From Desulfomicrobium sp. (GTDB lineage: Bacteria > Desulfobacterota > Desulfovibrionia > Desulfovibrionales > Desulfomicrobiaceae): a DNA stretch of 64,000 nt. Location of the stretch: contig JAXGMI010000001.1 of assembly GCA_040768745.1 (NCBI GenBank), forward strand, positions 1,568,001-1,632,000. The letters are read 5' to 3'. Positions within the stretch are counted from its first letter, which is position 1. Every line of letters begins with the position of its first letter. The notes beneath the pieces are model-generated. The model had not been told where the DNA came from and ran no database searches. It was given only the letters and a program-made list of their open reading frames with translations. The position numbers were made by a program, and so were the translations under genes. Shown piece by piece: positions 1 to 64,000 of the stretch.

Positions 1-44
1 GCCACATCCTCGGGGCGGGTCATGCCGCAGACCTTGATGATCAT
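1..44 (-). CDS. trpF: Phosphoribosylanthranilate isomerase, N-terminal part (runs off window)
   Basis: Reverse strand reads MIIKVCGMTRPEDV from an ATG overlapping the trpC stop (ATGA); typical TrpF KxCG start. Confidence 0.85.
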   Translation of the reverse strand, partial: MIIKVCGMTRPEDV

Positions 45-813
45 GACGCCTCCCCAGTCAGACCGGCCAATCCATGACCGGGGTCGGGGTTTTTCATCAA
101 CGCCGTGCCGACGAGGAGGCCGTCCAGGCCGGCGGATTTGAGTTCCCGGACGTGTGCGGGGGTGGAGATGCCGCTGGCTCCGATCCAGATTTCACCTTCC
201 TCCTTGCGGCGCACCAGGGTCAGGCAGCGGTTGAGGTCTGTTTGCAGCGTATCCAGGTCGCGGTTGTTGACCTGGATGATGGAGCTCTTGATCTCCTTGG
301 CCCGGTCCAAATCCCTTTCGTCGAACACTTCCACCACCGGCTCCAGCCCCAGTTCCAGGCACCGGGCGTGCAGTCCGGCCAGTTCATCCTGGGTCCGGAA
401 CATGCGCACGATGAGCAGGATGGCCGAGGCCGGCGTGGCAGCGGTGGCCTCCACCTGCAGGGGATGGAGGATGAAATCCTTGCGCAACAACGGCAGGCCG
501 ATATGCCCGGTCTCTGTCAGATGGTCGAGCCTGCCCTTGAAGTAACGGGTTTCGGTCAGGATGGACAAAGCGCAGGCCCCGGCCCTGGCGTAGCCCTCAC
601 ACGTCTCCCGGGGTGGGGCCCCAAGGTTGATGTCCCCTTTGGACGGGGAGGCCGCTTGTATTCAGCGATGATCCCGCTGGATCCTGACCTGGTCAGGGCC
701 GAGCCAAAGCCAGGCCTGGCCCCAGCCCATGGCGTGCATACATGCCCTGAGGCCTGCAAGCGCATCAGATCGGCGATCTCTTCAGTCTTGGCTTGGCGGA
801 ACAGGTCAAGCAT
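41..813 (-). CDS. trpC: Indole-3-glycerol phosphate synthase (one frameshift near 652, probably sequencing error)
   Basis: ORFs 556-813 (IIAEYKR) and 41-568 (SILTE, LRKDF, VNNRDL); adding one G restores RASPSKG. Confidence 0.9.
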
Positions 814-1807
814 GGCTCACTCCGCGTGACATCCCCCGGCTCACGTGTGCCCTGGCCTCGTTCATGGCCGCGTGCAGGGAAAGATGGTCTTCCAGCAGGT
901 GCAGGGCCAATCCCAGGTTCAGGGCGACCATGTCCTTGAGGGGTTGGGATCCACGACCTGAAAGGACTTCCCTTTGGCGTTGGAGGGCCTCGCCCCTGCT
1001 CGGACAACTCAGGTCCTGGGCGGAGCATGCGGCCATGCCGAATTCGTCGGGGTCAAGGTGGGCTTCGCGGACGCTGCCGTGTTCCACGAAGAGGATCCGT
1101 CCGGGTCCGCAAGGGGTCAGTTCGTCGAATCCTCCCGCTCCATGGACAATGGCTGCCCGATCCAAGCCCTGTCGTGTGGCCAGGACCCTGCCCATCATGG
1201 GGGCGAAACGGAAGTCCGGCACGCCCAGAATCTGATGAGTGGGCAAGGCCGGGTTCAGAAGAGGCCCCATGAGGTTGAATATGGTCCGGATGCCGAGCTG
1301 CTGGCGGATGGGCCCGACGTGCCGGAAGGCAGGGTGGAAGTGCGGGGCGAAGAGGAAGACGAAGTTGCGCTTGGCCAGTTCGACTTTGGCCGCTTCGGGG
1401 TCCGAAACCAGGGGATAGCCCAGGTCCTCGACGACATCGGCGCTGCCACATGTGCTCGATACGGCCCGGTTGCCGTGTTTGACCACCTGATATCCCCTGT
1501 CCGCCAGGAAGAAGGAGACGGCCGTGGAGCAGTTGAAGCTGTGCCGACAGTCCCCGCCGGTTCCGCAGGTGTCGATGCGTTTTCCTGAAAGGCCGGTGAT
1601 GAGTCGGGCGTGGCTCAGCGCCGCCTCCACGGCGGCCGAGAGTTCGTCGGCGGTTTCGCCCTTGGCCCGCAAGCCCAGCAGAAACGCACCGGCCTGTACG
1701 GGGGACACTTCCCCAGCCATGAAAAGGTCGAAGACTTCCTTGGCTTGATGGGCGGACAGGTCAGCGCCCGTGGACAGATGCTCGAGGATATGACTGATGG
1801 TGTTCAT
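806..1807 (-). CDS. trpD: Anthranilate phosphoribosyltransferase
   Basis: DTCGTGGD, KHGNRAVSS, FNLMGPLLNP motifs. Confidence 0.97.
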   Translation of the reverse strand: MNTISHILEHLSTGADLSAHQAKEVFDLFMAGEVSPVQAGAFLLGLRAKGETADELSAAVEAALSHARLITGLSGKRIDTCGTGGDCRHSFNCSTAVSFFLADRGYQVVKHGNRAVSSTCGSADVVEDLGYPLVSDPEAAKVELAKRNFVFLFAPHFHPAFRHVGPIRQQLGIRTIFNLMGPLLNPALPTHQILGVPDFRFAPMMGRVLATRQGLDRAAIVHGAGGFDELTPCGPGRILFVEHGSVREAHLDPDEFGMAACSAQDLSCPSRGEALQRQREVLSGRGSQPLKDMVALNLGLALHLLEDHLSLHAAMNEARAHVSRGMSRGVSHA

Positions 1808-1810
1808 GGT

Positions 1811-2398
1811 TCACTCCTGCGCTGTGGCGCACATGTTGATGAAGTTGCGGAGCAGCATGGGGCCTTCTGGTGTCAGGACCGACTCCGGATGAAACTGCAC
1901 CCCCAGCCATGGCCGGTCTTTGAAGGCCAATGCCATGACCTCGCCGCCATCTGCCCGGGCCGTGATGTCGAAAGGCAGATCCGTTCGGCCTTCCTCGTGC
2001 ACGGCCAGGGAATGGTAGCGGCCGACCTGCATGGGGTTGGGCAGACCGGCAAAAAGGCCAGTTCCGCTGTGGTGGATGTCCGATGTTTTGCCGTGCATGA
2101 TTCGCCGGGCCGAGCCCACGGTGACGCCACTGTGGTGCGAGAGGGTCTGGTGTCCCAGGCAGACGCCCAGGACGGGCACGGTGCGCGGCACCAGGTCCAG
2201 AAACCGCAGGCAAAGACCGGTGTTCCGCGGATGGCTCGGGCCGGGTGAGAGGATGACGCCGCGCAAGGCACTGTCTGCAGCCAGATCCAGAATTTCCGGT
2301 TCGTTGTTACGAAGCACGCAGGGATGTGCGCCCAAAGTCTGGAAAACCTGAACCAGGTTGAAAGTAAACGAGTCAAAGTTGTCGATCAGTAAAATCAT
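1811..2398 (-). CDS. trpG: Anthranilate synthase component II (glutamine amidotransferase)
   Basis: IDNFDSFT, SPGPS, GVCLGHQ, QFHPES. Confidence 0.96.
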   Translation of the reverse strand: MILLIDNFDSFTFNLVQVFQTLGAHPCVLRNNEPEILDLAADSALRGVILSPGPSHPRNTGLCLRFLDLVPRTVPVLGVCLGHQTLSHHSGVTVGSARRIMHGKTSDIHHSGTGLFAGLPNPMQVGRYHSLAVHEEGRTDLPFDITARADGGEVMALAFKDRPWLGVQFHPESVLTPEGPMLLRNFINMCATAQE

Positions 2399-2425
2399 CG
2401 CCGCCTCCCGTGCTGGTGATGGCCT

Positions 2426-3784
2426 TCAGATGGCCCGGGCCTTGTTGTGACATTCCTGCCATTCTTTTTCCGGATCTGAATCAAAGACGAGCCCGCGCAC
2501 CTGCCTGCCAATGGATCTGTCCGTCTTCGACCCACAGGGAGCGGATGGTGATGCCTGTGTCCAGATTGACCTGCCCCTGATCCAGTCCGATCCAGCCGAT
2601 GCCCCCGGCATAGGGCCCCCGGTCGAGCTGCTCCTCGTCGGCAATAATCTGCATGGCCCTGATCTTGGGCGCGCCAGAGACGGTCCCCGCCGGGAACCCG
2701 GCCTTCAATACGTCCATGGCGTCCAGGCCGTGGTCCAGTCTGGCCGAGAGATATGAGGTCAGATGCATGACGTGGGAGAAGCGTTCAACCTGCATGTATC
2801 TGTCCACGTGCACGGTGCCGGGAGCGGCGATGCGGCCCAGGTCGTTGCGGCCCAGGTCCACGAGCATGACGTGCTCGGCCCGCTCCTTTTCGTCGGCCTG
2901 CAGATCCTCGGCCAGTACCTGGTCCTCGGCCTCGGTGGCCCCGCGTACACGGGTTCCGGCAATGGGCCGCAATGCAGCAGTCCGTCCTCGCAGCGGATGA
3001 GCAGCTCAGGTGAGGAGCCCATGATCGTCAGGTTCTCGAAGGCCATGAAAAAGGTGTAGGGAGAGGGGTTGATCTGTCGCAGTCGACGGTAGAGTTCGAA
3101 GGGGGAGCCGGAGAACGGAGCGGAAAAACGGGTGGATAAAACAACCTGGATGGCTTCACCCTGGGTGATAAGATCCTTGGCAATGTGAACGCGGCGCAGG
3201 AATTCATCACGGTCCGGGGTACTGGTGATGGCTCCGACCACGGCAGGGGCAAGGGTGCGTGGCCGCTGGCAGCCGTTCAGGTTGGGGGTTGAGTCCAGCG
3301 TCAGGTAGCAGCAACGGTGGTGCAGGTGATCGAAGAGGATGACCTTGCCGGGCAGGACCATGACGGAACGGCCACCTTCAGGTGGGAGTCTGTCGGCCAT
3401 GGCCGGCTCGAAGATTCCGGCCATGTTGTACGCCAAGTACCCGCAAATGCTGCGGGTCATGGCCGGGAGCTTGCCCAGATTCTGAGGCCCGGTGACCGTC
3501 AAGGCCCCCATGCAGGCGCGCAGGCCGGGGATGTAGTCCTGTCCGCTGAATGCCATGAGAGCGTGCAGTCGGGGGTCGTAGCTCTGCACGTCGAGTTTAC
3601 CGCCCCGGCAGGACAGAATCAGTCTGTAATCCCAGCCGATGAGACTATATCGACCCAGACGGCCGTCCACTTCGGTACTTTCGAGCAGAAAGCCCTGCTT
3701 GTCGCGCACGAGGGTCAGGTACAGGGAGATGGGGGTCTGGGTGTCCGCCGGGAGCCAGGTTCCTTGTTGGGGTAAGGTGATCAT
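2426..3784 (-). CDS. trpE: Anthranilate synthase component I (frameshifts near 2972, 2496 and probably 2428; the true end may be near 2373)
   Basis: Pieces 2759-3784 (NPSPY, GSSPE), 2481-2972 (RPIAGT, EHVMLVDLGRND, PAGTVSGAPK) and 2426-2644 (LVFDSDP). Confidence 0.9.
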
Positions 3785-3817
3785 GGTGTCTCCATCATCG
3801 TCGTCGCATTATGGAAT

Positions 3818-3853
3818 AAAAAAGGCCGGATCCTGCAGGAGGATCCGGCCTTT
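3818..3853 (-). terminator. Intrinsic terminator between tyrA and trpE (attenuator terminator)
   Basis: Minus strand AAAGGCCGGATCCT-CCTGC-AGGATCCGGCCTTT followed by further U residues. Confidence 0.9.
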
Positions 3854-3938
3854 CTCGCCTTTTTTTACCGTACCGAGACGGCAGCGCATGCCGTCAGGAA
3901 GCGGGTCCCCCTGCGTCATGCTTCGTGCGCCACCACCA
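3818..3938 (-). promoter_or_regulatory. Putative Trp-sensing attenuator using the 3' end of tyrA as leader
   Basis: TGG TGG TGG at 3930-3938; antiterminator strand GCAGGGGGACCCG (3902-3914) can pair with CGGATCCTCCTGC (3835-3847) in the terminator's 5' arm and loop. Confidence 0.8.
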
Positions 3939-4672
3939 CAGAGCCTTCTGGCTCAGCAGTTCCAGATCGCCGCCCGCGGCAACGTTCAAATACGACCGGA
4001 ACATGCGCACCGCCTCAAGGCTGTGGGGGTTGGCCTCGAACATGGTGGTGAAGAGTGACGCATCCTCGGTGATCATCTTCGTGGCCGCCTCCACGCGCCG
4101 ACCGAACGAGGGCGTGAAGAACCGCTCGATTCCGGTTTCCAGGGGGAAGCGCAAAGGTAGGCGACGGTGGTCACGAAGTTGAGTCCTTGAATATAGGCCA
4201 TGGCACGGTCATGCTCATCGGCCGTTGTGGTGAAGGGTGCAAAGCCCAGGTTGCGGAAGCAGTCCGATATATTATCGGTCGCTTCATGTCCACGCCCTTG
4301 AGTTACGGCAATTCGCAGCTCCGCGTCAAGGGTGGAGGGGCCAAAAAGCGGGTGGGTGCCGACCACGGGCGTGGTGGTGGCGGCGAGCATCTCATGCAGA
4401 GGCTGGACCTTGACCGAGCAGATGTCGGCCAGGATCGTTGTTGCAGAGAGGAACGGGGCGACGGCCCCGACCACCTCGCGCATGGCTTTGATGGGCACGC
4501 AAAGCAGGACCAGAGAAGCGCCGTGAACTGCTTGCGACAAGGATTCCGGGTCGAGGGGCTGGTTGACTTCGGAGACGGGGTATCCTGCGTTCTGGAAGGC
4601 GCGTACGAACCGGGCCCCCATCTGGCCCCTGGCCCCGATGACCACGACGGGCGACGCCGGACTAAGTTTCAT
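3894..4672 (-). CDS. tyrA: Prephenate/arogenate dehydrogenase (frameshift in a C-run near 4143)
   Basis: GARGQMG Rossmann motif, DICSVK, HPLFGP, EHDRAMAYIQGL; continues in ORF 3894-4154 ending ALWWWRTKHDAGGPAS. Confidence 0.9.
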
Positions 4673-6004
4673 GCGAGTCCTCCAATCCGTTGCCGAGGCG
4701 CACGAGGGACCAGGCGTCCCAGAATCCGGGGAAGGATTTGCTCACACAGTCCGGGTTGTCCAGATGCACACCGATTCCCTTCAGTTCCAGGAGGGAAAGG
4801 CTCATGGCCATGCGGTGGTCGCCATAGGTGCAAAGATTGACGCTGCAAGGTTGAAGGTTGCCGTCTCCACGAATGAGCATACCATCGGGGCGGGCCTCAA
4901 TATACACTCCGGCTTTGGACAGTTCCGTGACCGGCCCCTGAATCCGGTCGCATTCCTTCAAGGTCAGATGCGCGGCCCCGGAAATGACGGTTTCGCCATG
5001 GGCAAAAGCGGCCACGACGGCCACGGTGGGTACGATATCGGGGCAGGAACTCATGTCGATGTCCGCGCCCTGGAGGTTGGAGGGAAAAACTGTGACCGCT
5101 TCGTCCTGCCATTCGATCCGGGCCCCCATGCGGGAGAGGATATCCAGCATGACGCGGTCGCCCTGGGCCGAATCACGGTGCAGACCGGTGATCTGGACCG
5201 GAGTTGAGCCCAGTGCCCCGGCGGCCAGGAAATAGGATGCGTTGGACCAATCCCCTTCCACGCGCATGTTTCGGGCCCGGTAGGGAGCCGGGTCCACGAC
5301 AAGGCGAAGGTTTTCCGGGGCGAGGCCTGCGGCATCGGCGTGACTGCAGGAATGCCATGCATGACCTGTGCGGCGTTCCACAGCCGCAGGCACCCCAAAG
5401 CGGGCCATGGAATCCAGTGTCAGGGCCACATAGGGCCAGGAGGCCGCGTCTTTTCCCCGAGGCCGAATGAGCGTCCTGGTCTTGGCCAAGGGGGCCGCCA
5501 AAAGCAGGCCCGAAAGATACTGGCTGCTCTGCTCCAGATTGATGCTCACTTCGCCGCCATGGAGGCCTGGGCTGTCCAGGACCAGGGGCGGGTATCCCTT
5601 TTTTCTTCAAATACGATGTCGACGCCCTGCAGGGTGAGGGCGTCGGTCAGGTGGGCCATGGGACGATCATGCATGCGTCCCTCCCCGTGGATGCGATAGC
5701 GGCCGGGGATGGCCGCAGCCACGGCGGCCATGAGTCTGCACGTGGTGCCCGACTCCCCGACGTTCATGGAGATGAGTTCCGGGGTGGACGGGCGAGGCAG
5801 GTCGATGCCGCGGACAAAGAGCTTGCCGTCCACAGGCTCGATGGTTGCTCCCAGAAGACGCAGACAGTCCGTGGTTCGTGCCAGGTCCTGGCTGTTCAGC
5901 ACGTTTTCCAGCAGGGACACGCCGTTGGACAGAGCCGCACAGATCAGGGCCCGGTGGGAGAGGGATTTGGAGGAAGGGGCAGGAACGCGGACGGCTGTTT
6001 TCAT
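4662..6004 (-). CDS. aroA: EPSP synthase (frameshift in an A-run near 5600)
   Basis: SKSLSHR, GESGTTCR, SSQYLSGLL, KECDRI, DHRMAM, KSFP. Confidence 0.92.
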
Positions 6005-7113
6005 GTTTGTTCCTGCGGCACGCCGTTCCCGTAAAGCTGCGGCCCGGAGGGATAGCTGCCCAGAACGCGCATGGTATGGCAGAGTTTGGTCAGGTTGTGC
6101 ATGGTGCTTTCATACTGTTCCTGGGACAGGTCGCTTTCCACGTCCATGAAGAAGACGTATTTCCATTTTTCCCCCTTGAGTGGGCGGGACTCCAGCTTGG
6201 TCAAATTGAGCCCTTGGGCGGCCAGCAGGTTGAGGATCGCGGCCAGGGCCCCAGGGCGGTCCGCAGTGGTGAAGAGCAGCGAGGTCTTGTCCCTGCTGCT
6301 GCCGACTGTCGGAGTGGGACCGATGACCAGGAATCTGGTCCAGTTGTCCGGCAGATCCTGGATGTCCAGGGCCACGGCCTTCAGCGCGTAGCGTTCCACC
6401 AGACGCGGGTGCCCGATGGCGGCAGCGCCTTGGCCCTCTCGCTCGGCCTGCATTGCGGCGGCAGCCGTGCTGTCCGCTGGGATGACAGCGGCCTGCGGAA
6501 CGTTGTTCCGCAGCCACCCCGAGCACTGGGCCAGGGCCTGGGGATGGGAATACACCCTGCGCACCGTGGACAGATCGCTGTTTCTGGACAGGAGCGCATG
6601 GCTGATGCGGCTGAAGAGTTCGGCATGGATGTAGACGTTGTACTGCAGAAAAAGGTCCAGGCTCTGGCCGACGCTGCCTTGCAGGGAGTTTTCCAGGGGG
6701 ATGACCCCCAGATCGGCTTTGCGCGATGCCACGTTCAAAAAGACGTCGTGCAAGGTCTGGCAGGGCGCAAAGTCCATGGACTGGCCCAGGTATTCCAGGG
6801 CCGCCTGGTGGGTGAAGGTCCCCTCGGGCCCGAGGTAAGCCACGATCTGGGGCTGCTGCAGGCGCCGGGAGGAAGAGAGGATTTCGCGGTAAATGGCCCG
6901 CAGGTGGTCCTCCGGCAGGATTCCAGGGCTGATGGAGGCCAGGCGGTTCAATACCTCTTTTTCCCGGAAGGGTTTGAAGACCACATCCAGTGATTCGGAT
7001 TTGATCTGACCGACCTCGCGACTCAGGCCCGCCCTCTTGTTCAGAATCTCGACGATGCGGTCGTCCAGTTCGTCGATCTGTTCCCGGATCTCTGTCAGGC
7101 GTGCGCTGTTCAT
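6001..7113 (-). CDS. pheA: Chorismate mutase/prephenate dehydratase
   Basis: IREQIDELD CM domain, YLGPEGTFT, SHPQALAQC, NWTRF, ESRP; start at MNSARL. Confidence 0.95.
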   Translation of the reverse strand: MNSARLTEIREQIDELDDRIVEILNKRAGLSREVGQIKSESLDVVFKPFREKEVLNRLASISPGILPEDHLRAIYREILSSSRRLQQPQIVAYLGPEGTFTHQAALEYLGQSMDFAPCQTLHDVFLNVASRKADLGVIPLENSLQGSVGQSLDLFLQYNVYIHAELFSRISHALLSRNSDLSTVRRVYSHPQALAQCSGWLRNNVPQAAVIPADSTAAAAMQAEREGQGAAAIGHPRLVERYALKAVALDIQDLPDNWTRFLVIGPTPTVGSSRDKTSLLFTTADRPGALAAILNLLAAQGLNLTKLESRPLKGEKWKYVFFMDVESDLSQEQYESTMHNLTKLCHTMRVLGSYPSGPQLYGNGVPQEQT

Positions 7114-7115
7114 GA

Positions 7116-8084
7116 CTATTCCTTGATGTCCTCGGTGATGCGCATGCCGAAGTGGCGGCCGGCCTGATCCATGCGGCAGAGGACAGCGTCTCCGGGGTGC
7201 AGATCGACCACGCTGACAGGACAGCCATCGGGCCGGACCAGACGGATGGTCTCGGCGTTCTGCAGGAAGATGGAGCCCCTCCTGCCACCACACTCAGCCT
7301 CGATGAGCAGCATGGGCCGAACTTCCACTTTGCAGCGGCCGACTGTGGCCAGGGTGGTGGATCCGTCCGCGGCCACAATGAGCACTTCCGAGCCGGTGTC
7401 CAACTCGTCGAGATAGGAGGTTTTGTCCCCCGGCATGGCCGTGTAGGCGTGCACTGCGCCAGCATTGATGCGGAAGGGGCGCGGAGCGACGTAGGGGTTG
7501 GATTCTGTTTCAGCGTTGATGAGAAAAGTGAATGCGCTGGAGTTGCCGACCAGCATTCCTTGCCCGGACTGCAGACGGCTCATGGTGTCCACACAGACCC
7601 GGTGCCCCAGTCCTGCCGGTCTGACGGTGGTGATGTTTGCAGTGCCCAGGTCAAGAACTCCCTGGCTGAGCTTGAGTTCGCGGACGATGGATTTCAGATC
7701 GCCCACGGCCTGGGGCAGGACGACAAGGGTTTTGACCCCGCGCTCGAGGATGCCGGCGGCAAGTCTGGCCCGGTCAAGGCTGTCCACTTCCACAGCCAGG
7801 TTGTCGGACTGGGCCAGGATGTTCTCCACCGGAATGATTTCCCAGCCTTCCTTCAGAATAACGCGCTTGCCCTGGGACAGGAGATGTACGGCCACCTCCT
7901 CGTCGGGTTTGCCGGCCAGATGGACAAAGCACTGATCCTCTGCGGAAAGGACAGGAATTTTGCTCAAGGCCCGCACCGATTCCTCCCGCCCGAGTTCCAC
8001 GATGATCCCGTCCACCCCGGATTCCAGGGCCAGGGTGACGTGACCCTTGTCATAGGGGACAGCGTAAAAGAATACGTTCGTCAT
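7116..8084 (-). CDS. 3-dehydroquinate synthase II (archaeal-type AroB')
   Basis: WEIIPVENILA, RVCVDT, RPFRINAGAVHAY, LQNAETIRL, GRHFG. Confidence 0.93.
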   Translation of the reverse strand: MTNVFFYAVPYDKGHVTLALESGVDGIIVELGREESVRALSKIPVLSAEDQCFVHLAGKPDEEVAVHLLSQGKRVILKEGWEIIPVENILAQSDNLAVEVDSLDRARLAAGILERGVKTLVVLPQAVGDLKSIVRELKLSQGVLDLGTANITTVRPAGLGHRVCVDTMSRLQSGQGMLVGNSSAFTFLINAETESNPYVAPRPFRINAGAVHAYTAMPGDKTSYLDELDTGSEVLIVAADGSTTLATVGRCKVEVRPMLLIEAECGGRRGSIFLQNAETIRLVRPDGCPVSVVDLHPGDAVLCRMDQAGRHFGMRITEDIKE

Positions 8085-8097
8085 GATCGATCCGGCC

Positions 8098-8904
8098 TCA
8101 GAGTTTGGGTTCTTCGAGCAGGGCCAGGGCTTGGTCCACGGTGTAGTCCATGTGTACGACGGCATGCAGGGCCTGCACCAGGCGCGTGGGGTCCTTTGCC
8201 TGAAAGATGTTGCGGCCCATGGACAGCCCAGCACCACCCGAGGATATGGAATCGTGCGCCATCTGCAGGATATCGCGGGGCGAATCCATGCGGGGGCCGC
8301 CAGCGATGACAACGGGCACACAACACCCTTCGGTGACCGTGGCAAAGGACTCCGGGTCTCCGGTGTAGACGACCTTGATCACGTCCGCTCCCAGCTCTTC
8401 AGCGAGGCGTGCGCAGTGGGCCACAGTGGCGGGATCCCATTCTGATTTGACCTTGGGCCCACGGGCGTAGACCATGGCGAGGAGCGGCATGCCCCATTCG
8501 TCGCATTTGGAAACCACCTTCCCCATGTCCCGCAGCATGTCCCTTTCGGATTCGTCGCCAAGATTGAGATGGATTGACACAGCATCAGCACCGAGCTTGA
8601 TCCCGTCCTCAACGCTGCCGACCAGGATCTTGGCGTTGGGAAAGGGGGACAGTGTGGTGCTGGCCGAAAGATGGATGATCAGACCCACATCACGGCCGTG
8701 CCCGCGGTGTGCACATCGGGGCAAGCCCTTGTGCATCAGGACGGCATTGGCCCCGCCCTCGGCCACCTTGTTCACAGTGTCGCGCATGTCCACCAGGCCG
8801 GCAATGGGGCCGACCGTGGTGCCGTGATCAAGAGGGACGATGATGCTTCTGCCCGTGTTGCGGTTGAAAATCCTTTCCAGTCGAACGCTTTTTCCCATGT
8901 TCAT
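8098..8904 (-). CDS. 2-amino-3,7-dideoxy-D-threo-hept-6-ulosonate synthase (AroA', class I aldolase)
   Basis: PLDHG, HLSAST, GADVIK, AGGP, GRNIFQ; adjacent to AroB'. Confidence 0.9.
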   Translation of the reverse strand: MNMGKSVRLERIFNRNTGRSIIVPLDHGTTVGPIAGLVDMRDTVNKVAEGGANAVLMHKGLPRCAHRGHGRDVGLIIHLSASTTLSPFPNAKILVGSVEDGIKLGADAVSIHLNLGDESERDMLRDMGKVVSKCDEWGMPLLAMVYARGPKVKSEWDPATVAHCARLAEELGADVIKVVYTGDPESFATVTEGCCVPVVIAGGPRMDSPRDILQMAHDSISSGGAGLSMGRNIFQAKDPTRLVQALHAVVHMDYTVDQALALLEEPKL

Positions 8905-8944
8905 GGTGTCCTCCGGTTGTGGCCGGGGCTCCGGCGGCGCGTAT

Positions 8945-8980
8945 AAAAAAGGGCCGCCGGCGTGTCGCCTGCGGCCCTTT
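8945..8980 (-). terminator. Attenuator terminator of the aro/trp operon leader
   Basis: Minus strand AAAGGGCCGC…GCGGCCCTTTTTT. Confidence 0.88.
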
Positions 8981-9007
8981 GGTTGGTTTGCTCTGCGTGA
9001 AAATCGG

Positions 9008-9094
9008 CTAAAGCTGTACCTCCAGACCACAGGCTCTGTTAAAATAGAAGTACCAAAAAAAGTAGAGGCTGTGGGTGGAGGTGACGTTCGCCAT
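9008..9094 (-). CDS. Aromatic amino acid leader peptide MANVTSTHSLYFFWYFYFNRACGLEVQL
   Basis: 28 codons including 8 consecutive Tyr/Phe/Trp codons, directly upstream of a terminator, with alternative pairings available. Confidence 0.88.
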   Translation of the reverse strand: MANVTSTHSLYFFWYFYFNRACGLEVQL

Positions 9095-9104
9095 AGTGAT
9101 TGAG

Positions 9105-9134
9105 GCATTACTCAGTTTGGGAAGTAGGTGTCAA
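9105..9134 (-). promoter_or_regulatory. Putative sigma70 promoter for leader/aro operon
   Basis: TTGACA (9129-9134) and a weak -10 (AGTAAT) 16 nt downstream. Confidence 0.5.
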
Positions 9135-9281
9135 GGGTTTTTTGTGACCCCTGGTCATTTTTTCGACCGCCAGGTTCGGGTGTGGTTCAGCTCTTCGAGA
9201 AGGCATTTTCACATTGATGCACCGCCCAATCAAGGATAAGAAAAAGGCCATCTATTTGCAAAGGACCGAGGAGAAGGTTGC

Positions 9282-9785
9282 ATGGCCGTCACGAAGGGAT
9301 TGCCGCGCGTCGTCCGTAAGCTTTGTCTGTGGTGCCAGGGACAGAGTTGGAGATTGGTCAAGGAATGCCCTCAATCGGGTTGTCCTCTGCATACCTGTCG
9401 GTTGGGAGGGGATGGCGACGGGCAGTTGCTGGGTTGTTTGCAGGCCTTTTGTCTGGACTGCGCCGGAAGCCAGGAGGCGGTGGAGGCCTGTACGGCCGAT
9501 CTGCCTATGGGAGGCCAATGTCCCTGTCCTGCACACCCTTTCAGGAGCCTTTTTTTTCAGACCGCAGAAGCCCAGGCGGTCATCCAGCAGGTCAGAAAGC
9601 TGCCTGGTCTCGGAATTCCAGCAGAATCCAAAGAGACCGAGGCCGGTGGTGTGTGTCAGAGGGAAGGCCGAGAAGGAGCATCCGGGCCGGGGCTTCCAGA
9701 GGTCTCGCTGCACTCGGAAGGGGTCTGCCTGCGCGTGGGTTCAACCGTCAATGCGTGCCGGGCACCCGAAGCCCTTGATATCTGA
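9282..9785 (+). CDS. Cys-rich hypothetical protein with two CxxC…CPxH repeats (putative metal binding)
   Basis: CLWCQG…CPLH and CLDCAG…CPAHPF. Confidence 0.6.
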   Translation: MAVTKGLPRVVRKLCLWCQGQSWRLVKECPQSGCPLHTCRLGGDGDGQLLGCLQAFCLDCAGSQEAVEACTADLPMGGQCPCPAHPFRSLFFQTAEAQAVIQQVRKLPGLGIPAESKETEAGGVCQREGREGASGPGLPEVSLHSEGVCLRVGSTVNACRAPEALDI

Positions 9786-9859
9786 GTTGAAAAAGATAGA
9801 TTCGACCTGCTCCGGCTGACTTCCCGAGCAGGAGAGAGCTGCGAGACCGGGTTGAACAA

Positions 9860-10050
9860 TTACAAAGCGCGGAGCAACTCTGCGCCTTTCAGGACCAGGG
9901 AATGAACAGTTTGGACCATGGCGAGAATGATGTCCCAGTAATGGTTGGCCAGGAAGAGCAGGGAAAGAACGGTGAGAAAAAAAGGACGGACCAGACCCAG
10001 TGAATGATGGTTTCGAGAATGCGCAACAGCAGTCGTGGCTTGGGAGTCAT
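9860..10050 (-). CDS. Small membrane protein (probable frameshift in a T-run near 9980)
   Basis: GAGGA RBS before ATG MTPKPRLLLRILETIIHWVWSVL; adding one T continues as FFLTVLSLLFLANHYWDIILAMV…AL*. Confidence 0.45.
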
Positions 10051-10079
10051 GGATGTCCTCGTTGTGGTTGGATGCAGCG

Positions 10080-10295
10080 TCAGCGTTTTTTATGTCGAGA
10101 GGTTTCCCCCCGGCGAAGAGGGTCTGACCAGATATTCCTGACCATCCAGAAGACAGCGTAGCCTGCCGCTGCGAGCAGAAAGAAGCGTGGGAAAAAGATG
10201 CACACCAGAATCCCTGCCGTCAGGAACAAGGGAGGAATCTCCAGAGATTTGAGCAAGCTATGGGCCTGTCGGAAAATATTTTTGAATTGATCCAT
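10080..10295 (-). CDS. Small membrane protein
   Basis: 71-aa ORF with hydrophobic core and basic tail. Confidence 0.6.
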   Translation of the reverse strand: MDQFKNIFRQAHSLLKSLEIPPLFLTAGILVCIFFPRFFLLAAAGYAVFWMVRNIWSDPLRRGETSRHKKR

Positions 10296-10413
10296 TGCCC
10301 TGCACCAAGTTGAATATAAATCGTATTATGCGCAATCCCACTGAAAGTAAACGCGAAAACTTATTTCAGGAGTTTGCTGCCAGACGACTCATCTTCCAGA
10401 ATCAGGAAAATCA

Positions 10414-11808
10414 ATGACGCAAGCGAGTCGCTCCGGGCCAAGTTTCGACCTGTCCAACCTTGAAATGCTTTTTGCTGGTCATGCACCCCGCTTGGCACAC
10501 ATGCGCGATGCATCGTCCTTTGCTGCCGATCTTGCGGCCTGCAGCTTTATGCCCATGGAGCAATCCGAACTCCTGGTCCGTTCGGCCCTGTTGCATGACC
10601 TGGGATACGCACCTTCCCTGCGCCGGTACGGCTTCCACCCCCTGGACGGAGCCTTGTTTCTGGAAAGTCAAGACGAACATCCGTGGGTGATCGAAGGGGT
10701 ACTGCGCCATTCCGGTGCGGACCGCAGGGCTTCGCTTCTGCCCGAAGTTGCCGAGCAGTATGCCATGCGTCCTGTGGCCGTGGGCGCAGCCTGGTTGGTT
10801 CGTGCCGTGACCATGGCGGACTGGCGCGCGGCCGGAATCGGCGGTCGGGTGTCCTTTGGGCAGCGATTGCGGGACATTGTTGACCGCAATCCCGACAACC
10901 CAGGGAAAGTGCGCAGGGCCGAGGCCATGGTCGCCGAGGTGCGGGGATGGTTTCTGGACTGGGTCAAAACCACGAATCGAGCCCGTCCCCTGCCCTGGGT
11001 TTTTTGTGACGTGGATCACACCCTTATCTGTCCGGGTGATCCCCTTTCCGCGGGGAATCGCACTTCCATCAAGGCGTATGTTGCGGCTGGAGGGCGCTTT
11101 TCCCTGGCCTCAGGCAAACATCCCAAAAGCGTTGCATCCCTGTCCCGCGACCTGGGCCTTGAGTCGGCCCAGGTCGCTGCCAACGGCACCTGCGTTTTCA
11201 AAGGGGGTGTGATCACGGTCCTAGCCCATCTTGGAGATGCGGCCATGTCGCTGGTCGCCAGGCTCAAGGCCCTGGGGCTGCCCGTGGCCCTGTACCGAGA
11301 ACAAGGCATTGAGGCCTGCTGCAACTGGGAAGACTGCCTTGACGAGCTTTTTGTGCGCTATGGCGAGATCCGTGCCGAGCGGAAACGGGGGTCAGGGCCG
11401 GTGCTCAAGATTCTGTGCGTGGCCCATAGCGCCGACCAGGAACTGGAGAGAGATCTTCGAAGGCTGGCCGTGTCGCTGGAGGTCGAGGTCTGCCGCAGCG
11501 ACACGCGTTTCATGGAGTTCTTACCTACTGCCGGAACCAAGGGTCATGCCGTGCGCTTTGTGACGCAGCATGAGGATTGGCCTGTTCTGCACACCCTGGC
11601 CCTGGGAGATACTGAAAACGATGCAGCCATGTTTGCCCAGTGCGGGGGCTGCGCCGCAGTGGCCAATGCCACGGGGCAGGCCCTTTTGGGGGCGGATTGG
11701 GTCATCCCGGAATGCGCGGCTGACGGAGTGGGACGGGTGCTCGATGTCGTTCGCCAGGGCGGGGGATGGGGTGGCTTGGCCCTAAGCCTGCAGGTGGAAG
11801 GGCTGTAA
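10414..11808 (+). CDS. HD-domain / Cof-type HAD-IIB phosphatase fusion
   Basis: LLHDLGYAP…FHPLDGA HD domain; DVDHTL, ASGK, KG and GDTEND HAD motifs. Confidence 0.8.
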   Translation: MTQASRSGPSFDLSNLEMLFAGHAPRLAHMRDASSFAADLAACSFMPMEQSELLVRSALLHDLGYAPSLRRYGFHPLDGALFLESQDEHPWVIEGVLRHSGADRRASLLPEVAEQYAMRPVAVGAAWLVRAVTMADWRAAGIGGRVSFGQRLRDIVDRNPDNPGKVRRAEAMVAEVRGWFLDWVKTTNRARPLPWVFCDVDHTLICPGDPLSAGNRTSIKAYVAAGGRFSLASGKHPKSVASLSRDLGLESAQVAANGTCVFKGGVITVLAHLGDAAMSLVARLKALGLPVALYREQGIEACCNWEDCLDELFVRYGEIRAERKRGSGPVLKILCVAHSADQELERDLRRLAVSLEVEVCRSDTRFMEFLPTAGTKGHAVRFVTQHEDWPVLHTLALGDTENDAAMFAQCGGCAAVANATGQALLGADWVIPECAADGVGRVLDVVRQGGGWGGLALSLQVEGL

Positions 11809-11868
11809 CTCCCATCCGGATCATATTCCTCCCAGCACACGACGATCCCATTCCAGACTGCTCTGAAA

Positions 11869-13031
11869 TCAGGTCAGGGACACGAGGGCCTGGCAAAGAA
11901 GATGCGGGTCAATAATGCCTGTGCCGGGCTTGGTCAGCGGGGTTTTGATGACCTGGAGCCCGAGGGCCGACAGGTCGTGTTCAGGATTTTTTGTTCCGGC
12001 ATAGGTTATGGCCGGGTCGATCAGGACGAGGTTGAGCACATCTTCCGGGGTGATACGTTCAGGAGCATCTGCCCGCAGATGTCGGAGAAGTGTGTGGACT
12101 TGACCGGGGAGTGAGAGGCCGGTGCACTCCGGATCAGGCAGGGTGTTGGGGATGAAGACCTTGGGGCACGGTGTCTCACTTACTGCCTGGCCCACGCCAG
12201 CCGGGAGCAGGTTCGCGATCACAGAACTGAAAAAGCTGCCGAACGGGTAGCAAATAAGATCTGCGCTCAGGATGGCAGTGCGGACCTTGTCACCGATGGC
12301 CGGAAGTACCATGCAGTTTTTTTTGTCGTGTCCACCAGGAACAGATCCTCAATCGGCTGTGTGATTGGCGGGACTTCCTTGCCGGTCATAAGATGCTGGC
12401 CCACAAGGTGTGTTCCGTCTTTCAGCACGGCCATGAGCTGCAGGTCTGCGTTGAGGAGGTTGCGGACTTCCCCGCGGACCTGTACCAACTTGGAGTAGAT
12501 GGAAACGATGGGGTCAAGGTGCCTTCCGCTGTTCAGATAGCCGGCGGTGAGGATGAGGTTGCCGACACTGGCTCCGCGCAGATCAAAGTCGGGGCCGGCG
12601 GCATTGTCGAAGATGTGCAGGTGATGCCGGATTATTCTGGCCATGGAGTCGGGTACCCGAGTCATCAGGGGATGGCTGCCGCACGCCAGGGCGATCAATT
12701 CGCATCGCAGCTCTTCAGGGGTTGCAGTTTTGGGCAGACGGTAGGCAACAATTTCGAATATTTCGGGAAATCCGTACAGGGACCGATCCGCCAGGGCCAT
12801 GAGCCGATTGCGCAAGTCGCCGACAGAGGGCATTTTGAAGTAACGCCGCAGCACTGCCGAGCTTCCCCCGGAGTCAAAAGGAGTGACCATGTGGATGGAG
12901 TTGTGCGTGTAGTTGATAAGGGTCTGGCTCGTTTCCCGCAGGGCAGTTCCGCCAGAGAAAAAGAGGATTCGGGGTCCAAGGAAAGGACTGCGCTGGGCTT
13001 TGGCCACGCGGGTCGGATCCGGGACAGTCAT
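11869..13031 (-). CDS. CofD/YvcK-family protein (GAK-system CofD-like; frameshift near 12320)
   Basis: FFSGGTAL, TPFDSGGSS, GDLRNRL, ADLICYPFGSFFSSVIANLL. Confidence 0.85.
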
Positions 13032-13213
13032 TTCCCTGGTCAGGGGGAGGATTTTCTGGTCACGGGCTTTCCATCAGGGTGAGACACCTCCTCGCGAGCA
13101 TCTTTTGATTGCAATCGACAGCGGCGCGGCCGGCATCATATCAAACCCTTGCGACAATCAAGACAAACGCACAGAGTTCACGGTTCAATCCATGCAAACA
13201 GCTCCCATTCTTC

Positions 13214-13801
13214 TTATTGATGAGGTAGGGAAGGGTCGTCAAGCTCATCCTGCTCATGTGTGGCTGCGTTGCGGATTGTGGTTACAATTCGGTGCAGCTG
13301 ATCCGCGGAGATCAGGCGTTGGGAATGAAGCCAATGGAATTTCTGTATTTCTTCTTCAGGGTCGTTGGCAAAGTTGATCCTGCCGTACCAATCCATAAGC
13401 TGTTTTTTGCGACGCTCCCTGATTTCATGTATGACGACTTCAAACTGTCTGTCATGGAGCAGCGCGATTTCTCCAGCGTCGGAATCGAGATAGGTTATGG
13501 AGGTTTTGGCCAGGGCATGCAGGACAAGGCAAACGGGGCCGGGCAGGAGAAAGATGAGGCCAAACAGGTCTGCGTGGCTCAAGGCGTAAAGACAGTGCGC
13601 CACTCCCCAAAAAAGAAGCACAATGCCACCGTGAAAGAGGGCGCTGTTTCTTTCCACCGATACCCGAGGATCCATGCCAATGGATCCATAGGGGACTTCA
13701 AGCGAGTGCATCCCGTAGGCATCGGAGCGGCTGTATTTGAGGGTGTCCAGCTCGAATTCGAAGCAGACAACGTTGGTGAAACGTCGTTGGGTGATGTGCA
13801 T
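13214..13801 (-). CDS. Hypothetical membrane protein (two TM segments)
   Basis: 195-aa ORF with AGGA RBS and a hydrophobic hairpin. Confidence 0.7.
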   Translation of the reverse strand: MHITQRRFTNVVCFEFELDTLKYSRSDAYGMHSLEVPYGSIGMDPRVSVERNSALFHGGIVLLFWGVAHCLYALSHADLFGLIFLLPGPVCLVLHALAKTSITYLDSDAGEIALLHDRQFEVVIHEIRERRKKQLMDWYGRINFANDPEEEIQKFHWLHSQRLISADQLHRIVTTIRNAATHEQDELDDPSLPHQ

Positions 13802-13964
13802 GCGGTCAGTCCTGTTCGACGCCTGTGGATGCAGTGAGGTAGGGGGAAAAATCGTTGTTCCTCAAGGTGAGAGCCTCCCTCAATGCCAAGGGCCGGCAAG
13901 GGGGAGTCATGCTCTGTGCGAGGCCAAAGAAGAAAGCCACCCACAAGGGCGGCTTGTCGCATCC

Positions 13965-14040
13965 TGGTGCCGGGGGACAGAATTGAACTGCCGACACGGG
14001 GATTTTCAGTCCCCTGCTCTACCGACTGAGCTACCCCGGC
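13965..14040 (-). tRNA. tRNA-Phe(GAA)
   Basis: 76-nt cloverleaf GCCGGGG…CACCA, anticodon GAA. Confidence 0.97.
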
Positions 14041-14179
14041 TTGAAGAAAGCAATCCCTAGGAAAAGGGGTGGATTTGGCAAGGGAAATCTGATCTGCACA
14101 CTTGCAGCATTGCCATGGATTGATGCGGCACGTCAGATAGGCAGAACAATAAAGGCCCGAAACTGGGCCTTGGGTATCC

Positions 14180-14255
14180 TGGTGCCGGGGGACAGAATTG
14201 AACTGCCGACACGGGGATTTTCAGTCCCCTGCTCTACCGACTGAGCTACCCCGGC
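14180..14255 (-). tRNA. tRNA-Phe(GAA), second identical copy
   Basis: Identical to 13965-14040. Confidence 0.97.
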
Positions 14256-14343
14256 AACGTGGGGTGAAATGGGCTTTTAAGGAAAGGTCAGAGGCTTGGC
14301 AAGGAGAAATTTCGATCCTGCCTCTTGAGCTGTGGGCTGAAGC

Positions 14344-15095
14344 CTAGACACAACCTCGCTCGCCGCGAATCGTGCCCTCCTGGCCGTGCCCACCACCAAG
14401 ATACGCCCGCTGAACCTGCGCATTGGAGAGAAGATTGGCCGCGGTGTCCGCGAGGACGATTCTGCCGACCTCCATGACATAGCCGCGGTCGGCCAATTTC
14501 AGGGCCGCCTTGGCATTCTGCTCCACCAGGATGACCGTGACCCCGGTTTTGTTGATTTCCTTCACAGTCTCGAAGATGGATTTGACCAGAATAGGGGCCA
14601 GACCCAGACTCGGCTCGTCCAGGAGCAGAATCGTGGGATTGGCCATGAGGGCCCGACCGATGGCCAGCATTTGCTGCTCCCCCCGCTGAGGGTGCCGGCC
14701 AGCTGCTTGCGCCGCTCTTCAAGGCGGGGAAAGAGTTCGTAGATCCACCGTCTGCTCTTCACTATGCGATCCGTGTTGGAGGATGTGAACGCGCCGAGCA
14801 TCAGGTTCTCCTCCACGGTCAGAGTGGAAAAGACTCGGCGGCCCTCGGGGCTCTGGGTGATTTTGAGTTTCACGATCTCATGAGCCGGGAGCTTGTGCAG
14901 TGGAATATCTTGGAAAAGAATTTTCCCGCCGGTGATGTGTACCAGGCCGCTGATGGCATTCAGGGTGGTTGATTTCCCTGCACCGTTGGCGCCAAGGATG
15001 GTTACGATTTCGCCTTCGCGTACTTCCAGATTGATGCCGTGCAGGGCTTCGACGTTGCCGTAGTTGACGTGCAGATTTTCAATGGCAAGCAGCAT
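14344..15095 (-). CDS. livF: Branched-chain amino acid ABC ATPase (frameshift in a G-run near 14682)
   Basis: GANGAGKST, LSGG(EQQM), LLLDEPSLGLAP. Confidence 0.9.
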
Positions 15096-15106
15096 TGCAG
15101 ATCCTG

Positions 15107-15871
15107 TTAATTGGAATCAGAACCGAGATATGCTTCGATGACCCGGGGATTGGCCTGAATCTCGGCCGGCGTTCCTTCGGCTATTTTCGCCCCGTGTTCG
15201 AGCACCACCAGGGAAGAGCAGACACGCATGACCAAGCTCATGTCGTGTTCGATGAGGAGCACGGTGATGCCACGATGCTGGATCCCCCGGATGAGTTGGA
15301 TCAGGTCCTGAGTCTCCTGGTCGTTCATTCCGCCTGCCGGCTCATCCAGGACGATAAGCTTGGGCTTGGTGGCCAGGGCGCGTGCGATTTCGAGCAGCCG
15401 CTGGTTGCCGTAGGAAAGATTTTTGGCCTTGTTCCGCCATTCATGAGCCAGCCCAACGAACTCAAGTTCGGCATTGGCTTGACGCAGAGCCTCCTCTTCC
15501 TCCCGGCGCTGGGCCGGTGTGCGGAGCATGGCGGCCAGGGCCCCGGAGCGCATCCGGCAATGACATCCAGCGAGTACGTTTTCCAGCACGCTCATGTTCT
15601 GAAAGAGGCGGATGGTCTGGAATGTGCGCGCGATACCCTGCTCGACGATAGCATGGGTCGGCATCCCGCCCAGGCTTTTGTTGTCAAAGAGAATCGTCCC
15701 TGTGTTGGGTTCGTAGTTGCCGGTGATGAGGTTGAAGACCGTGGTCTTTCCCGCTCCGTTGGGGCCTATGAGGCCCACGATGGACCCTTCTTCCACTTCG
15801 AAGGAAACTTCGTTGACGGCCATGAGACCGCCGAAGCTTTTACTCAGATTGTCCACTGCCAGGAGGTTCAA
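15107..15871 (-). CDS. livG: Branched-chain amino acid ABC ATPase
   Basis: GPNGAGKTT, RTFQ, LSYG, LDEPAGG; TTG start. Confidence 0.92.
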   Translation of the reverse strand: MNLLAVDNLSKSFGGLMAVNEVSFEVEEGSIVGLIGPNGAGKTTVFNLITGNYEPNTGTILFDNKSLGGMPTHAIVEQGIARTFQTIRLFQNMSVLENVLAGCHCRMRSGALAAMLRTPAQRREEEEALRQANAELEFVGLAHEWRNKAKNLSYGNQRLLEIARALATKPKLIVLDEPAGGMNDQETQDLIQLIRGIQHRGITVLLIEHDMSLVMRVCSSLVVLEHGAKIAEGTPAEIQANPRVIEAYLGSDSN

Positions 15872-16823
15872 TTGGCACCTCCTGAGGACAGTCGTGCGGG
15901 GATGCGGTAATTTTTTGGGCTTGGCGGAAGGAGTCCCTGATTGCGGAAGATCATCATCAGCACCATGGCGGCACCGAAAACGAGCATGCGGTATTCGGCG
16001 AATCCGCGGAACAGCTCCGGCAGGCCCACCAGGAGGAACGCTCCGAGAATGACTCCGGGAATACTGCCCGAACCGCCGAGGATGACGATGGTGAAAAGGA
16101 TGACCGATTCCGCAAAGGAGAAGGATTCCGGGGCGATGATGGTCATCTTGGATGCATAGATAGTTCCGCACATGCCCGCCCAAACCGCGCCGATGACGAA
16201 AGCTACCAGTTTGTGGTGTGCGACGTTGATACCGCTGCCTCCGGCAGCCACCTCGTCCTCTTTGATGAACAGGAGGGCCCGTCCAAAGCGGGAATGTTCA
16301 AGCCGCATCAGCAGGAAGATCGTCAGGGCGGCAAATCCCCAGATCAGGTAAAAGAACTGGTCGGGCTTGGCGATCTTGAATCCGAACACAGAGGGTCGGC
16401 TGATGCCGAAAATACCGTTGGCTCCACCGGTGATGTCAAAAACGTTGTTGATCAGGGCGATGCGTACGATTTCGACGATGCCGATGGTCACGATGAGAAG
16501 ATAGTCGCCACGAAGGTGGATGATGGGCCGGGCCACGATGAGTGCAAATGTCCCGGCCAGCAGGCCGGACAGAGGCATCAGCCAAAGGATGGGGACGCCA
16601 TATGCGGTGTTCAGGATGGCGGCAGTGTACGCCCCGACAGCGTAAAAGGCGGCATGGCCCATGTGAAAAGACCGGCGTGGCCGAGGATGACGTTCAGGCT
16701 CAGTGCGAGGATGGTGTAAAGACCCACGTTGTTGAACACGTCCGTCCAGTAGGCATTGAGAAAGAGGGGACAGACCGCCATGACCCCGGCAAATGCGCCG
16801 TACATGAGAAAATTTTTATTCAT
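15868..16823 (-). CDS. livM: Branched-chain amino acid ABC permease (frameshift near 16664)
   Basis: LALSLNVILG…GHAAFY, LRGDYL, VILGG. Confidence 0.88.
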
Positions 16824-17726
16824 ACCTTTTTCCGCCACCCTTTCGCCCAGCAGGCCTGTGGGCCGGACAATGAGGATCAGGATCAGGACACAAAATGCTA
16901 TGGCGTCCTTCCATGCGATGGAGATGTAGGCAGCGCCGAGGGCTTCGATGACACCCAGAAGTAACCCGCCCACCATGGCCCCGGGAATATTGCCGATTCC
17001 ACCGAGGATTGCGGCGGTAAAGGCCTTGAGGCCGTAAATCCAACCCATGCTGAAGTTGATCTGACCGTAGTAGAGACCGACCATGAGGCCGGCTGCGCCG
17101 CCGAGGGCCGGACCAATGCAGAAGACCAGCATGATGACCCGGTCTACGTTGATGCCCATCAGCCTGGCCGCACCCTGATCAATGGCTGCGGCCCGAATGG
17201 CCGTGCCGATTTTGGTTTTCTGGATGAAGAAGTACAGTGCGGCCATGAGGGTCAGAGAGGTCAGGAACATGATGATCCGGATGACGGGTATGTCCAGGCC
17301 AAAAAGAGTGACGGCGGCCTTGGGCAGGATGTCGTGCGGGTAGACCAGGAATTTAGGACTGTAGACAGCCATGATCGCGTTCTGAAAGAAGATGGAGGCT
17401 CCCAAAGCCGAAACCACGGCGGAGAGCCGCGGCGAGTTGCGGAGTGGTTTATAGGCCACCCGCTCCAGCAACGCCCCGATGATTGCCACGAGGATCATGA
17501 CCATGGTGGCCAGCAGGAGCACTGCTCCCAGTGCCCCGATCTTGTCCGACAGGCCGAAGGAGACCAACAGGGTGAGGCCGAGATAGGCCCCGATGGTGAA
17601 AAGGTCACCATGGGCGAAGTTGATGAGTTTCATGACCCCGTAGACCATGGTGTAGCCCAGGGCGATCAGGGCGTAGATGCCGCCGACAGCCAAACCGTTG
17701 GTCAGCTGTTGAAAAAATTCTTCCAT
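16820..17726 (-). CDS. livH: Branched-chain amino acid ABC permease (an extra A near 16828 removes the stop)
   Basis: NGLAVGGIYALIALGYTMVYG, INFAHG, GGIGNIPG, RPTGLLG. Confidence 0.92.
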
Positions 17727-17759
17727 ACGTGTGTCACTGAGGCAATGTGTTGCAAGAAA

Positions 17760-17789
17760 GAGGCTCCTTTGGAGCGCAAAGGAGCCTCT
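17760..17789. terminator. Hairpin between livK and livH
   Basis: AGAGGCTCCTTTG-GAGCG-CAAAGGAGCCTCT with a short U-tract on the minus strand. Confidence 0.6.
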
Positions 17790-17806
17790 GGCTTAGTGTT
17801 ACGGGA

Positions 17807-18937
17807 TCAGGGCTGCAGGACAAAGGCGCCAGCAGGGTCAACCTTGTACACACGGTACAGGTCACCCACGCGGTCGCCCTTTTGGTTGAAAGAGATCTTG
17901 CCGGTCAGGCCGGAAAAATCCTTCAGTTGGGTCCGCAGATAGGCGGCAAGTTTTTCACCGGAGGTTTCCTTGGTCTTGGCGATGGCTTCGGCGATGACGC
18001 GATAGGCGTCACCAGCCAGCACTGCCCAGACAGAGCCGGGCGCATTGCCATGGGCTGCTTTGTACGAGGTCATGAATGCCTTGGCTTCTGCAGTGTCCAG
18101 ATCGGCAGGTACTGGGGGGCTGAGGAACATGTACCCTGCGGCGGCTTGGTTGCCGGCAATTTTGACCAAGTCGGGATTGTTGGTGGCGTCCCCACCCATC
18201 ATGGGCACATTCCAGCCCATGTCCATTTTTTGGCGCAGCAACATGCCGGCTTCGGGATAGTATCCAGTGAAGAAGATGACTTCAGGGGCCGCGGATTTCA
18301 TTTTGGTCAGGATGGCGTTGTAATCACGTTCTCCCGGGGTCAGCGCATCATAGAAGGCGATGGTCTTGCCGCTTTTTTCGAGCAAGGCCTTGGCTTCGTC
18401 AGCAAGGCCTTTGGCATAGGATGTATTGTCGTGCAGGATGGCGATCTTCTTGAAACCAAGGGCGTCCAGGGTCTTGGCAGCGACCATGCCCTGCTCGTCG
18501 TCGCGGGGACAGGTGCGGAAAAAGAGGGGCAGACCCTTCTCGGACAGGCGGATGGCGGTGGAGCCTGTGGCAACCTGCAGGATGCCTGATTCGGCATAGA
18601 TATTCTGAGAGGCTTCCGTCACAGAGGATCCATAGGTGCCGATGACAGCGGAAATGCCTTTGGTGGTCAGGCGGGTGGCGGCCAGGGCGGCTTGGCGTGG
18701 ATCACCACCATCATCTTCGATGACCAGTTCGACTTGGGCTCCCCCAATGCCTCCGGCCTTGTTGGTCTCGGCCGCGAGCAGTTCGACGATTTGTTTCATG
18801 TCCTGTCCTTCGCTGGCCCAGGAGCCGGTCAGGGGGCACATGAGGCCGATGCGGATGGATTTGGCCCAAGAAGTCCCAATGGCCAAGAAGACCATGAGCA
18901 TGGTTAGACATCCAAGCGTGTACATTTTCCTCGTCAT
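17807..18937 (-). CDS. livK: Branched-chain amino acid ABC substrate-binding protein
   Basis: Signal peptide, PLTG, DNTSYAKGLA, FSGLTGKISF. Confidence 0.9.
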   Translation of the reverse strand: MTRKMYTLGCLTMLMVFLAIGTSWAKSIRIGLMCPLTGSWASEGQDMKQIVELLAAETNKAGGIGGAQVELVIEDDGGDPRQAALAATRLTTKGISAVIGTYGSSVTEASQNIYAESGILQVATGSTAIRLSEKGLPLFFRTCPRDDEQGMVAAKTLDALGFKKIAILHDNTSYAKGLADEAKALLEKSGKTIAFYDALTPGERDYNAILTKMKSAAPEVIFFTGYYPEAGMLLRQKMDMGWNVPMMGGDATNNPDLVKIAGNQAAAGYMFLSPPVPADLDTAEAKAFMTSYKAAHGNAPGSVWAVLAGDAYRVIAEAIAKTKETSGEKLAAYLRTQLKDFSGLTGKISFNQKGDRVGDLYRVYKVDPAGAFVLQP

Positions 18938-19361
18938 GAAAAAGCCTCCTTCAGGTTGCAATGCCTACGGGTTTGCCAACTGCGAATCCGTTATTGGTGA
19001 AACAGGAAAACCGGGGAGATCCAGGAATACTCTTTTGGGGGTTCATCAGTATCCAGAAGAGCTTACTGCCGCAAAGTCGCTATGAAATCAATTTTTTCAA
19101 TGCGTATAAAATTAGCTGGTCAGCAGGCTGTATAAGGGTTTGCTGGATGACTGGGAGATTTAGATGAGAACCATGGCTGTGACCTGCCGCGACAGGGCGC
19201 GTTTGACCGAAGCTGGCCTTCAAACATCTGGGCGCGGCAGGTGGGGAGCATGAAGGGAAAACAGCTCGATGACACGATGCACTTGTATGTATAAACTTTC
19301 GACGTGATGCCCCTCACATGGTCACGCTGGAGATTCCGGGACACGTCATCTGCAAACAGGA

Positions 19362-19392
19362 CAAGGCTTACCGGAATTTACAGGTAAGCCTT
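19362..19392 (-). terminator. Original tRNA-Arg terminator displaced with the att duplicate
   Basis: AAGGCTTACC…GGTAAGCCTT hairpin just 3' of the duplicated tRNA end. Confidence 0.6.
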
Positions 19393-19401
19393 TGATATTA
19401 A

Positions 19402-19448
19402 TGGCCCGCCCTGCATGATTCGAACATGCGACCAACGGATTCGAAGTC
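19402..19448 (-). repeat. att site: duplicated 3' 47 nt of tRNA-Arg(TCG)
   Basis: 45/47 identity to 28601-28647. Confidence 0.95.
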
Positions 19449-19565
19449 GGAATTTAGGGCTTCACGGACTTTCATTAAAAAACACAGATTGATTGACAGT
19501 TCAAGGTGTTGGGCATAGTTTGGCTTCACAGTCAATCACGCAAAATGCCCTGCCTTCATCTTTTT

Positions 19566-19586
19566 TTGGGGGACAGGTGGGGGACA
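19566..19586 (+). repeat. Putative integrase arm-type site TTGGGGGACAGGTGGGGGACA
   Basis: Identical 21-mer at 28512-28532 at the other island end. Confidence 0.75.
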
Positions 19587-19645
19587 GATTTTAGGGCTTT
19601 TTCGATCAACGGAATTTTTGAAAAGCCGATGTCACGGGGGTGGGT

Positions 19646-20932
19646 ATGGCTTGCAACTGGATACAAGCTGAAGAAGGCATCCGATACCGGGAGCACGCTA
19701 CCCGGCTTCATGGCTCGACCAGCCCAGACCGCTATTATGTAATTCGCTACCGAGTTGATGAAGTTGATCCGGCCACGGGCAAGACCAGGCGAGTCAGGAA
19801 GGAAGAGCCTATCGGGTGGGAGTCGCAAAACGAACAGCGGGACCACAAGGGGCGGAAAATATCCATGATGGACGTGGCCCGGAAGACCCTTGCCGCGTTG
19901 AAAGAAGCGCATAGGACCGGCCAGGGTCCGGCAACGATCGAAGAAACACGATTGCGGGCAGCCCAGGCCAAAGCCGAAGCCAAAGCCCATGCAAGCCTTG
20001 AGTCCGCCAAAAACATCACGCTCCGGGATTACTGGCCGGAATATCTGAAGGCCGCCAAGCTGAAAAAAAGGCCCAAGTCCTGGCAGGCGGAAGACGGTTA
20101 CTTTCGGAACTGGATCGATGAACTTCTAGGCCATATTCCCATGCGGGAAATCGGGCTTGTCCAGTGGGACGGGCTTATGGCCGCCCTGACCGACGCCGGG
20201 CTTGCTCCGCGAACCCGTCAATATGTTGCCCTGACCCTTCGGCAATGTCTGGATCATGCTTTCATGCGGAAGCTGATTCCAGAAGCCCCGCCAAGGGCAA
20301 AGCATGTTGGCGCGACCTTGAAGCCGGACAGCAACCGCCGGACCCGGACCCTTTCCAATCAGGAACTTCAAGCGATCCTGACCGCCCTGGCCGAACGCGA
20401 CCAGTGCGCCTACAATATCACGCTTTTTTGTGCCCTGACCGGGTGCAGGTTTGGCGAAGCCGCCGCCTTGCAATGGCAGGACGTTGACCTTGGCCGGGGT
20501 GAATGTACTTTCAGAGACACAAAAAACGGCCAGGATAGGACCATTCCCTTGCCGGATTCGTTGGTGGAATTTGTGCGCGGGCTAGGAACTGGCAAGGGCC
20601 TTGTTTTTCCCAACGGAAACGGCACGCAGTACAGGCAGACCCCGACGCCGTTTAGGGATGCCGTGGACACCTTGGGGCTGAACGAAGGCCGGGACAAGCG
20701 GGACCGGGTTGTTTTTCATAGCCTGCGCCATTCAGCAGCAACAAGGCTTGCCCAAGTGAATACGCCGCTTCCGGATCTAATGGCGTTGTGTGGCTGGAAG
20801 ACCGCAAGCATGGCGCTTCGGTATGCCCATTCAAACGACGCTGGACGCCGCCGGGCAATGGCCGCGTTGGAATCCATGACCCAGGTGGAAGCGCCCAAGG
20901 TGGTGGATCTTTTCGGGGGTGGCAAAAAGTAA
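19646..20932 (+). CDS. Tyrosine recombinase/integrase
   Basis: TGCRFGE, TKNG, FHSLRH, MALRY catalytic motifs; next to att. Confidence 0.95.
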   Translation: MACNWIQAEEGIRYREHATRLHGSTSPDRYYVIRYRVDEVDPATGKTRRVRKEEPIGWESQNEQRDHKGRKISMMDVARKTLAALKEAHRTGQGPATIEETRLRAAQAKAEAKAHASLESAKNITLRDYWPEYLKAAKLKKRPKSWQAEDGYFRNWIDELLGHIPMREIGLVQWDGLMAALTDAGLAPRTRQYVALTLRQCLDHAFMRKLIPEAPPRAKHVGATLKPDSNRRTRTLSNQELQAILTALAERDQCAYNITLFCALTGCRFGEAAALQWQDVDLGRGECTFRDTKNGQDRTIPLPDSLVEFVRGLGTGKGLVFPNGNGTQYRQTPTPFRDAVDTLGLNEGRDKRDRVVFHSLRHSAATRLAQVNTPLPDLMALCGWKTASMALRYAHSNDAGRRRAMAALESMTQVEAPKVVDLFGGGKK

Positions 20933-21059
20933 CATTTTGTCACGTTTTGTCGCATTTTTCAGGGCCTAGGGTCGGACTTGCTACCCGACCCGAAAAGCGC
21001 ATGACCTGCCCCGGTTGCGCCGGGCCCTGGATTCACTACCGGGGCGAAGGGGCAGCGAT

Positions 21060-21920
21060 ATGGGCTTTTTGAAGTCAATTTCCGAGATCAAAAGAGAACC
21101 GCTTGATCTGAAAGAAGCGCTTGAGCGCGTGGCATATTCCCATAAAGAAATAGGAAAATACGAATTTGAAGCAAATACTATATTAAGAAAGAACGAATAT
21201 GATTTTTTGAACATTAAGCATGTACGTCTTGAAGAAGTTTTTCCATCATTATTTGGCTTTGATTACGATCAATACTATATTCTTCGCAATATATCAAAGA
21301 TACAAGAAAATTATGACAGCATTGTTCAGAGTGCAGAAAAAGAGATAAAAGAAATACCAAAAGAACTTCCAGACTATGCAAAAAAAGAGTTACGCGAAAT
21401 GTATGAAAAAACCATAGCTGAATATAAGAGACAAGGAAGTTTATATTCTTCTGGTGGGTCAGTGCTTTGCAACAGGATCGATCACTTATTGGAATTATTC
21501 AGGCGGGCATATATTTCTGGCGACGTGACAATTTGCGGAGACTGGATTGCTCTTGATACGATAGTGGACGCGAAGGTTTTTTTTGAATGGGCGCAAAGAA
21601 ATGGATTCTACATCCCCGAAGAAGTATCTTGTTTTTTCGGAACTCCCGCCGCCACGATACAGTCCACCATGACCCCGACCGAACCGGGCAACGATCAGCA
21701 GGTGGAAGAAAAAGACCCGAAAAATTTTGCAGAACGCGAACTTGCCCAAGGGAAAGCCCCTGGCCAAGTCATGCTTGCCCTTGTCAAACTCTACGACGAT
21801 ATGCCGCAATGGAAGGCCGCCGGTCTTGCGTTGCGCCGCTCGGTTGTGGGGCTTGATCAGTTTGAAAGAGACAAGCTGAAAAGCCGATTTTATGACCGCA
21901 CAAAAAAATTCAGACAATAA
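21060..21920 (+). CDS. Hypothetical island protein, AT-rich N-terminal part, possible C-terminal DNA-binding helices
   Basis: 286-aa ORF after int; basic helical C-terminus. Confidence 0.7.
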   Translation: MGFLKSISEIKREPLDLKEALERVAYSHKEIGKYEFEANTILRKNEYDFLNIKHVRLEEVFPSLFGFDYDQYYILRNISKIQENYDSIVQSAEKEIKEIPKELPDYAKKELREMYEKTIAEYKRQGSLYSSGGSVLCNRIDHLLELFRRAYISGDVTICGDWIALDTIVDAKVFFEWAQRNGFYIPEEVSCFFGTPAATIQSTMTPTEPGNDQQVEEKDPKNFAERELAQGKAPGQVMLALVKLYDDMPQWKAAGLALRRSVVGLDQFERDKLKSRFYDRTKKFRQ

Positions 21921-22149
21921 CGCGAAGCAGGACAAACCTGGCTTTTTTCTGGTGGGAACGGGGCCGGATTCGAATTTGGTTTTGCATCTGGCAAGAAGAC
22001 GAACAGCAAGGCCACAACCCAGAAGCCTAACCTCCGCCCCGTCGTGATTTTTATTGCCCTTCGCCAGACGCGCGACGGCATGACAACATTTCTTGCTGAC
22101 CGGAAAGGCAACGCGTGGTAGAGGGACGGAAAAAAGGAGAAGTTTCAAG

Positions 22150-22677
22150 ATGCAAAAAATTACAAAGCTTGTTTTGATGGCCGTGGTATTTGTCTGTCTT
22201 GCCTGCGGGGTAGCACTTGCCGATGGATGGTATAAAACAACGTGGGGGATGAGCCCCGAGCAAGCGGAAGAGGCCATTGGCGAGAAACTTTCCCTGGCCT
22301 CGGTAACGTACGGAGATGAAACATACTCTCACAAACTGGGGCAGTTCAAAATCGGAAACTATGACTATGAGCCATTTCTTTCCTTTAGTGGCGGTTCTTT
22401 GAGGAAAGTCCATCTGAGATACAAAGGGGCAGGTGGTCCGGGGGCATATGCTGCCTTTTCTAGCACCAAAGACTTGCTAGTTGGGAAGTATGGCGCGCCA
22501 GTCGGATCAGAGAAGAGCAAGATGATGGGGGGCGGAGAGATCCGGACTGAAAAGTGGTTATCTGAGGACACGATGATCACGCTGAACTATTACAGCATGA
22601 GCTTGCCAGGTGGAGGCAGTTTCGGGGCGAACATCACCTACGAGCCAAGGATATCGGGGGGGAGCGACAAGCTGTAG
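22150..22677 (+). CDS. Exported hypothetical protein
   Basis: GGAG RBS, signal peptide ending ALA-D, WGMSPEQ motif. Confidence 0.75.
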   Translation: MQKITKLVLMAVVFVCLACGVALADGWYKTTWGMSPEQAEEAIGEKLSLASVTYGDETYSHKLGQFKIGNYDYEPFLSFSGGSLRKVHLRYKGAGGPGAYAAFSSTKDLLVGKYGAPVGSEKSKMMGGGEIRTEKWLSEDTMITLNYYSMSLPGGGSFGANITYEPRISGGSDKL

Positions 22678-22701
22678 CGAAAAATCTCATTACGTCCCTC
22701 A

Positions 22702-22733
22702 GTCCCGCCCCGGCTCCCCAGGGCGGGATTTTT
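22702..22733 (+). terminator. Intrinsic terminator
   Basis: GTCCCGCCC…GGGCGGGAT-TTTT. Confidence 0.7.
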
Positions 22734-22755
22734 GCTTCCACTACCGGAAAATCCT

Positions 22756-22791
22756 AAAAACCTACCCAAAAACCTGCCCAAAAACCTGCCT
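22756..22791 (+). repeat. Three tandem 12-bp repeats AAAAACCTRCCY (putative operator)
   Basis: Copies at 22756, 22768, 22780; degenerate copy near 22801. Confidence 0.8.
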
Positions 22792-22888
22792 GCCATCCTT
22801 AAAACCGGCCTACTGACCGTCCTACTTCTCGAATCATAACAGCCCTATACATTCACTGTGTTTCACGCAGCAGCGTGAAGGGGGCTTC

Positions 22889-23119
22889 ATGAACAAAGAC
22901 GAATTGAGAAAGCAGCTTTTGGAGATCATGCCGCCGGTGTTTGTTCGCCAGCAGGTGCGGGAACTGACCGGGGGCATGATTGACGGTCGAACCCTGGCAA
23001 ACAAGGACAGCGACGGGACCGGGCCGGGAGGCCGGGTCAAGATGGGCAAAACCAAGGTGGGCTACCTTCGGGAGCCCTTCATTGATTGGTTTCTGAATCG
23101 TTTGAACATTCAGGGTTAG
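22889..23119 (+). CDS. AlpA/excisionase-like small DNA-binding protein
   Basis: RTLANKDSDGTGP…KVGY…FIDW winged-helix pattern; first gene of replication module. Confidence 0.75.
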   Translation: MNKDELRKQLLEIMPPVFVRQQVRELTGGMIDGRTLANKDSDGTGPGGRVKMGKTKVGYLREPFIDWFLNRLNIQG

Positions 23120-23127
23120 GGGCAGCC

Positions 23128-23283
23128 ATGAAAATGGAAAAGCCCCACGGGGGCACGCAGGGCATTGGACAGGAGCTTGTGAAACGTTGCGTTTCTTGGT
23201 TGGAATGTTTCACGAAATGGGCAGTCGGTCAAGCCGAGTTGCTGATGCTGGCCGCGATCCTGGCCGGGGGGTTGCTGATATGA
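23128..23283 (+). CDS. Small hypothetical protein with hydrophobic C-terminus
   Basis: GGGG RBS; stop overlaps the prim-pol ATG. Confidence 0.5.
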   Translation: MKMEKPHGGTQGIGQELVKRCVSWLECFTKWAVGQAELLMLAAILAGGLLI

Positions 23284-24218
23284 GCAGCCAGCAGATAGCC
23301 CAGGAAATTTTGAACGGGCTTTCCGAAGTGGGCCGGGCCGCCGTGGGATATACCCGCCGGGGGCTTCTGGTGTTTCCATGCCGGGAACGCACTACATACG
23401 GGCCGGACTTGGACAAGAACGGGAAGCCGAAGGAACATGCAGCCAAAAGCCCGTACACGCGCCACGGGTGCCACGACGCGACCACGGACGCGGGCCAGGT
23501 GGTCAGGTGGTGGAAGCAATACCCCGCCGCCGCCATAGGGCTACGGATGGGCACGGAGTCCGGGCTTTTCGTCGTGGACGTGGACACGAAGCACGGGGCC
23601 GGGGGGCTGGAATCATGGGCCGCATTGCAAGCGCAGTACGGGCCAGCGCCGAAGACGCGCACGGCAAGAACCGCTTCCGGTGGCCTTCACGTCTATTTCA
23701 AGCATCCTGGCCAGGGGAAGGCCGTCAAAACCGACGCCGGAAGGCTTGGGCCGGGGCTGGATCTTCGGGGCGACGGAAACGGCTATGTCCTGGCCCCGCC
23801 ATCCGCGATTGAGTCAGGGCGCTATACTTGGGAACATGACATTCCGACCGCCGAAGCGCCGGACTGGTTGCTTGAACTGGCCGTCAAAAAGCCCAGGCCG
23901 GAACATTCCATGCCCTGCCCAACGATCAGCGCCACATTATCGACCGCCTACGGACGGGCCGCCCTGGAAACAGAGTGCCGAGCCGTGGCCAGTGAGCCAG
24001 CAGGCAGCAGAAACGCCCGCCTGAACGAAGCCGCTTTTGCTTGTGGGCAGTTGGTGGGCGGTGGGGAACTGGTGGAGTCCGAAGCCCTGAACGCCTTGGA
24101 GCAGGCCGCCGCCGCTTGCGGGCTTGGCCATCACGAAGCGCAGCGCACTATCCAGTCAGGTTTTAGCGCGGGACTGGCCGAACCACGGCAGGCAGTCAGG
24201 GGGTGGAACCATGACTGA
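23280..24218 (+). CDS. Bifunctional DNA primase/polymerase (Prim-Pol)
   Basis: VFPC, HDATTD, VVDVD, RTASGGLHVYF, GLDLRG, YVLAPPS, GSRNARL. Confidence 0.92.
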   Translation: MSSQQIAQEILNGLSEVGRAAVGYTRRGLLVFPCRERTTYGPDLDKNGKPKEHAAKSPYTRHGCHDATTDAGQVVRWWKQYPAAAIGLRMGTESGLFVVDVDTKHGAGGLESWAALQAQYGPAPKTRTARTASGGLHVYFKHPGQGKAVKTDAGRLGPGLDLRGDGNGYVLAPPSAIESGRYTWEHDIPTAEAPDWLLELAVKKPRPEHSMPCPTISATLSTAYGRAALETECRAVASEPAGSRNARLNEAAFACGQLVGGGELVESEALNALEQAAAACGLGHHEAQRTIQSGFSAGLAEPRQAVRGWNHD

Positions 24219-26034
24219 TAACTTGCATTGTGCTGAAAACGGGTCGGGCCGGTCGGGTTGGTCGGGTCAGGCCACGGTTGACGCGGGTTTTATCGACCCG
24301 ACTACCGAAAAACCCAAGTCGGGTCGGTCGGGTCAAGTCGGGTCGGGTCAGGTCCGGTTGCCCAACGGCTACCACATGAACGCCGAAGGGCTTTGGTACG
24401 TCGAAGACCCGGAAAAGCCCCAAGAAAAAATCTGGTTGGGTCCGCTACTTCACTTCGCAGCCATGACCAGAAACGGCGATTCCGAAGCGTGGGGGCTTTA
24501 TCTTGGGTGGCGTGACCCGGACGGAAGGCCGCATTGGTGGGCCATGCCTTACGCCATGCTGAACGATACCCGGCAGGGGTGGCGGGCGGAACTTGCCGCC
24601 GGGGGCTGGATCGGTGCGACCAGCCAAAAGGCAAAGGCCCTGCTTGGGCAGCTATTGGCTTCCGTGGTGGTGCCGGATCGGGCGCGGTGCGTGAACCGGA
24701 CGGGGTGGCATGGGTCCGCTTTTGTCCTGCCTGACGCAGTGCTTGGCGAGTGCGAAGAACGCCTTGTGCCTCAAGCGACAATGGCCGCGAACCCATTCAC
24801 GCAGGCCGGAACCCTTGAAGACTGGAACGCGACCATAGGCGCGTGGGCCATGAAAAACCGCTTGCTCATGTTTGGGATCAGTGCCGCCTTGTCCGGCTTT
24901 TTGCTGGATCTGGCCGGGCTGGATTCCGGGGGCTTCCATTTCTGGGGGCACAGCAGCACGGGCAAGACCACGATAATGCGGGCCGCGTGGTCCGTTTGCG
25001 GTGCCCCTTCCGGGGTGCGGACATGGCGCAGCACGGCCAATGCCCTGGAAGCGATCAGCGCCCTACATAATGACGCCTGCTTGTGCCTGGATGAAATCGG
25101 GCAGGCTTCGGGGCGGGTGGTGTCGGAAGCCGCTTATTTGCTGGCCAATGGCCAAGGGAAAAGCCGGGCGCATGTTGACGGGTCAGCGCGGGCGCTCCGG
25201 GCTTGGCGGTGCGCGGTTCTCTCCAACGGTGAAATGACCCTTTCCGACAAGTTGCGCGAAGACGGCCAGCAGGTCAGGGCCGGGCAGGAAGTCCGCATTG
25301 TTGACCTTTCAGCGGACGCAGGCGCGGGCATGGGCGCATGGCAGGACTTGCACGGGTATGAAACGCCGGGCCGGTTTTCCGACGCGATCAAGGCCGCTTG
25401 CGCCGTCAATTACGGCACGTTGAGCCGGGCCTATATCGACGCCCTGACCCGCAGCCGTGGGGAACTGAATCTTGCCCAGGATCTTGCCGCCGTGGTGTCC
25501 GACTGGACGCCGCCGGGATCTTCCGGGCAGGTCCGCCGGGTGGTTGATCGTTTCGCATTGGCGGGGATTGCGGGGGAACTTGCGGTGGACTTCGGGCTTG
25601 TGCCGTGGGCCGAAGGTAAAGCCCTGGCCGCCGCCCGGCAATGTCTGGAATCATGGATTGAAGGCAGGGGCAGCACGGGCGATCAGGAAGACCGCCGGGC
25701 AGTTGATACGGTGCGGGCCTTCATTGCCCGCTACGGGTCAAGCCGCTTTCAGAATATCGACCCCGCAGCGCCTGAACGCATTTTGGACCGGGCCGGGTTC
25801 CGCCGGACCCTGAACGGGCTGGATCAGTTCCTTTTTACGTCTGACCAGTTCAAGGGGGTGTTGGGTGGGTTGAATCCGACCACGGCAGCCAAGGCATTGG
25901 ACCGGGCCGGGTTGCTCCATCGAAACGATGGGAAAAACCTGACTGTCAGGGTGCCGCTTCCGGATCTTGGCAAGGTGCGTGTCTATGCCGTGACCATGCC
26001 GGACGATGAAGGGGGCAGCCATGTTGAACATTGA
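24211..26034 (+). CDS. DUF927-type replicative helicase/ATPase
   Basis: RTGWH, GHSSTGKTT Walker A, WRSTANALE, LDEIG, GQEVR. Confidence 0.88.
   Translation: MTDNLHCAENGSGRSGWSGQATVDAGFIDPTTEKPKSGRSGQVGSGQVRLPNGYHMNAEGLWYVEDPEKPQEKIWLGPLLHFAAMTRNGDSEAWGLYLGWRDPDGRPHWWAMPYAMLNDTRQGWRAELAAGGWIGATSQKAKALLGQLLASVVVPDRARCVNRTGWHGSAFVLPDAVLGECEERLVPQATMAANPFTQAGTLEDWNATIGAWAMKNRLLMFGISAALSGFLLDLAGLDSGGFHFWGHSSTGKTTIMRAAWSVCGAPSGVRTWRSTANALEAISALHNDACLCLDEIGQASGRVVSEAAYLLANGQGKSRAHVDGSARALRAWRCAVLSNGEMTLSDKLREDGQQVRAGQEVRIVDLSADAGAGMGAWQDLHGYETPGRFSDAIKAACAVNYGTLSRAYIDALTRSRGELNLAQDLAAVVSDWTPPGSSGQVRRVVDRFALAGIAGELAVDFGLVPWAEGKALAAARQCLESWIEGRGSTGDQEDRRAVDTVRAFIARYGSSRFQNIDPAAPERILDRAGFRRTLNGLDQFLFTSDQFKGVLGGLNPTTAAKALDRAGLLHRNDGKNLTVRVPLPDLGKVRVYAVTMPDDEGGSHVEH
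24241..24355 (+). repeat. GGTC(G)G iteron-like array in the helicase 5' end
   Basis: Multiple GGTCGG units around the palindrome GACCCGAC-N15-GTCGGGTC (24295-24325). Confidence 0.8.
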
Positions 26035-26410
26035 CCGCCTTCTGAAGCTGGCCAGCGGTGCCCAGGTGGAACCCGACCCGACCGACCCGACCCGACCCGA
26101 CCACGAAAAACGCAAGTCGGGTCAGCAAAACCTAGGTGAAACAAGGGCTAACCCGACCGACCCGACCGACCCGACCGAAAAAACAGCAGTTGCAACGAAA
26201 CAGGACGCCGGGGCCGAAAGGCCCTTGTCCTTGGAACCGCTACCGGGCCGCTACTGGCTGGACCCGGTGGATAATGGCTTTTTGCCCGCATACAAGACCA
26301 TGCTGGACCGCAAAGAGTGCCGGGGATGCCCGCAAGCCTGCCAACGGTGCCGGGCGCTCATGGCGGATCTGGAAACCTGCCTGCTTGGGCCGGAAGGGGG
26401 CGCGGCATGA
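26021..26410 (+). CDS. Hypothetical protein containing the iteron array; C-terminal Cys cluster
   Basis: PDPTDPTRPD repeats; CRGCPQACQRC. Confidence 0.6.
   Translation: MLNIDRLLKLASGAQVEPDPTDPTRPDHEKRKSGQQNLGETRANPTDPTDPTEKTAVATKQDAGAERPLSLEPLPGRYWLDPVDNGFLPAYKTMLDRKECRGCPQACQRCRALMADLETCLLGPEGGAA
26071..26177 (+). repeat. CCGAC(C) iteron-like array (mostly inverse orientation to 24241-24355)
   Basis: Multiple CCCGAC units around GACCCGAC-N14-GTCGGGTC (26094-26123). Confidence 0.8.
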
Positions 26411-26763
26411 CGGCATGGTGCGAGTATTGCGGAAAGTCCTTTCGGCAGCGGTACGACTGGCAGAAACTTTGCCCCGCCTGTTACGGGCTTCGGCAAGACA
26501 ACGGGGGCGCGGACGCATGGATGCAAGTTATTGACCTGAAACGGGAGTTGCGATTCATGCAAATGCAGCTTGCATCCGCTCAACAGCAGGCAGCAAGCCA
26601 GCAGGCCGAACGGGGCTTGTTGGATCATATCCGGGCCAATCCGAAAGCGTGGCTCATGCTGGTGCATCCTGACCGCCACAACGGAAGACAGGCCGCAACG
26701 GACGCAACGCGGCTTGTTTTGGAAGTCCGGAACAGCAGGCGCGAAGGTGGGCTTTATGAGTGA
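26407..26763 (+). CDS. Zn-ribbon + coiled coil + J-domain-like (HPD) small protein
   Basis: CEYC…CPAC; LVHPDRH. Confidence 0.65.
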   Translation: MTAWCEYCGKSFRQRYDWQKLCPACYGLRQDNGGADAWMQVIDLKRELRFMQMQLASAQQQAASQQAERGLLDHIRANPKAWLMLVHPDRHNGRQAATDATRLVLEVRNSRREGGLYE

Positions 26764-26947
26764 GCCAATCCGCCCGCCCTGTCCAGAGTGCCGGGGGCAT
26801 GACGTGTTCAAGTTGCATGGGCCGGTGCATGTTGACCCGTGGCATTTTGAACAACGCTACCAGTGCAGGGGGTGCGAGTGCCGATTCATTGTTTGGTGGA
26901 GTGGCGAGTTTTTGCGGACATATCAGCGCAGGGGAAATCATGAGTAA
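26756..26947 (+). CDS. Small zinc-ribbon protein
   Basis: CPEC…YQCRGCECRF; overlaps flanking genes. Confidence 0.6.
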   Translation: MSEPIRPPCPECRGHDVFKLHGPVHVDPWHFEQRYQCRGCECRFIVWWSGEFLRTYQRRGNHE

Positions 26948-27221
26948 AGACCGACTAGAACAGGACGCGCTTTCAATCGATTTGGACGACTATCTGGACA
27001 TGGACGCGTTCGACTGGGGCAACGCCCTGGACCCTGTAAATATCGACTGGGGCGAAGGCTTTGACCCGGACGCGTTCGACTGGGGATTCAGCGCGGCGAT
27101 GCCTGAAAGAACAGGCGGGAAACAGGGAAAGGCGCTTGCTGTAAATACAGCGGAAAAACAGCAAAAAGCAGACTGGCCGGTGCTCGTGAAAACTCACGTT
27201 TTCAAACAAAGCAAACGCTAA
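26940..27221 (+). CDS. Acidic hypothetical protein with DWG repeats
   Basis: DAFDWG twice, IDWG once. Confidence 0.55.
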   Translation: MSKDRLEQDALSIDLDDYLDMDAFDWGNALDPVNIDWGEGFDPDAFDWGFSAAMPERTGGKQGKALAVNTAEKQQKADWPVLVKTHVFKQSKR

Positions 27222-27317
27222 AAAAGGCGGGGCGGGGGGGGGGCGGGTGCCGAGTGATGAGTTACCCCATGCAACGCGACAATGGGCCAGGGTGCAAACC
27301 TTGGCCTTTCTTTTTGC

Positions 27318-27402
27318 GTGGCGCTACGTGCCGGATACAACGAAAGGTCTGCAAGGTCGCGAGAGCAGCGATTGTTGACAAATGATGACATTCAAAGGGC
27401 GC
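27318..27402 (+). pseudogene. Terminase small subunit remnant
   Basis: ALRAGYNERSARSREQRLLTNDDIQ resembles the TerS AIRAGYS..TA....RLL..DIQ HTH motif; flanks unrecognisable. Confidence 0.6.
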
Positions 27403-27549
27403 AAACAATGGTGAGGTTTTGGGGAGGGTGCCGCGAAAAATGGCAAGGTTTCGATAAGGTTTTTCCGCGTTGACCTATTGAGAAAAGTTGAAACCGATAC
27501 CAAGGTTTTGCCAAAGTGCTGGGTGAAAAGATGCCCGGTTTGATGGGCG

Positions 27550-27882
27550 CTACGGCCAAGGCATTTTTTCAAATTCTTTTCGCACTACCGAACATGTGTC
27601 AGGAGATCTTCCTTCTGCTTGTGCCTGTGCGCTCATCTTCATCCCTTCTGAAAAAATCAGTATATACATGGATCGCTCTTTTCCAGTGAATGTTATGTCC
27701 ATCCATTTTGAAACTCGATTAACTTCAGATTTTGTGTCTATTCCGCATGCAATAGCTCGCCCTAAAATTATTGAATAGGTTGTCATTGTGTCAATATCAG
27801 ATTCAGACGCAGCAAAAGAATTAGTTCGTAATGAGATGGATATTATGGATAAAAAAAGTAAAAATAATATTTTATTCATCAT
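27550..27882 (-). CDS. Exported hypothetical protein (AT-rich cargo)
   Basis: Signal peptide, two Cys; overlaps the upstream stop. Confidence 0.7.
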   Translation of the reverse strand: MMNKILFLLFLSIISISLRTNSFAASESDIDTMTTYSIILGRAIACGIDTKSEVNRVSKWMDITFTGKERSMYILIFSEGMKMSAQAQAEGRSPDTCSVVRKEFEKMPWP

Positions 27883-28268
27883 TTGCTTTTCTCTAGTTCG
27901 AGCCTTTCAATTTCTTCGGTTATCATATGGCTTGGAAATTGTTTTTCGAGATCCCTCATGAATGTTCGCATGGTTGCGCTGGCCTTTGCTGCCCCGACCT
28001 TGTCTCCTTCTCTACCCAGTTTGTAGGCAAGATTTCGATAATATATCCAATCTTTGCAACGTTCTGTCAGATCCAGTTCATAGTCTGGATTCGGATTGTT
28101 CTTGCCAGGGTTGGTCACCACAAGTTCGCCGTTAACTGACTTCATAACGCGTACGTTATCGAGATTCGCAGATTGTGGCGCAGTTGCTTTCGGGTCATTT
28201 CCGCTAGTGTTGACCATAAGCCAAGCGGCGAAGAGAGCGCAAAAAATGAAGATGATCGTTATTTTCAT
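27879..28268 (-). CDS. Exported/membrane-anchored hypothetical protein (cargo)
   Basis: N-terminal hydrophobic segment, AAGGG RBS. Confidence 0.7.
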   Translation of the reverse strand: MKITIIFIFCALFAAWLMVNTSGNDPKATAPQSANLDNVRVMKSVNGELVVTNPGKNNPNPDYELDLTERCKDWIYYRNLAYKLGREGDKVGAAKASATMRTFMRDLEKQFPSHMITEEIERLELEKSK

Positions 28269-28511
28269 GCCCTTATTCCTTTTTTGGGTTCTATGGCATG
28301 ATTTACGTCAAAGGTCAGCAAGAAATATTGTCAGGTAGATGTCACATTGTGAATTTGTGAAAGGGAGCCGAGTGAAAAGGGTGTCCTTGTCGCCTAGTCG
28401 GGCGGATCTGACCATGCCCGTGGGGTGCAGTTGCGGGGCGCGGAGCTGGTCGTGAAAAAGCGCAGGGATTGTCCGGGCGATAGGGGCGAAAAAGGGGCGT
28501 GAAACCTGTCC

Positions 28512-28532
28512 TTGGGGGACAGGTGGGGGACA
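28512..28532 (+). repeat. Putative integrase arm-type site
   Basis: Identical to 19566-19586; preceded by inverted ACCTGTCC. Confidence 0.75.
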
Positions 28533-28600
28533 AAATCGGGTGCGCTTCGAAAAAACAGGAAAGGGCCTAGCGTATTTCGCACGTAAGCCCTTGTTATTCC

Positions 28601-28677
28601 TGGCCCGCCCTGCATGACTCGAACATGCGGCCAACGGATTCGAAGTCCGCTACTCTATCCAGCTGAGCTAAGGGCGG
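28601..28677 (-). tRNA. tRNA-Arg(TCG), island integration site
   Basis: CCGCCCTTAGCTCAGCTGGATAGAG…CTTCGAA…GGGCGGGCCA. Confidence 0.95.
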
Positions 28678-28688
28678 AGTTGAAATGG

Positions 28689-28784
28689 TTAATGGTGTTT
28701 CTCGGGACCGTGTTCCTTGTTCAGAAAGAAGATGATGATTCCGATGATGCCCAGGCCAAGCCCAAGAATGAGTCCAGAAAACAT
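28689..28784 (-). CDS. 31-aa small membrane protein MFSGLILGLGLGIIGIIIFFLNKEHGPEKHH
   Basis: AGGAGG RBS, single TM segment; below ORF-track size cutoff. Confidence 0.65.
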   Translation of the reverse strand: MFSGLILGLGLGIIGIIIFFLNKEHGPEKHH

Positions 28785-28973
28785 GCGGTTTCCTCCTATG
28801 CGTATAATCTAATCAGCCTATATATGCAGGATCTTTCTTGACTTCAAGTTCTTTCCTTCACAAGAAAGAAAACAATGCCGCGCAACGGGGTGGTCTTTTT
28901 TGATCGATGCGGATATACAATGATGTGGTAAGATAATCAGCCATGAACAAAAAGGGTAAGGAGAGGCGAACGT

Positions 28974-30281
28974 ATGAAGACGTACAGGGTAGCTCTGTGT
29001 GCCTTGCTTTTGATGACCTGGAGTGGGGCACTTTGGGCCAAAGAGACGATGTCCATGAAGGATGCCGTGGAGACTGGCCTCAAGCAAAATCCCACCATCC
29101 TGGCTGCCCGCGAGGCACTGTACGCTTCAGATTATGCCGTCAAGGCCTCCAAGGCGGCGTTTGGCCCGGCCATGAGCACCAGATACGGGTATACACGGCT
29201 GGACGAGCGTCCGCAGTCCTTTGGGCAGACCGCTGGCACATTGGACAATTGGCAACTTCAATTCAACATCTATCAGCCACTGTTCACTGGATTTCAACTT
29301 TTGACCACGTATGAAAAATCGATACTTTTGAAGGAGCAGGTCGCTTCCCAAATCAATAACGCAGAGCTGCAGTTGATTGTGGCTATTCAAAACGTTTTTC
29401 TGCAATTACTCCAGGCCAGGGAGAATGTACGTTCAGCAGAAGATTCTCTGGCGAGGCTTCGTTCCCAGCTGAAGGTCAATACCGCTTTTTACGAGGTTGG
29501 GTTGCGCCCTAAGCTGGATATGCTCCAGGCGGAAGTTGACGTGGCAACTGCCGAGCAGCTCCTGGTTGTCGCGAAGAACAATGTGGACACATTGGGAGCC
29601 CAGCTCAATACTTTGCTCGGCAAAGACGTCAATGCCGATACCGAATATATCGGATCGCTGGGATACTATCCTCTTCCATTGACGCTTGAAGAATGCCTGC
29701 AAAAGGCAGCCATGTACCGGCCAGATTTAATCATTGCCAGGCAGTCCGTCATGCTGGCCGAAAAGGATGTCGTTCTCGCCAAGGCCGGCTATTATCCCCA
29801 GGTTGCCGCAGAGTTCAATTATTTCCGCGATGGGGAAGATCCATCCATGAAAGGTGGGGAGTATCATACGCCCAGCGAGTGGAACGCCCAGGTTGGCATG
29901 AACTGGAAATTCTTCGAATGGGGAAAGACCTATTATGGTCAGAAGCAGGCGGAAAAAAATGTGATCCGGTTGGGACAAGAGTATCAGAATCTTGAGAATC
30001 AAGTCTCCTTCGAGGTCAAAAAGAACTTCCTGCAGATCAAAGAGGCTGCGGAACGCATTGTCGCTGCAAAACAGGGGCTGATCGCTGCCAAGGAGAGTTA
30101 TCGTATGGCCGTAGCCAGATACGAAGCCCAGGTGGGCACCAACACGGATGTGCTTGATGCTCAATCAGCGCAAACAGCCAGCGAGGCGAGTCTCAACGGA
30201 GCACTGTCGGCCTATGGACGGGCTATTGCCGATCTGTACGGCTCCATGGGGCAAAAAAATCCGGAACTTCTCCCGCAGTAA
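28974..30281 (+). CDS. TolC-family outer membrane efflux protein
   Basis: Signal peptide, QPLFTG, YYPQV, RYEAQVGTNTDVLDAQ. Confidence 0.92.
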   Translation: MKTYRVALCALLLMTWSGALWAKETMSMKDAVETGLKQNPTILAAREALYASDYAVKASKAAFGPAMSTRYGYTRLDERPQSFGQTAGTLDNWQLQFNIYQPLFTGFQLLTTYEKSILLKEQVASQINNAELQLIVAIQNVFLQLLQARENVRSAEDSLARLRSQLKVNTAFYEVGLRPKLDMLQAEVDVATAEQLLVVAKNNVDTLGAQLNTLLGKDVNADTEYIGSLGYYPLPLTLEECLQKAAMYRPDLIIARQSVMLAEKDVVLAKAGYYPQVAAEFNYFRDGEDPSMKGGEYHTPSEWNAQVGMNWKFFEWGKTYYGQKQAEKNVIRLGQEYQNLENQVSFEVKKNFLQIKEAAERIVAAKQGLIAAKESYRMAVARYEAQVGTNTDVLDAQSAQTASEASLNGALSAYGRAIADLYGSMGQKNPELLPQ

Positions 30282-30306
30282 CATCTCCGAAGAGGCCCGG
30301 GTTGTT

Positions 30307-32736
30307 TCAGGATCCGGGCTTTTTCTTTCGTCTGGGCAGAGTGCATTTTTTCTCTGCGAGAACGGCTAACTCCGTCAGTCGTTCGTCCACAGCCGCGTAG
30401 ATCGATTTTAGAGAAAAACGTCCGTTCTTGAGCCGGACTCCGGCCTTCATGCCGGTCAGGATTTCCATGGCCTCTTCAATGGTGTCGACGGGATAGATGT
30501 GGAACAGTCCATCCTTTACGGCCTGGAGCACATTATCGCGCAGCACGAGATGAACGATGTTGTCCTGAGGCAGCAGCACGCCCTGCTTGCCAGTCAGGCC
30601 GCGGCGGCGGCAGACTTCAAAGAACCCTTCCACCTTGTGGGTCACCCCGCCCACGGCCATGATAGCCCCGGATTGCGAAATGGCGCCAGTGAAGGCCAGA
30701 TCAAGTCGGATGGGTACTCCGGAGAGGGCGGAGAGAAGGGCTGCCAGTTCCGCTCCGGACGCCGAATCTCCGTCCACATGTGCATAGCTCTGCTCGAAGC
30801 AAAGGCTGCCGGTCAGGACTAGAGGCTTTGAGCGGGCAAAGAGGTTCATGAAATAGCTTTTGAGAATCATCATGCCTTTTGTATGGATTGGGCCCCCGAG
30901 TTCGGCTTCCCTCTCCAGGTCCATGATCCCCCCATGCCCAACGCCGATAGTACAGGATATCTGGTGCGGCAGGCCCATCACATATTCGCCGACCTGGGTG
31001 ACGGAGAGTCCGTTGGCTACGCCAATGCCCTGGCCTTGGGTCCTGACTTTGATTGATCGGCGGTCGTATTCGCGCAGGAATTCTTCCTGGTAAAGATTCG
31101 TGCGATACTCCCTCTCGGCAAGGGCCTGTTTTACGATGGACGCGTCGATGATGCGTTTCCCGCATGATTGAGCAACAGCATTGGTCTCTATCATGATTTC
31201 CCGCAGGTGGGAGAAATGCAGGGACAGTCGTTCCCTGTCTTCGGCCATGCGGGTAGAGTAGTCGACCAGTTCTGCCAGCCCGTCCTTGATGAATGTGCGC
31301 AGCCCGCTTTCGCGGGCGATGCGGGCTAAAACCTGCGCATAACAGGCAATGGTTTCGGCTGTACGGTCGATTGTATCTTGGATGTGAGCCTTGAGCTTGA
31401 ATATTTTGCGAAATCGTTCGTCATGCATGTAGAGGATTTCATAGGTTTCATCGTCGCCAATCAGGATAACCTTGAGAGAAAGTGGAATTGGATCAGGGCT
31501 GATCGTCCGGGTGCGCAGGATGTCATAGTGATCGGTGGGATCTTCCAGCCGGGACTCCCGGGTACGCAGGCAGCGGAGAAGTCCTTCCCAGGATGTTGGA
31601 TGGCTCAAGAGATCCTCAACACGCAAAATGAGGTACCCTCCATTGGCCCGGTGTATGGCCCCGGCTTTGAGCAGGGAGAAGTCGGTATAGTAGGTGCCCC
31701 ACTCTGTCTCGCGTTCCACACAACCCAGAAGGTTAAAGAATCCTGGGGTGATTTCCTTGATCACCGGCGCTCCGACAGTGTCGGAGTTGTCCACGAAAAG
31801 GTTCACATCATAGCGTTGAAAAAAAGAATCTGAATGAGGCTCGCTCTGCTGGTCAGGGCCTCCCCGCTGGTCGCGCTCGGGCCTCCCCTGATACTGGGCA
31901 AGGTTGTCCAGGATGTCTTCCTTGAAATCATCGAAGTAGGCCTTGAGGTCTCTATTGTATGCAAATTTTTTGCGGATAGGAGTCAGAACCCTGTCTACTA
32001 GGCTGGCTGCATGCTCCTGAGCCAAGAGAAGTTCCTTGGCATGAAAATCCTGCTCGTTCCTATTCACCATCCGGGAAAGGTCGGAGATAGTGTTAAGAAC
32101 AGAACTGCTCTGATCCTTGAGGACTTTTTTGAGCGAAGCATCCAGTTTGTCGAATTCTTCGGACGAGAGGACCTTGCCGTCCACAAGAGGGGTGAGAGAC
32201 ACGGCACCCGAGTCATCAAAATTGAGACTGAAGCCTTTCTTGTGGGCCGCTTCCTCCATTCTGCTTAGTAAATCATCCCGTACTCCAGCAAGTTTTGTAA
32301 AAAGTTTGTTTTGGAGTCGCAGATAGGTGGCCTGCTCGAAATGGCGAGGCAGATCGCGGCGCAGACGTTTGACGGCTCGGTGCAGGACATCCCGCAGACG
32401 TTTGCCTTGTCCCGGAGGCAACGTGACCTGAATCGGTTTGTCGGCGTTTTTGAAATTATTCAAGAAAACAATATCAGGAGGCGTGCTGCCCGTCCTTGCC
32501 CGTGGAAGGAGAAAATTTTCAACCAAATGTGTTCTGCCCAGTCCAGGTTCGCCAGCAACAAAGACATTAAATTCCATCCCAGGGATGGCGAGGCACATTT
32601 CCAGAGCCTTGCGCGCACGGCGCTGGAAAAGGCAGGCAGAATCTGTTGTTTCACGGATGTCGGCACCGCGCAGAACCTTGCGCGGGTCGGGTTCGTTTCT
32701 GAGGCTGCGGACCTTGAGAGAGGAGTGGTTTTTCAT
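30307..32736 (-). CDS. Lon-like (LonB/LonC-type, S16) protease
   Basis: GEPGLGRT, AGAIHRANGGYL, EQSYAHVDGDSAS, K dyad in THKVEGF. Confidence 0.9.
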   Translation of the reverse strand: MKNHSSLKVRSLRNEPDPRKVLRGADIRETTDSACLFQRRARKALEMCLAIPGMEFNVFVAGEPGLGRTHLVENFLLPRARTGSTPPDIVFLNNFKNADKPIQVTLPPGQGKRLRDVLHRAVKRLRRDLPRHFEQATYLRLQNKLFTKLAGVRDDLLSRMEEAAHKKGFSLNFDDSGAVSLTPLVDGKVLSSEEFDKLDASLKKVLKDQSSSVLNTISDLSRMVNRNEQDFHAKELLLAQEHAASLVDRVLTPIRKKFAYNRDLKAYFDDFKEDILDNLAQYQGRPERDQRGGPDQQSEPHSDSFFQRYDVNLFVDNSDTVGAPVIKEITPGFFNLLGCVERETEWGTYYTDFSLLKAGAIHRANGGYLILRVEDLLSHPTSWEGLLRCLRTRESRLEDPTDHYDILRTRTISPDPIPLSLKVILIGDDETYEILYMHDERFRKIFKLKAHIQDTIDRTAETIACYAQVLARIARESGLRTFIKDGLAELVDYSTRMAEDRERLSLHFSHLREIMIETNAVAQSCGKRIIDASIVKQALAEREYRTNLYQEEFLREYDRRSIKVRTQGQGIGVANGLSVTQVGEYVMGLPHQISCTIGVGHGGIMDLEREAELGGPIHTKGMMILKSYFMNLFARSKPLVLTGSLCFEQSYAHVDGDSASGAELAALLSALSGVPIRLDLAFTGAISQSGAIMAVGGVTHKVEGFFEVCRRRGLTGKQGVLLPQDNIVHLVLRDNVLQAVKDGLFHIYPVDTIEEAMEILTGMKAGVRLKNGRFSLKSIYAAVDERLTELAVLAEKKCTLPRRKKKPGS

Positions 32737-32927
32737 GTGTGCTTTATGAAAAGGCAGATAGAGGGTTTAAGTGCTGGTTTCGGTAAGCGCATAGTTGGAT
32801 TATGCTGGCCTTGCAAGTTGAGTGGTTATTATTAATATTTTTTTATTTCAAGCGGATGACTATTGATGATACTGGAGAGAGCCGGTGCTGTATCGGTCTA
32901 CGGTTTTTTGGACACGTTTTTGGTTAA

Positions 32928-33816
32928 TCAAGCCGCAACGTTCACGGCCTCTTTCTGGATGGCCCGCACCGCTGCCGGAGTCTTGTAGCCGTGGCGTCCA
33001 ATGATCCATTCCCGGTTGTACGTCTCCTTGAACTCCAAGAGGGCAAGTCGGAGTTCCTCGACCGTATCGAACCGCCGGACCCAGAGCAGGTTTTCCTTGA
33101 GCGTGCGCACGAACCTCTCGGCGATGCCGTTGCCTTGGGGTTCTCTGACGAAAGCAGGCGAACTCCGGATGCCCAGGAAGGAAACCTCCTCTTGAAACAC
33201 ACTGGAAACGTACTGGCTACCATTGTCATGTCGCAGGGTCAGGCCCTCTGCCACGGCGGGTCCAAAGGCTCCAAAGCTGTGGCGCACACCTTGGCGAATC
33301 GGCTCCAGGGCTTCAAAGCGCGTCCCGTACTTAGCGGCGTGGATGCCGACACACTCCAGAGAGCAGTGGTCCACGGCCAGGAAGATCGAAGCGTTGCCTT
33401 CCTGCATGGTCATCGTCGTGGTCATGTCCGTGCCCCACATCTCGTCCACCCGGGCAGTCTTGATCGTCCCGTCATGCGCCTTGGGGCCATGCGGCCTGCC
33501 GGGCTTGCGCACTGCGAGCAGGTTGTTCTCTCTCATGATCCGAAGCGTTCGCAGGGGGACGTTCTGATGCCCTCAAAACGCAACCTGGCCCACACTTTCC
33601 GATAGCCTTCACCAGTAAAAGGGAGTTCTGGATGCATGCCACGATGTGCCCGAACAACTCCCCATCACTGTGGAAGCCAATAGGGCCTCGGCGGCTTGGT
33701 GTGCCCTCATTCGCAACCTTGCGTGCATAATGCGTGGACCTGGGGAGATTCCAGACCCGGCAAACCAGCACCAGCCCATACGTCTGACCAGTGGAGGGCG
33801 AGGTGGACCGGCTCAT
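32928..33816 (-). CDS. IS3 transposase OrfB (frameshifted near 33620 and 33555)
   Basis: GEGYRKVW, WGTD, RHDNGSQY, GIAERF. Confidence 0.85.
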
Positions 33817-34200
33817 TTCCTCGACCTCCGCAACCCCAAAGGGTCTTTTGCCTCCATCATTCGGATCTTCTCGCGGAGCAGTTCTATCTCCATGGTCTGC
33901 TCGCCGATTTTCTCATTGAGGCGCTTGTATTCGGCCTCCTCCGCCGGAGAGCGTTTTTTGAGACTATCCGCGCCACCGGCCAGAAAGGCATCTCTCCATT
34001 GTGAGAGCGTGGCAGCCGTCACGCCGAGTTCCCGACTGAGCGTTTCGATGTCTTCACCACGCAGAAGCCGGAGGACGGCCTCGGTCTTGTGCTGTGCCCA
34101 GAATCGCTTGGGAGTTGCTCGTCTCCCCGGTTCCAGTCGGCCTACGGCCTCCCTCCACCGGGGAGACGGCTGAAATATCCTTGTCGCTTTGTTTGCTCAT
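33813..34200 (-). CDS. IS3 transposase OrfA (frameshift near 34110)
   Basis: HKTEAVLRLLRGE…SRELGV…W HTH plus coiled coil. Confidence 0.75.
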
Positions 34201-34289
34201 GAATCACCTCATGGGGAGTCTCTCTACTCCCAATTTGGTGTCCAAGAAAACCCTATCCCAGAGGAGTGCATCATATTTTGCATAAAAGT

Positions 34290-34318
34290 TTGATTGACGC
34301 CCCGCAGACCATTATGGT
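34290..34318 (+). promoter_or_regulatory. Putative sigma70 promoter of atp F0 operon
   Basis: TTGATT-N17-TATGGT. Confidence 0.55.
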
Positions 34319-34333
34319 AGCCCCAAATTCGAT

Positions 34334-34351
34334 TTGTGATTTATTGCACGA
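34334..34351 (+). promoter_or_regulatory. Putative Rex operator
   Basis: TTGTGATTTATTGCACGA resembles the TTGTGAA-N4-TTCACAA Rex palindrome. Confidence 0.7.
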
Positions 34352-34386
34352 ACACATGGGCATCACGGGATCCATTTTCAGGAAGC

Positions 34387-34650
34387 ATGTTCTTTAACAA
34401 GAAGAAAAATAAACATTTTGAGTCACTTGGTCTTGCCTCTATCATGGGGATCCATCTGGTTTCCGGAGTAGTGGTGGGCATGGCCATGGGATATTACCTC
34501 GACAAGTTTCTGGGGACAAAGCCCTGGATGACCATTCTCTTTCTGGTGTTTGGTATCATTGCTGGCTATAAAAACATGTTTCGAGAAATGCAGCGGATTC
34601 AGAAAAAAGAAGCAGAGGCAGATGCTGAAGAAAAATCTAAAAAAGATTGA
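34387..34650 (+). CDS. AtpZ/AtpI-family protein
   Basis: GYYLDKFLGTKPW motif, first gene of atp F0 operon. Confidence 0.88.
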   Translation: MFFNKKKNKHFESLGLASIMGIHLVSGVVVGMAMGYYLDKFLGTKPWMTILFLVFGIIAGYKNMFREMQRIQKKEAEADAEEKSKKD

Positions 34651-35038
34651 AGGGTGGCTCTACGCGAGGGGTTTTCATGTCCCTGAGGTGCGGGCCATGG
34701 CTCTCAATCAGATTTGCATGATGCTCGGTTCCCTGCCACTGTTGGCCCTTGGCCGCGATGGTTTCGATTTTGCGGCGGGTGTTTTTTTGGGCACGCTGAA
34801 TTTTTTGGCATTGGCCAGGGTCATTCAGGAGCTTGTCTACGTGCACAGGGGAGCAGTGGCCCTGCAGGTAGTCAGTTTTTATGTGCGGCTGATTCTGACC
34901 GCAGTGGCTTTCTACGCACTGATTGTTCTCAAGGGTGCAGCCGTGGGCTGGCTTCTGGCAGGGGTATCAACAGTGCTGATCAATATTTTGCTTTGGGGAG
35001 TGTCGCAATTTTCGGGGAAAACTTCTAAGGAGGCGTAG
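34622..35038 (+). CDS. atpI: ATP synthase protein I (4-TM)
   Basis: Hydrophobic, LNF and RL motifs, between atpZ-like gene and atpB. Confidence 0.75.
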   Translation: MLKKNLKKIEGWLYARGFHVPEVRAMALNQICMMLGSLPLLALGRDGFDFAAGVFLGTLNFLALARVIQELVYVHRGAVALQVVSFYVRLILTAVAFYALIVLKGAAVGWLLAGVSTVLINILLWGVSQFSGKTSKEA

Positions 35039-35040
35039 AA

Positions 35041-35745
35041 ATGGCAGGAGGGTTACATCCGATTTTTCTCGTTGAGGAGGCAGTAAAGGCCATTGGCCTT
35101 GTCGACGCACACGGCCATAGCTTGATCCCAGTAAATGTCCTGTATTCATGGACAATCATGGCCATTCTGATTGTTCTGGCACTGATGGCGACGAAGAAAA
35201 TCTCGCTCGTGCCGAAGGGGCTACAAAATTTCTTCGAGTTCTTGATAGGCTCCTTGGAGGATTTTGTCGTCGCCAATATGGGTGAGGATGGGAGAAAGGT
35301 CTTTCCGGTGCTCGCCACCCTTTTCATCTACATTCTGTGTTGCAATGTGGGAGGCATGTTTCCGGGGGGCGACGCACCGACGGCAAACATCAATACGACC
35401 GCGTCCATGGCCGTGTTTGTCTTCGTGTATTACCAGTATTGGGGCTTCAAATTGCATGGAGCTCATTACATCCATCATTTTACCGGTCCCATGTTGTGGA
35501 TGGCGCCTCTCATGTTCCCAATAGAGGTCATTGGTCACTTTGCCCGCATGTTGTCTCTGTCCCTTCGTCTTTTCGGCAACATCCGGGGTGAGGACATCGT
35601 TTTGGCCTTGCTCTTCATGCTCGCGCCAATTGTCTCCACGATCCCAATGTACTTTTTGTTCCTTTTGGCTGATGTCATTCAGGCCTTCGTGTTCTTTATG
35701 CTTTCTATGCTTTATTTGAAGGGTGCCTTTGAAGAGGCACACTAA
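35041..35745 (+). CDS. atpB: ATP synthase F0 subunit a
   Basis: PTANIN, SLSLRLFGN, QAFVF. Confidence 0.96.
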   Translation: MAGGLHPIFLVEEAVKAIGLVDAHGHSLIPVNVLYSWTIMAILIVLALMATKKISLVPKGLQNFFEFLIGSLEDFVVANMGEDGRKVFPVLATLFIYILCCNVGGMFPGGDAPTANINTTASMAVFVFVYYQYWGFKLHGAHYIHHFTGPMLWMAPLMFPIEVIGHFARMLSLSLRLFGNIRGEDIVLALLFMLAPIVSTIPMYFLFLLADVIQAFVFFMLSMLYLKGAFEEAH

Positions 35746-35804
35746 TTCGGGGGAAATGGTCAACCGACCAATAATCATTATTTGTTTCAGGAGGATTTTC
35801 TATC

Positions 35805-36128
35805 ATGCGTAAAGGTTTCCTTTCTGTCCTGGCCACTGTCGCCCTGGTTGCTGTTGCTTCTTGTGCCTTCGCTGCTGATGCTGCGCCAGAAGTCATCTCC
35901 ACCATCTCCTGGGCTGCTGCTCTGGGTATGGCCATCGCCGCGGCTGGCTGTGGTATCGCTCAGGGTCTTGGCCTCAAGGCCGCTTGTGAAGGCACTGCCC
36001 GTAACCCTGAAGCATCCGGTAAGATCACAGTTACCATGCTGATCGGCTTGGCCATGATCGAATCTCTGGCCATCTATGCCCTGGTTGTGAACCTTATTCT
36101 GCTGTTCGCCAACCCGTTTGTCGGCTAG
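35805..36128 (+). CDS. atpE: ATP synthase F0 subunit c with signal-like N-terminal extension
   Basis: ARNPE loop, IESLAIY. Confidence 0.96.
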
Positions 36129-36142
36129 TGCACTGACCTGCA

Positions 36143-36176
36143 AAGGGGGGGGGCCAATGGCCTCCCCCCTTTTTTT
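36143..36176 (+). terminator. Intrinsic terminator after atpE
   Basis: G-rich/C-rich stem with GCC-AAT-GGC top, followed by a T-run. Confidence 0.75.
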
Positions 36177-36183
36177 GCCTACT

Positions 36184-36201
36184 GCGTGAAATAGATCACG
36201 A
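36184..36201 (+). promoter_or_regulatory. Putative Rex operator (autoregulation)
   Basis: GCGTGAAATAGATCACGA upstream of rex. Confidence 0.7.
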
Positions 36202-36218
36202 AGATACTCGGGGCCGAT

Positions 36219-36863
36219 TTGAAAAGTTCACATATACCTCGCGCAACAATCCAACGGCTGGCAGTCTACGTCCAGGTACTGGAAACACTTCTTCAGGATG
36301 GGGACGCGGTCATCTCGTCGGATGGTCTGGCCAAGGCCTGCGGAGTTAATCCCTCGCAGATTCGCAAAGATCTCGCTTATTTTGGAGAGTTTGGCGTGCG
36401 TGGCGTGGGATACTATGTGCAGGATCTGCTGACAGCTATCAAACAGTCTCTTGGGATCGATCGAACCTGGAACGTTGCCCTCGTGGGTGTGGGCAATCTT
36501 GGCAGGGCCTTGCTCCGGCACGGAGTTTTTCGGCGCCGGGGATTTATTCTGGTAGGCGCTTTTGATTGTGATCCCTTCAAAATCGGAGAGGAAGTCGCTG
36601 GTCTTGAAGTTGTCTGTTCGCGCAGACTGAAAGAGAAAGTTCAGGAGCTTGACATTGAGATTGGCATAATCACCACTCCTCCAGAACGCGCCCAGCGGGC
36701 CGCAAATTATCTTGTTGAGGCAGGAGTGCTTGGCATTGTCAATTTCGCACCAGCCCGCATCTCTGTACCTGAAAATGTCGCCGTCGAGTACGTTGACTTC
36801 ATGCACCATTTATTTTCCGTCGCATTTAATATTTCAATCAATCAGGCCAAAGCCCTCCCCTAG
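36219..36863 (+). CDS. rex: Redox-sensing transcriptional repressor Rex
   Basis: [31 protein letters not shown] start. Confidence 0.96.
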
Positions 36864-36967
36864 GAATTCTCTTTTCAACACCGTTTTTCGTTACCACCAC
36901 ATTTGTGCTTGCCAATACCTCGGGTCTGGTTTACCAAACCTCTCTCTTTTCAAACTGGAGGTTTCTC

Positions 36968-37177
36968 ATGAAAAAAGATCTACATCCTAAGGTGTTTGAG
37001 ACCAAGGTTCGTTGTGCCTGCGGATATGAGTTTGTGACCAAGTCCACCGTGGGAGCGGAGTTGGGGGTTGAAATTTGTTCCAATTGCCATCCCTTCTTCA
37101 CAGGAGAGCAGCGGTTTGTGGACTCAGCTGGAAGGATTGACAGATTCAGAAAGAAGTACGCGAGCATCAAGAAATAA
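36968..37177 (+). CDS. rpmE: 50S ribosomal protein L31 (Zn-binding form)
   Basis: MKKDLHP, CACG, CSNCHPF. Confidence 0.96.
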
Positions 37178-37211
37178 TATGATGGATCTTGCCAGATGAT
37201 TTGCGGCTAAT

Positions 37212-38273
37212 ATGGTTGAAAAGTTAGAGAGCATTGCGGCTAAATTCCGCGAACTTGAGCGGGAGCTGAGCTCGCCTGACATATTTCAGGATCAGGAGCG
37301 CTACAGAAAGATTGCCAAGCGCCATGCGGAACTCGCTGAAGTAGTCAAGGAATTCGAACAATATAAAACGCTTCTGCGAGAGATCGAAGAAAATCAAGAC
37401 CTGGCCAAAGATCCAGATCCTGAAATATGCGAGTTGGCGCAGGCGGAGCTTTCAATCCTCAAGGAACGGATTCGCCATCAGGAGGACGTGCTCAAATCTC
37501 TTTTGACGCCGAAGGATCCCCTTGATGAAAAGAATATCATCCTTGAGATCCGTGCGGGCACAGGAGGGGAAGAGGCGGCTCTTTTCGTTGCTGATATCTT
37601 CCGCATGTACTGTCGCTATGCTGAACTCCAGGGGTGGCGGGTTGAGGCGTTGAGTAGCAGTGATACCGGGACAGGAGGGTTCAAGGAAATAATTGCTTCT
37701 GTGTCCGGGACCAATGTCTACAGCAAGCTCAAGTTTGAATCAGGGGCCCACCGGGTGCAGCGTGTCCCTGCAACAGAGAGCCAAGGCAGAATACATACCT
37801 CTGCCATCACTGTCGCGATTCTGCCAGAGGCTGAAGAGGTTGATGTCAAAATTGAGCCAACAGATGTTCGCGTTGATGTCTTCCGCTCTTCTGGACCAGG
37901 GGGACAGTCAGTCAACACGACGGATTCGGCAATCCGCATCACACATTTGGCCACAGGCATTGTCGTGACCTGCCAGGACGAAAAGTCTCAGCACAAGAAC
38001 AAGGCAAAAGCCCTCAAAGTACTGCGTTCCAGGCTTTTGCAGGCAGCCCAGGACGAAACAAAGAAGGCCTACGATGAAAACCGGAGGTCTCAGGTCGGCT
38101 CTGGGGACCGATCAGAGAGAATTCGGACCTACAATTATCCTCAGGGCCGCGTCACGGATCATCGCATCAATCTTACGCTCTATAATCTGGATCAAGCCAT
38201 GGATGGCCACATCGACGAAATTATTGACGGCTTAGTGCAGCACTACCAAGCCGAAGCAATGAAAGGAAGCTGA
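37212..38273 (+). CDS. prfA: Peptide chain release factor 1
   Basis: PAT specificity motif, GGQ. Confidence 0.97.
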
Positions 38274-38297
38274 GTTCAACTCAGCTTTTTTATTTCC

Positions 38298-39137
38298 ATG
38301 CAGACTCGCAGAGGACTTTTGCAATATTGGGAGAACCAATTCAGGCTGAACCGTGTTGATTCTCCCAGGTTGTCAGCACAAATCCTACTGTCCCATGTGT
38401 TGGGTGTATCCCGTCTCGACATGCTCCTTGACCTTCAAAAGCCAGTTTCAACCTCCTCTGCGCAGGAATTTTTGGCGCTGGCTGACCGACGTGCGCAGGG
38501 CGAACCCGTGGCATATCTTGTCGGTGAAAAGGAGTTCTACGGATTGTCCTTTCGAGTTACTCCCAGTGTGCTGATTCCTCGCCCTGAAACAGAAATCTTA
38601 GTCGATTATGTTCTGGGGCGGACGGCTGCCATTCCGAAATACATAGCAGACATCGGTACTGGAAGCGGAGCATTGGCAGTGACATGCGCCTGTCAACTCC
38701 CGGGTTCCTATTTTGTCGCGACAGATATTTCACGGTCAGCTTTACGACTGGCCCATGTGAATGCACAGAAACATGGCGTGGCAGATAGAATCATTTTTCT
38801 TGAATCGAATCTTGTAGATGCAGTTCAGTGTCAGGAAGTGGATATTTTTTTGGCCAATCTTCCTTATGTCCCAGCATCCAGGCGCACGGAAATGAATCGG
38901 GAGGTCATTGACTATGAACCCCACGGAGCCATTTTTGCGGGGGAGGATGGCCTTGATACATACAGGGAGCTGATCATGAAGCTTGCTGGCCGGGTCAAAC
39001 GGGGGGCACTGCTTCTCTGTGAAATTGATTTCAGCCAGGGCCTGGCAGTACGCGATCTTTTTGCAGGCATATCTCTGGAAGTACAGGTGATTAAAGATCA
39101 AGCCCTTCACGATCGTGTAGCTGTTGTTGTTTTTTAG
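38298..39137 (+). CDS. prmC: Release factor glutamine methyltransferase
   Basis: LIPRPETE, DIGTGSG, NLPY. Confidence 0.93.
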   Translation: MQTRRGLLQYWENQFRLNRVDSPRLSAQILLSHVLGVSRLDMLLDLQKPVSTSSAQEFLALADRRAQGEPVAYLVGEKEFYGLSFRVTPSVLIPRPETEILVDYVLGRTAAIPKYIADIGTGSGALAVTCACQLPGSYFVATDISRSALRLAHVNAQKHGVADRIIFLESNLVDAVQCQEVDIFLANLPYVPASRRTEMNREVIDYEPHGAIFAGEDGLDTYRELIMKLAGRVKRGALLLCEIDFSQGLAVRDLFAGISLEVQVIKDQALHDRVAVVVF

Positions 39138-39260
39138 CAAAATACTGTGGTCTGCAGCAGACAATGCTGAAGCGCAAAAAAAATCGTTAATAATTTTTTC
39201 AATGATTAAAGGAAAATGTGATTTAATTCGGATTGGCCCGGAAATTGAAAAACACATGGC

Positions 39261-40184
39261 ATGAAACAGACCACACTCAAAAATGAAGTCCGATGTTCTG
39301 GAGTCGGGTTGCATAGCGGAAAGAAGGTTGACTTAGTGCTCAAGCCAGCGCCTGCAGATACGGGTATTTTGTTTTCCCTGCGCGCGCATGGCAAAAGGCA
39401 CATTGTTGTTCCGGAACCAGGTCGTGTCGTCAGTACCGGGCTGGCAACCACATTGGGTCAAGGCTCGGCGATGGTCTCGACGGTGGAGCACCTGATGGCC
39501 AGCCTGGTTGGCCTGGAAATTGACAACGTACTGGTTGAAGTGGATGGGGAGGAGATTCCAATCCTGGACGGCAGTGCTTCAGTGTTTGTGTTTCTTCTTA
39601 ATTCCGCAGGGGTCAGGAAGTTGGACAGACCGCGTAGGGTTGCCAAGATTGCGCGGCCTTTGACCTTCGAGCAGGACGGGAAGCAAATCATTGCAGTGCC
39701 TTACAATGGTCTTAAAATTGACTATTCCATTTCGTTTGCGCATCCGCACATCGGGGCCCAGCAGTATAGCTTTGAATCCAGCCCAAGGTCTTTTACAGAC
39801 CAAATTGCTCGGGCAAGGACATTCGGTTTTTTGAAGGATGTCGAGTGGCTGCAAAAAAATGGGTTGGCGCTTGGCGGGACCCTGGAGAACGCAATTGTTT
39901 TTGATGATTATGGGGTGATGAACCCTGAAGGGCTGCGCTTCAGCGATGAGTTGGTCCGGCATAAAATTTTGGATTTTATGGGAGATATCGCCGTGGGGAG
40001 TCATCGGCTGTGGGGACATTTCAAGGTTTCCTATTCTGGCCATGACTTTAACAACAGATTTATGCGGTATGTGTTTGACAATGCGGCCGACTGCCTTGAT
40101 TTTATAGAATTTGGCAGCAGGGCAGCGCAGTTGGGCCATTCTGTTCCTGCGGGCATTGGGCGAGGGGTGCCTGCCTGGGCATGA
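39261..40184 (+). CDS. lpxC: UDP-3-O-acyl-GlcNAc deacetylase
   Basis: GVGLHSG, TVEH, ARTFGF, HKILD. Confidence 0.95.
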   Translation: MKQTTLKNEVRCSGVGLHSGKKVDLVLKPAPADTGILFSLRAHGKRHIVVPEPGRVVSTGLATTLGQGSAMVSTVEHLMASLVGLEIDNVLVEVDGEEIPILDGSASVFVFLLNSAGVRKLDRPRRVAKIARPLTFEQDGKQIIAVPYNGLKIDYSISFAHPHIGAQQYSFESSPRSFTDQIARARTFGFLKDVEWLQKNGLALGGTLENAIVFDDYGVMNPEGLRFSDELVRHKILDFMGDIAVGSHRLWGHFKVSYSGHDFNNRFMRYVFDNAADCLDFIEFGSRAAQLGHSVPAGIGRGVPAWA

Positions 40185-40287
40185 CGCGTGAATAAATGTC
40201 TCATCAAGGCGCGCGAGCGCCTTTTTTGTTTTGTAAAAAAATGCTTGCCAATAAAGCTGAATGACCATAAAGACCACGTTCTCACGG

Positions 40288-40363
40288 GCTGGCGTAGCTC
40301 AATTGGCAGAGCAGCTGACTTGTAATCAGCAGGTTGCGGGTTCAAGTCCCATCGCCAGCTCCA
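40288..40363 (+). tRNA. tRNA-Thr(TGT)
   Basis: Cloverleaf, CTTGTAA loop, CCA. Confidence 0.96.
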
Positions 40364-40373
40364 GTATTGATGT

Positions 40374-40459
40374 GGAGGGGTTCCCGAGTGGCCAAAGGGA
40401 ACAGACTGTAAATCTGTCGGCAGACGCCTTCGGAGGTTCGAATCCTCCCCCCTCCACCA
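40374..40459 (+). tRNA. tRNA-Tyr(GTA)
   Basis: CTGTAAA loop, long variable arm. Confidence 0.96.
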
Positions 40460-40509
40460 CAAAACAGTAGGAGACAGATAAAGCTGTCGCTCGACTACTG
40501 AGATGAAAT

Positions 40510-40585
40510 GCGGGAGTAGCTCAACGGCTAGAGCATCAGCCTTCCAAGCTGAGGGTTGCGGGTTCGAGTCCCGTTTCCCGCTCCA
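40510..40585 (+). tRNA. tRNA-Gly(TCC)
   Basis: CTTCCAA loop, CCA. Confidence 0.96.
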
Positions 40586-40692
40586 TTACCCCATCTCTCT
40601 CGTCTGGCGTGAAAATCCGCTGCTGCTTGTCTCTTCCTTTGCAATAAATTCATTCCATAATAATCAAGCATTAGTTTATCAGGGGGTGTTGT

Positions 40693-41886
40693 ATGGCCAA
40701 GCAGAAGTTTGAGAGAAAGAAGCCGCACGTCAATATTGGCACGATTGGTCATATTGACCATGGCAAGACGACGTTGACCGCAGCGATCACGAAGATTGCG
40801 AGCTTGAAGGGTGGGGGCACCTTTGTCGGCTACGATCAGATCGACAAGGCCCCGGAAGAGAAGGAGCGCGGCATCACCATTGCGACGGCGCATGTTGAAT
40901 ACGAGACCGCCAAGCGTCACTATGCGCATGTGGATTGTCCCGGTCACGCGGACTACATCAAGAACATGATCACGGGTGCAGCCCAGATGGACGGCGCGAT
41001 CATCGTCGTGGCTGCCACGGACGGACCCATGCCTCAGACCCGCGAGCATATTTTGCTCGCCCGTCAGGTAGGCGTGCCGTACCTGGTGGTGTTTCTGAAC
41101 AAGGTTGACCTGGTCGACGACGAAGAGTTGATCGAGCTGGTGGAGATGGAAGTGCGGGAGCTGCTGTCCAAGTATGAATTTCCGGGTGACGACGTTCCGG
41201 TCATCCGAGGTTCGGCTTTGCTGGCTCTGGAGAGCGAGAGCGCCGACGCTGAAGGCGCCAAGTGCATCCTCGAGCTGCTGGACGCCTGCGACAATTATAT
41301 TCCGGAGCCTGTCCGGGAGACGGACAAGCCCTTCCTGATGCCCATTGAGGACGTATTCTCTATCTCCGGTCGTGGCACTGTCGTGACCGGCAGGGTGGAG
41401 CGCGGTATCGTTAAGGTTGGGGAGGAAGTGGAAATCGTCGGGATCAATGAGACCCGGAAGACGACCTGCACAGGTGTTGAGATGTTCCGGAAGCTGCTGG
41501 ACGAAGGTCAGGCCGGCGACAACATCGGGGCGTTGCTTCGCGGTGTTAAGCGTGACGAAGTGGAGCGTGGTCAGGTATTGGCCAAGCCTGGTTCCATCAC
41601 CCCGCACACCAAATTTTCAGCTGAAGTGTATGTACTGAGCAAGGAAGAGGGCGGTCGCCATACTCCGTTTTTCTCTGGGTATCGTCCGCAGTTTTACTTC
41701 CGGACGACGGACATCACGGGCGTGGTGACCCTGAGCGAAGGGGTTGAAATGATCATGCCTGGGGACAACACGACGTTCCATGTGCATCTGATCGCACCAA
41801 TCGCCATGGAAAAGGGTCTTCGCTTCGCCATCCGTGAAGGTGGCCGGACCGTTGGCGCTGGTGTTGTTTCTGAAATCGTGGAGTAA
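40693..41886 (+). CDS. tuf: Elongation factor Tu (copy 1)
   Basis: [18 protein letters not shown]. Confidence 0.99.
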
Positions 41887-41889
41887 AGA

Positions 41890-42039
41890 ATGCGCATCAA
41901 TATTCTTCTTGCCTGTGGTGAATGCAAGCGTAGGAACTACGCAAGTCAAAAAAACAAAAAGAACACAACTGCAAAGCTTGAATTGAGCAAGTTTTGTCCT
42001 TTTTGCGGCAAGCACACGAAGCATCGCGAATCCAAATAG
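41890..42039 (+). CDS. rpmG: 50S ribosomal protein L33
   Basis: [17 protein letters not shown]…[15 protein letters not shown]. Confidence 0.95.
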
Positions 42040-42090
42040 TAATCGTGGACACCAGAGTGCGTGGTGTCCACAGTATAAATTCCCTCATGC

Positions 42091-42166
42091 AGGCCAGTAG
42101 CTCTAACGGTAGAGCATCGGACTCCAAATCCGAGGGCTGGGGGTTCGAATCCCTCCTGGCCTGCCA
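42091..42166 (+). tRNA. tRNA-Trp(CCA)
   Basis: CTCCAAA loop, between rpmG and secE. Confidence 0.96.
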
Positions 42167-42189
42167 TTAATTTACCAGCGATAGGCAAA

Positions 42190-42423
42190 ATGAAAAAAAG
42201 CCCTGAAGTTGCTTTGGAAAAAGAAGGAATTGCGCAGAAAATCAAAGAATTGCGTGTTTTCTTCGAGCAATCCAAGATGGAACTGAAAAAGGTTGTGTGG
42301 CCTGACAAGCAGGAGACCATCAGCACCAGTTCAGCGGTTCTGTTGTTGGTTGTGGTCTTGGCACTTTTTCTTGGCATCGTGGATTTGTGCTTGGCTAAAC
42401 TCATTGCTGCCATTTTGTCCTAG
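42190..42423 (+). CDS. secE: Preprotein translocase SecE
   Basis: ELKKVVWP plus TM. Confidence 0.95.
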   Translation: MKKSPEVALEKEGIAQKIKELRVFFEQSKMELKKVVWPDKQETISTSSAVLLLVVVLALFLGIVDLCLAKLIAAILS

Positions 42424-42434
42424 GTGAGTCGACC

Positions 42435-42977
42435 ATGAGTGATGATCCAAAGGCGCGGTGGTACATAATCCACACTTATTCGGGCTTTGAGCAAAGGGTG
42501 GAGCAGACCATCAGGGAAATGATCCGTACCGGTCAGGCTAAGGGCCTTGTAGAGGATGTGATTGTTCCTACGGAAAAAGTCGTGGAGCTCATCAAGGGAC
42601 AGAAACGGACCTCAACCCGCAAGTTTTATCCTGGATATGCTATGGTCAAGATGATTTTTACGGATGAATCTTGGCACATGATACAGTCGATTCCAAAAGT
42701 CACCGGATTCATTGGTGGAAAAAGTAGACCGGTCCCTTTGACGGATAAAGAAGCACAGAGAATCCTTTCAACTATAGAGAGCCGGAAGGAACAGCCGAGG
42801 CCAAAGTTTCATTTTGAACGCGGCGATGATGTGCGTGTAATTGACGGTCCTTTTGCAAATTTCAATGCTACTGTTGAAGACGTCAACTATGACAAAGGTA
42901 AATTGCGTGTTTCCGTATCTATTTTTGGAAGACAAACGCCGGTTGAGCTGGATTTTGTTCAGGTGACCAAGGGCTAA
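42435..42977 (+). CDS. nusG: Transcription factor NusG
   Basis: WYIIHTYSGFE, KOW, IFGRQTPVEL. Confidence 0.97.
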   Translation: MSDDPKARWYIIHTYSGFEQRVEQTIREMIRTGQAKGLVEDVIVPTEKVVELIKGQKRTSTRKFYPGYAMVKMIFTDESWHMIQSIPKVTGFIGGKSRPVPLTDKEAQRILSTIESRKEQPRPKFHFERGDDVRVIDGPFANFNATVEDVNYDKGKLRVSVSIFGRQTPVELDFVQVTKG

Positions 42978-43002
42978 TAATTTTTAGAGATGAGGTGGTG
43001 TT

Positions 43003-43425
43003 ATGGCCAAAAAAATAACAGCTGTAATTAAACTGCAGCTCCCTGCTGGCGCAGCAAATCCTTCTCCGCCAGTCGGTCCTGCTTTGGGCCAACATGGTGT
43101 GAATATCATGGAATTCTGCAAAGCATATAACGCTAAAACGCAGAATGAAAAGGGAATGATCATTCCTGTTGAAATCACTGTCTTCCAGGACAGGTCCTTT
43201 ACCTTTGTAACCAAGACTCCTCCTGCTGCCGTGCTTTTGGTCAAGGCTGCAAAGCTCCAAAAGGGCTCGGGTGAGCCAAACAAGAACAAGGTTGGGAAGG
43301 TGTCCATGGCCCAGATTGAGGAAATTGCGAAGCTCAAAATGCCCGATTTGTCGGTGTATGATTTGAAAGCTGCATGCAATACCATCGTAGGGACAGCGCG
43401 CAGCATGGGAATTGAAGTGGAGTAA
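43003..43425 (+). CDS. rplK: 50S ribosomal protein L11
   Basis: [10 protein letters not shown]. Confidence 0.98.
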
Positions 43426-43439
43426 GGAGAGGACGAGCA

Positions 43440-44144
43440 ATGCCCAAGCACGGAAAAAAATTTCAGAAAGCATGCGAGGCTGTTGACGGCCTCAAAATGT
43501 ATGATGTGGCAGAAGCAATGGAGCTTGTTCTCAAGAGTTCATTTGCTAAATTCGATGAGACCGTAGACATTGCAGTAAACCTTGGAGTCAATCCCAAGTA
43601 TTCTGACCAGATGGTGCGTGGTGCGGTTTCTCTTCCGCATGGTCTGGGCAAGACGGTCCGCGTTGTGGCCTTCTGCAAAGGTGAAAACGAGGAAAAGGCC
43701 AAGAATGCGGGGGCCATTGATGCCGGCGGCGATGAATTGGTCGAGAAGATCAAGGCCGGGTGGCTTGATTTCGACAAGGCGGTGGCCACGCCTGACATGA
43801 TGGGCTATGTTGGCAAGATCGGCAAGATTCTTGGCCCACGGGGGCTGATGCCCAATGCCAAGACAGGGACCGTCACCATGGAATTGGAGAATGCCATCAA
43901 GGAACTTCTGGCCGGAAAGGTCGAATTCAGGGTGGACAAGGCTGGCGTAATCCATGCGCCCATCGGGAAGGTGTCCTTTGGCACAGAAAAGCTTTTGGGC
44001 AATCTCAAGACTGTGGTCGATGCGCTCATCAAGCTGAAGCCTTCCACTGCCAAGGGTACCTATGTGAAGGCAGTCTCGTTATCCTCAACCATGGGGCCCG
44101 GCGTCAAGGTTGACACAGCGTCCCTGCGCAAGGCCGCTGAATAA
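43440..44144 (+). CDS. rplA: 50S ribosomal protein L1
   Basis: GPRGLMP, STMGPG. Confidence 0.98.
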
Positions 44145-44159
44145 GTTTTTAACAAGTAG

Positions 44160-44225
44160 ATGAGTCAGAGAATGCAGGTGGATTTTCCTTAATATCCTGC
44201 TGAGACGGCTTTGGCTCATTCTGCC
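44160..44225 (+). ncRNA. L10 leader (autogenous regulatory RNA)
   Basis: GTC-AGAGAA-TGCAGG…TTAA…CCTGC-TGA-GAC kink-turn-like stem upstream of rplJ. Confidence 0.7.
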
Positions 44226-44242
44226 TAGCTAGAGAGAGGTAA

Positions 44243-44764
44243 GTGGTGAACAGGGCAGAAAAAGCAAAAATCATCGAAGGCCTGAAGGAGAAGGCGGACA
44301 AGGCAAACATTGCCATTGTCACGGACTTCCACGGGCTGAAAGTGGCAGAGCTAACTCCCTTGCGTGCAAAACTGCACGAAGCGGGGTGCGACTATCAGGT
44401 CGTCAAGAATACTCTGGCGCGGAAAGCCTTCGAGGAAGGGCCGCACAATGTGCTCAATCCACATTTGAAGTACAATTGTGCCGTGGCATTTGGCTATGAC
44501 GACCCTGTTGTCGCCGCCAAGGTGCTGGTAGAGTTTGCAAAGAAGAACGACAAGTTTTCTGTGCGTTATGCGAGTCTCGAAGGAAAGTTTCTGGAAGAGG
44601 CCTCGGTCAAGGCGCTTTCCGAACTACCTGGCCGTGAGCAGCTGCTTGCCAGCCTGCTGGGCACGATGAACGCAGTGCCGCAGAATTTTGTTTCCCTCTT
44701 TGCTAATGTGGTTCGTGGGATGGTCAACGTACTGACCGCTCTCAAGGACAAAAAAGAAGAATGA
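44243..44764 (+). CDS. rplJ: 50S ribosomal protein L10
   Basis: VVKNTLA, LPGRE. Confidence 0.97.
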   Translation: MVNRAEKAKIIEGLKEKADKANIAIVTDFHGLKVAELTPLRAKLHEAGCDYQVVKNTLARKAFEEGPHNVLNPHLKYNCAVAFGYDDPVVAAKVLVEFAKKNDKFSVRYASLEGKFLEEASVKALSELPGREQLLASLLGTMNAVPQNFVSLFANVVRGMVNVLTALKDKKEE

Positions 44765-44794
44765 GCCAAGAAGCTTAATATTTAGGAGGATAAA

Positions 44795-45178
44795 ATGGCT
44801 GATATCACCAAAGAACAGGTTGTCGAATTCATTGCTAACATGACCGTGTTGGAACTTTCCATCTTCATCAAGGAACTCGAAGAAAAGTTCGGTGTTTCCG
44901 CCGCCGCTCCAGTTGCAGCTTTCGCCGCTGCCCCGGTTGCTGCAGCTGAAGCAGTAGAAGAGGAAAAGACCGAATTCGATGTCATCCTGAAGGAAGCCGG
45001 CGCCAACAAGATTGGTGTCATCAAAGTTGTGCGCGCCTTGACCAGCCTTGGGCTGAAAGAAGCCAAGGCGAAGGTGGATGAAACTCCTTCGGTCATCCTG
45101 GAGGCCGCTGCCAAGGACGCTGCCAACGACGCCAAAAAACAGCTTGAAGAAGCCGGCGCCAAGGTTGAAATCAAGTAG
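44795..45178 (+). CDS. rplL: 50S ribosomal protein L7/L12
   Basis: [22 protein letters not shown]. Confidence 0.98.
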
Positions 45179-45204
45179 TTTTTTGCGTTCCTTTTGACTT
45201 CACG

Positions 45205-45242
45205 TAAAGAGTGTAAGAGGAAAAAACCTCTTACACTCTTTA
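45205..45242 (+). terminator. 16-bp perfect hairpin between rplL and rpoB
   Basis: TAAAGAGTGTAAGAGG-AAAAAA-CCTCTTACACTCTTTA. Confidence 0.6.
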
Positions 45243-45370
45243 TGCCTTTCTGTGTGAGACCACATATTCAGCGTCGGTGCATGCTGCTCGATGACATCAT
45301 CATGGCAGTTCTTCCTTGGTCCCAGAACGTTATGCCTGCCTAGCAACCTCACATTTCCTGAGGGGAAACG

Positions 45371-48300
45371 ATGAACAAACTGATCAAGAAATTCGGACGA
45401 ATCAAGGATTCCATTGAAATCCCGCATCTTTTAAGCCTTCAACTCGATTCTTACGACAAATTTCTCCAGACTGATGTTCCGCCCAGCATGAGAACCGACA
45501 TTGGTCTTGAAGGCGTGTTTCGTTCTGTATTTCCGATTCATGATTTCAATAAGACTGCGACGCTGGAATATGTCAGCTACGATATCGGGAAACCGAAATA
45601 CGATGTTGATGAGTGCATTTCCAAAGGATTGACCTTTGAAGCGCCACTGCGCATCAAGGTCCGACTCGCTGTATATGATGTAGATGAAGCGTCAGGCAGC
45701 CGCACCATTCATGATATCAAAGAGCAGGATATCTATTTTGGGACAATTCCGCTCATAACTCAGAAAGGCACCTTTCTGATTAATGGGACAGAACGCGTCA
45801 TTGTTAATCAGTTACAGCGTTCTCCAGGCATTATTTTCGAACATGACTCGGGCAAGACCCACTCCAGCCGGAAGATTTTATACAGCTGCCGCATCATTCC
45901 CATGCGAGGATCCTGGTTGGATTTTGATTTCGATCATAAAGATATTCTTTACGTCCGCATCGATCGCAGGCGTAAAATGCCAGCCACAATTCTCCTCAAG
46001 GCCATGGGTATGACCAGTGAGGATATTCTCGCCTACTACTATGAAAAAGATACGTTCAAACTGGATGGCATCAAGGTTCTCAGGTGTGTAGAGGGGTACA
46101 ACTTCCGCAAGGAGGTCGCGTATATGGATATCACGGCCCCGGACGGGACCGTGGTGGTTTCCGCTGGAAAGCCTCTGACCAAGGGTATTTGGAAACGGAT
46201 GATCAGGGCTGGTGTCGGATTTTATGAAGTTCGACCCGAATCCCTGGGCACTGAATACGCTGCCAGAGAAGTCGTCGATTCTCAGACAGGTGAGGTCATT
46301 CTACGGGCCGGGGATCCCTTCGCTCCGATGGCTGTTGAGAAATGTCTGGCAGCCGGAATTACACAGCTTGATGCAATTTTTTCTTCTGGCGCCGAAGTGT
46401 CTTCTTGTATGCGTGACACCTTGGCCATGGACAAGTGCGAGGATTTGGAAAGTGCTCAGATCGACATCTACAAGAGATTACGTCCGAGCTCTCCGCCCAC
46501 ACCAGAAATTTCGGCCAGCTTTTTTGACAACCTGTTCCGCAATCCAGACTACTATGATCTGTCTCCGGTGGGACGCTACAAACTTAACTTTCGTTTGAAT
46601 CTGAGTTTGCCCATTGATCATCGGACATTGTCCAATGAAGACATCTTCCGATCCATCAGGAAACTGGTCCAGCTCAAAGACTCCCACGGTCCTGCGGACG
46701 ATATTGACCATCTGGGAAATCGTCGGGTGCGTCCAGTAGGCGAACTGGTTGAAAATCAATACCGCATCGGCCTGGTCCGCATGGAAAGAGCGATCAAGGA
46801 GCGTATGAGCCTGCAGGAAGTAGCCACCCTCATGCCGCACGACCTTGTCAATCCCAAGCCCGTAACGGCGGTGCTGAAGGAATTTTTTGGCACATCCCAG
46901 CTGTCCCAGTTCATGGACCAGACGAATCCTTTGTCTGAAGTCACCCACAAGCGCCGCTTATCCGCTCTGGGGCCAGGAGGTCTGACCCGAGAACGGGCTG
47001 GTTTTGAAGTGCGCGACGTGCACCTGAGCCACTATGGTCGTATCTGTCCCATTGAGACTCCGGAAGGCCCAAACATCGGTTTGATTGTGTCTTTGACCAC
47101 TCACGGACTTGTCAATGATTACGGTTTTATCGAGACGCCCTACCGCGTCGTCAAAAACGGGTTTGTTACTGATGAAATACAGTACATGGAAGCTTCGACC
47201 GAATCCGGCCATATCATTGCCCAGGCCAATGCCCTTTTTGGAGCGGATCGGCAGTTCATCAATACGCACGTCGAAGCCCGGGTCGAGGGAGAATTCGCCA
47301 TTGTTCCGCGCGAAGAAGTCACTTTGATGGACATTTCCCCGGGCCAGATTGTGTCCATTTCTTCCGCATTAATACCCTTCCTGGAACATGATGACGCGAA
47401 TCGGGCGCTCATGGGGTCCAATATGCAGCGTCAGTCCGTGCCTCTTTTGACCACAGAGGAACCTCTTGTAGGTACAGGCATCGAAGGCAAGGTTGCGCAG
47501 GACTCGGGCAGCTGCCTTCTGGCTGAGGGTGACGGGGAAATCATGTATGTTGACGCTGATCGGGTCATTGTCGCCTACAGCGGCGACCTGTATCCCGAGG
47601 CAGGAGGGGTGCGCTTTTACGAGTTGCAGAAATACCACAAGTCCAATCAGAATAGCTGCTTTGGGCAGAAGCCAAGGGTACAGGTCGGGAACCGGGTCAA
47701 GAAAGGGGCGGTTCTTGCCGATGGGCCGGCCATACGTGACGGCGAGCTGGCCCTTGGCAAGAACCTCCTGGTGGCATTCATGCCCTGGTGTGGCTACAAT
47801 TATGAAGACTCCATCCTGATTTCCGAGCGGGTGGTCAAAGAAGACGTATACACATCCATCCACATTGAGGAGTTCGATGTTTTTGCCCGCGATACGAAGC
47901 TGGGGCCTGAAGAGGTGACTCGCGACATACCCAATGTGGGCGAGGACATGCTGCGCAATCTGGATGAGAGTGGCATCATCCGCATCGGTGCACGGGTTAA
48001 GCCGGATGATATCCTGGTCGGCAAAATCACACCGAAAGGGGAGACGCAGCTCACCCCTGAAGAGCGCCTACTGAGGGCCATTTTCGGTGACAAGGCCCGG
48101 GATGTGAAGAACACGTCACTGAAGGTCCCACCGGGAATCGAAGGCACGGTCATTGACGTCAAGGTCTTTAACCGTCGTTCAGGGGACAAGGACGAGCGCA
48201 CACGTCAAATTGAAAACTATGAACTGGAACGAGTCGACCTGCGTGAAAAACAGCATATAGCAGGACTGACCGAAGCCACCCGGTGTAAGATCTGGGAGGT

Positions 48301-49462
48301 CTGCAAGGGCAAAAGCGTGGCCAAGTCCATAATGGGGAAGCGCAAAGGAGAGGTTTTGCTCGAAGCAAACCAACCTATCAGGGAAGAGGTTTTTGCCGAG
48401 ATCCCGCTGAAAAAACTGGCCGGTGTTTTCACTGCCAAGGAAGTCAACGAAGGGGTCAAGACGTTACTCGACCTGTACGACCTGCAGATTAAATTTATCA
48501 AGGACGTGTACGAGAATAAGCGCGGAAAGGTGACCGAAGGTGACGACCTGCCCCCTGGCGTCATCAAGATGGCCAAGGTGTATGTGGCCGTGAAGCGGAA
48601 GCTCAACGTGGGGGATAAAATGGCCGGCAGGCATGGAAACAAGGGTGTCGTCTCCAACATATTGCCAGAGGAGGACATGCCATTTTTTGCCGACGGAACA
48701 CCCATGGATGTTGTCCTCAACCCCCTTGGTGTTCCTTCACGCATGAATATCGGCCAGATCATGGAGACCCATCTGGGGTGGGCCGCCAAGGCCCTTGGAC
48801 AGCAGATCGCAGCTATGGCCGAACACGGAGTGGCCGAAGTCAGAAGGGAGATGAAGGATCTCTTCGCCGCGGAGGTAACTTCCGCCCTGATTGACTCCAT
48901 GAGTGATGAGGAAGTCATTGAGGCGGCCAAGGCCTTGAACAAGGGCATCATCATGAAGACTCCGGTTTTCGATGGAGCCGAGGAGATCGAAATCTGGGAT
49001 CTTCTAAAGCGGGCGGGGCTGCCCGAGGACGGCAAGGCCCTGCTGTATGACGGCAGGACAGGCGTTCCTTTCCACAACCGCGTAACCGTGGGATACATGT
49101 ACTATTTGAAACTCCATCACCTGGTTGACGAGAAGATCCATGCCCGCTCCACGGGTCCTTACTCGCTTGTTACCCAGCAGCCTTTGGGCGGCAAGGCGCA
49201 GTTCGGCGGACAGCGGCTGGGAGAAATGGAAGTATGGGCGCTGGAGGCATATGGGGCAGCCTATCTGTTACAGGAATTTTTGACTGTTAAATCCGACGAT
49301 GTGAACGGTCGTGTCAAAATGTACGAAAAGATTGTGAAGGGCTCCAATTTCCTTGAGAGTGGCATGCCCGAATCGTTCAACGTATTGGTCAAGGAAATGA
49401 TGGCCCTGGGGCTTGAAGTGACCCTGGTGGAAGAAGAGAAGAAGCGTCCCAAAAAGAGATAA
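45371..49462 (+). CDS. rpoB: RNA polymerase beta subunit
   Basis: [25 protein letters not shown]. Confidence 0.99.
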
Positions 49463-49517
49463 GGGGTGCACTCCCTGTCCGCATCATTACAACCGGCCAG
49501 AGCAAGAGGAATACACG

Positions 49518-53720
<4,203 letters not shown>

Positions 53721-53750
53721 GATGTAGCCATCCAGATGACGAGTTGACAG

Positions 53751-53779
53751 GAGCGGGGACATCCATTATGTCCCCGCTT
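53751..53779 (+). terminator. Hairpin after rpoC, overlapping a possible rpsL promoter (TTGACA at 53744)
   Basis: GAGCGGGGACAT-CCATT-ATGTCCCCGCTT. Confidence 0.5.
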
Positions 53780-53807
53780 CTCAAAATGTATATTCATGGA
53801 GTATGAG

Positions 53808-54179
53808 ATGCCCACTATTAATCAGTTGGTCCGTAAGGCACGGGTCATCCAGGTGAAAGGCAAAAAAAGAGCAGCGTTGCAGGAATGCCCGCAACGGCGT
53901 GGAGTTTGTGTGCGCGTATATACAACAACGCCCAAAAAGCCGAACTCCGCTCTTCGAAAGGTGGCCAGAGTGCGCCTCACAAACGGAATTGAAGTGACTT
54001 CCTACATCCCTGGCGAGGGGCATAATCTGCAGGAGCACTCCGTGGTCATGATCTTGGGCGGCCGCGTCAGGGACCTGCCTGGTGTCCGTTACAAGATCAT
54101 CAGAGGTACGCTGGATGCGGCCGGTGTTCAGGATCGCCGTAAGAGCCGCTCCAAGTACGGAGCTAAACGTCCTAAATAG
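53808..54179 (+). CDS. rpsL: 30S ribosomal protein S12
   Basis: [17 protein letters not shown]. Confidence 0.98.
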
Positions 54180-54197
54180 ATACAAGGAGATTGACGT

Positions 54198-54668
54198 ATG
54201 CCTCGCAAGGGTCCCACGCCGAAGCGTGAAGTGCTGCCAGATCCGAAATACGGAAGTCGCGTAGTTGCTAAGTTTGTTAACCAGATGATGTTTGACGGCA
54301 AAAAAAGTGTTGCCGAAAAAATATTTTACGATGCAATTGAAGAGTTGGGGAAGAGGACCGACAGTGAACCACTGAAGGCTTTCGAGCAGGTTATCGAAAA
54401 AGTTAAGCCACAGATGGAAGTCAAGTCCCGCCGCGTGGGCGGAGCTACCTATCAGGTGCCCATGGAAGTGCGTCCGGCACGGCAGGAGGCGCTGGCCATC
54501 AGATGGCTTGTCAACTATGCCCGTACGCGCGGTGAAAAAGGTATGGTCCTGCGTTTGGCGGCTGAATTACTTGATGCGTTTAACGATCGCGGTGGTGCCA
54601 TCAAGAAGCGTGAGGACACCCACAGAATGGCTGAAGCCAACAAGGCTTTCGCGCATTACCGCTGGTAA
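54198..54668 (+). CDS. rpsG: 30S ribosomal protein S7
   Basis: [18 protein letters not shown]. Confidence 0.98.
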
Positions 54669-54681
54669 AGAGGTTCTTTTC

Positions 54682-56751
54682 GTGTCTAAACGAGTCCCCA
54701 TAGAAAATCAGCGTAATATCGGTATCATGGCCCACATTGATGCGGGCAAAACAACGACTACCGAGCGTATACTTTTTTATACAGGCGTCTCCCACAGGCT
54801 CGGTGAGACGCATGACGGTCAGGCTACCATGGACTGGATGGAACAGGAGCAGGAGCGTGGCATAACCATCACCTCCGCTGCGACAACCTGTTTCTGGCGC
54901 GACTGTCGAATAAATATCATCGACACGCCCGGCCACGTAGACTTCACAGTAGAGGTTGAACGTTCGCTACGGGTTCTGGACGGAGCGGTGGCGGTATTCT
55001 GCGCCGTTGGCGGGGTTGAACCTCAGTCTGAAACCGTATGGAGGCAGGCCGACAGATATCATGTCCCCCGGGTCGCTTTTGTCAATAAGATGGATCGCTC
55101 TGGTGCGGATTTTTTCCGTGTCGTAGAAATGATAAAAGATCGACTCAAAGCCAAGCCAGTGCCGTTGCATCTGCCTATCGGTTCCGAGGAGAACTTCAAG
55201 GGCCAGATCGATCTGGTGCGCAATGTTGCCTTGTATTATGACGAAGAATCCAAGGGAGAGCAGATTGACGTGCGGGAAGTCCCCGCCGACATGGTTGATC
55301 TTGCCGACGAGTGGAGGATGCGCCTTGTCGAGGCCATCGCCGAAGAAGATGAAACGCTGCTGGAGAAGTATCTGGGCGGTGAGGAGCTGGCGCCAGAGGA
55401 GATCATGATAGGGATCCGGCAGGCCACTATTGGCATGAAGATCTGTCCGGTGATCTGTGGGTCCGCATTTAAGAACAAGGGAGTGCAGGCGTTGCTCGAT
55501 TGTGTGGTGGATTATCTGCCCTCGCCGGTCGATATCCCGCCCATGAAGGGCACTGATCCTGACTCGGGCAGTGAAATCCTTTGCGAATGTTCTGATGCAT
55601 TGCCTTTGAGCGCCCTGGCGTTCAAACTGATGTCCGACCCCTTCATTGGTCATCTGACCTTCCTCCGAATTTATTCGGGCGTACTCGAAGCGGGCTCTAC
55701 TGTTTTGAACGCTGCTTCGGGCAAAAAGGAGCGCATTGGCCGTCTACTGAAGATGCACGCCAACAAGCGTGAAGATATCAAGGAGGCTCATGCCGGGGAT
55801 ATCGTCGCGGCCGTCGGCTTGAAGCAGACTGCTACAGGCGAGACATTGTGCGATATTAAGCGGCCAGTGCTGCTTGAATCCATGGATTTTCCAGAGCCAG
55901 TTATTGAGGTCGCCATCGAACCGAAGACCAAGACAGATCGGGACTCTCTGGGTCAGGCACTGCAAAAGCTGGCCAAAGAGGATCCATCCTTCAGGGTCAA
56001 AACCAATGAGGAGACCGGGCAGACCCTCATCGCTGGAATGGGTGAGCTGCACCTGGAGATCATTGTTGATCGGCTGACCCGTGAATTCAAGGTTGACGCC
56101 AATGTCGGTCAGCCTCAGGTTGCCTACCGCGAAACCATTTCCAAGCCAGCTGAGAAAGACCTCAAATACGCCAAGCAGTCAGGGGGACGCGGTCAATATG
56201 GCCACGTAGTGATTAAAGTCGAACCGCGTGAGCCAGGTGCGGGATATGAATTCGTGAATAGCATTGTGGGTGGTGTTATTCCGAAAGAATACATACCCGC
56301 AGTCGACAAGGGTATCCGCGACGCATTGTTGAACGGTATTATGGCCGGCTTTCCCATGGTGGATGTGAAGGTTGAACTGATTCATGGTTCATACCACGAG
56401 GTAGACTCTTCTGAGCAGGCTTTTTACATCGCCGGTTCCATGGCTGTGAAGGACGCCTGTCAGAAAGCATCGCCCGTGCTTCTTGAGCCGATCATGTTTG
56501 TGGAAGTGTTGACGCCAGACGATTACATGGGCGATGTCATGGGCGACCTGAATGGCCGTCGAGGTCGCATCGTCAGTCTTGAAATGCGTCATGGGTTGCA
56601 AATTATTCGGGCTAACGTGCCCTTGAGCAGTATGTTTGGGTATGCCACGGACTTGCGCTCCAGAACTCAGGGCCGCGCCACGTATACCATGATGTTCGAT
56701 CATTATGATCGCGTTCCGGCAAGTCTTGCTGAAGAATTGACCAAGAAATGA
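54682..56751 (+). CDS. fusA: Elongation factor G
   Basis: [18 protein letters not shown] start. Confidence 0.98.
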
Positions 56752-56766
56752 GAATGGAGTTGAAAA

Positions 56767-57960
56767 ATGGCCAAGCAGAAGTTTGAGAGAAAGAAGCCGC
56801 ACGTCAATATTGGCACGATTGGTCATATTGACCATGGCAAGACGACGTTGACCGCAGCGATCACGAAGATTGCGAGCTTGAAGGGTGGGGGCACCTTTGT
56901 CGGCTACGATCAGATCGACAAGGCCCCGGAAGAGAAGGAGCGCGGCATCACCATTGCGACGGCGCATGTTGAATACGAGACCGCCAAGCGTCACTATGCG
57001 CATGTGGATTGTCCCGGTCACGCGGACTACATCAAGAACATGATCACGGGTGCAGCCCAGATGGACGGCGCGATCATCGTCGTGGCTGCCACGGACGGAC
57101 CCATGCCTCAGACCCGCGAGCATATTTTGCTCGCCCGTCAGGTAGGCGTGCCGTACCTGGTGGTGTTTCTGAACAAGGTTGACCTGGTCGACGACGAAGA
57201 GTTGATCGAGCTGGTGGAGATGGAAGTGCGGGAGCTGCTGTCCAAGTATGAATTTCCGGGTGACGACGTTCCGGTCATCCGAGGTTCGGCTTTGCTGGCT
57301 CTGGAGAGCGAGAGCGCCGACGCTGAAGGCGCCAAGTGCATCCTCGAGCTGCTGGACGCCTGCGACAATTATATTCCGGAGCCTGTCCGGGAGACGGACA
57401 AGCCCTTCCTGATGCCCATTGAGGACGTATTCTCTATCTCCGGTCGTGGCACTGTCGTGACCGGCAGGGTGGAGCGCGGTATCGTTAAGGTTGGGGAGGA
57501 AGTGGAAATCGTCGGGATCAATGAGACCCGGAAGACGACCTGCACAGGTGTTGAGATGTTCCGGAAGCTGCTGGACGAAGGTCAGGCCGGCGACAACATC
57601 GGGGCGTTGCTTCGCGGTGTTAAGCGTGACGAAGTGGAGCGTGGTCAGGTATTGGCCAAGCCTGGTTCCATCACCCCGCACACCAAATTTTCAGCTGAAG
57701 TGTATGTACTGAGCAAGGAAGAGGGCGGTCGCCATACTCCGTTTTTCTCTGGGTATCGTCCGCAGTTTTACTTCCGGACGACGGACATCACGGGCGTGGT
57801 GACCCTGAGCGAAGGGGTTGAAATGATCATGCCTGGGGACAACACGACGTTCCATGTGCATCTGATTGCACCAATCGCCATGGAAAAGGGTCTTCGCTTC
57901 GCCATCCGTGAAGGTGGCCGGACCGTTGGCGCTGGTGTTGTTTCTGAAATCGTGGAGTAA
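56767..57960 (+). CDS. tuf: Elongation factor Tu (copy 2)
   Basis: Protein identical to copy 1. Confidence 0.99.
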
Positions 57961-57972
57961 AGGGGCAAGGTC

Positions 57973-58284
57973 ATGATGAACAGCGATAAAATTCGTATTA
58001 AGCTCCGGGCTTATGATTACCGCATATTGGATAAGGCTGTCGCAGAGATAGTTGATTCAGCACGCAATACCGGCGCCTCCATAGCAGGCCCTATTCCATT
58101 GCCGACCAGAATCCACAAGCAGACTATCCAGAAGTCTGTGCACGTAGACAAGAAATCTCGCGAGCAGTTTGAAATGCGCGTTCATAAGCGCCTTTTGGAC
58201 ATCCTTGAGCCCACCCAACAGACTGTAGACGCCCTGGGCAAGCTGAATCTCCCCGCTGGGGTTGATGTTGAAATCAAGCTGTAG
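57973..58284 (+). CDS. rpsJ: 30S ribosomal protein S10
   Basis: GPIPLPT, SREQFE. Confidence 0.98.
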
Positions 58285-58302
58285 GGACAACGAGAGGCTA
58301 CC

Positions 58303-58935
58303 ATGAAAAAGACATTAGGACTGGTAGGACGTAAGATCGGCATGACACGTATTTTCGGGGCTGACGGAAGTGCCATCCCCGTAACGGTCATTCAGGCCGG
58401 TCCATGTCCGGTTATTGATAAGAAGGTGCAGGGCCGAGATGGATACACTGCACTGCAGGTAGGATTCGAAGAGGTGGCGGCCCATAGACTGAACAAGCCT
58501 GAGCAGGGTCATCAGCAGAAGGCAAATTGTGGCTTTTACAAAATGCTGAAGGAATTTCCTCTCGGAAGTGTCGAAGAATATGAAGTTGGTCAGAAGCTGA
58601 CAGTGGATATGTTCGTCCCTGGCGAAAAAATCCGTGTGACCGGAACATCCAAGGGCCGAGGATTTGCCGGTGTCATCCGACGCTGGAACTTCGGCGGGGC
58701 TCCGGCCACGCATGGCCATGAGCAGGTGCACAGAAAGCCTGGTTCCATAGGGCAGTGCGCTTGGCCGAGCAAGGTTTTCAAAGGAAAGAAGCTCCCGGGC
58801 CAACTTGGCAACAAGACTGCAACCATGCTGAACATTGAAGTTGTCGATGTCCGTCCGGAAGACAACGTCGTTCTGGTTCGCGGCCAGGTTCCAGGGCCCA
58901 AGCAGGGGATCATTATCCTCAGCAAGTTGAAATGA
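58303..58935 (+). CDS. rplC: 50S ribosomal protein L3
   Basis: KIGMT, SKGRGFAG, PGSIG. Confidence 0.98.
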   Translation: MKKTLGLVGRKIGMTRIFGADGSAIPVTVIQAGPCPVIDKKVQGRDGYTALQVGFEEVAAHRLNKPEQGHQQKANCGFYKMLKEFPLGSVEEYEVGQKLTVDMFVPGEKIRVTGTSKGRGFAGVIRRWNFGGAPATHGHEQVHRKPGSIGQCAWPSKVFKGKKLPGQLGNKTATMLNIEVVDVRPEDNVVLVRGQVPGPKQGIIILSKLK

Positions 58936-58947
58936 GGGGTAGAGATA

Positions 58948-59568
58948 ATGGCTAATGCGAAAGTATACGATCAGAGCAGGAAGGAAGTCGGGGAGATTTC
59001 CCTGTCTGATGACATTTTCCAGATAGAGGTCAAACCTGAGATTCTGCACTTGGCTGTGCGTTCGCATTTGGCCAAGCTGCGATCCGGAACAGTGGGCGTG
59101 AAGACTCGCGGTCTGGTCAGTGGCGGAGGGAAGAAGCCTTGGCGTCAGAAGGGCACAGGCCGTGCTCGCGCCGGGTCAACTCGTTCACCGTTGTGGAGAG
59201 GTGGTGCCATCGTTCATGGTCCGCAGGCCCGTGATTATAGCTTCAAGATCAATAAACAGGTCCGCAAGCTGGCCATGAAAATGGCTCTGTCCTCCCGGTT
59301 CACCACCGAAAACATGCTTGTAGTCGACAAATTGCACTTTGACGAGATCAAAACCAAGAATTTTGTGGCCTGCAAGGAATCTCTTGGGCTTAAAAAAGCC
59401 TTGATTGTTGTTGCTGAAAAAGATACCAACCTTGCTCTTTCAGCCAGGAATGTGCCTGGCGTTTTGGTTTTGGATCAGCAATCGATCAACGTGTACGAAA
59501 TTCTCAAGTATCCTCAGATGGTTCTTGACAAAGGCGCTGTCGAGGCTCTGCAAGAGAGGTTGAAATAA
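58948..59568 (+). CDS. rplD: 50S ribosomal protein L4
   Basis: KPWRQKGTGRAR. Confidence 0.98.
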   Translation: MANAKVYDQSRKEVGEISLSDDIFQIEVKPEILHLAVRSHLAKLRSGTVGVKTRGLVSGGGKKPWRQKGTGRARAGSTRSPLWRGGAIVHGPQARDYSFKINKQVRKLAMKMALSSRFTTENMLVVDKLHFDEIKTKNFVACKESLGLKKALIVVAEKDTNLALSARNVPGVLVLDQQSINVYEILKYPQMVLDKGAVEALQERLK

Positions 59569-59858
59569 TGGAAAGCTCGCAAGTACTGCTCAGACCGTTA
59601 ATTTCGGAAAAGTCCACCGGGCTGAAGGATCTGAATAATCAGGTCGCCTTTTACGTTCATGCTGCCGCAAACAAGATTGATGTCCAGCGTGCGGTGGAAA
59701 GCGCTTTTGGGGTCAAGGTCTCTGCCGTGAATATCCTCAATCACCGGCCTCGCACTAGGAAGAAGTTTGGCCGTGTTGTTGGCAAGGTCAGCGGATACAA
59801 AAAAGCGTATGTTTCCCTTGCTTCCGGCGACAAGATTGATTTCTTTGAAGGGGTGTAA
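59568..59858 (+). CDS. rplW: 50S ribosomal protein L23
   Basis: PLISEK, KKAYV. Confidence 0.97.
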
Positions 59859-59860
59859 TT

Positions 59861-60691
59861 ATGGCCATTCGTAAGCTTAAACCCACATCCGCAGGACGCA
59901 GGGCGCAGACGGTTCTCACGTTTGATGAGATCACGGCAGCGAAACCCGAAAAGTCGTTGACCAAGGGCTTGACCAGGAAAAGCGGGCGAAATCATTTCGG
60001 CCGGATCACTTCCCGAAGAAGAGGTGGTGGCAACAAGTCCCTGTACCGCATCATCGATTTCAAGCGGAACAAGTTGGATATTCCTGCAAAAGTCGCAAGC
60101 ATCGAATACGATCCGAACAGAAGCGCTCGGATTGCACTGCTGCATTACGCGGACGGAGAAAAGCGATATATTCTTTGCCCCGTTGGAATCAGCGTAGGGG
60201 ATCAGATTCTGGCTGGCGAAAAGTCTGACATCAAGCCTGGCAACGCCCTGCCCTTGGCGAGGATTCCGTTAGGAACTCTTGTGCACAACGTGGAGCTGTA
60301 TCCTGGCCGTGGCGGGCAGTTGGTTCGTTCTGCAGGCTCGTATGCCCAAGTCATCGCAAAAGAGGATAAGTATGCCCTTTTGCGCTTGCCGTCCGGAGAA
60401 GTGCGCAAGGTCTTGGCTGTCAACACCGCAACAGTCGGTCAGGTTGGCAATATTGAGCATGAAAATGTTTCCATCGGAAAGGCCGGCCGAAATCGTTGGC
60501 TCGGTAACCGTCCGAAGGTTCGCGGCGTTGCGATGAACCCTGTCGACCATCCGTTGGGTGGCGGTGAAGGCAGAAGTTCAGGTGGTCGTCATCCCGTTAC
60601 TCCGTGGGGAAAACCCACCAAGGGATACAAGACGCGTTCACCTAAAAAGGCTTCGTCCAAGTTAATCGTCAAACGCCGTGGAAGTAAGTAG
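59861..60691 (+). CDS. rplB: 50S ribosomal protein L2
   Basis: [21 protein letters not shown]. Confidence 0.98.
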
Positions 60692-60699
60692 GAGTTACT

Positions 60700-60972
60700 A
60701 TGCCTAGGTCGCTGAAAAAAGGCCCTTTTGTTGACGACCATCTCCTGAAGAAAGTTGAAAAGTCGAATGCCGACAGAAGCCGTCAGGTAATCAAGACCTG
60801 GTCACGCCGGTCGACTATTTTGCCTGAGATGGTCGGTCTGACCTTTGCGGTCCATAATGGGAAGAAGTTCATTCCGGTTTTCGTGTCTGAGAATATGGTT
60901 GGGCACAAGCTAGGCGAGTTCGCACCAACCAGGACATATTTTGGCCACGCTGCCGAGAAGAAGAAGAAATAG
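60700..60972 (+). CDS. rpsS: 30S ribosomal protein S19
   Basis: [17 protein letters not shown]. Confidence 0.98.
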
Positions 60973-60986
60973 ACAGGAATTTTCAT

Positions 60987-61319
60987 ATGGAAGCTAGATC
61001 AGTTGCCAAGTTTATACGTGTTTCTCCGCAGAAGGCCAGGTTAGTCGCTCGCAATGTGACAGGAAAGCCTGTGGAAGATGCGTTGAATGTCCTGAAATTC
61101 ACGCCCAAAAAAGCTGCACGCCTGATTGAAAAGGTTCTGAATACAGCTATTGCCAATGCCGAACACAATTCCAAGCTTGATGTGGACAATCTCTATGTCA
61201 AGGAAGTGCGGATTGACGGGGGGCCGAGTTGGAAGCGGATTCAGTCCAGAGCAATGGGGCGGGCATACAGAATAATCAAGCGCACCAGCCACATTACAGT
61301 GGTTGTCGATGAACTCTAG
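60987..61319 (+). CDS. rplV: 50S ribosomal protein L22
   Basis: SPQKARL, RAMGRA, TSHITV. Confidence 0.98.
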   Translation: MEARSVAKFIRVSPQKARLVARNVTGKPVEDALNVLKFTPKKAARLIEKVLNTAIANAEHNSKLDVDNLYVKEVRIDGGPSWKRIQSRAMGRAYRIIKRTSHITVVVDEL

Positions 61320-61331
61320 GAGGGCAGTGCT

Positions 61332-61970
61332 TTGGGTCATAAAGTTCATCCTTACGGATTCCGTTTAGGTTACAATAAAAATTGGAAATCCCGTTGGTTC
61401 AGCGACAAGAAATATGCCGAGTATGTCCTTGAGGATAGCAACCTTCGGAAATATGTGAAGGAAAAGCTTTTTCACGCAGGTATTTCCAAAATTGAAATTG
61501 AACGAGCTGCTGACAAGATTCGCCTCATCCTTTTCACTGCGCGCCCCGGTATTGTTATCGGACGAAAGGGCGTGGAAATTGAAAAGCTGCGGGCTGAGAT
61601 GAAAGGCAAATTCGGGCGAGAGTTCGTTATTGAAGTTAATGAAATACGCCGCCCTGAAACCGATGCTCAGCTTGTGGCTGAATCCATTGCACAGCAGTTG
61701 GAGCGCCGTGTGGCATTCCGGCGGGCTATCAAGAAGACGTTGGGCATGGCCCAAAAATTTGGGGCCCAAGGAATAAAGGTGCAGTGTGGAGGCCGCCTTG
61801 GAGGCGCTGAAATTGCGCGCAGTGAGTGGGCTAGAGAAGGCAGGGTCCCTCTGCATACCTTGCGGGCTGATATTGACTACGGAGTCGCGCTGGCCAAGAC
61901 GACCTATGGTGTCATTGGGATCAAGGTCTGGGTTTTCAAGGGCGAGATTCTGAGCGAGGTGGATAACTGA
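61332..61970 (+). CDS. rpsC: 30S ribosomal protein S3
   Basis: [25 protein letters not shown] start. Confidence 0.98.
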
Positions 61971-62377
61971 TGCTGAGTCCTAAGAAAGTAAAATTTCGGA
62001 AGCAGCAAAAGGGTCGTATTCGCGGACTCGCGCAGCGTGCGACCACAGTTGCTTTTGGAGATATAGCTTTGAAGGCTGTTGAAAACGGTAAAATTACCAG
62101 TCAACAGATCGAAGCTGCACGTATTGCTATGATGCGTCATATCAAAAGAGGCGGAAAAGTCTTTATTAGAATTTTTCCGGATAAAACTATCACCGCAAAG
62201 CCTCTAGAAGTCCGTCAAGGCAAGGGAAAAGGTGCTCCAGTAGGATGGTGTGCTCCAGTCCAAAGGGGCCGTATAATTTATGAAATTAAAGGCGTTGATG
62301 TTGAGCTGGCTAAAGAAGCATTGCAAAGAGCTGCCTACAAGCTGCCTATAAAGACTATTATAGTCGAAAAGGAGTAA
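61970..62377 (+). CDS. rplP: 50S ribosomal protein L16
   Basis: QIEAAR, GKGKG. Confidence 0.98.
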
Positions 62378-62383
62378 GACAGG

Positions 62384-62587
62384 ATGAATGCTCAACAGTT
62401 TCGAGATTTAGATTCAACAAAGCTCCATGAAAAACTCGGTGAGTTTCGCAAGGAACTGATGAATCTTCGTTTTCAGCATGCAACGGCGCAGCTTGAAAAT
62501 ACACAGAGAATACCGCTTGTTAAAAAATCCATTGCTCGGATTTTGACGATTTTGAAAGAGAAGGACATGGAGACAAGTGATGAGTAA
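62384..62587 (+). CDS. rpmC: 50S ribosomal protein L29
   Basis: LRFQ, IARILT. Confidence 0.96.
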   Translation: MNAQQFRDLDSTKLHEKLGEFRKELMNLRFQHATAQLENTQRIPLVKKSIARILTILKEKDMETSDE

Positions 62588-62846
62588 CAGCGGAAAGGCA
62601 TCGAACAAGAGAACTCTTGTTGGCTTCGTAGTGAGCGATAAGAACGACAAAACTATAGTCGTCCGCGTCGAAACACTGGTCAAGCATCCTGTTCTTAAGA
62701 AATATATCCGCCGCAGAAAGAAGTTCATGGCTCATGACCCCAATAATGAATGTCATATTGGGGACAAGGTTCAGATAGTCGAACACCGGCCATTGAGTGC
62801 TCGGAAGAATTGGCATCTGATGAAAATTATCGAAAGAGCTTTGTAG
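62580..62846 (+). CDS. rpsQ: 30S ribosomal protein S17
   Basis: [16 protein letters not shown]. Confidence 0.97.
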
Positions 62847-62856
62847 GGGATTTAAA

Positions 62857-63225
62857 ATGATTCAAATGCAGACGACTTTGGATGTTGCAGACAATTCCGG
62901 AGCCAAAAAGGTTGCCTGCATCAAGGTGCTGGGCGGAAGTAAGAGAAGATACGCGCGCATCGGCGACATCATCATGGTGTCAGTCAAGGAAGCGATCCCT
63001 CATGGCAAGGTAAAGAAAGGCGATGTTCTCCAGGCAGTAGTTGTTAGAACAACAAAGGAAATTGGTCGCCCTGACGGAACCTTCATCCGCTTTGACAATA
63101 ATTCAGCGGTACTGCTGAATAAAAACCTTGAGCCGCTGGGGACGCGCATATTTGGGCCTGTCGCCAGAGAACTGCGGGCGAAGAACTTTATGAAGATCGT
63201 ATCCTTAGCCCCTGAGGTACTGTAA
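62857..63225 (+). CDS. rplN: 50S ribosomal protein L14
   Basis: [16 protein letters not shown]. Confidence 0.98.
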
Positions 63226-63228
63226 GCT

Positions 63229-63558
63229 ATGTCTTCGCAAGTTTGTAAAATTCATAAAAATGATAATGTGATCGTTTTGTCCGGGAAAGATAAGGGAAAG
63301 ATTGGCAAAGTGATGAGGGTGCTTCGAAGCAAGAACCAAATTATTGTTGAGAAAGTCAACATGGTCAGGAAACATACCAAGCCAAACCCTTATGCGAATC
63401 AGCCCGGTGGGATTGTGGACAAGGAGATGCCTTTAGACATCTCAAATGTTCAGTTGGTATGCAATGCATGTTCCAAGCCGACAAGGCTGGGATATAAAGT
63501 CACTGATGAAAACAAGAAAGTTCGTTATTGCAAAAAATGCAATGAGACGATCAGTTAA
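63229..63558 (+). CDS. rplX: 50S ribosomal protein L24
   Basis: [12 protein letters not shown]. Confidence 0.97.
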
Positions 63559-63567
63559 GGTATCCCA

Positions 63568-64000
63568 ATGAGCAGTCTTCAAAAGATCTACAAAGATAAA
63601 GTCGCTCCTGCACTCTCTAAGGAATTTAATTACTCTTCAGTGATGGAAATTCCACAGATTAAATGCGTCTCTTTGAACATGGGACTGGGTGAAGGCAGCC
63701 AGAATAATAAAATCATACAGGATTCTGTACGCGATTTGTCTCTGATTGCTGGTCAGCGGGCTGTTGTAACACGGGCAAAAAAATCCATCGCAGCGTTCAA
63801 GCTGCGTGAAGGAATGCCTGTAGGCTGCCGGGTATCGCTTCGTGGAGACAACATGTGGGCTTTTCTCGAAAAGCTTATCACCATCGCATTGCCGCGTGTG
63901 CGTGACTTTCGTGGCGTTCCGGACCGAGGATTTGATGGGCGCGGCAATTATACGCTCGGCATCAAAGAGCACACGATTTTTCCGGAAATTGAAATAGATA
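63568..64000 (+). CDS. rplE: 50S ribosomal protein L5 (partial)
   Basis: [27 protein letters not shown]. Confidence 0.96.

Follow-up and report, generated by a model that had tools for sequence, protein, structure and literature searches.

The full-length tyrA frame of this Desulfomicrobium genome very probably serves as the leader of an internal transcription attenuator that senses tryptophan and controls the trp genes behind it. The proposal that ribosome-mediated attenuation uses TyrA in this way came from an earlier note on this DNA, and it is supported here by conservation, spacing, cognate pairing, footprint-constrained folding and the occurrence of the same module behind short leaders. 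Within the window (the whole stretch of 64,000 nucleotides analyzed), the minus strand carries the supraoperon aroA'-aroB'-pheA-aroA-tyrA-trpE-trpG-trpD-trpC; past the window start, trpC is followed by ORFs that we take to be trpF-, trpB- and trpA-like. TyrA relatives at 80-95% identity carry the label Desulfomicrobium. The features concerned are as follows.

9129..9134, minus strand: TTGACA, probable -35 box of the supraoperon (consensus match only; absent from a stricter scan)
9008..9094, minus strand: 28-residue leader ORF rich in Phe, Tyr and Trp (8/10 residues), with a similar ORF before aroA' in 17/20 relatives
8945..8980, minus strand: predicted first-tier intrinsic terminator (-25.8 kcal/mol, U tract; pattern match in 15/20 relatives)
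8098..8904, minus strand: aroA', DeoC/LacD-family aldolase by family match and first gene of the supraoperon, named after PMC1173090
3894..4672, minus strand: tyrA, prephenate dehydrogenase and proposed translated leader, 259 residues once the base missing at 4141 is restored
3930..3938, minus strand: three tandem Trp codons in the last TyrA helix, the predicted stall site (sequence, conservation, structure model)
3902..3914, minus strand: putative antiterminator strand within the final tyrA codons (pairing, spacing, folding)
3894..3896, minus strand: tyrA stop codon TGA, where a ribosome is predicted to cover the antiterminator strand
3877..3895, minus strand: small hairpin nested in the antiterminator, of possible pausing or bridging function (found in Desulfomicrobium, not general)
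3818..3853, minus strand: intrinsic terminator, whose 5' arm and loop (3847-3835) form the antiterminator partner
2481..3784, minus strand: trpE by family match, first gene under the proposed control, with its ATG at 3784; reading frame broken near 2972 by an assembly indel
41..2398, minus strand: trpG, trpD and trpC by family match

The supraoperon would thus carry two attenuators, the first of which, judging from the composition of its leader, would sense three amino acids. The D. vulgaris supraoperon has the same gene order, and a predicted attenuator is drawn before its aroA' that is probably this first-tier leader; unlike the arrangement described here, the portion of that source available to us shows no attenuator separating tyrA from trpE (PMC1173090, Table 7).

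As assembled, tyrA is broken by one missing base in a run of C at 4141, and the N-terminal 190 residues are read in a different frame from WWW. Because the base is present in contigs from all four sequencing runs compared (including two DNA runs whose studies are not flagged as possible sources) and relatives encode an intact TyrA of 259 residues, the split is an assembly error. Further single-base indels at 2428, 2495, 2972 and 5598 are likewise absent from short-read contigs and are also assembly errors. Together with that at 4141 they split tyrA, trpE and aroA, and the remaining split genes in this assembly deserve doubt. The restored protein matches the PDH_N domain and PRK11199 (E 6.6e-37, under that model's cut-off). 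A predicted structure of the TyrA from locus L004 aligns with 2pv7 over 254 residues (Z 24.1, rmsd 3.3), and the nucleotide-binding and helical dimerization domains of TyrA dehydrogenases are present.

All coordinates given in the earlier note proved right, on the minus strand. The TyrA tail contains the three tandem Trp codons, TGGTGGTGG at 3938-3930, and ends 11 codons after WWW, a run found in only 4 of the 4769 ATG-started ORFs of more than 150 residues in this genome (a set that does not contain the split tyrA). A G-rich strand begins 15 nt after the last TGG and can pair (3914-3902 with 3847-3835) at 12 of 13 positions, with one G.U and one C.A mismatch; its partner is the 5' arm plus loop of a strong intrinsic terminator at 3853-3818, between tyrA and trpE. 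The hairpin at 3895-3877, which had been suggested to bring these strands together, is correctly placed but not a general feature: 82/141 loci have a hairpin of -5 kcal/mol or lower in the spacer. The region folds with z = -4.6, and 0/200 shuffles were equally stable. No match to the Rfam Trp_leader, T-box or riboswitch families reached the gathering score in positions 1-12000 of the window, the best overlapping match being Thr_leader (22.2 bits against a gathering score of 55). A general terminator scan did not list the terminator at 3818-3853; a purpose-made finder did. RNA contigs from two runs of one study cover 3939-6000 nearly whole, are patchy over the trp genes and end at 3939, beside the first TGG and at a base that varies among relatives; such contigs cannot show transcript ends or levels, and they were given no weight here.

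Conservation was assessed across the Desulfovibrionales, in which a TyrA profile matched 361 of 401 genomes. Loci were taken from the best-scoring listed genomes, extra members of low-scoring genera and 80 named loci, giving 236 distinct tyrA 3' ends, 228 of them usable, in a sample that is biased toward high scores and three genera and whose counts, coming from related loci, are not independent. Left out were L024 (partial), L005, L100, L146, L241, L285 and L319 (short flank), and L166 and L278 (no alignable Trp run). A quick tree, which omitted L001 and L288, served solely to place losses on branches. A loose first terminator finder was replaced by a strict one, which misses weak terminators at L071 and L302 that were reassigned by eye. 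trpE lies within 900 nt of tyrA at 180 loci, which the strict finder divides into 137 with at least three Trps and a terminator, three with two Trps and a terminator, 11 with WWW and no terminator, and 29 with two Trps or fewer and no terminator. Altogether, 146/228 tyrA ends are followed by a terminator and then a trp gene, counting L071, L302 and four loci (L053, L082, L095, L149) where the next gene is trpC and trpEGD is not at that place; at every locus with a terminator, the gene that follows tyrA belongs to the trp set. All seven families with matches contain the layout, its losses are spread over multiple branches of the quick tree, and in Solidesulfovibrio and neighbors trpE overlaps the tyrA stop, the run is WW and there is no terminator. 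As judged from sequence conservation, the element is real and conserved across the order. Nine loci (L159, L205, L234, L250, L326, L204, L215, L251, L044) have WWW and trpE without a terminator, a setting in which the run could not work through the attenuator proposed here. In genus g32 (L292-L309), long-spacer loci carry, after the terminator and before trpE, a second motif comprising a Shine-Dalgarno (SD) site, a very short ORF and a ACGTGAAAG-like sequence (15/20).

Alignment bore out the expectation that tandem Trp codons are conserved where a terminator and a trp gene follow, the first Trp being kept at 145/146 such loci, at 12/38 trp-linked loci without a terminator and at 32/44 unlinked loci. 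Equal conservation of WWW in TyrA proteins not linked to trp had been named as evidence against attenuation, and this objection holds in part, in that 32/44 unlinked proteins (24 of them in genus g16) retain the run, against 145/146 linked proteins with a terminator. An Arg follows the run at 116/146 terminator loci, as against 13/38 trp-linked loci without a terminator and 8/44 unlinked loci. The second Trp is invariant (228/228), which, together with the persistence of WWW in unlinked genes, indicates that the run also belongs to the last helix of the enzyme. In the predicted structure, WWW lies within that helix (residues 237-252, pLDDT about 77), which aligns with solved TyrA structures. 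Distant homologs have WF, WY or YF at this position, and WW was seen in 1/93 low-scoring homologs, a fragment of the same family. Two of the Trps are probably structural and the first a regulatory addition. Genus g16 retains the first Trp in 24/28 TyrA proteins, for which inertia, a role in the protein or throttling of TyrA by Trp are candidate explanations.

It has to be considered whether WWW is purely structural and the antiterminator and terminator sense general coupling between tyrA translation and RNA polymerase, as a fixed or growth-dependent step-down before trp. The position of the run in the last helix, its persistence without a terminator and the folding of ribosome-free RNA described below would all fit this reading, which is nonetheless unlikely. 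The first Trp tracks the terminator among trp-linked loci and has been lost on several distinct branches of the quick tree, and the position of the antiterminator follows the Trp run and not the stop. Free-standing leaders with no enzymatic role keep both WW(W)R and the spacing, and behind tyrA and its terminator the next gene is in every case a trp gene.

Evidence for Trp sensing by the tyrA frame also comes from the geometry of the antiterminator, which starts 14-23 nt after the last TGG at 130/137 loci. Since the tyrA stop lies 3-12 codons after the Trp run, the strand lies within the coding sequence in some genera and 3' of the stop in others, and across the 137 loci it never starts more than 8 nt beyond the first base of the stop. 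The antiterminator duplex has a median energy of -23.6 kcal/mol, compared with -13.9 for windows of tyrA coding sequence and -13.8 for shuffles, and it outperforms every control window at 109/137 loci. In 44 genus-level representatives the strand pairs preferentially with the cognate terminator (residual -5.0 kcal/mol; 0/20000 permutations; median rank 3 vs 20.5), as against a residual of -0.09 kcal/mol for the same test on an upstream control region. The covariation that had been anticipated between the strands was found in part. The terminator stem covaries (paired in 91% of cells, with both partners changed in 80 cells; 0/500 shuffles) and the cognate preference is positive, but the fixed-column count for the antiterminator is weak (68% paired, 6/500 shuffles) because its register shifts between genera, a slid register scoring higher.

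That weak count, and the fact that the strands are simple G- and C-rich runs, could be taken to mean that the terminator is constitutive and partial and the complementarity a chance product of G/C richness, with trpE perhaps having its own promoter. The cognate preference and duplex controls make this very improbable, as does the presence, at 142/144 terminator loci against 13/84 loci without a terminator, of a G-rich tract located 12-30 nt past the run, a pattern written after the data had been seen. A separate trpE promoter, which the earlier note had recognized as telling against its proposal, was sought by a pattern scan that other promoter types could escape, and promoter-like sites between terminator and trpE were found at 0/137 loci.

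Ribosome positions were then imposed on the folding of 141 loci, the footprint reaching 9 nt past the A site; the folding and spacing results are not independent of each other. The behavior predicted in the earlier note was reproduced by this model. With a ribosome stalled on the Trp codons, the antiterminator is free and the terminator arm sequestered at 139/141 loci, and with a ribosome on the stop the arm is sequestered at 27/141. Both switch conditions hold at 112/141 loci and fail at 29/141, corresponding to 5/44 groups. In the thermodynamic model, ribosome-free nascent RNA forms the antiterminator at 139/141 loci, no protector or pause (1:2) hairpin that would give termination without translation is predicted, and full-length RNA at equilibrium favors the terminator at 127/141. 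Any uncoupling of the ribosome would therefore be expected to cause read-through whatever the Trp supply. The stop lies at least 20 nt from the terminator at 139/141 loci; in the accessible part of a study covering terminator spacing in trpL-type attenuators, a terminating ribosome represses terminators only at shorter stop distances than these (PMC4824070).

Taken together, these observations suggest the following course of events. One transcript would start before aroA' and pass the first Phe/Tyr/Trp attenuator, the lead ribosome trailing RNA polymerase through tyrA. When charged tRNA-Trp is scarce, the ribosome would stall on WWW, covering about 10 nt of mRNA beyond its A site, so that the G-rich strand 14-23 nt downstream is left free to pair with the terminator's C-rich 5' arm and its loop as they emerge, and polymerase would enter trpE. 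When Trp is ample, the ribosome would reach the stop and cover the G-rich strand, and the terminator, far enough from the stop to escape direct blocking by the ribosome, would form. The switch would be kinetic and would need tight coupling, as without a ribosome no protector hairpin would hold the antiterminator strand. On the opposing side, the auxotrophic genes of D. alaskensis as a class were reported not to be induced in minimal medium (PMC3658271); the available parts of that study and of PMC4045070 mention neither trp nor attenuation.

An internal promoter and an in-frame start late in tyrA might instead yield a separate WWW peptide, the switch then being a classical attenuator that merely overlaps tyrA. 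Short leaders do drive the module in g16 and other orders, at this locus an in-frame ATG at 4002 is preceded by GAGG, and 54/141 terminator loci have an in-frame start with an SD-like site. Such starts are no more frequent than at terminator-free loci (36/84), those with ATG alone occur at 22/141 and 10/84 loci, respectively, and no start is conserved in the tyrA 3' end, the best single position being shared by 17/141. TTGAC is found 60-170 nt ahead of the Trp run at 6/141 tyrA loci compared with 16/17 g16 short leaders, and ribosomes from the tyrA start would traverse WWW anyway. A hidden leader is therefore improbable, and the observation that no separate trpL ORF is visible is upheld by the lack, in pattern scans that other promoter types could escape, of a conserved internal start or -35 box, the reading frame being that of tyrA. 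Among tyrA-trpE spacers without a terminator, no short WW leader was found in 18/19, the lone match (L099) being a long ORF.

Natural controls for the TyrA-led arrangement are provided by genomes in which the module stands behind a short leader. In all 31 genomes of g16, a genus that we guess to be Desulfovibrio in the strict sense, trpD lies apart from tyrA, and trpE is preceded, in 19/19 readable regions of 20 fetched (L343-L361), by a short WW or WWW leader ORF whose spacing and terminator are the same. The strict terminator filter accepts 17 of the 19, of which 16 have TTGAC upstream. In its C-terminal half the g16 leader is similar to TyrA tails from Nitratidesulfovibrio and Halodesulfovibrio. 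Searches of this genome and of 151 genomes of the phylum with a covariance model built from the module revealed a second copy here (G000:C2:527685-527800, minus strand; L363:1566-1643), with a 25-codon WW leader and a terminator, preceding a trpB-like gene distinct from the trpB of the main operon. Outside the order, the 26 best loci were read; tandem TGG occurs in 22 of them, always in a frame of 20-89 codons from stop to stop and never within a long ORF, and the downstream gene is trpE in 10, trpB-like in three and trpD in one. Because short WW(W) leaders carry it in g16, in this genome and in other orders, the module is, on sequence grounds, the ordinary Trp attenuator of the phylum, driven here by TyrA. 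In the Desulfovibrionales the TyrA tail has most likely replaced a trpL-type leader, two of the Trps coming from the enzyme's terminal aromatic pair. In other orders (L381, L386, L391, L398, L376), a WWW module also precedes oxidoreductase-like or aminotransferase-like genes; the former presumably resemble indolepyruvate oxidoreductase subunit A, with a TPP domain in 2/4.

A tentative and somewhat doubtful extension is that a Desulfovibrionales ancestor fused tyrA onto the phylum's trpL attenuator, giving WWW a dual role within nested two-tier attenuation. In that event the Trp run of the leader would have landed on the terminal aromatic pair of TyrA. Under Trp shortage, WWW would both open trp in cis and hold back completion of TyrA, shifting chorismate from Tyr to Trp, and this throttling could account for the survival of WWW where the trp operon has moved away. 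A 12-gene transcript would thus be under two tiers of attenuation, the second inside an enzyme. The TyrA-led attenuator itself predicts how Trp synthesis is controlled, through a two-tier attenuated supraoperon, in an order of sulfate reducers. Dependent as it would be on coupling over about 5 kb, it offers a useful test of transcription-translation coupling outside E. coli. It would also illustrate dual coding clearly, and nature supplies the controls: the module follows an enzyme in some genomes and a short leader in others, and several lineages have lost it. Attenuator searches target short 5' leader ORFs and would thus miss sensors in the 3' ends of enzyme genes; a searchable pattern is one codon repeated in tandem close to a C-terminus and followed, about 17 nt later, by a complementary strand, then by a terminator and the matching pathway.

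The literature searched, which left most subscription papers, including comparative attenuator surveys, and supplements outside its scope, contained no account of a tyrA-encoded trp leader. To our knowledge, the main comparative surveys are among those subscription papers, and supplementary lists of attenuators could hold the site. Among the closest relatives are the short-leader attenuators of the Desulfobacterota (g16, other orders and the second copy in this genome), which share WW(W)R, a G-rich strand at about +17 and a GCCG-type terminator; their leaders are ORFs of 20-35 residues, in g16 mostly after a TTGAC box, whereas here the leader is TyrA. In classical trpL attenuation, as in the E. 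coli trp operon and the Rfam Trp_leader family, tandem Trp codons are likewise followed by an antiterminator that overlaps the 5' arm of the terminator, and the stop is placed such that a terminating ribosome covers the antiterminator, with the same polarity as that predicted here. Classical leaders have a dedicated short ORF and promoter and a protector hairpin, whereas here the leader would be a 259-residue enzyme encoded 5 kb from the start of a supraoperon, folding predicts no protector hairpin and Trp_leader has no match.

In E. coli, rph serves as the leader of pyrE, the polymerase reading UTP and a close ribosome blocking the terminator directly, with opposite polarity. As at tyrA-trpE, translation of a full-length upstream enzyme gene governs an intercistronic attenuator; the signal at pyrE is UTP acting through the polymerase, whereas the proposed signal here is an amino acid acting through the ribosome, and the rph-pyrE type has no antiterminator, whereas one is present here and the terminator keeps the distance from the stop noted above. 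This long-ORF precedent is described, in the portions available to us, as UTP-dependent pausing and attenuation, with an rph frameshift lowering pyrE expression (PMC7818426; see also PMC6892915). In YtgCR of Chlamydia trachomatis, a full-length protein with a function of its own, a WWW motif acts as a Trp sensor with control over trp genes, but stalling there lowers the expression of a repressor that works in trans on another promoter, and the accessible part of the report describes no cis antiterminator ahead of the trp genes (PMC7755916). As far as these sources could be consulted, then, the precedents cover parts of the arrangement only, rph-pyrE the long ORF as leader and YtgCR the WWW within a protein.
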